Shown: positions 1-36,069 of the stretch, piece by piece | How positions within the stretch are numbered: position 1 is the stretch's first letter | How the letters are laid out: every line of letters starts with the position of its first letter | Assembly (NCBI GenBank): GCA_040143965.1 | Contig: JASJQH010000059.1 | Span: 1 to 36,069 of the forward strand | Direction of reading: 5' to 3' | Origin: Basidiobolus ranarum | Taxonomy: Eukaryota | DNA length: 36,069 nt | Translations under genes and position numbers: made by a program | Notes under the pieces: generated by a model | The model's input: the letters and a program-made list of their open reading frames with translations, nothing else | Told to the model about the DNA's origin: nothing | The model's database searches: none

Positions 1-2
1 AT

Positions 3-1070
3 GATATCATGCTTCTTCCAGAGAGCCTGGGACATGCAAACCAACTACTGGAATGCATTACAAGATGGTGCTCAGATAATATCATGGAAATTAATATCGC
101 AAAGTCAGGCTTTGTTGGACCCTCTCAGGAATGGAAACTCTGCTTATATGGTGTCAACATCCCAATGCCAAGAATGTATCACTACTTGGGACTTCCCATT
201 ACCAAGCATGGGATTGATTGGCCAAGCTATATTGGAAGCTGCACAGCTAAAGCATCCTGTACTTTAAAGCTGCTACAGCTCAAAGGTTCTTGTTGGCCTC
301 CTTTAATCAGGCTTCATCTCTTTAGAACATTTATTAGATCCAGATGGGAGTATGCTGCCCCACTAATGCAGTTGACTCTGACCAGCAATCTATGGAACAA
401 AGTAGAACTTATCCAACAACAAGCACTAGGTTGGGTAGTTAATGCCTCCAAGTATCACTCCAAGCAGTACCAGAGATTAATTCAAAGCCTGACTGGAATT
501 GAATCTATACACAATAGATTTGAAACCTTGGGAATCAGATTTGGATTACATTATATCAAAGCTTCTCCTACAAATCCACTCAGAGACTTAGTAGCAGCAA
601 TTGAATGCAAGACAGTTATTGCTTGTCCAACCTCACTTGTGATAGCAAACATTCATAAGCCAGATGGATTTCAGAAGTATCTCAAAGAAAATGAAAAACA
701 TGCCCCTGGTACTCAAGTTCCTCTCTCAGCAGCTATGGCTGAGAGAAAATTACAAAACATCTCAAGAGTCTTTAGCAAAAGAGATAGAGTAGGAAAAATA
801 GCAGCAACTAGTAGACACTCACATAGCCATGCAGATGTATCTTTATATATTAACGATACATTCTTTGCCTTTCAGGCAATCCGGTGGCGAATGAATACAC
901 TGTGCATAGGATCCAGATGCCCCAGGTGTCAGCAATATTTCTACTTTAATCATGCTGAAAAGTGCTTTGGCTTCAAGGATACTGATGCCCTTTTCCAGTT
1001 CCATAGTCAAAAAGCACTAAAGTTAAGGCTGGCAGCCTTGATTTTGGCCATCAGACCTGAGTTGTTATGA
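3..1070 (+). CDS. Reverse transcriptase ORF of a non-LTR element, C-terminal part (RT domains 5-7, thumb, CCHC knuckle)
   Basis: Frame is open from the window edge: (x)AT GAT ATC ATG CTT = (D)DIML, matching the end of the YADD motif. Then W..N.MEIN.AKS, YHYLGL, L..RTFIRSRWEYA, and C-terminal RWR...CPRC-x7-H-x3-C. No internal stops. Confidence 0.9.
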   Translation, partial: DIMLLPESLGHANQLLECITRWCSDNIMEINIAKSGFVGPSQEWKLCLYGVNIPMPRMYHYLGLPITKHGIDWPSYIGSCTAKASCTLKLLQLKGSCWPPLIRLHLFRTFIRSRWEYAAPLMQLTLTSNLWNKVELIQQQALGWVVNASKYHSKQYQRLIQSLTGIESIHNRFETLGIRFGLHYIKASPTNPLRDLVAAIECKTVIACPTSLVIANIHKPDGFQKYLKENEKHAPGTQVPLSAAMAERKLQNISRVFSKRDRVGKIAATSRHSHSHADVSLYINDTFFAFQAIRWRMNTLCIGSRCPRCQQYFYFNHAEKCFGFKDTDALFQFHSQKALKLRLAALILAIRPELL

Positions 1071-1241
1071 ATATTACATTGAAGTGTAAGTTATATAAAT
1101 CTATGAATTTCCCTTTCCATATCAAGCTGTTTTCATGCTTTTGACCAAATTTCGGTACATATATCCCCACAAGATTAATAGTTCTTTCCCTATATTAAAT
1201 TTGTAAGCAGAATATGATATTCCCAATAAAGATTCTGAAAG

Positions 1242-1254
1242 CCTAACCCTAACC
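1242..1254 (+). repeat. Telomere-type repeat CCTAACCCTAACC
   Basis: Seen directly; begins 12 nt after AATAAA (1225-1230). Confidence 0.85.
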
Positions 1255-1432
1255 TTTGCCCCTTAACACTATATTTACATCCTCTAAACTTGATTACATT
1301 GGTCATCAAGTTAAGTCTGGATATGATCCAATATTGTCACAATATCTTAAAAGATTGATGTCTTGATTGTCACTTTGTTTAGATTAGTATATAAGCTAAA
1401 TAAAGTCCACACTATCTGGTGCTTTTCATCCC

Positions 1433-1448
1433 CCCTAACCCTAACCCT
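1433..1448 (+). repeat. Telomere-type repeat CCCTAACCCTAACCCT
   Basis: Seen directly; coincides with the end of the CpG-poor block. Confidence 0.9.
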
Positions 1449-1850
1449 GGGACTGATAGAACACTTGAAGCGGATAAGATCAAAGAGAGTAGAGTGGTAT
1501 AGCGCATGATGATATTGTATTCACACTGGCGTCTATTTCATTTTATAGCTTTAGGTCAGCAACAGTAGATGAAAGTGATATAGCAATATCTATGGCAAGT
1601 ATTTTTCATACCATTTACTCACGTAAACCAGCGAAATACCAGAAATTTAATGGTTTTACTGCACATCACTACTAAAACTGTAGTAAAGCATGTATACAAG
1701 AGTTTACATGCTAAAATTTCCAACCTTGCTCTAAAAATAAGCAAAAACATAGTGGATTACATTCAATATTCCAATGGCATTGGATTATCCATTGTTCCAC
1801 TAAAGCATGTGTAATAGCGCTGTCATACTCTCTGCTTTTGGACTAGTGTA

Positions 1851-1928
1851 CAACTGTATATTACTCGATGAAATCTTAGATTCGAGCATCAACTGTATAT
1901 TACTCAATGAAATCTCAAATTCAAACAT
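1851..1928. repeat. Imperfect 39-bp tandem duplication
   Basis: caactgtatattactcgatgaaatcttagattcgagcat / caactgtatattactcaatgaaatctcaaattcaaacat. Confidence 0.9.
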
Positions 1929-2576
1929 TTAAATAGTTGCTTAAAATTGATGTACTAGTGAAATATTGGTATTATAAGTTCAAGCATATATGACGAATCC
2001 ATTTGGAGAATATGAAGTAGAGATGGATTGTTCACGCCTGTCTAAATCTCTTCAAACTCTTTACCGCATCAATATATATATGTATATTTCACCTAGTTTC
2101 GTATTAATTTAAAATATCACTAGTAGCATCAAATATCGTACAATTTAGCAATCCAATAAACAGAGGATTTATCTCGAAATATTTCTTAACTTACAAGGCA
2201 TAATCACCAGTAGAGTTACCACAAGGTGAGAAACGATGGGCTTGATATAATCAGGTATATGATACAATGGTGATTTAAGTACCTTATTTGGGTGAAGAAG
2301 TAGCTCCTTTTACTAGTAATGTTTCAGAAGAACGATGATTATTTGGCTCTAATCATGTTTCAGAAGAGCAATGGACCAATACAAAGACTTCCCTAAGAAA
2401 CAAGGTAAATACCATATCATGGTAAAATTCCGTTCAGGTAACTAGTGATAGAGTACCTAACCAAACCTTGGTATGGGGATCATGACAAACTGTTACCTAG
2501 CATGGTACGAGGCTAATTCAGGCTCCTTTGTGGATCCACTCGGCTAGGATGAACCAAACGAATCCTCAATTCAACA

Positions 2577-2662
2577 TTCCAGCAATTCGTACTAGACTTT
2601 CCAGCAATTCGTACTAGACTTTCCAGCAATTCGTACTAGACTTTCCAGCAATTCGTACTAGA
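2577..2662. repeat. Perfect 22-bp minisatellite, about 4 copies
   Basis: (ttccagcaattcgtactagact) x3 plus a 20-nt partial copy, no spacers. Confidence 0.95.
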
Positions 2663-3960
2663 TGTGCTGGGTGATAATAGACTCTTTCCCAGTGCTAATC
2701 CCCTTGGAGACATCAAGTTCGGAACATTTAAATAACCAGATTTATTAGGAAATATGTGGGAAATGTACAATAGGATGATGTCATCCTAACTTTAATAGAT
2801 ATGTGTTAACCAGTTTCAGTGACATAATTCGTTCAAAGCGGGCCTGGATCACTTGTTTATCAATAACTAACGGCAGTAGCCACAATATTAAGTGGAAAAC
2901 AATGGCATTAAGACCGACTGTTGTATGCCCATAAGAATTATCAACATTATGGGTAAGAACCGTGTTTACTATGCAGCATATGATACGCATCAATATTTGA
3001 TATCACAATGAGTTAACTCCGCCTGTAACCACCATTTTTGCTTTACTTCTACAGCACTTTCCAATTAGCTTACCCACTATCAGGGTCAGCGATGTTAAGC
3101 TGACAAATCTCTAAGCACAATTGAACAGCAAAGGTCTCCGTATTTAATATTCCTCAGTATTGCCATACGACCTTCATGCGCTATCTATAGAATTAGATTT
3201 GTTTCTATATCGCATTTAACCCATACTTGGCTGTTCAACAACTCTAGCTATTGGTCAAGAAGTAGAGAGTTCTTTTCATGTCATCTTTTGAAACAATCAA
3301 TTCCTCCACACTTGGTACCTTAGCTGCCCTGATGTTAATGCTGACAGTGGTGAAATTGCAATTACTTTATCTGTCCTACTTTGTCTACGAACTGATTTTA
3401 GATCGACTAAAAAATATTTCTCAAGGCTATAATAGCTCTAGTATTCCTTTCATAATCATCAAATGCTTACAATATTGAACTTCCTGCACCAGAATCTGTA
3501 GGTAAATTATTATCTTGGCTAATTTTATCAATTGTACTTGCAGTTCTATTGATTTGTAAATCAAGAAAATAGCTCAGAACATAGTAATACAAATATGGTT
3601 CAAGACATAAAAGATATTGGAGGACAAGATCAGGGAGTAGAGTGCTGAATACATTGGAGATATTCAAAATACATGTGATAACTAGAATATGAACACGATA
3701 TATAAATATTCCACGATCCTCAACACTGTCCAACTAGAGGTCCTAAATTCTAGCATATTTGTTTCATTACTTGGAGCTACTAAATATTACGCTATGGGTT
3801 TGCACCAGTTGAGGCGTAACTTGCTACACCATGGTATCAGAATTGCTTCTTCTAAAACATCTGCTCTGAGGAGCTTCATCAGAGATGCTTGATCAGTGGA
3901 TTATTTAAACGGAAAAGAATGGAGGAAACTGACGACCAGTGGCAGAGAAGTATATTCGCC

Positions 3961-4671
3961 ATGCTGTTAAAATCTTTCCGATTTTTCTTAGCCCTTGCCA
4001 GTGGTTTAACTGCAGTATATGGTGTATATGGTCCACAACTTCCAGAGGGATGTCAGCCATTCGAAGGTGGTTATGAATGTACATCTGTCACCGATGGTAC
4101 TTAGACAACTAGCACAGCAGATTCAGGATATAGTGAGCACGATTATCAACCGGAGATTATCAACCGGAAACTCATGGGTACGGAAATCAATGTAAACTAC
4201 CTAAAAAAATCACCTTACTTTCAGACAACAATAAATACCTAGGCAGGTGCCAAGGTTGCGTTCCATATGCTGCTTACCCTAACAATGCCTTTGTACATGG
4301 AGTTGGGAATCCAAGAGAATTGAGTTACCTTCAGTGGGATGTTGTAGAGTTAGTGAATGGTAAGATTGCCCTTCGCTCAGATACTGGAATGTATTTGGGA
4401 CGATGCAATAGATGCTACAAGCGAGAGGTCTATTACGATTCAGCGGGTGTTCATGTTATGGAAAAGTATCTAGCGAATAGTCCATGGGCTCATTGGGGGC
4501 TTCCTTGTGTTGGCAGCAATCAAATTACTCTTAAAGGTGACACTGGTCATTACCTAAGTCGATGCAATAATTGTATTTCTCATGCAGCTGCTCCCGACTC
4601 TGCCTTCGTTCACACTGACAATCCAAGTGCTTCGTATGCTATTTGGAAATGAACAGATTTGAACAAATATT
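3961..4671 (+). pseudogene. Secreted beta-trefoil (fascin/actin-crosslinking-like) triple-repeat protein, probably disrupted
   Basis: Signal-peptide-like MLLKSFRFFLALASGLTAVYG from 3961. In-frame TAG at 4102 and a 14-bp duplication at 4141-4168 that shifts the frame. Three repeats of I-x-L-x-[SG]-D-x3-YL-[GS]-RC-x2-C...A-[FG]-VH...W follow from about 4206 to 4650. Confidence 0.7.
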
Positions 4672-4970
4672 GATTTAAGCGTTGATATCGAAGTTGTGTG
4701 ACACTAATAAATATACTGAATAGTTTGTACTTCATATAAATAAGCATTTGTTTGCACTCCATATATATAATCATCATTTGTGCACGATAATCCAGATAGA
4801 CAATCCAGATACATTCAATTATCCATCTTTCAGCTTACTAACTGAGGGTATATCTTGTATTAATCTGAGTTAACTAAAATCTTGCATAGTCCATCAGATA
4901 TTTTAATCCGTTGATAAGTTTATTATTTCCTGTTGATCATTACCTAATAGTACTCCCAACAAAGTGGCAA

Positions 4971-5858
4971 TTAGCAAGCCCCCAGATCTTTCCAAGCACC
5001 TCCTGCACTTGGAGTTTCATTCTGAGTCCACCAGTTTGCCTGCCAAAGATGACCATTATAAGTAACTTTCTGAGCTCCATTGTAGGCAGTGCTAGCACTC
5101 CAAGCTGAAACTCCCGCACAGGAACCAGTTCCAGGATTACTTGTAGTGGTTGGTTTGGCCGAAGTAGTAGTTGAAGAAGTGGCGGTGGATGAAGGTTTAG
5201 TGGTGGTTGTTGTGGTAGGGTCTGGTCCACTATCAGTGGCTCCAACAGTGATGATAGGGCGTTTATCAAGTAGCTCATGGCCATCACCTTGGCCAATATC
5301 CATCTCTGGAATGGTAGGATACCCAGGGAGATTAGCCACCATAAGCTTGGGACCAGTTATGGTTCCACCAGGGGTTCCACCCTTGATGGTAATATCAACA
5401 CAGTTCATGTAATACTCACGGTTCCCTTCCGCGTTGACCCATGCCCAGGCCAAAGTTGCTCTTTTACTAGGAGGAGCGGTTGCTGGTATAGGGACATCGA
5501 ATGTCAATCCGTTCTTGAAACAATTGCGAACCACAGTTTTCAGGACCACGAAAGTCTGATCATTATCATAAGAAAGGGCAAATTGACAATGACCACCATT
5601 ATGAGTGTTTCCGGGTGCGAATTGAACTGAAACACTATCACCTGCATTGTAAGTGTATTCGACGTTACCAGCCTTGTACCCTTTGCATGGGAAAACCCCC
5701 AGAGGACCATTCATGTCGTAGTCGATATCACCAATGGATTGATAGTACTTACTGAATGTAGATTTTCGAGGAGCGGGCGACTGGATTTCCATGTGGCCTG
5801 ACACGGAGTCCAATAAGCAAAGAGATGCGACAACTAGCAAGTAAGATAAACCTCTCAT
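4971..5858 (-). CDS. AA11-type lytic polysaccharide monooxygenase (chitin-active type) with Thr/Ser linker and C-terminal CBM5/12 chitin-binding module
   Basis: Signal peptide followed by N-terminal His (SVSG|HMEI); FPCKGY; HNGGHCQFALSYD; LAWAWVN..GNREYYMNC; T/S-rich linker; AW...AY....V.YNGH.WQANWWT...P...W. No introns. Confidence 0.88.
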   Translation of the reverse strand: MRGLSYLLVVASLCLLDSVSGHMEIQSPAPRKSTFSKYYQSIGDIDYDMNGPLGVFPCKGYKAGNVEYTYNAGDSVSVQFAPGNTHNGGHCQFALSYDNDQTFVVLKTVVRNCFKNGLTFDVPIPATAPPSKRATLAWAWVNAEGNREYYMNCVDITIKGGTPGGTITGPKLMVANLPGYPTIPEMDIGQGDGHELLDKRPIITVGATDSGPDPTTTTTTKPSSTATSSTTTSAKPTTTSNPGTGSCAGVSAWSASTAYNGAQKVTYNGHLWQANWWTQNETPSAGGAWKDLGAC

Positions 5859-6102
5859 ATCTGAAATAGCTCGTTGGATGATGGTTCTGATTATTCAAAT
5901 AATGATGAGATGTTTGGTTTTTATACCTAAAGTCAGCCAAAGTAGTGGCTAAAATAACTCTTAGTGATGAGCATCTTTCAACAAGAATATTCCCAGCTTA
6001 GTGAAAGTTGTCGAGAAAACAAGTAGAGAGCACCAATTGAGAATGCGAAAAAGGGATTCTAACATGGAATAAATTAACACAACATAAAATCACGCTTAGT
6101 AC

Positions 6103-6112
6103 AACCCTAACC
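6103..6112 (+). repeat. Short telomere-type motif AACCCTAACC
   Basis: Seen directly, about 245 nt upstream of the LPMO start. Confidence 0.5.
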
Positions 6113-7954
6113 AATTAGGACTTATTAAACTCTCGGCTCATACCAGACCGTAACACCCTCGATTAAAGTAAAGAGTATTACACAGTAATAATACGGGTGT
6201 ATATAATGGGTGTTTATAATGGGTATACAATATAGATATGCAATAGATCCACTCCATCAAAATTAACACCAATGGTATTACCTGACGATGTAAGTAAATT
6301 CGACACTTTAACCAAATTTATACGAGATCCGCAAAGCAGTGCAACGACTCCAGATATCAAGGAAGTCAGCCGACTGATGCTACAGGTACGGATAAAAGCA
6401 AGGATACGGGTACGGGTGTAGGTACGGACACGTTAACGGTCTATAGGTGAGGAAACAATACTAAAATACACCTTCGATTCCAGTTTTTCAGCTGGATGGT
6501 TCCTAGTTCAGCTTTTAATATGGCACTTGAGCACAATTCCCTTGCACAACCTTTAATGTAGCTCTTTTCCATGTGGGGTTCACAAAAGTGGGAAATAATA
6601 GTATGAAAGTCATGTAGGTATATCTACCTTCTTCTGAGGGCTTATTCGTGAGATAGAATGAGAACAATACAAGTCAATCTATGATGATTCAGGGCTTCTT
6701 GAACACACTCAATATTTTGTATACATCTATTGAAGCAAGCCATAGTCGAGCTAAATCTATCGGGTAACTGAGAAATCAGTGCCGAACTCAAGGACTTCTA
6801 TTGCTGTAGGATTAGGTAACTGAATATTCTCCTTTTGGCAAATGCAGTTTTATCCAAATAGCCGACATGTTTTCTAATACGTCACATGTATTCATCTAGA
6901 CACTTGACCAATAGCTGGCCAACATACTATACGAACGGTGTGAAAGATGTGAAAGGTTTATAGAACATCTTGCTGTGGAGTTTAATCGTTTAACCATAGA
7001 GTCCCTAGGTTTGGGAAGTTATTCACAAGTTGTTTCTTTTGGCATTAACTATTTCTGAATCAGATTATTACTAGTCATATACCTAATATGGACAAGAGAA
7101 CACTACCAAAGATGAGAGTTCTCATTTTCTCTTTTCATCACATATACACTCCAAATAAGTAATACACAAACGGTACTCTTCCACTCAATAAGGTAATTAC
7201 ACTAGTGGAACTTATCTCGTCTCATCTAAGGCTAGTAGACCATTAGCAAGAAAGGGCAATTTCAACAAGCAAACGAGGAAAAAGAGAACACTCAGACACA
7301 ATTGTCTAGTTTTTAGTAACTACATCAACTATTGTTATTTTGATACTATTTGAAAATGCAAACTGCTCTGGATAATTTGATGAATTTTTTGCACAATCAA
7401 TGTGAATGTGTATTCGTAGTTATTCAAGTGGCAATCCGGATATTTAATTGCCCAATTGTCTCAATTAGGATCTTCGTGATATCCATAATTGGAAGTTCAG
7501 TTTTTACCATATCGGTATGACGGCTTACCGGATCGTAACTCAGTATTGAAGCCAGAGGCACTAAGCCGCTAGCCACGTAAACAAGGATATTCTTTAAGGG
7601 AATTATGAAAGTTGCGGATTCATATTTATTCCTAGCTTTGTGAGCGGTTTAAGAATACATCGAATTACCAAAGTAGGGCTCCCCCTGACTCCTACCTCAT
7701 GGACATGTATGGTAGCTAAGAAATACCATGTATACTCAACATTTTAATCAACCAATATCAATACCTATTAAGTAAGAGTAGTGACATTTCCCTATTAGGT
7801 AGGAGTAGTAACATTTCTATTTCGAACAAATATGTTTATTTACTTGATATGTCGATGTCTGAAATACCATTTCCAGGTATTCGAAATTGCTACAAAATTG
7901 GTAAAAGATTGGAATAATATCCTTTTTTAGTGTTACGATTTGAAATAGGATATC

Positions 7955-7967
7955 AACCCTAACCCTA
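7955..7967 (+). repeat. Telomere-type motif AACCCTAACCCTA
   Basis: Seen directly, about 270 nt upstream of the urease ATG. Confidence 0.8.
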
Positions 7968-8133
7968 TCTGCGTAAAAATGGCTAATGTATTGAGATTAG
8001 ATTCCATAATGGATGTTTGGATCTAGACATTCTTGAGGTAAACATAGGATACGTATTTTCAGATTTCCAAGTCTGAGGCCTAGAAACCTCAAATTAGCGA
8101 ACGGAAGCAGTTTTTTTGGATTCTCTATTGTGG

Positions 8134-8148
8134 CCAATTTTATATAAA
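8134..8148 (+). promoter_or_regulatory. CCAAT and TATA-like core promoter of urease
   Basis: CCAAT at 8134-8138 and TATATAAA at 8141-8148, about 90 nt before the ATG, followed by a CT-rich leader. Confidence 0.5.
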
Positions 8149-8233
8149 TAATGTGAATTCCAATCAAGTAGATATCATCAACAATTTGTCACTCCCTCTT
8201 CCCACAACTCTCTCCTACTGATTCTTTTTCATC

Positions 8234-10741
8234 ATGAAACTTGTTCCCAGAGAAATGGATAAGCTTATGCTTCACCAAGTTGGTTACTTGGCTCAAATGC
8301 GTCTTGCCAGAGGTATTCAACTCAATCATAGTGAAGCCACTGCTCTTATCGCTTCCCAAGCTTTGGAATTCATGAGAGACGGCAAACACTCTGTCGCCGA
8401 GATCATGGATCTTGGTCGCCAATTGTTGGGTAGAAGACATGTCCGCCCCGCTGTTATGGCCACCCTTCACGAAGTCCAAATTGAAGGTACTTTTACCGAG
8501 GGTACTTTCTTGGTTACCATCCACAGTCCTATTTGTACTGATGACGGAAACCTTGAACTCGCTTTGTACGGTTCCTTCTTGCCTATTCCTTCTATGGATA
8601 TTTTCCCCGCTGCTGCTCCTATCGACAAACACAGTCTCCCAGGATCCCTCACTCTTCGTACTGAGAAGATTGTCCTCGTCCCTAACAGAGAGCGTGTTGC
8701 TCTTGCCGTTACTAACAATGGTGATAGACCTATCCAAGTTGGTTCCCACTACCATTTCGTTGAGACCAACAAGGAATTGTGCTTCGATCGCGGAGTTGCT
8801 TATGGTCGTCGTTTAGACATTGCTGCCGGTACCGCTGTTCGTTTCGAACCAGGAGAGTCCAAGACTGTTTCATTGGTCGATATCGGTGGTGACCAAGTCA
8901 TCACTGGTGGTAACAACATTGCCACTGGCCCCGTTGACCGCTCCAGAGTTCCTGAAATTATTGAGCGTTGTCAAAAACTTGGTTTCCAACACCGTGAACA
9001 ACCTTCCCTTCCTGCTCCCGCTCCATTCAGCTTAGATCACTCCACCTATGTTGATATGTACGGACCTACTGTTGGTGATAAAATCAGACTTGCTGATTCC
9101 GATATTTTCATCGAAATCGAGAAGGACTTCACCGTTTATGGTGATGAATGTAAATTCGGAGGTGGTAAGGTTCTCCGTGAAGGTATGGGTCAGAAAACCG
9201 CCGTTTCAGATGATGACTGCCTTGATTTGGTCATTACCAATGCCATTATCTTGGATCACACTGGTATTATGAAGGCTGATATTGGTATCAAAGATTGCAA
9301 GATCGCTGGTATTGGTAAGGCTGGTAACCCTGATGTTATGGACAACGTCACCCCTGGTATGATCGTCGGTGCCTCAACTGAAGCTTTGGCTGGTGAAGGT
9401 CATATTTTCACCGCTGGTGCCATTGATACTCACGTTCATTTCATCTGCCCTCAATTGTGCTATGAAGCCCTTTCCAGTGGTATCACTACCATGATCGGTG
9501 GTGGAACTGGTCCTAACACTGGTACCAATGCCACTACCTGTACCCCAGGACTCAACCAAATCCAAATGATGCTTCAAAGTACCGATCATATCCCTATGAA
9601 CATCGGTTTAACCGGTAAGGGTAACTGCTCTGATGCTGAAGCTCTCCGTGAACAAGTCAGAGCCGGTGCTCTTGGTCTCAAGCTCCACGAAGATTGGGGA
9701 TCCACTCCCGCTGCTATTGACAACTGCTTGAGCGTTTGCGAAGAATTCGATGTCCAAGCTACCATTCACACTGATACTTTGAACGAATCTGGTTATGTTG
9801 AAGCTTCCATTGAAGCCTTCAAGGAACGTACCATCCATACCTACCATTCTGAAGGTGCTGGTGGTGGTCACGCTCCTGATATTATTCGTGTCTGCGGAGA
9901 ACAATCTGTTCTTCCTTCCTCCACCAACCCTACTCGTCCTTACACCAACAACACCTTGGACGAGCACGTTGATATGTTGATGGTCTGCCATCATCTTGAC
10001 AAACGTATTCCTGAGGATGTTGCTTTCGCTGAATCTAGAATTCGTGCTGAAACCATTGCTGCTGAGGATGTTCTCCACGATCTTGGAGCCATCTCTGTCA
10101 TCTCTTCCGATTCCCAAGCTATGGGTCGTATTGGTGAAGTTATTTCCAGAACCTGGAAGACTGGTAGCAAGATGAAGGTCCAACGTGGTCACTTGGCCGA
10201 TCCTGAACTCAAGGTTCAACCTGATAACGACAATTTCCGTGCCAAGCGTTATGTTTCCAAATACACCATCAACCCTGCCATTGCTCATGGTTGCTCTCAC
10301 ATCATTGGTTCCATTGAAGTCGGTAAGTACGCTGATCTTGTCATGTACAGCCCCGCTTTCTTCGGTACCAAGCCCGAACTTGTTCTCAAGGGTGGTATGG
10401 TCGCCTGGGCCAACATGGGTGATGCCAACGCCTCTATCCCTACTACCGAGCCTGTCATCGGTCGTGAGATGTTCGGTGGCCTCGGTGCTGGTGTTCGTGC
10501 TCTCGCTCTTGTCAGTCAAGACTCCATTGAATCTGGTTTGATCAAGAAGTACAACCTCAAGAAGCAAGCCGAGCCTGTTAAGAAGTGCCGTAACATCAAG
10601 AAGTCCGATATGAAGTTCAACGGTGTTACCCCTGAAATCAAGGTCGATCCTGAAACTTATGAAGTTTACGCTGATGGTGTTCTCATGAGTTGCCCTCCCG
10701 CTACTGAGTTGCCCATGGCTCAAAACTATTTCATCTTCTAA
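8234..10741 (+). CDS. URE1: Urease, single-chain eukaryotic gamma-beta-alpha fusion, 835 aa, no introns
   Basis: [11 protein letters not shown] (gamma); [13 protein letters not shown] (beta); Ni-site motifs [28 protein letters not shown], flap [14 protein letters not shown]. Confidence 0.98.
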
Positions 10742-11130
10742 ATAAGTTTTTGAAACTGAAGTGTAAATTTCAATATATAGAGGTTTTTAACACGTTAGAT
10801 GTTTACTTGAATTCCTTGAAGTCAAATAAAGATGTTATTAACACAATGGATAATAATTGAAATATTAACGTAATATACAACACTAGTTACATTACTAATC
10901 ATATGGCAGTTAGCGTGGGATAGTAAATAAGATTATTTGTATTAGTAACAACACATGATGATTTACAATCTAATACTATAGATGCAGCACGTAGTTCGTG
11001 TTATATTGTAGTACGTGTTATTATTGGCTATTTGGATGTGTCACAAGTGTATCATCTAGTCAGTATAAGAGCTTAGCCATTGAACATGTTGTTATTACAA
11101 ATTTCCACTCTACTTCGCTATACAATCAAT

Positions 11131-11520
11131 ATGGAGTTCGTACAATTTCGTGTGGCCAGACCAACCGATAAGCTCGACAAAGTCATTGAGTTCTATCAAG
11201 AGGGCTTAGGATTGAAGAAGATTGGTTCTTTTGAGAAGCATGCTGGCTATGATGGTGTGATGTTTGGTTTACCAGACGCAAAGTATCACTTGGAGTTCAC
11301 TACCTTTGAGGCGGGAAGCCCCTGCCCTGCTCCAACCAAGGATAACTTGCTGGTCTTCTATATCCCCGACATAGAAAACATCCGAAAGATTGTCAGTCAA
11401 TTGAATAATCTTGGCTACTATGAAGTGGAGCCTGAAAATCCATACTGGAAAGATGGTGGGATCTCCTTTGAAGATCCCGATGGTTGGGGTATTATACTAA
11501 TGAACCGTATTGAAGTATAA
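11131..11520 (+). CDS. VOC/glyoxalase-superfamily protein, bacterial YycE-like
   Basis: QFRVARPTD...FY..GLGL..IG.F..H.GYDGVMFGLP...YHLEFT...SPCPAPTKDNLLVFY...GY.EVEPENPYW...G..FEDPDGW.I.LMN. ATG 11131 is preferred over TTG 11080. TATAA at about 11065 and AATAAA at about 11556. Confidence 0.9.
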   Translation: MEFVQFRVARPTDKLDKVIEFYQEGLGLKKIGSFEKHAGYDGVMFGLPDAKYHLEFTTFEAGSPCPAPTKDNLLVFYIPDIENIRKIVSQLNNLGYYEVEPENPYWKDGGISFEDPDGWGIILMNRIEV

Positions 11521-12037
11521 ACTCCCCCCCATATCTACCTCTATTCAATATCAACAATAAACCGCAGATGCAAACATTTTGTGAACGCTTTACACTTTGT
11601 TAATCAATATCAATTGCCAATTATTTTGTGACTATTTTTGTTGGAGCGTTGCAACCCTGAGATTTGCAACTCTGGGCTTGGGAAGCTGAAATTGGGGTAA
11701 TGTCCAATCCATGTATATATATATATATTTGATTTATTTAATTGCATGTCGATAATATCGCCAACACTCGAATAGGGTATAGGCTGAGTTTCTGCTTCTT
11801 GGATAGCTGAAATTAATTTACTTGTAGTTTAGAAATGTCTCCAATAGAACCCGTTCAAATGGCTTTATCCCTCAAGTAAATGTCTGATACTCAGTTGAGC
11901 TCTTCCAAGCGATATTCTTCATTTTACTCACCTGCTTTTCCCAAGTGAATTTTGAATTACTTCGATAGTTCTCTTCTCTATTTCGTACAACGCCTAGTGT
12001 CTAATTCTTCACTATTGGTACTTTTACCGATCGTTGA

Positions 12038-13849
12038 ATGAACGCTTTTTGTTCTCATCTCTTGACTTTTATAGGTGGCGGAGTATTACTTTCACCCATT
12101 TTATTCTTGGTCCTAGTGGGTTTTCTATCTAATTGGTGGGTAAAGCTTCCAAACTTATCAAACAATGAACCTAAAGTTGAAGTGGTCGCTTCGGGGATGG
12201 AAGAAACCGAAAATTCTCTTCCACATGATTTAGATAACAGTCAAGTAGGGTGGTTACGTATGACAGAGGAATTTGAAGTTGAAGGTGATGGAAATAACAT
12301 GGTTAGACTTATGCAAGAGGTCAATCAATACGTAGACCAAACCTCCAAACGTTCCAAAAGTTTAGTCTATGCCATTTTGAAGCGAGAAACTTTATGGCTG
12401 TATAGTGATGAGAATCTACAAGCATGTCAAGGTGTACTTACCGTATCTCAGTTCGAGGTAACGATTTTCCCCAGGCATTTGCCTGATAACGAGATATACC
12501 ACAAAGAATTGCCCATTCACATGAAGAAAAAATGGGAGAATAATGCCACGGAATATTTCTTTTTCGTCAACACATCTTCAGAGAAGGAAGATTGGTTTAT
12601 AGCTTTACTGCAGGCTTCAAGAATGAAAAGACTAGGTATTCGTGGTGATCTGGAAAGGAGTAATACCTTGAATTTCGACGAAGCGGCTATCAGTCAGTTG
12701 ATTTGTATATTACATTCCAACAAGCATCACGAAGAGACACTATGGTTGAATGGTTTTATTGGAAGAGTATTTCTAAGTATATACAAAACCCCTCGAATTA
12801 AGCAGCTCATCCTCGACAAAATCCTCAAAAAAGTCAACAAGCTTCGAATGGTAACCTTCTTGGGAAATATCCAAGTTCTCAATGTAGATGTTGGTAACGG
12901 GGCTCCAACCATCAGCCATCCTAAACTTGTTGAACTGAATAAGACCGGAGAGTTGAAAATGGAATTCTTTATGAACTACCGCGGGGAGTTCAGCGTTGAG
13001 ATTCAATCACAGGCTAGCATAGAGATACCCATATTCAAGCCACTAATATTTAATCTGGGCCTAGGCATAACACTGAAGGAACTCTCTGGACGAATGATAT
13101 TGCATATAAAACCTCCACCGACCAATCGATTCTGGCTGGGCTTTTGTGAAGCACCATCGATGTCATTTAAGTTTGCACCATCTGCCTGCCATAAACAGTT
13201 GAATTTCCCTCATCTCACTTGGATAATTGAAAAAGCAGTCGTGAGCGCGATTAAGCGAGCTTTGGTATTTCCTAACATGGATGATTTCCCCTTCTTCGAC
13301 TCGAATGGTTCCGGAGGTGTGTTTGCTAAGGATGAGCAAGACTCTCCCTCCACTGTGTATGGCAATTATCCAGCCTCTAATCGACACCGTAGCTCTTCAG
13401 TCGGTCAAGATACTCTCAATACCAGAAGCCATTTAAGTACAAATGCCCCCTGTTTTAGCAAAGGCCTGGATGACAAACCACCCAAGATATGTATCAATGG
13501 AGATACGTTCCTAAGTAAACATCAACCACCAAAAAGTCTATTCCATACCCGTTTACGCTGTAGCTCTTTAAACGATCTTTCTTTGGGAAGCAACTCATCC
13601 GATGCAGAGATTCAGACGTCTCCAAATGCAGGGGAGTTGCTTACGACACGAAACGAGAATTTCTACAGTGTCATAACGCCAACGCGAAATTTGAGTTCCC
13701 CAGAAATCGGCCCAAAGCAATCTAGAAAAAGGGCGAATTCAAGGGCGAATTCCAATCGGAAAAATCTATTTGGAAGTCTATTTGGACCCAATTCCAAATC
13801 TGATCACAATGGCAAAATTGACACTTGCATTGGTTCTTTGATTCACTAA
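12038..13849 (+). CDS. Nvj2/TEX2-like membrane-contact-site protein (N-terminal TM, PH, SMP domain, disordered tail)
   Basis: N-terminal hydrophobic helix; PH motifs YAILK..TLWLY and KEDWFIAL; SMP motifs WLNGFIGRVFL, KPPPTNRFWLGF, LVFPNMDDFPFF; no introns. Confidence 0.85.
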   Translation: MNAFCSHLLTFIGGGVLLSPILFLVLVGFLSNWWVKLPNLSNNEPKVEVVASGMEETENSLPHDLDNSQVGWLRMTEEFEVEGDGNNMVRLMQEVNQYVDQTSKRSKSLVYAILKRETLWLYSDENLQACQGVLTVSQFEVTIFPRHLPDNEIYHKELPIHMKKKWENNATEYFFFVNTSSEKEDWFIALLQASRMKRLGIRGDLERSNTLNFDEAAISQLICILHSNKHHEETLWLNGFIGRVFLSIYKTPRIKQLILDKILKKVNKLRMVTFLGNIQVLNVDVGNGAPTISHPKLVELNKTGELKMEFFMNYRGEFSVEIQSQASIEIPIFKPLIFNLGLGITLKELSGRMILHIKPPPTNRFWLGFCEAPSMSFKFAPSACHKQLNFPHLTWIIEKAVVSAIKRALVFPNMDDFPFFDSNGSGGVFAKDEQDSPSTVYGNYPASNRHRSSSVGQDTLNTRSHLSTNAPCFSKGLDDKPPKICINGDTFLSKHQPPKSLFHTRLRCSSLNDLSLGSNSSDAEIQTSPNAGELLTTRNENFYSVITPTRNLSSPEIGPKQSRKRANSRANSNRKNLFGSLFGPNSKSDHNGKIDTCIGSLIH

Positions 13850-13906
13850 CATCTACCTGCAATGCACTTTCGTGATATAAATATGTATTTTTAGATATAT
13901 AAGTCC

Positions 13907-13958
13907 AACCCTAACCCTATTTCTTAGGATCAATTATGTCACCAACCCTAACCCTAAC
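13907..13958 (+). repeat. Two telomere-type tracts (AACCCTAACCCTA 13907-13919; AACCCTAACCCTAAC 13944-13958)
   Basis: Seen directly, just downstream of the Nvj2-like stop. Confidence 0.9.
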
Positions 13959-15305
13959 ATTAATATGTTATCCTGGTTTAATGTATGCAATCATTGTGTC
14001 TTCCATATATGTACTCAGTCATCTTTATTAGGCTTTTTCAAGATTTGTTCCTGTGTCCGAATCAACCAAGACTACTTTAATATACAACCCTTGCTACTTG
14101 CTTTTTCGCTGTACCATCTACCTTCTTTTGGAATTGCTACTCTAGTTAATATTGAACCTTGTATCACGAAACTGGATTATTTGTTCAATTTTCTTCAGCA
14201 TCCACCAGCTAGCATCTCTTCTCAATATGCCTCCTGCCGTAACAGTTGAGCGTTTTTTTACTTCCTTACCGAGCTCTAAAGCTACAGTCTCTAATCTCCA
14301 TGGTCAGTTAGCTTAATATACTGACGGGTCTTTAACTACCCATACCCAAATGTTAACCTTTGTTTCGAACAGGAAATTGCTTCGAACCAATGCGAGAGAC
14401 AGAATTACTCAAAATACTTACTGCTTTATCTGAGGCCACGACACCCAATGCCAGAAAAAGTAAAGCTTCAATACTGAAGTTTACATATCCTATGAAACTG
14501 CTATTAACAGTTTTTCGTAATTCCGTATTGCATAGATATCCTTTTCTCCAAATCTTCAGTATGCTGGATCACTTGCAAACAATTAGGTAAGTATCTGAAA
14601 AATAGAATATGACCATGAGACGCGTAAACACAAATGACGTTCCAAATGGTTCTCACATGGGAATTCAATTGTTTACTCAAGTAACAACTCTATGAAATGT
14701 TAGGCCGAATCTTCTACTATTTGCCATTTCCTGCCGAACGTAGATTTGCCACCACATTATTTGCACCCAAGATAATTGATCGCTATCACCGACAACAGGA
14801 TCTTTTCTCAAGTTTAAAATGTGACACACCAACAGAGAAGTCTATCCTACATGATATTATCTTACAAAGGCGGTAGCTTGATTCATCCCGAAGTCAGTTT
14901 TAAAAGTTTTGGACCTACAAGGTTTCTTTAGGCATTGTAGTTAGGATGAGTTCAAACCCTCTACCATTATAGGTGGTGAATTTGACCTGCTAGCTAGTCC
15001 ACAGAAACCGCCATATCGAAATATTTCTCTTGTTGGTTACTACTGTGATGTTTTTCATCTATTATAGCCATACAAATCCCAAATCCCAAATCACAAATTC
15101 CATACCCCTTCAAACCGTTGTACATTTGCTTAATAAATGGGTTAGCTTAAAAGTGATTGACCTGGGCCGTTAATATATGAATGGTATTGATATTAGGGTA
15201 GAATAGTTAAATGTGCTTTCTATTGATGAGATGCTTTTTACAAGAAAAACTAACTACCGACATTCCTGTGTGCTTGTAACAGTTCTTCTAGGTGACAGCT
15301 TCCAT

Positions 15306-16234
15306 TCACTCTCTGAACTCAGCCAACTTGGCTCCAGTGGAGTCTAATCGGTCCAGAGCCATCTGAGTTTCATTGACAGCTGCTTTACGAGCATCTCTAA
15401 CACGACCGAATTCTGATGAACTAACGACGCCATCTAAAGCAAATAGAGCTTGCATTAATTGCTCGTTAAGATAGTTTCTTAAATTCGATAATTTTCCACG
15501 TTGCTTGATGTCGTTTGATCCATGATTACTGATATATTTGATTACTTCCGACTCGAATTCATCCAATTTAGGGATTATCTCACGACGGGTTTTTTCTAAT
15601 AATCCTTGAATTTGCTTAATTAACTGAGATTCTTCAACTGAGCTGGAGCAAGCTACAACATCCTAAACAGTATGAATACTATTAGTAAGTTCGAAAAGAT
15701 TCTCTGTAAGGTAAAAAATAACTTACCTCGGCTTTGCTACCAATGATCATCACTTTAGAGCCTGGTCTCAATCCGTAGCTTGCTAAAGTTGCTCCATCAT
15801 CTTTCATTACCGCTTAGAAGAGAAACGTCTCAGTTAGTATACTTTGAAGGAGAAAGGTAGTCGGGGTGTTTTAAAAGATGTTAATGAGGATGTATAAGCC
15901 AAGCTAGCTCATAGATCATACAAAATCGAGATAACTAGAGAAAGCGTTCCGGTTCAACAAATGTAAGAATTCAACCAACGATGGTCTTATTTTGGAAATG
16001 AAACCAACTACTTCGTGAAAGTTGTTGGAAATAAGAAGGGTCATGTCGAACAGAAGAAAAATTAATAAATTACTATTTACCTCCAGCTACTAATAGTTTC
16101 AAAGATTCGACAGGTATACCAGTAAGTTCTGCGCATTGCTGCTTCAGCTGACCGAGAGTGGTGGTAGTTAGAGTATGTTCATTGTACTCTAATTTAAAGA
16201 TTTCACGCTTCCATTTGACCTGAATGTAATTCAT
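15306..16234 (-). CDS. BAG1-like Hsp70 co-chaperone (ubiquitin-like plus BAG domain), 3 exons
   Basis: Exons about 16234-16081, 15812-15727, 15662-15306 with GT-AG introns. UBL: LKQQC.ELTGIP..SLKLL..GAVMKDD..L..YGL. BAG: EQLMQ.LF.LDGV...R.ARK.AV...Q..LD.LD. Confidence 0.88.
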
Positions 16235-16743
16235 ATCGAACTTATAGGACGAATTAATAGTGCTTGCTGAACAGCGACGTTTCGAAAATAAATGAACTCT
16301 CATGTGGATTACGTATCATTATAGCACAGTGATGAAATTGTCAAATATGCGATGGTAGCGGAGTTCACTTAGTTTTGATTAATGTTAACGTAAATATCCA
16401 ATCTGTCTGATGATAGTAGCTTAGTGACATCACATGATTTGGCAAGCTTCATTTTACTTTGTTTACAAATTCATAGCTTAGCAGATTTTCATTGTTTACC
16501 TTTAGAAATCAATTCATCTATTTCTTGGATTGGAGAACAATTTTTTCGTTCACTTGCTATTGTTTGTTACCACTTGTCTGGACGAGCCACTTTATTCGAA
16601 GTTCAACTTCATAGCACGATCTTCACACTAACTTTGACTTTTATCCGAAACCCATCTTTGTAGTCTAATTTTTGACTTGAGTTTGACAAATATAAACTAT
16701 TTCCTATACCATACTGTTAACTATCATCACAACTTAAAGAATC

Positions 16744-19073
16744 ATGTCTAGCCCTGTGGATCAACTAGGTAAAGCATCAAATGTAAACATAGATACCTAC
16801 AACGGCTCTTGTACACAAGACTCTTCCCCATTGACACTCATATATAACGATATTTTATCCAAATTAGAGGAGAATTTCGTAGCGCACTCATCTGGTGTGA
16901 ACTGTTTAAAGTTTGGTACAAAATCAGGTCGAGTTTTTGTATCAGGAGGAAACGACAGTTTGGTAAAAGTATGGATTGTTGGAAAATCCGAGTCAGAAAT
17001 GGTAAGAAACGGTTCATATTCATCCCTACATTATAAGTAGTCTTACTGACAATTCCCTTTTTAAAGTCTCTTTCTGGATTACGAGCCCCTGTTAAAACAG
17101 TAGCTTTAGACTCGTACGAACTTATCGCCGGCGGTGGAACTATTGATGGTGAAATAAAACTGTGGGATTTGGTCCGAGCCAAAGGTATGACTCTTGTTTG
17201 AAGTCTTACACCCTCCCATTGACGAGAGACTTATTGAACACTTCTATACAGCAATTAGAACGTTCAATGCAAGCAAGACTGCCGTACAGAGTTTAGAATT
17301 CCATCCTTTCGGTGGTTTTCTTGCGTCTGCTTCTAAAAGCACTTTGAAGGTTTGGGATATTCGCGAGAGAAAATGCATTCAGACCTATAAAGATTCCACC
17401 AGCGCACTTAAAATGAGTCCTGATGGTCGATGGATTATAACAGGTGGTGTTGATTCCACCGTTAAGGTATGAGCATGAAGTTTAAAATGGATTCATTGAG
17501 TCGCGTCACTAAATTCCACATAGATTTGGGATTTAACTGCTGGTAAGATCTTGAAAACATTCGAAGGGCACACTTCGCCTGTGACATCTATTGCCATTCA
17601 CCCTCACGAATGCCTTTTGGCTACAAGCGAGCAATCAGGCTGTGTTAAGTTCTGGGACATTGACAGCTATGAGATGGTTGGTAGTCTTGACCAAGCCAGC
17701 ACACATCGTCATCCCAGTAAAGCCGTCAACTCTATTCAATTCGGACCTGATGGAACTTCACTAGTTGGCGCAGGTCAGAACGTTATGAAGGTAATTCTTT
17801 TTTATCGTTCACACCGTGAAATCCACACTCCTCACACTGTTGCTTCTAGATGTATGGATGGGAGCCTGCTCAATGCTATTCCCAGATCACTCCCCCATGG
17901 ACCAATTTGGCAGACTTCAGCATCACCAAAGCAAATCAACTTATCGGAGCAAACATAGAGAATGACACTATAAACACCTGGGCTCTGGATATGATGGTAC
18001 AACTCATTAATTACGCTAATATTGACCTATCGATTTACCCAATCTATTGCGCTTTGTTAACCAGGACTTGATGAAATATCCTCAAGACCAAAACGAATTA
18101 GATGAAAATGACTCTATCGACGCAACAGAACAACAAACAGCAGTCCATGGAATCAGTAAGTGACCTACCGATGTTTCGAGAGAACCTTTCTTTACGTACT
18201 AATTCCACACAATCGCTATAGCCAAGAAGATGGAAAATATCGCAGTGAACAGCCCCGCTTTGAGTTCAGCTTCCAGCCCCCGTGATACCTTAGAGAGAAC
18301 TAGATTGAAGAGCCCCGAAGCAGCTTCACCTAGCTTCTCTTTCACTCTTACACCTGCCCATAAGCCTGTTGGTTCAGTCATCGATGCTTTCTTCGAACGA
18401 AAGACAGATCCTAACTTCAATGCCAGCTCCCAATCGTGGGAGGACGAAGAAGATTTCGTTGCTCACCTTTCGAATGGACACCTCTCTATGGTTGACCACA
18501 TGACAAATCGTTTGAACACTGTCCATACCTTGAGAGCCACCTGGGATGAAGCAGGAATCGCTAGAGCACTAAAGATGCTACCAACCATCAAAGATACCGC
18601 AGTGTATGTGGACATTCTCAAGGTCCTAACTGCCAATCCCAAACTACTGAATATTGAAACCTCGATTACCGTTCTTCCCTTTGTGATGGAATTACTGTTT
18701 GAGCCTTACGAATGGTGGGTTATCTTTGTTCAATCTCCTTCAAACACATCCACTAACCGCAATCTTAATCTCAGTTACATTATCACTGCTAGCACAGTCA
18801 TTAAACAGATCATCAGGAACCATCAGATTGCGATCAAAAATACCGTGGACAACAATAGACCCCCTTTGACTCAACACAAGTGGGTAGAATTGATGATGCA
18901 TGCATTTGCGAGTTTCCACTAACAATAAGTCAATGTATAGGAAAAAGGTCAGGGAGTGCTTTCAAGGGCTTCAAGATGTTAAAGTTCTGCTGATGGATCT
19001 GAAGAATACTCCGGGCAAAGTAGGAGCAGCGGTGCGTGACGCTCTCAATGAGTTCACAACACTCCCCCATTAA
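16744..19073 (+). CDS. KATNB1: Katanin p80 regulatory subunit (WD40 repeats plus C-terminal con80 domain), multi-exon
   Basis: FVAHSS.VNCL...SGRV.VSGG.D..V; LEFHPFG.FLAS; LKVWDIR...CIQTYK; SPDGRW; HPHE.LLAT; C-terminal H..M...R...V...R..W...D..V.VDIL...VLP...LL...YE. Confidence 0.88.
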
Positions 19074-19523
19074 GGATTTGCGTCGATCCATCTTCCACAA
19101 ACCATTTTGCTGTATTCTAGTTTTCGTAAGAAATCGTCTGGTGCAAGTACTAGCGGTTCCCAGTTTATCTTCAATTTTGAAATGGAGTTAGCTTACATGA
19201 TCATACGTCTACATATCAATATCACCCACTCTATCTCTCTAGAACTCCTTCACCCTTTATTCTATTGATATTTGAAATTTTTGTCTGTTTTGTGAGCTGT
19301 ATATACTACAAATTGTCAATAAATGTGCCTTCATTTTCCTACACTCACCGGATCCCATCCAAATCCATATACCATGAATAGAGAAATAGCTAGTAGAAGA
19401 GAATCAAAAAAAAAATTCTTTTGAAAAATAAACAAAAAATTGATGATTTTTATTTTCTCTCAGTTGTACGGTCATAGTGGTCTTTTATCTCTCCTTTCTT
19501 AGTTATTCAAACCACACTTGAAC

Positions 19524-20377
19524 ATGACTAATACAATCACTCTCGGAGATGCCATGAATCAACTTGAAGCATCTCTCTCAAAGATCCAAGCTCATTTGGA
19601 ACCCCTTTTGAGCTCTCCTTTGAACGAGACCATCGGTAAATTACCCGTAATGGATCGTTGTAAGCTAGAGGTTATGGTAGCATATGCCATAAATACTTTG
19701 TTCTGGAGTAAGGGTTTATTCAAACGTTTCCTATCGAGAGAAACAACACTATTTTAAGATATTTCGAATACTAACTCACTATTAGTTTACCTCAAGACAC
19801 AAGGAGTACCACCCAGTGATCACCCAGTTATGAAAGAATTGGTAAAATATTATACGGATATTGGAGTTATCAGTCAAAGTAGAGCGTTAAATGGGATTCT
19901 TAACTTTATAGGAACGTATCAGAGGATATATTCAAAAGATCAAGGAGACCGAGGGAACACATAAACGTACTTGAAGACTTTCTTTGCAATTATTTCTGCG
20001 AGTCTAGTAAAGACTTGAATATCACTTTTGGATATTTTACTGATCTTTCTTATATTTAGCTACTATGTCCGTCGATAAAGAAGCTGCCGCTCGTTTTATT
20101 AAAAACGCCCTTGCTGACTCTGAAACTACTGAAGGTAAAGGGAGAAAGTATTCTTCTTGTTTCTTGGTAATTTTCTAACTTTTAAATAGTAGCCAAGAAG
20201 GTGGTTGAAGAGGAGGAAGATAATATGGAGGTGGATGAAGAGAAGGTAGAAGCACCCGTTGAAGTTACCGAAGGTGAAACTTACAAGAAGAGAAAGCCTG
20301 AAGCCACAAAGAAGGACACTAACACCCCTGCCAAGAAGAAGAACGCCAAGGCCAAGGGAAAAAAGGGAAAGAACTAG
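19524..20377 (+). CDS. C1D/Rrp47 (Lrp1) nuclear exosome cofactor, 5 exons
   Basis: Spliced product: DRCKLEVMVAYAINTLFWIYLKTQGVPPSDHPVMKELERIRGYIQKIK...VDKEAAARFIKNAL, with a Lys-rich tail ending at TAG 20377. Confidence 0.9.
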
Positions 20378-20989
20378 AGGATTAGAAAAACAATAGATTC
20401 CGTATGCTCGTATCTCTTTTACTTTAGTTTGTTTCTTTTACTGTTACTCAAGTCTGTAAATAAAATTAAAGCTATATCTTCAACTGTCATAGTTGCTATC
20501 TTTATTATGGGAATTTTCATAACAAACTCCCTCTTGATTAAATTTACCTCGCCCTTGTGGGGGATATCACCCTGGGTGGAACGTGACCCTTAGTTGCCAT
20601 TAATTTGTGTTACCCAACCCAGTCGACTAACATCGCTTAGTTACCATAACTAATTTCGTTTCCAAAAATGGGGATTTTGAATTTCTCTTTAGATTGATTT
20701 CACTAGTGGCCAGAAGTGAACCTCGGGAAGAATTCTACAAAGTATAATGTGGAGTTTAATAAGATTGACTCAACATAGGGTAGTGTGTTACGTGGTCTTT
20801 CCTGGTTGGGAAAAGTTGGATAATATTTCGGAATATCTAGTTTAAATGAATGATTCGGATGATTGATTGTTGTTCATTATCATCCATAGTAAATACTCAT
20901 TGGATTGAAGATTTTCTAAAACTTTAAACGCATATAGTTCTGTGTCGCGCTTTCTTCCCTCCTTCACTCGTGTAAGTTAATACTAAAGT

Positions 20990-23505
20990 ATGGAGGACGA
21001 GTTATTCTATCTCCAACCTGAGTTCGACCCGACCAAATTAAGAGTAGTAGACTTGCGCCGAATTTTACTCAAACATGGCGTAGAATTCAATACAAACAGT
21101 AAAAAGCAAGTTCTTGTAGACTTATTTGACTTGTATATCACCCCAAATGCCGAACAATGGGTGAAGGATGTTAAAAAACTTCAAGGAAAAGATCGAAAAA
21201 ACTCCATCTTAGAAAAGCCCAAGGTACTATATTCAGAGGCAAATTTCATAAATGTAAAGGATTAACCTTACTTTCACTCATAGTCCAGGCCTTCATCCCC
21301 GATTTTCACTACACCCGGTAAAAGCATGCGTGTGGTAAGTTGTATTTTAAAGTGGAAATTTTACAGAAAACGTATTTATTTAAATTTGACCTTCCATTTT
21401 CTTCAACTTTTACAGAAAGAGGTAGTAAAGAATATTGAACTACTCAGTTCAGACGGAGAAAATTCTCCCCCTTCTAGAAGTGCTTCAAGACGTCGCGTAT
21501 CTAATGTTAGAGAGATTTCCTTCTTATCGTAGTAGACCAACAACTCATTGATGTTCATCTCTGCATTCTCTATACAATTGTAGGATGCTGAGTACTTTTC
21601 GGATGAAAACCCATTTCAAAGTGGAGACGAAGCTTCTGAAAGACCACGCCGTCGTACCAAGGTTTGCATTGAGATATCATGACTTGATGTTGTGACTGTG
21701 TACCTAATATCTGTACTTTTTTTAATAGACAAAAAAATCCACCCGTCATAGTATCAAGCGTACTGATTCTTCTCCAGCACCTTCACCCCATCGTTTTATG
21801 AACCCTAATTTCATGAAGGCCAACATGTCTGTCAACTATTCTCCTGATATTATGACACATCTCAAAACATCAAGCAGTGTTCATAACACTCCAACTGGTT
21901 CATCCGGTAGTAGTAAGGCTTTACCGCTTCCAAAGCGTTTAAGAACCACCGAAGCTACAGTATCTCGTAAATCGAAAGGGTATGGAATAGGCCCTTTCTG
22001 GACTTCTATATTGATAGCTTTACTAGGGTACGCAATATGGTACCGCCAAACGAGTATAAAGCTTGGTTATTGTCGTGAAGGACTTGAGGATATCGGTACG
22101 TCTAAGCACTTCTTTTGCACACTTGCATTGAACCGAGAATTTATACCTAAACATATTTGAAAACATAGAACAACCCGATGTGCCCTACCAATTCTTATAC
22201 CCTTCTTGTACTCCCTGTCCTCATCATGGTCTTTGTGAAGATACTCGGTTTCTCGGGTGTACTGAGAACTTCATCCCCAAAGCGCACCCAGTTACCAATC
22301 TTCTTTTCCCCCTTGAGATTGAATGTGTTACTGACTCGGAGACAATCTTGAGAAAGCAAAACTTAGTAAACCAGATGAAAGAGGAGCTGAGCTTACGTGC
22401 GGGCATGGTCGAGTGTGACCATGATATCCCTCAGAATGGGACTCTTGCGCGAAGCATTATTTCTAAAGCCGAACTAAAGGATATCATGGAGCAGCGTAAA
22501 GATGTGAGGGATATTTTGAAAGCCTACTGAGTAATTTGTTCCAACAACTAACTAATCAATTGAACCAGACGGGATTGAGCCTTAGTCAGCTTGACAAGCT
22601 TTGGGAATCAGCAGTTGATGAATTGATTAGTCAACGTCAGCATGTTCGGACGGAATGGGACGAAAGGTATGTATAACATTCCTATGGCTATTCCAATTCC
22701 TTGGGTAAATTTATCCATCGTGAACTCATTACTGACGATGATAATTTCACTAGCGGAAGCCCGTATTTTGTATCTCGTCAGCCTAGCTATCCTCTGGGAT
22801 GTCGGATTAAAAAGAAGTTCTCCGAGTTTATACATAAACATTTGCAGGAGCTTGGGGGGATCACCCTGATCATAGGGCTTGTATTCTACATTAGATATAG
22901 GTACCAAGGTGAGTGCCATATAGAAGTCAGACTCTGATATGTTAACTAAGCCCTGTTTGCTCTAGATTATAAGAATGAAGCCAAATTGGCAACTGAGCTG
23001 GTGGATACTGTATTGAATCGTTTAGTAGACCAGGTATGTATTTTTATGAGCTCAAGTCAATAGCTTGAGTGCTCACTCGTCAAATGTAGGAACACTATCA
23101 TTATGTAGATCCCGTGCAGCATCCAACAAATGTTCTTTCAGTTTCCCAACTTCGGGACACTTTACTCAGCTCTGAGCATAATCATGTTCGTCGACAGCGC
23201 ATATGGGAGAAGGTGCGTCGAGTGGTAGAAGCAAACTCCAATGTTCGCGCAGGAAAGATGGAGATCAAGGGAGAACCACATCGCGTGTGGGAATGGGTGG
23301 GAACTGCACCAACAGTGCCCAAGGTACTTTTCACAAATAACGATTATCGTGAATCAATTAATCATTTCTGTCTGTAATTTAAACCCTAAAATAGATACCC
23401 AGTACCCCGATATACCCTAAGCTCCATATTGATACGGAGACTCCTACGTCGGGGGTTATGGTTGAGGAAGAAACACCTTACCCTAAATCACCCATGAGTG
23501 ATTAG
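20990..23505 (+). CDS. Heh1/Src1/Man1-like inner nuclear membrane protein (HeH/LEM, 2 TM, MSC domain), multi-exon
   Basis: YLQPEFDP..L.V..LR.IL..H.V....KK..LV.LF; FSDENPFQSG; TM followed by GYC; C.PCP.H..C; LRD.LL...IW.KV..VVE.NSNVR....I.GE..RVWEW.G. Confidence 0.92.
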
Positions 23506-23911
23506 TTAATCAAAAAAGTAAATACGCAGTTCATAGTCAGGTCACTCATTCTACCCTTCTATCATTATTCTTTAATCACTTTCTTCCCCCCTTCCCCACC
23601 ACCGCAATTCTTCCTTATCTCCCATATTCATTAAACCGAATTTCTTTTGTTCATTTTTTCCCCATCAAGAAATCAATCAAGAAATCGGTTACTACCTTGA
23701 TGATAATGGTGATGTAATACTATAGTATAATGGTTTATATGCTCTACTTGTTTAAGTTACAGAGTTGATGAGTGCAAAGTACATACCAGAGAGAATGTCT
23801 GGGTGTTGTATGAAGGGATGCTCTTATACTCAAAGTTTATTCAAAAGAAAGTTGAGTGGCTTCTCCGAGATGTTCCTGGATTGACCTAGATATTACGAAT
23901 TCATTCTATGT

Positions 23912-26511
23912 TCATTGCTCAGAGTTATTTAACATTTGTCTTTCCATTAATCTTCGGAAAGTTCCATTTTCTCTATGACTCAGCTCGTAGAAGGATCCTT
24001 CTTCGTGTACTCTTCCATCTTGCAAACATATCACAACGTCTGAGATACGAATGGTAGAGATTCGATGGGCAATGGTTAAAGTAGTGCGATTTAAAGTAAG
24101 ACGATCTAATGCTTCTTGCACCCAATATTCACTTTCACCATCTAAAGCGGAGGTGGCTTCATCGAGTATCAGGATACGTGGATTTTTTAATAAAGCCCTA
24201 GCGATAGCAATTCTGATAGAAAGTAGTATATCAATGAAGAAACCTAGAATAAAGAGTGAACCAAGTAGAGCTATTCAAAGTTTACCTTTGTTTTTGTCCA
24301 CCAGATAAACTGATCCCTCGTTCTCCTACATATGTATCAAACCCATCTCGGAAGTTTTCTATAAAGTTACAATTCGCTTGACGTGCTGCTTCTTCTATCT
24401 CTGCACGAGTCGCCCCTTTCTTACCATAGGCGATATTCTCCCCGATAGTGGCGGCGAAAAGAGTAGGCTCTTGACTTACAATCCCTATTTGTTCGCGTAA
24501 CCAGCGCAGATTCAGAGTGCGTATATCATGACCATCAATCAAGATAGACCCTTGAATGGGATCATAGTATCGTAGTAGCAGAGAAGATACGGTACTCTTA
24601 CCACCACCGGAAGAACCGGTAATAGCTAATATCAAGAATCTGTTAGATCGATTCAAGTGGGGGAGGGATTTCTCATTTTACCTAACATCTTTCCAGGTTG
24701 AATGGAGAAAGTTAAGTCTTTGAAAATCTTATTTCCTGGTCGAGTGGGATAGGCGAATTGAACATTTTGAAAGGAAATTTCGCCTTTGATATCGTCCAAT
24801 ATTTTCCCACCTATATATTATGAAGGAAGTTTAATCATTAAAGAGGATGAGAAGCACTCAAATTTCATTACAACCTTCATTCGAAATATCGGGTCGTTGG
24901 TCCATCAGTTCAAACAATCTAGTGCTTGCTCCGATACCCTTCATCACCTCAGAATAGAAGTTGGTCAAACCTAATTTCTGAAAATATGAATAATCAGTTG
25001 GCAATTGATAGAGCTGAGGTCCCAAACGTACCCATGAGAGAAGATCCAACATACACAGTATAAAGCATGAATGAAGTGAGTTGACCTACGGTAATGGTCC
25101 CTTCCATCACCATACGTCCTCCAAGCCCAAGCAAAGCCAAGATGGTCAAATTTCCCGCCAAACTAGTCTAAATAATCCGTTAATATCTAAAGGATCCGTG
25201 AGATTAGGTGATAGAGATATATGTTGGTGTTTACCCCTCCAAAGAAGATTCCATTTGCCAGGGCCTCCTTTTTGGCAAGATTAAAGATATCTTGAACACG
25301 TAATTCGTATCGGTTTAATTCACTAGATTCTCGAACGAATGCTTGTACAGTACGAATATTGCCTATTCGCTCCTCGGCTATTTTGGTGATTGCCCCCAAA
25401 GCGTCTTGAGTTTGTCGGGAAAGTTCTTTTACATATCTGCCATAGAATACACCTCCAAGGGCCACGGGTGGAACGATCATCATCATAGTCAGCTATTCGA
25501 TAGATCAATTGAAATCCACATTGATGTATAGATATGAGGAGTACTTACCGTTAATTCGCCGCTCACATACACCATAGTAGTCAGACCTGCAACGGCGGTG
25601 ATGATACTCCTGCAAATCAAAGAGTTTAGTCAATGAAATATTCTATCTCTTGACATAAATAACCTACTTCAAGCCATCCGAGATATTATTGGAGATGGTC
25701 TTTCCAACCACAGCTGTGTCCAAAGAAAGCCTTGATATTAATTCACCACTACGGTTGGAGTCGAAAAACGTCATATCCTTCTTCATGATTGATTCATAAA
25801 GATTGGTGCGCAAGCGAGCGATCACCTTTTCACCAGCTATACGGATTAACAAAATCCTGGCAATATTGGCCAATGCTCCACAGGCAAACACCCCACCAAG
25901 TAAGGCAAAAAATTGAGGTAGCTCCAGGTCAAAAGGGATATTGGAGCTTTCTGTGACGATATCTATAATTTTGCCCATCGAGAATGGTACGGACTACACA
26001 TGTAATTAGATAATCGAGGCGTTAACTAACATCAATCATCCGTACATACCATGGTAATAGCTGAGGATATGAAGAGCAAACCGATGGCACCTATAAAATT
26101 TCATTTAATTGGGAAAATTTACACCAAGTGACCCTGGCAGAATATACCTGAAATCAGCCTCGCTTCTGGTCTAGCCAACTTTATCAATCTCATGGCATGC
26201 TTCCAGTCTTGGAGTCCTGCTCTCCCCTTGACTGGTATTCCATCGGGCCTTATTGAAGGGATATTGAGTTTCGCCTTTTCTACTAAACCAGTTGTTTTCG
26301 TAAGTCGATGAAAAGGAACCAATGGTGTCAGAACTTTACCTATGGGCCTTAGGGTATTGGGTGGATTTGAAAGAGGTCGTATGCCATATATAAAACTAGT
26401 CTTGAAAGGATTCACTCGTGGTAGAGAAGTTAAGCGAGGAGTTGAAGTGGGCAAAGCTCGTGAAAAGTGAATTATATTTGTACGAACTCCATATCGCAAA
26501 GAGGAATACAT
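23912..26511 (-). CDS. MDL1: Mitochondrial half-size ABC transporter (Mdl1/ABCB10-like), multi-exon
   Basis: Basic/Ser-rich presequence; [25 protein letters not shown]; Walker [34 protein letters not shown]. Confidence 0.92.
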
Positions 26512-27115
26512 AGTAATCAGTAAAATCTAAAGTCTCTATCCTTTTCAACGAGATATTGAGGATGATTCTACTTCCTATCCATTTTCAATCAAGTCCGAAG
26601 CTCTTCTTAAGCAAGTTGGTGGGTATCTAGTCGAGATATTCCAACCATCCTGAGGATCAAATCCTATGCGTTCAGTTCCACACAAGCACAAGTACGAGCA
26701 AGTAACATTTGCTAAAGAGAGGAAACCTTACATTAGGAACCTTCGGGGTTTCTCCGATGCAACGTTTACCACCATGAGTATACCACATATTCACCAATAG
26801 TCACTAGACAATGTTGTACTGGTGGATACCCAATATAGGTAAATTGAACACCAAACATAAATGTTGTACACTGATTGTAATCAAGGCCAATCTAGTAGAA
26901 GGCTTTCTGTGCGCCACTGAAAGTTTTCAAATTTGGCTGATAGATTGTGGAGGCACACTCATCCACACACCCATCAAATTCGATCTGCATAATTCCGAAT
27001 ATTCCTTTAGTCCTGATTCGACACTTATATGGATTAAAATTTGATAAACATTTAAAGAGGACAAGGCATTGAAAGGTTAACTGAACCACACCCATTATTT
27101 TTTCAACTAACCTCT

Positions 27116-28538
27116 ATGATGCCAGAATTTGAGGTACACTTGGATTATTTTGTTATTGAACTTGAGTAACGACTCACAATTTCTTTTCAAGATATGTATT
27201 GACTCGGTAATTTCTGCCGAAAACGCTGGTATTTATTTAATAGACTTTGTATTCCCCGAACTTGTCTTAATTTTGAAGTAGAGAAAGCTGGTGCTTGCAG
27301 AGTTGAGTTATGTGACAATTTGGTTGAAGGAGGAACCACTCCTTCTGCAGGTATGAAAGAAACTACTTTAATTCACGATAAAAGATTTAACCTGTGTTTA
27401 AATTTCGTCTAGCTATGATAGAACTAGTCAAATCTCGAGTTCAAATTCCAGTTATGGTAAGATATACTTGAAACCAACACTATACCATAGCACTTAACGC
27501 TTCCATTTATTTTTTGACCCAGGTTATGATTAGACCACGGTATGTAAGAAATTTGTATGAAGAACAGACCATGAATAATGGATAAATTTCTTTATTAATT
27601 GGTAGTGGTGGAGACTTTTGTTATACTGAAGATGAGTTTTGGATTATGAAACGAGATATTGAGGTATATCACACAAGGGAACTTATTGAATCCAATTATG
27701 TACTAAAATTCTAGCTGATTTTAGCTATGTAAAGAGTGGGGAGTTTACGGTGTAGTATTTGGCATTCTTACCCATGATGGTTTCGTTGATGTGGTGAAAT
27801 GTAGAGAGTTAGTAAGACTTTCCATTCAATACTTCCAAAGTTCTCGTCTCTGACCTATGACTATCTTTTAGATTGGTCGAATTAGCGAAACCTATGAAAG
27901 GTAAGAGTGGGAGTAGTGTTTGGGAGTAGTGTTTGGGAGTAGTGTTTTTATTCTAACCATGATCTAATATTCATCTATCTGTATCTAGTTACCTTCCATC
28001 GTGCCTTCGATATGGCCAATGACCCTTACAAAGCTTTGGAGGATGTGATCTCAATTGGAGGTATTGAGCGAATTTTGACCAGGTAATTAAACCTCACATG
28101 AACCCAATTCAGCTATCAATTCAGCCATCAATTCAGAATATTCAATAACAACTCGCACATCTCACAGTGGTCAAGAGAAGAGTGTCCTTGAAGGATCCGA
28201 GTGTATTGCAGAGTTAGTAAGACGTGCTGGTGATCGAATGATTATCCTACCAGGTGGAGGTAAATTAAAATGATCCAAAAGAATGGATAGTTATTCCATG
28301 GAACTGATCTGAGCTCCCTCACCTCTTAGGTATAACCGAGAGAAATATTCAACGTATCCTTAAACTTACCAACGTTAAGGAAATTCACGTCTCTGCCAGT
28401 GGGTCAAAGCCATCTCTCATGGATTATCGCAATCCCAATTGTTCCATGGGATTTACCTTAACTAGTCAAGAATATTCCATCAAAATTGCTAGTCAAGAAC
28501 GCATTCGAAATATGATGGAGAATACTAGAAATACATAA
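27116..28538 (+). CDS. CUTC: CutC-family copper homeostasis protein (TIM barrel), about 11 short exons; absent from the ORF track
   Basis: Manual splicing gives MMPEFE-ICIDSV.SA..A-EKAGA.RVELC.NL.EGGTTPS-...-VMIRPR-GGDFCY-...GVVFGILT.DG.VD-...-VTFHRAFD-RILTSG-ILPGGGI...EIH.S...RNP..SMG, stop TAA at 28538. Confidence 0.92.
27908..27946. repeat. 13-bp tandem repeat x3 in a CutC intron
   Basis: (tgggagtagtgtt) x3. Confidence 0.9.
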
Positions 28539-28733
28539 TTTAGACGTTGCATAATTAATATAGAAATGATGGGTTTCTAGTGAATAAAAATTGGAGTGTT
28601 TATTATCTTATTCCAAAATAAAGTACAGATTCATTTGTGTGATAAGTAGGGGAGTAAGAGTGGTAAGGAGATGAGACTTTCGGAAGTAAAAAAGAATGGA
28701 ACTTTGCTAACGAATATACATAAATAAAAAAGG

Positions 28734-31700
28734 TTAATTGGAAATTTGATGACTACATTCATCCGTTTCTTCGTCAACCTTCTTAAAGTAGATCTTTAAT
28801 TGCTGATTAAGTTCCTCTAGAAGCCATTGAAGTTTATCCAATTTTTTAGTGAAACCTGGATTTTCATCAGATAATAGAGTGGTAATGGAGCTCTCCAAGT
28901 CGGAAATAAGCGAGTCTAGTACAGTGTATGGGAGGTATCGAGATGTAAGCTTAGCGGTGACTGGATGAACTACTGATAATTCCTTGCGTATCTGTTGAAG
29001 TGCACATTGTGCTGCTTCTTCAACCAATTCATACTTCATACAAATTCGAATGAAATCTTCACAGTTGTAGGCCAAATAGGTCTGAGCTAACCAAGGTGGA
29101 AGCACCATTTCACTTGTGGAAGATAAGAACCTTTCAATGACACACTTGTAGTATTTGAAACAGGTGGCTGAGGAGTCATGTTGCTTCAAGTACTTCGAGA
29201 GTAGCTTCCAAGTGCGATCTGATACAGAGCCATCCCAAGTGGCCATACCATCATTAACCAGAATCATATCATTATCATCGATGGGCTTGTCGAGCCTATC
29301 ATGGTCTACAAGTTGAATGCATTTGAATGTAAGTGACTCGAAAATATGTGTCAAGTCCATCTTGAAGGTCACAGCAGTGGAGATGGCCATGTCATACATT
29401 CCAGCTTGGACGAAGAGTGTGACGATATCGTTGGGCTCCATGGAATAACCAGACGATTCCAATTCAGGGTAACGTCCAATAAGTTGAATCTTCGATATAC
29501 ACAGGGAATACTCTTGCTTGATATCCTCAAGTTTGACTACACGGTAATCGTCTTCACGGTTAATGTCAGTGACATAATTAGAAGTACCGAGGTGAAGTCT
29601 CTTTCTGCTACGTTTGTCATTGTCGGCCAAATCACTGGGGCCTTTCATGACAATCCACGCGTAAGGTTCGTCGACCATATGTAGAGCGTTGATGGCAGCA
29701 AGATAACTCTTGCTCCTTTCAGCAGAGATTTTCATAAAGAGGGTAGGGGTATCAACAGTTCCCAAACGACGTGCATACCTGTACATAGCAGCGGCAGCAT
29801 TTCGGTAGTCTCCGCGGAATACATGATAAACATATAGGATTTTGTAATAATTGGGTGTAGCCAATACATCACCATGTCTGGCCTTCAAAAGTAATGTTTG
29901 CTCAACCTCCTGTTGAAGCCCAACGAAAGAAAAGCGACAAAGACGATCAGCTTGATTGTTTTCGCACATCACAGTCAATAAATGACGGAGGCAATCACGT
30001 TTGGTATCCTGCTCAGGGTTAGACATGATAGCAAGATAGGCTTCTTCATACTGGCCAAGCTCAAGAGCACTCTTGAAAAGTTTGACTGATAATGGCTTAG
30101 TCAATTCCTTTGAGTGAGTCGACTGCTTCTCTAAAGCGTTGAGAGCTATCTTCGCAAAGATCATAACATGTTCATAGGCATTGTGTTCTTCAAACATACC
30201 GGCAATGTGATGGTAAAAGCAGGGAAGATCTTGGCATGTATTAGGATTGATAACATATGCAAGATCGCTTTTAGTAATGCCAAACGACTCATCCACTCCG
30301 ATAGCAGCAGATTCGAAGGATCTTTGAGCCTCATCAAATCTACCAGAGGTAAGATGTACTTTTCCCCAAAGATACATCACTGCAGGACTCTTGATTAAGA
30401 AACTGAGAAATTGAGCAGCAAGATCGGAATATCCGAAAACAACCAAACGATATGCGAATTTGATTTGAGAAGGTTGGGTAGAGATCGAAAGAGAAGAATC
30501 GGCTAATGATATCTTGTGTAAGAACTGAGATACTGCTTGATTCAATAGAACGCTAACTTGTGTGGAAGCAAAGTTCAAATGGATAGGATAGTGATGATGC
30601 AAGAGAGTGTGTACGAGGCTATAGCTCAAAGTTCCGGAAGCCCCAGCTGACTCAGAAACGTTGAGGGTGGCGAATTTTCCAACGAAATTCTCCGTTTCTT
30701 CCGAGAATGAGTCCTCTGGATACTCTTCGACTTTGGGGCGTGCTTTTTCTACAACCTGTGTTGACATCCAGTTCAATAAGGAGTAAGAATGCATAGCAGA
30801 CATGCTGCAAGAGAATACTGATACTGAATTGCTCATCAGCTTACGATGACCATCGAAAACCAACACTACAGACATGAGCAAAAACAAATTACGACTGAAA
30901 GCGTAACGAGATCCTACGACTTGTTGAATACCCATAGCGACAATAGCATCCATGAGCATACTGGTTTTGAAGATTAACTGAGTAGAGTCACTGTCATTGT
31001 GTAGAGACTCGGGCTTGACATCAACAAGCGAATCGAGCAAAACACTTATAGTTCCCTTGATATCGTTACATGACTTCAAAAGATTAAATACGCGTTTGAT
31101 CAATGCGGGCGAAATAAAAGTAGCAAGGTGTTTATCATAGAACTCCTGTGCAAAAGTTTCAACAGAAAGGAAGAGTGGATTGGACAATACAGAGCAAAGA
31201 TCCTCCTCAAGACTGGCCATATTACCTGAAGGAATAGCTTGAGCGATAGTCTTCAGACACTTGCTAAGCTTGACAATATCTCCGCGAATATCATTGACTG
31301 AGATCTGAGAGTACGAAGAAGCGAGAAGTTTAGAAGAAACCAGTGAAAGACCTGCAAGTTCCAAATCACCATTCAAATGATGGTATAAAGCTTCCATGGG
31401 ATCACAAACACGAACGGTGGAGAAGCCCTCACGCTTGACAACGAATACAGTGTGGGTTAAAGATAACATCGATAGGCCCAGGGGGGTATTGGCTCGATTG
31501 TGTAATTCGATACAGGTAGAGACAAAACGAAGCCATTCTACCTTTGCTCTTTTCTCAATTTCCTCAGGTGTGTCATCAGTGTCGTTGATAAAATCTGCAG
31601 ACCCAACTATGGTGGAGATTTGTTCGCGAACGTCAACTCTACAAAGACGGGATTTGCTAAGAGTGGACTGCTCACTGACGAACAAGCCCAATGCTTCGTT

Positions 31701-33324
31701 AAGCACAGAGGTTGAGAATCTTCCGGGATAGAACAAGTACTCGATAAACACATGCTTCATGCCATCCGATGAATTCTGTAAAAGAGAATCGAAATAATCT
31801 ACATCGACCTCAGGTTTCAGCGCGGCAATGATTGACCACCACCTCTGGCCGTAATTAGATTGATCCTTGACATCCTCAGTGTCGATTTCGAAATAAATGG
31901 GGATTTGAGTCATTCTCAAAACCGCTTGATTTTGTCTTTCCCACAACGTCCATAGAGACCAAAGGTTGTCATTGTTCTTTCTAGGAGGGGAGATTTGGAA
32001 CTCAACTAGAGATTCTGGAACTTGCCCTCCGCTTTGACTGGATGAATAAGTCTTCTTATGGACCAACTCCAAATCAATCAGATTCCCTGAACAGTCAACT
32101 TGACCACGGAAAACTCCAAAGTAAGGATTCGACTCGGATGGAACATACACCACAAGGTTGAATATCGATCCATCGGTTTCGGACTCGGCCTTTACTACAG
32201 AGATATAGGGCTTAGGAAGTGGTGGAAGAGGAATCTCAGGGTGCGCTGAATCCGAGTCGAATAAAGAAATGGTTTTAACACATGATTGCGTCCCCAATGA
32301 CCATATTCTAAGTTTTCTGTCACGGCATAATGAAAATACGAAAGCATTAAGTGACAAATAGTCGAAGGAAGCAAGCGATATCGGTTGCGAAAGTGAAAAT
32401 TTGCCAAGGTCGGAAGAATGTGACCCTCCATAATCCGAGTTACTGAGTTTTGAAAGAAAACGGCTGGGGACGATGGGAAGAAAGCTTTTCACTTGAGATA
32501 GGAAGTTGTTTTCCACAAGATTATACTGGCGAAAGTGTTCTAAAGTAAAGTCAGTATCTTGCATGTAGAAGGTCAAAAATTATGGAATATAGAAAATATA
32601 TTGCAAACAAACCTGAAGATATCTCATACTCGTTCTCCCCAAGGCTTTGTTCTATCTGACCACCACATGCTAAATCGATAGCTGTGAGAGAGCCATTGGT
32701 GAAGGTAACCACCGCAAGCTCAGCATTAACAGAATGAAATAAGATTGGAACTCTGTTATCGGTAATATCGAGTCTATAATATTTGCAGTAGTCTCTAGGC
32801 AATGGGTTGGCATGGAAGAGATTATTGAAAGGGAAAGAAAAGCGATATACAAGCCCAGACTCTGTGAGCAATAAACAGGTAAGTGAGCGAGAATCATAAT
32901 CCTCATAAAACGATACACCAGGTTGGATCTTCGTAGGGAAAACAAAGTAAACAGGTTTTGAAGACTCAATTTCGTCGTAATGGAAGATTGCAGCTGAGCG
33001 AGGTCCACCTTGAAGCTCGATGCCATCACCGAGTGGAGGAGTAACCAAAGAAAGATGTCTAAATTCTAAAATTCTTCCGTCACCAATAACTCGCCACGAA
33101 ATGAAGTTATTCAACTGAAAAGAAACTCGGTAAGTAGAACCGAATGAAGGTTCTTCCGTTTCAAGTGATAAATTAGGGGATGACTCTGGAAGATCTTCGT
33201 CTAACAAATCCTCTGGATATGGAACATGGTGATAGGTAGGAGCTGTGTTGCTAGAGCAAAAATCCAGTTGTAAAGGTACCTCCTTATACCACCAAAACGA
33301 TTCTGGGTTTTGTATGGCTGGCAT
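28734..33324 (-). CDS. NUP160: Nucleoporin Nup120/Nup160, 2 exons (intron about 32558-32612), about 1510 aa
   Basis: N-terminal YKEV, FISWR; FSLCRDRKLRIWSL; YLF.PGRFS; helical C-terminus with YEEAY.AI, DCLR.L..VMCE, YYKILY.YH..RGDYRNAA..MY. A 55-nt GT-AG intron joins the two ORFs in frame. Confidence 0.9.
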
Positions 33325-33784
33325 AATTCACTCTTCTATGGACAAAGGACTTACTTCAAACGAGAACAACCACTTACTAAAAAACAAGTATCCTAGCGTG
33401 TTTTCCTTCGGACACGCGAAATTGACGAAAAAAAAAGACAAAATAATGAATGGATCGTAGTCAATATATACGATCTAAATGTGATTGGCAATTGATATCA
33501 TAATAAACATGAATCAATGCGCAATGCACCCAAATTAAACTAGAAGCATATTTTGCCAGACAAAAAGATGTTTTGAAAGCGATTTTCTATGATTAACTTT
33601 ATTTATGAGCTAAATGAGGGCAAAAATTTACAATACCAGAAAGAAAGCAGTTGCTAGATAGCAAGAATTATGTCATATTAGCCCTTGATAGAAGAAATGT
33701 TTCATTAAAATAGCGTCTGAAATACACAAGATTCTGGCTCCTATTTTATGCTGTTGTGACAAAAGATGCTTATACCGAGAGGAA

Positions 33785-35093
33785 CTACAAGAAGAAGCGT
33801 CTTCTACTGGTCTCCATCTCTGACTTGAAGATCCATTCATATTCACCATTCTTGGGATCGAACAGCCCCTTCTGCAGCCACTTGAGCTTCAAGGTAAAGC
33901 GCGGGCCAAGTTCTTGGAGATCAGCACGCTTACCACTCTTGAATACATATCTAATTACAAAAACGCTGTTCAGTATCTACATTCCATGATGCCACTAAGA
34001 AGTAAAGCAATACCTGTGACGACGGAAGAAAATGAAATCACGTTGATTGTGGAACGTAGCCACTTGGCGGCCTTGGAACTCGGGCACATGGGGGAACAGA
34101 GAAGTAAACATTCTTCCAATGGTATGACCAAGTCGGGTATTGAAGTTATTCATAATGATCTCAGGTTTATGCGCAGAGGAGCGGCCATGACCCTATTGCG
34201 TCAACACAAAGCTTAGAAACTCTATCTCGACAATCACGACAATCTATATATACCTGAATGCGTTTGCCAGGGACGATGGAACTCAATTTGAAGTACGCTG
34301 TAGGCCCGTTGGGTAAATGCACGAGGGTTAAGGCGTCTACGTTTCCAAAAATTAGTCTTGACTCAGGGAAAAAGAACAGAATGTACACATACTAGGTTCC
34401 TTTCTGTCCTCGTTGACAATGATTACATCGGTATAATCCCTGTTGATACAAAATTGAACAATGTCCTGAATCTCAAACTGAGACTTTCTTTTGACAAATT
34501 GAGAGTTGGGAAAGACGGATAGAAGCTCCTCAGCAAACTCGTACACATTCTTTGTTGAATGAAGTGCGTTAGTTGTTTAGAATATTCAGAGTTTGCAAAG
34601 TTAAGAGAGTCTTTTGTACCGGACTAGGTCTTTTGCTGGTAGTGATTAACATTTTAGGAGCTTTTCCATCGAAGAATTGAGCAAACTCATCCTGAGCTTC
34701 ATCTTCAGCAACCTGTTAATACAACAATAAAAGAGGGGATGTTGAGTATCTGTCAATGGTATTCTTTACTACTCAGATAAGCTATACAACTTACCTCCTC
34801 GTCATTCTCAACAACAGTCTCATCGAACTCCCTGGTATTTTCCAGGGTTTTGGGGACATTTTGTTTTAAACGTTCCTTAAAAAATAGTTAAAGATTAACA
34901 AGTCAGTCGCCGGGAAGTCTGAAGTCTAAAAACAAACCTCTTTCTTATCAGGATCTTCGAGTTCTTCTTGGCGACGTCTTTCTCTAACCTCTCTTCTCTT
35001 TTTAGCCTTGTTTTGCTTCAGCTTTAGGTGAAGCTCTTCACGCTTGATTTTATTCTTAACGTCGGCCAAATTAACTAAAGGAGCGTCACTCAT
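33785..35093 (-). CDS. RPF1: Ribosome production factor 1 (Brix domain), multi-exon
   Basis: [27 protein letters not shown]...[67 protein letters not shown]-stop. Confidence 0.93.
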
Positions 35094-35373
35094 ATCTATA
35101 ATTTTCTATATTTCGCCTCGAAAGTCTGTAACAGCTAACGTCTAATACCATATAATATACACCACCCTACAGCTGGTCGTTTACTTTTTTTTTATCTTTT
35201 TTTTTTGTTTCACACCATGGAGACTATACCTCTACCAATTTAAGATCTATCTGCTATGGAAAATTTAATGCCATTGATCTGATCTGACCTGATCTGATGT
35301 AATGGAGTCTATTGGACATGCTTGATCAAATGGTTAATTTTCAAGTTTATTTTCAATTCATATATACTTTAGT

Positions 35374-35870
35374 CTATTTTGATTGAAAAACTTTGGCGTT
35401 GGGAAACCATTTGCTAGCTAACTGCTTAAATTCATCAGCTCTGGAAGATTTAAGGGTGTGAGCAAGGGATTCGTAGGCGGCAGTAACATTCTATATAGAA
35501 AAGAAAAGGTGAGTACATATCGGGTCGAGAGGTCAAAGTCAATCAAACACTACCTTTAAGGTGCGGGCTGATGCGTATTCATCTTTGCTGACTTCAAAAA
35601 GTAAATCCTCGGCTGAGGCCTTCTTGGATTGATCAATCAAGTAAATCGCCTCACTGGAAGCAATCAAGGCAGAGACGGATCCTTTGTTGTTCTCCAAAAA
35701 TCTCTTGTTGAATTCATCAAGTGGGGTATTAGGGGAATAAAGTGCGGCAAACTCTTGATCGATAACCTTACGAACGACTGGGTGAAGATCACTAGCACCA
35801 GTCACAGCTTGCTGAAGACGAATGATTTGTTTATGAAGGGTAGGGTTTTGGGCATCAATACGGTGAGCCT
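35374..35870 (-). CDS. NAA15: NatA auxiliary subunit Naa15/Nat1, last two exons (partial)
   Basis: AHRIDAQNPTLHKQIIRL...LHPVVRKVI..E...L.EFN..FL, then an intron (about 35492-35554), then ADEFK..A.KWFPNA.VF-stop, resembling the Naa15 C-terminus. Upstream exons are not identifiable in the window. Confidence 0.7.
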
Positions 35871-36069
35871 CTGAACAAGACTGTAGGTTGTGGTATATTG
35901 ATTCTGGAGCCTCTCAACATTTCTCTAATCAAAAAAACTGGTTTAAGACACTCAAAACTGACATAAACAAAAAGGTTTACATGGGAGATGACCAGCCACT
36001 GGAAGCTCTGGGAGTGGGAGAAATTGAAGCGGATCTTGGGGACATCTCTGGGGACATGTGTTTGACACT

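Follow-up and report, generated by a model that had tools for sequence, protein, structure and literature searches.

The 36,069-nucleotide stretch of DNA analysed here, referred to below as the window, encodes between positions 11131 and 11520 an intact VOC protein (glyoxalase/bleomycin-resistance/dioxygenase superfamily) of the bacterial YycE-like type; the contig is eukaryotic and of the Basidiobolus lineage. The YycE-like identity of the gene, taken together with its bacterial origin, is held with high confidence, and the fuller account, in which fungi would have received the gene horizontally from a bacterial donor within a Bacillota-dominated group, is considered probable. On this account the sequence would now reside in the nuclear genome of a Basidiobolus-lineage fungus, having been acquired before the split from B. 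meristosporus; since then it would have gained host codon usage, and it keeps all of the residues that are conserved in the family.

The gene and its genomic setting

The coding sequence is an intronless open reading frame on the plus strand (11131..11520), which specifies a YycE-like VOC protein of 129 amino acids and is identified from the reading frame and its translation, Pfam, a match to PDB entry 1TWU and a structural model. It begins with an ATG at 11131 and ends with a stop codon at 11518-11520, which is counted in the CDS, and only one copy of the gene is present in the window. A sequence-only reading of the same DNA had reported an intronless 129-residue frame within 11060-11565, which these coordinates confirm. 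An alternative in-frame ATG at 11086 would give a protein of 144 amino acids; the position of 11131 is that of the start of the homologues from B. meristosporus and Rhizopus.

Two Pfam families are matched over the whole of their profiles, each with a gathering cut-off of 27 bits. PF22658 (YycE-like_N) scores 103.7 bits (E 4.6e-30), with residues 6-57 aligned to profile positions 1-52 of 52, and PF22659 (YycE-like_C) scores 94.2 bits (E 4.9e-27), with residues 71-125 aligned to positions 1-55 of 55. The general Glyoxalase model PF00903 also recognises the window protein (53.5 bits), as befits a member of the VOC superfamily, and no NCBIfam family was matched by the 129-residue protein. B. subtilis YycE (PDB 1TWU) is the only solved relative found by sequence, with a phmmer E value of 5.5e-51 over residues 3-126. 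The family assignment made in the earlier reading is thus borne out by two domains that lie far above their cut-offs and by the 1TWU match; moreover, all of the motifs that it had quoted are found and align with B. subtilis YycE across residues 3-126.

Upstream of the gene lies a single-chain eukaryotic urease of 835 amino acids, encoded on the plus strand by an uninterrupted ORF (8234..10741) with the Pfam domains Urease_gamma, Urease_beta, Urease_alpha and Amidohydro_1. It is 86% identical to the B. ranarum urease, 83% identical to a B. meristosporus urease and 64-69% identical to the ureases of Mucorales, Glomeromycotina and chytrids. These identities assign the contig to the Basidiobolus lineage, but to neither of the two strains represented in the database. 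The distance from the urease stop at 10741 to the ATG of the VOC gene had been put at 390 bp and measures 389 nt. Downstream, also on the plus strand, is an Nvj2-like ORF of 603 amino acids (12038..13849) with a PH domain (8.1e-06) and a weak MMM1/SMP match (0.00028), the latter scoring 20.7 bits and therefore falling under the cut-off of 21.9. The same 36-kb contig carries a Nup120/160 gene, split over two ORFs on the minus strand (28734-33324), together with an ORF for katanin con80 and an LPMO of the AA11 type that has a CBM5/12. There are 12 ORFs of at least 130 amino acids in the 36 kb.

The intergenic spacers on either side of the VOC gene, one of 389 nt (10742..11130) and the other of 517 nt (11521..12037), are both of a non-bacterial type. 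They were compared with 35 bacterial loci from Bacillota, Alpha-, Beta- and Gammaproteobacteria, a 'delta proteobacterium' and Bacteroidota, and gave neither a blastn match nor a tblastn match of translated pieces at E < 0.08. Nucleotide similarity to these loci (66-78%) runs from the ATG to the stop (11131-11521 only), and a co-transferred bacterial flank was rejected since the similarity to bacterial DNA is confined to the CDS. The eukaryote-style signals that had been described around the gene are indeed there, as a possible but weak TATA-like element, TATAAG, located 62 nt before the ATG (11064..11069, plus strand), and a possible but weak polyadenylation signal, AATAAA, located 36 nt after the stop (11556..11561, plus strand). 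Their value as evidence does not survive, however, because these hexamers occur in the window at or below chance frequency (17 TATAAG against 26.2 expected and 53 AATAAA against 48.6 expected by chance) and so carry no evidential weight.

Bacterial affinity and residence in the fungal genome

A homology search with the window protein returned 1408 homologues, the best 120 of which were examined. The top match among these is a protein of B. meristosporus CBS 931.73, ORX89177.1 (83% identity), and the next are a JGI protein (74%), a Bacillus manliponensis protein (72%) and a protein of Rhizopus delemar/arrhizus (74%); the remaining named matches of the 120 are bacterial, mainly from Bacillus and other Bacillales, and extend down to 64%. 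No bacterial protein among the matches listed rises above about 74% identity. A YycE-like protein from B. ranarum was not found among the best 120 of the 1408, though the B. ranarum urease is in the database. When the Rhizopus protein was used as the query (1524 homologues, best 120 examined), a similar picture emerged, with the addition of R. microsporus and four Logan clusters whose contigs measure about 1.2 kb. Within the best 120 of 1408 and the best 120 of 1524, the named eukaryotes are Basidiobolus and Rhizopus only.

The B. meristosporus protein, which is annotated as 'Glyoxalase/Bleomycin resistance protein/Dihydroxybiphenyl dioxygenase', is an orthologue of the same length (129 amino acids) and with the same start, although its local gene order differs from that of the window. 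The transfer is therefore common to B. meristosporus and is not restricted to this genome. The homologues from Rhizopus delemar (RO3G_15552; EIE90841.1), R. arrhizus and R. microsporus are 128-129 amino acids long, are 68-74% identical to the window protein and share its MEF start, but Rhizopus belongs to a different fungal phylum.

At a clustering level of 50%, 1307 representatives match at E <= 0.001, and the family is present in Bacillota, Pseudomonadota, Bacteroidota, Actinomycetota and Cyanobacteria, with Atlas clusters that are 78-100% Bacteria. Homologues were detected in 84 of 72,556 plasmid records, one of them a 202-kb plasmid of B. pseudomycoides, whilst 50,697 phage records gave no match. 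In a careful maximum-likelihood tree of 58 rows with named outgroups, every fungal row falls inside a group of 42 rows (support 94/91) that is made up of 27 Bacillota, 10 rows of the fungal clade, two Acidobacteriota and three others, one of them on a very long branch. Outside this group are 14 rows of proteobacterial type (96/83) and two Bacteroidota MAGs. The nesting of the fungal sequences within a Bacillota-dominated group supports a bacterial origin well and, judged from these sequence comparisons, no direction of transfer other than from bacteria to fungi would be economical. The bacterial affinity that had been proposed is hence seen both in the homology search and in the phylogeny, where the fungal rows lie nested inside the Bacillota-dominated group. 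The proposal of a Firmicutes-like donor holds at the level of the group (94/91), but the nested position of the fungal rows points to no donor genus.

Several observations bear on the age of the gene and on how it has fared in its host. The VOC protein and the neighbouring urease are each 83% identical to their B. meristosporus counterparts, which argues that the VOC gene predates the split of the two species. Its GC3 of 0.481 compares with 0.386-0.483 for five other ORFs of the window and with 0.20-0.26 for homologues of the Bacillus cereus group, and a synonymous-codon score likewise groups it with the genes of the window. Some bacterial homologues are similar in GC3 (Priestia koreensis, 0.48), and composition thus cannot date the transfer. 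The protein differs from that of B. meristosporus at 23 positions, none of which is among the 21 positions that are invariant or nearly invariant across 61 diverse family members (hypergeometric p 0.011); likewise, none of its differences from R. arrhizus (36), R. microsporus (41) or B. manliponensis (38) falls at these positions. At the level of sequence, the pattern is that of a resident, constrained gene, and the earlier description of the gene as probably domesticated is in keeping with its conservation and host-like codon usage.

Two explanations would dispense with horizontal transfer altogether. The absence of introns and an identity of about 70% to Bacillus proteins might be expected if, through contamination or a chimeric assembly, a piece of Bacillus-like DNA had ended up in a fungal contig. 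Yet the bacterial similarity is limited to the 390-nt CDS, the flanks are non-bacterial, the window is without any N, and eukaryotic genes stand 389 nt upstream and 517 nt downstream. Moreover, the GC3 fits the genes of the window and not the B. cereus-group homologues, and whereas bacteria reach no more than about 74% identity among the matches listed, there is an orthologue at 83% on a 70-kb scaffold of B. meristosporus. An artefact of this kind is accordingly given next to no credence, in agreement with the earlier view that contamination was unlikely. It might also be imagined that the gene is an old eukaryotic one, inherited vertically and lost nearly everywhere, that looks bacterial owing to very slow evolution. 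The family is unusually conserved, with 60-70% identity across bacterial phyla; the branching of Basidiobolus against Rhizopus-type sequences in a 66-row tree mirrors the species tree; and the ratios of divergence are broadly similar for the VOC protein (83% versus about 72%) and for urease (83% versus about 66%). All of these would suit vertical descent, but such descent demands very many losses, is at odds with the confinement of named eukaryotes to Basidiobolus and Rhizopus in the two sets of best 120 matches, and would not be expected to leave the fungal rows inside, rather than beside, the Bacillota-dominated group. We regard it as very improbable, although a shade less so than an artefact, and horizontal transfer from bacteria is the reading that is followed below.

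One transfer or several

Whether the two fungal lineages owe the gene to one event is a matter on which the trees differ. In a quick tree of 130 rows, the two Basidiobolus, three Rhizopus and the Logan rows form one clade with an SH-aLRT value of 91, and in the careful 66-row tree the fungal clade has a support of 93/89 and is recovered in 93% of 200 bootstrap trees. With the other sampling, that of the 58-row tree, the fungal clade appears in 42% of 200 bootstrap trees and the maximum-likelihood tree needs two changes. A constraint that unites the Basidiobolus pair with the best Bacillus hits (the B. manliponensis/pseudomycoides set) has a lnL difference of 21.05 and is not rejected by the AU test (p 0.176). 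The residues Lys51 and Thr58 are found in both Basidiobolus sequences and in all 21 Rhizopus-type rows, in comparison with 7% and 5%, respectively, of 166 other sequences. The two sequence types seen in Rhizopus were also considered as possible paralogues, which was ruled out as both are orthologues from different Rhizopus species.

A single acquisition shared by Basidiobolus and Rhizopus is slightly favoured. The competing proposal, to which we give somewhat less than an even chance, is that there were at least two independent transfers, with Basidiobolus and the Rhizopus-type lineage separately receiving the gene from Bacillota-like donors that were close relatives of each other and may not have been sampled; this reading is a variant of the horizontal-transfer explanation and not a denial of it. 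In its favour are the 42% recovery of the fungal clade with the two changes in the maximum-likelihood tree, the survival of the Basidiobolus and Bacillus constraint in the AU test, and the carriage of homologues by plasmids, among them that of B. pseudomycoides. Furthermore, the best bacterial row, at 71% identity, is as close to the window protein as are the Rhizopus-type rows, at 67-73%. It is opposed by the one fungal clade of the 130-row and 66-row trees and by Lys51 and Thr58, which the two fungal lineages have in common and which are rare elsewhere. The alignment behind this slight preference for a single origin comprises 129 columns.

Fold, putative function and significance

An AlphaFold model was generated from a 61-row alignment and has a pLDDT of 93.1. 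It contains two tandem beta-alpha-beta-beta-beta modules, the arrangement of the VOC fold, with DSSP assigning strands 6-11, 29-37, 40-46 and 52-59 and helix 15-25 to the first module, and strands 73-77, 110-114 and 120-124 and helix 81-93 to the second. Foldseek places 1TWU first, with a TM score of 0.93, an rmsd of 1.3 over 126 columns and 58% identity; after a large gap come glyoxalase I, FosX, TnmS and other VOC proteins, with TM scores of about 0.6-0.75 and identities of 15-25%. B. subtilis YycE, for which 1TWU is a structural-genomics entry, also shares with the window protein the two-part Pfam architecture, the length class and the quoted motifs. Unlike its B. subtilis relative, the window gene sits on a fungal nuclear contig, has host codon usage and is flanked by non-bacterial DNA. 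Across the 61 family members Glu55 and Trp106 are invariant, and 19 further positions are at least 90% conserved, namely R7, A9, R10, Y22, F34, H37, G39, G42, G46, F56, L73, L74, V75, Y77, N103, P104, D115, P116 and D117. The window protein keeps all 21.

In canonical VOC metalloenzymes, the first and the last strand of each module contribute one metal ligand each. For E. coli glyoxalase I (GlxI) these ligands are His5, Glu56, His74 and Glu122. In the window protein the strands at residues 6-11 (FRVARP), 73-77 (LLVFY) and 120-124 (GIILM) contain neither His nor Glu, which for the first strand is as the sequence-only reading had claimed; two conserved arginines occupy the place of the metal ligand there. 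The strand at 52-59 keeps Glu55, along with His53, and the other three canonical ligand positions are lost. In profile alignments with plant glyoxalase I entries the family's 'DPDGWrvvL' stands opposite 'DPDGWKVVL' of 5D7Z/6BNZ and 'DPDGWKVEL' of 6BNN; Ile122, which is V or I in the family, aligns with the Glu of DPDGWKVEL, and the conserved 'LEft' lies opposite 'LELT'. The glyoxalase I enzymes (E. coli 1F9Z and plant 5D7Z/6BNZ) thus have the same VOC fold (TM 0.66-0.75) and a fourth-strand Glu that corresponds to Glu55, but they are only about 17-20% identical to the window protein, in which their other three ligand positions are Phe/Arg, Leu and Ile. Of the four His/Glu ligands that characterise metal-dependent enzymes of the glyoxalase I type, Glu55 is therefore the only one present. 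With the canonical ligands lost, a standard metal centre of the glyoxalase I, dioxygenase or FosA type is not expected.

The absence of three of the four canonical ligand positions suggests a metal-independent protein that binds or detoxifies a small molecule. The first strand begins at residue 6, leaving no room for a signal peptide, and the product would be a small cytosolic protein. In place of metal ligands it may employ the conserved Arg7, Arg10, His37, Glu55, Tyr77, Asn103 and Trp106, with which it could bind or transform a specific small molecule, probably an anionic or aromatic xenobiotic or a microbial metabolite, without the usual centre of two His and two Glu. The most likely use of such a protein would be detoxification or resistance in a fungus that lives among bacteria. 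The proposal that the protein works without a metal, binding or converting one particular small molecule for self-protection or detoxification, is nevertheless put forward tentatively, with roughly one chance in three of being right. Metal-free VOC binders, such as the bleomycin- and mitomycin-binding proteins and TnmS1/S3, trap a natural product with no need of a catalytic metal and offer a possible functional analogy, although they are weak fold or profile matches (E 0.2 or worse) with no specific sequence relationship to the window protein.

Domain fusions were sought in 27 longer representatives of the family, these being predicted proteins in which some fusions may be artefacts of gene calling. 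The partners were GNAT in four cases, ABM monooxygenase and SnoaL-like domains in two each, and MazG, a PLP enzyme, an amidase, an FMN reductase, ACT, a receiver domain and Schlafen/AlbA_2 in one each; the YycE-like domain itself recurred in one protein, and another carried a weak additional glyoxalase domain. In ten of the 27, no fusion partner reached E <= 1e-5. Fusion clusters with GNAT and ABM occur in the Atlas too, and the fusion partners mostly act on small molecules. The one published phenotype that was found is negative: according to PMC6212828, mutation of yycE did not make B. subtilis sensitive to high iron.

The proximity of the urease, 389 nt away and on the same strand, might suggest that the VOC gene is functionally coupled to it, for instance by handling a by-product of urea metabolism. 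In B. meristosporus, however, the VOC orthologue is found on a scaffold of 70,218 bp and the two ureases on others of 75,607 and 268,249 bp, no urease gene flanks the homologue in any of the three bacterial loci examined, and none of the 27 longer representatives has a urease-related fusion partner. The neighbours differ from one bacterial locus to the next (MarR and a PLP enzyme in one, a helicase in another, an IseA-like protein and a hydrolase in the third), and a conserved bacterial operon is ruled out by these unrelated neighbours, which offer no functional clue. Inspection of bacterial gene neighbourhoods, as the earlier reading had suggested, therefore yielded neither a urease nor any common neighbour, and its caution that a urease link was speculative was well placed, given that the adjacency is conserved neither in B. 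meristosporus nor in the three loci. A functional link was rejected and is rated as highly improbable; the urease is best seen as an accidental neighbour of the VOC gene.

Among the early-diverging fungi, Basidiobolus is the standard example of extensive gene uptake from bacteria and, as this uptake is already known, one more transferred gene leaves the picture unchanged. Tabima et al. 2020 (PMC7466969) describe the Basidiobolus candidates for horizontal transfer as mostly intronless, indistinguishable from host genes in codon usage and flanked by fungal genes, and attribute 112 candidates in B. meristosporus CBS 931.73 to Firmicutes. The window VOC gene, being intronless with host-like codons and fungal flanks, matches the description of that set as given there and may already be on its list. 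The word 'Glyoxalase' does not occur in the main text of that paper, and ORX89177 does not occur in one supplement of a survey of horizontal transfer in 44 fungi (PMC11291939). Our literature search found no paper on YycE-like genes in fungi and no experiment that assigns a function to any member of the YycE-like family.

The presence of the same gene in Rhizopus species makes it a possible marker of a transfer between zygomycete phyla that was either old or relayed. It is conceivable, and we would put it no higher than the case for separate transfers, that a single bacterial YycE-like gene was taken up by an early land-dwelling fungus, or was handed on once from one fungal phylum to another, and has been kept nearly unaltered in Basidiobolus (Zoopagomycota) and in Rhizopus-type Mucorales. 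If so, Lys51 and Thr58 would be fungus-specific substitutions that mark that single event, and the extreme conservation of the family across bacterial phyla and fungi (60-74% identity, 21 fixed positions and a first strand with two arginines instead of a metal ligand) would point to one specific small-molecule substrate of importance in habitats that fungi share with Bacillus-like bacteria. The YycE-like family is very conserved and widespread, and its crystal structure dates from 2004. Its retention under constraint in fungi argues that its function can be carried over to, and be of use in, cells other than bacterial ones, and fungal knock-outs may provide an extra route to discovering that function.

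Other genes on the contig

The gene upstream of the YycE-like gene encodes a urease of 835 amino acids (8234-10741, + strand), which is read as a single unbroken ORF without an intron. Two urease paralogues are found within B. ranarum, with identities to this protein of 86% and 73%, and a further two are found in B. meristosporus, with identities of 83% and 70%. On the opposite strand, a 295-amino-acid ORF (4971-5858, - strand) contains a region resembling AA11-type lytic polysaccharide monooxygenases (LPMOs), followed by a C-terminal CBM5/12 chitin-binding module that is matched in Pfam (5.5e-09). Residues 21-177 of this ORF match PDB entry 7P3U with an E-value of 1.9e-26, and the AA11 LPMOs 4MAH and 9EXJ are matched at about 2e-11.

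The Nup120/160 nucleoporin (28734-33324, - strand) is spread over a pair of ORFs, one at 28734-32564 and the other at 32551-33324, which share 14 nt. The β-propeller is divided over the two, which indicates that around 32551-32564 the reading frame either shifts or is interrupted by an intron. A 355-amino-acid ORF (3-1070, + strand), which remains open where the contig begins at its 5' end, gave no match in either Pfam or NCBIfam.

Homologues grouping with Rhizopus

Several YycE-like homologues from Logan/ENA records (P0032, P0036, P0109, P0293 and P0299, together with their cluster mates) group with the Rhizopus sequences in the tree, with support of 99/96. Their contigs are about 1.2-6.5 kb in length and the proteins start with MEF, MDF or MKF, as do the fungal proteins. 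The sequences probably derive from further Mucorales-type fungi.

Domain fusions within the family

Among the 27 long representatives scanned, the YycE-like domain is fused to a GNAT acetyltransferase in four and to an ABM monooxygenase in two, whilst one case represents a tandem duplication of the domain itself (examples of these arrangements are the homologues P0137, P0158, P0233, P0241, P0273, P0164 and P0246). Such fusions, along with the duplication, may provide hints as to the function of the family.
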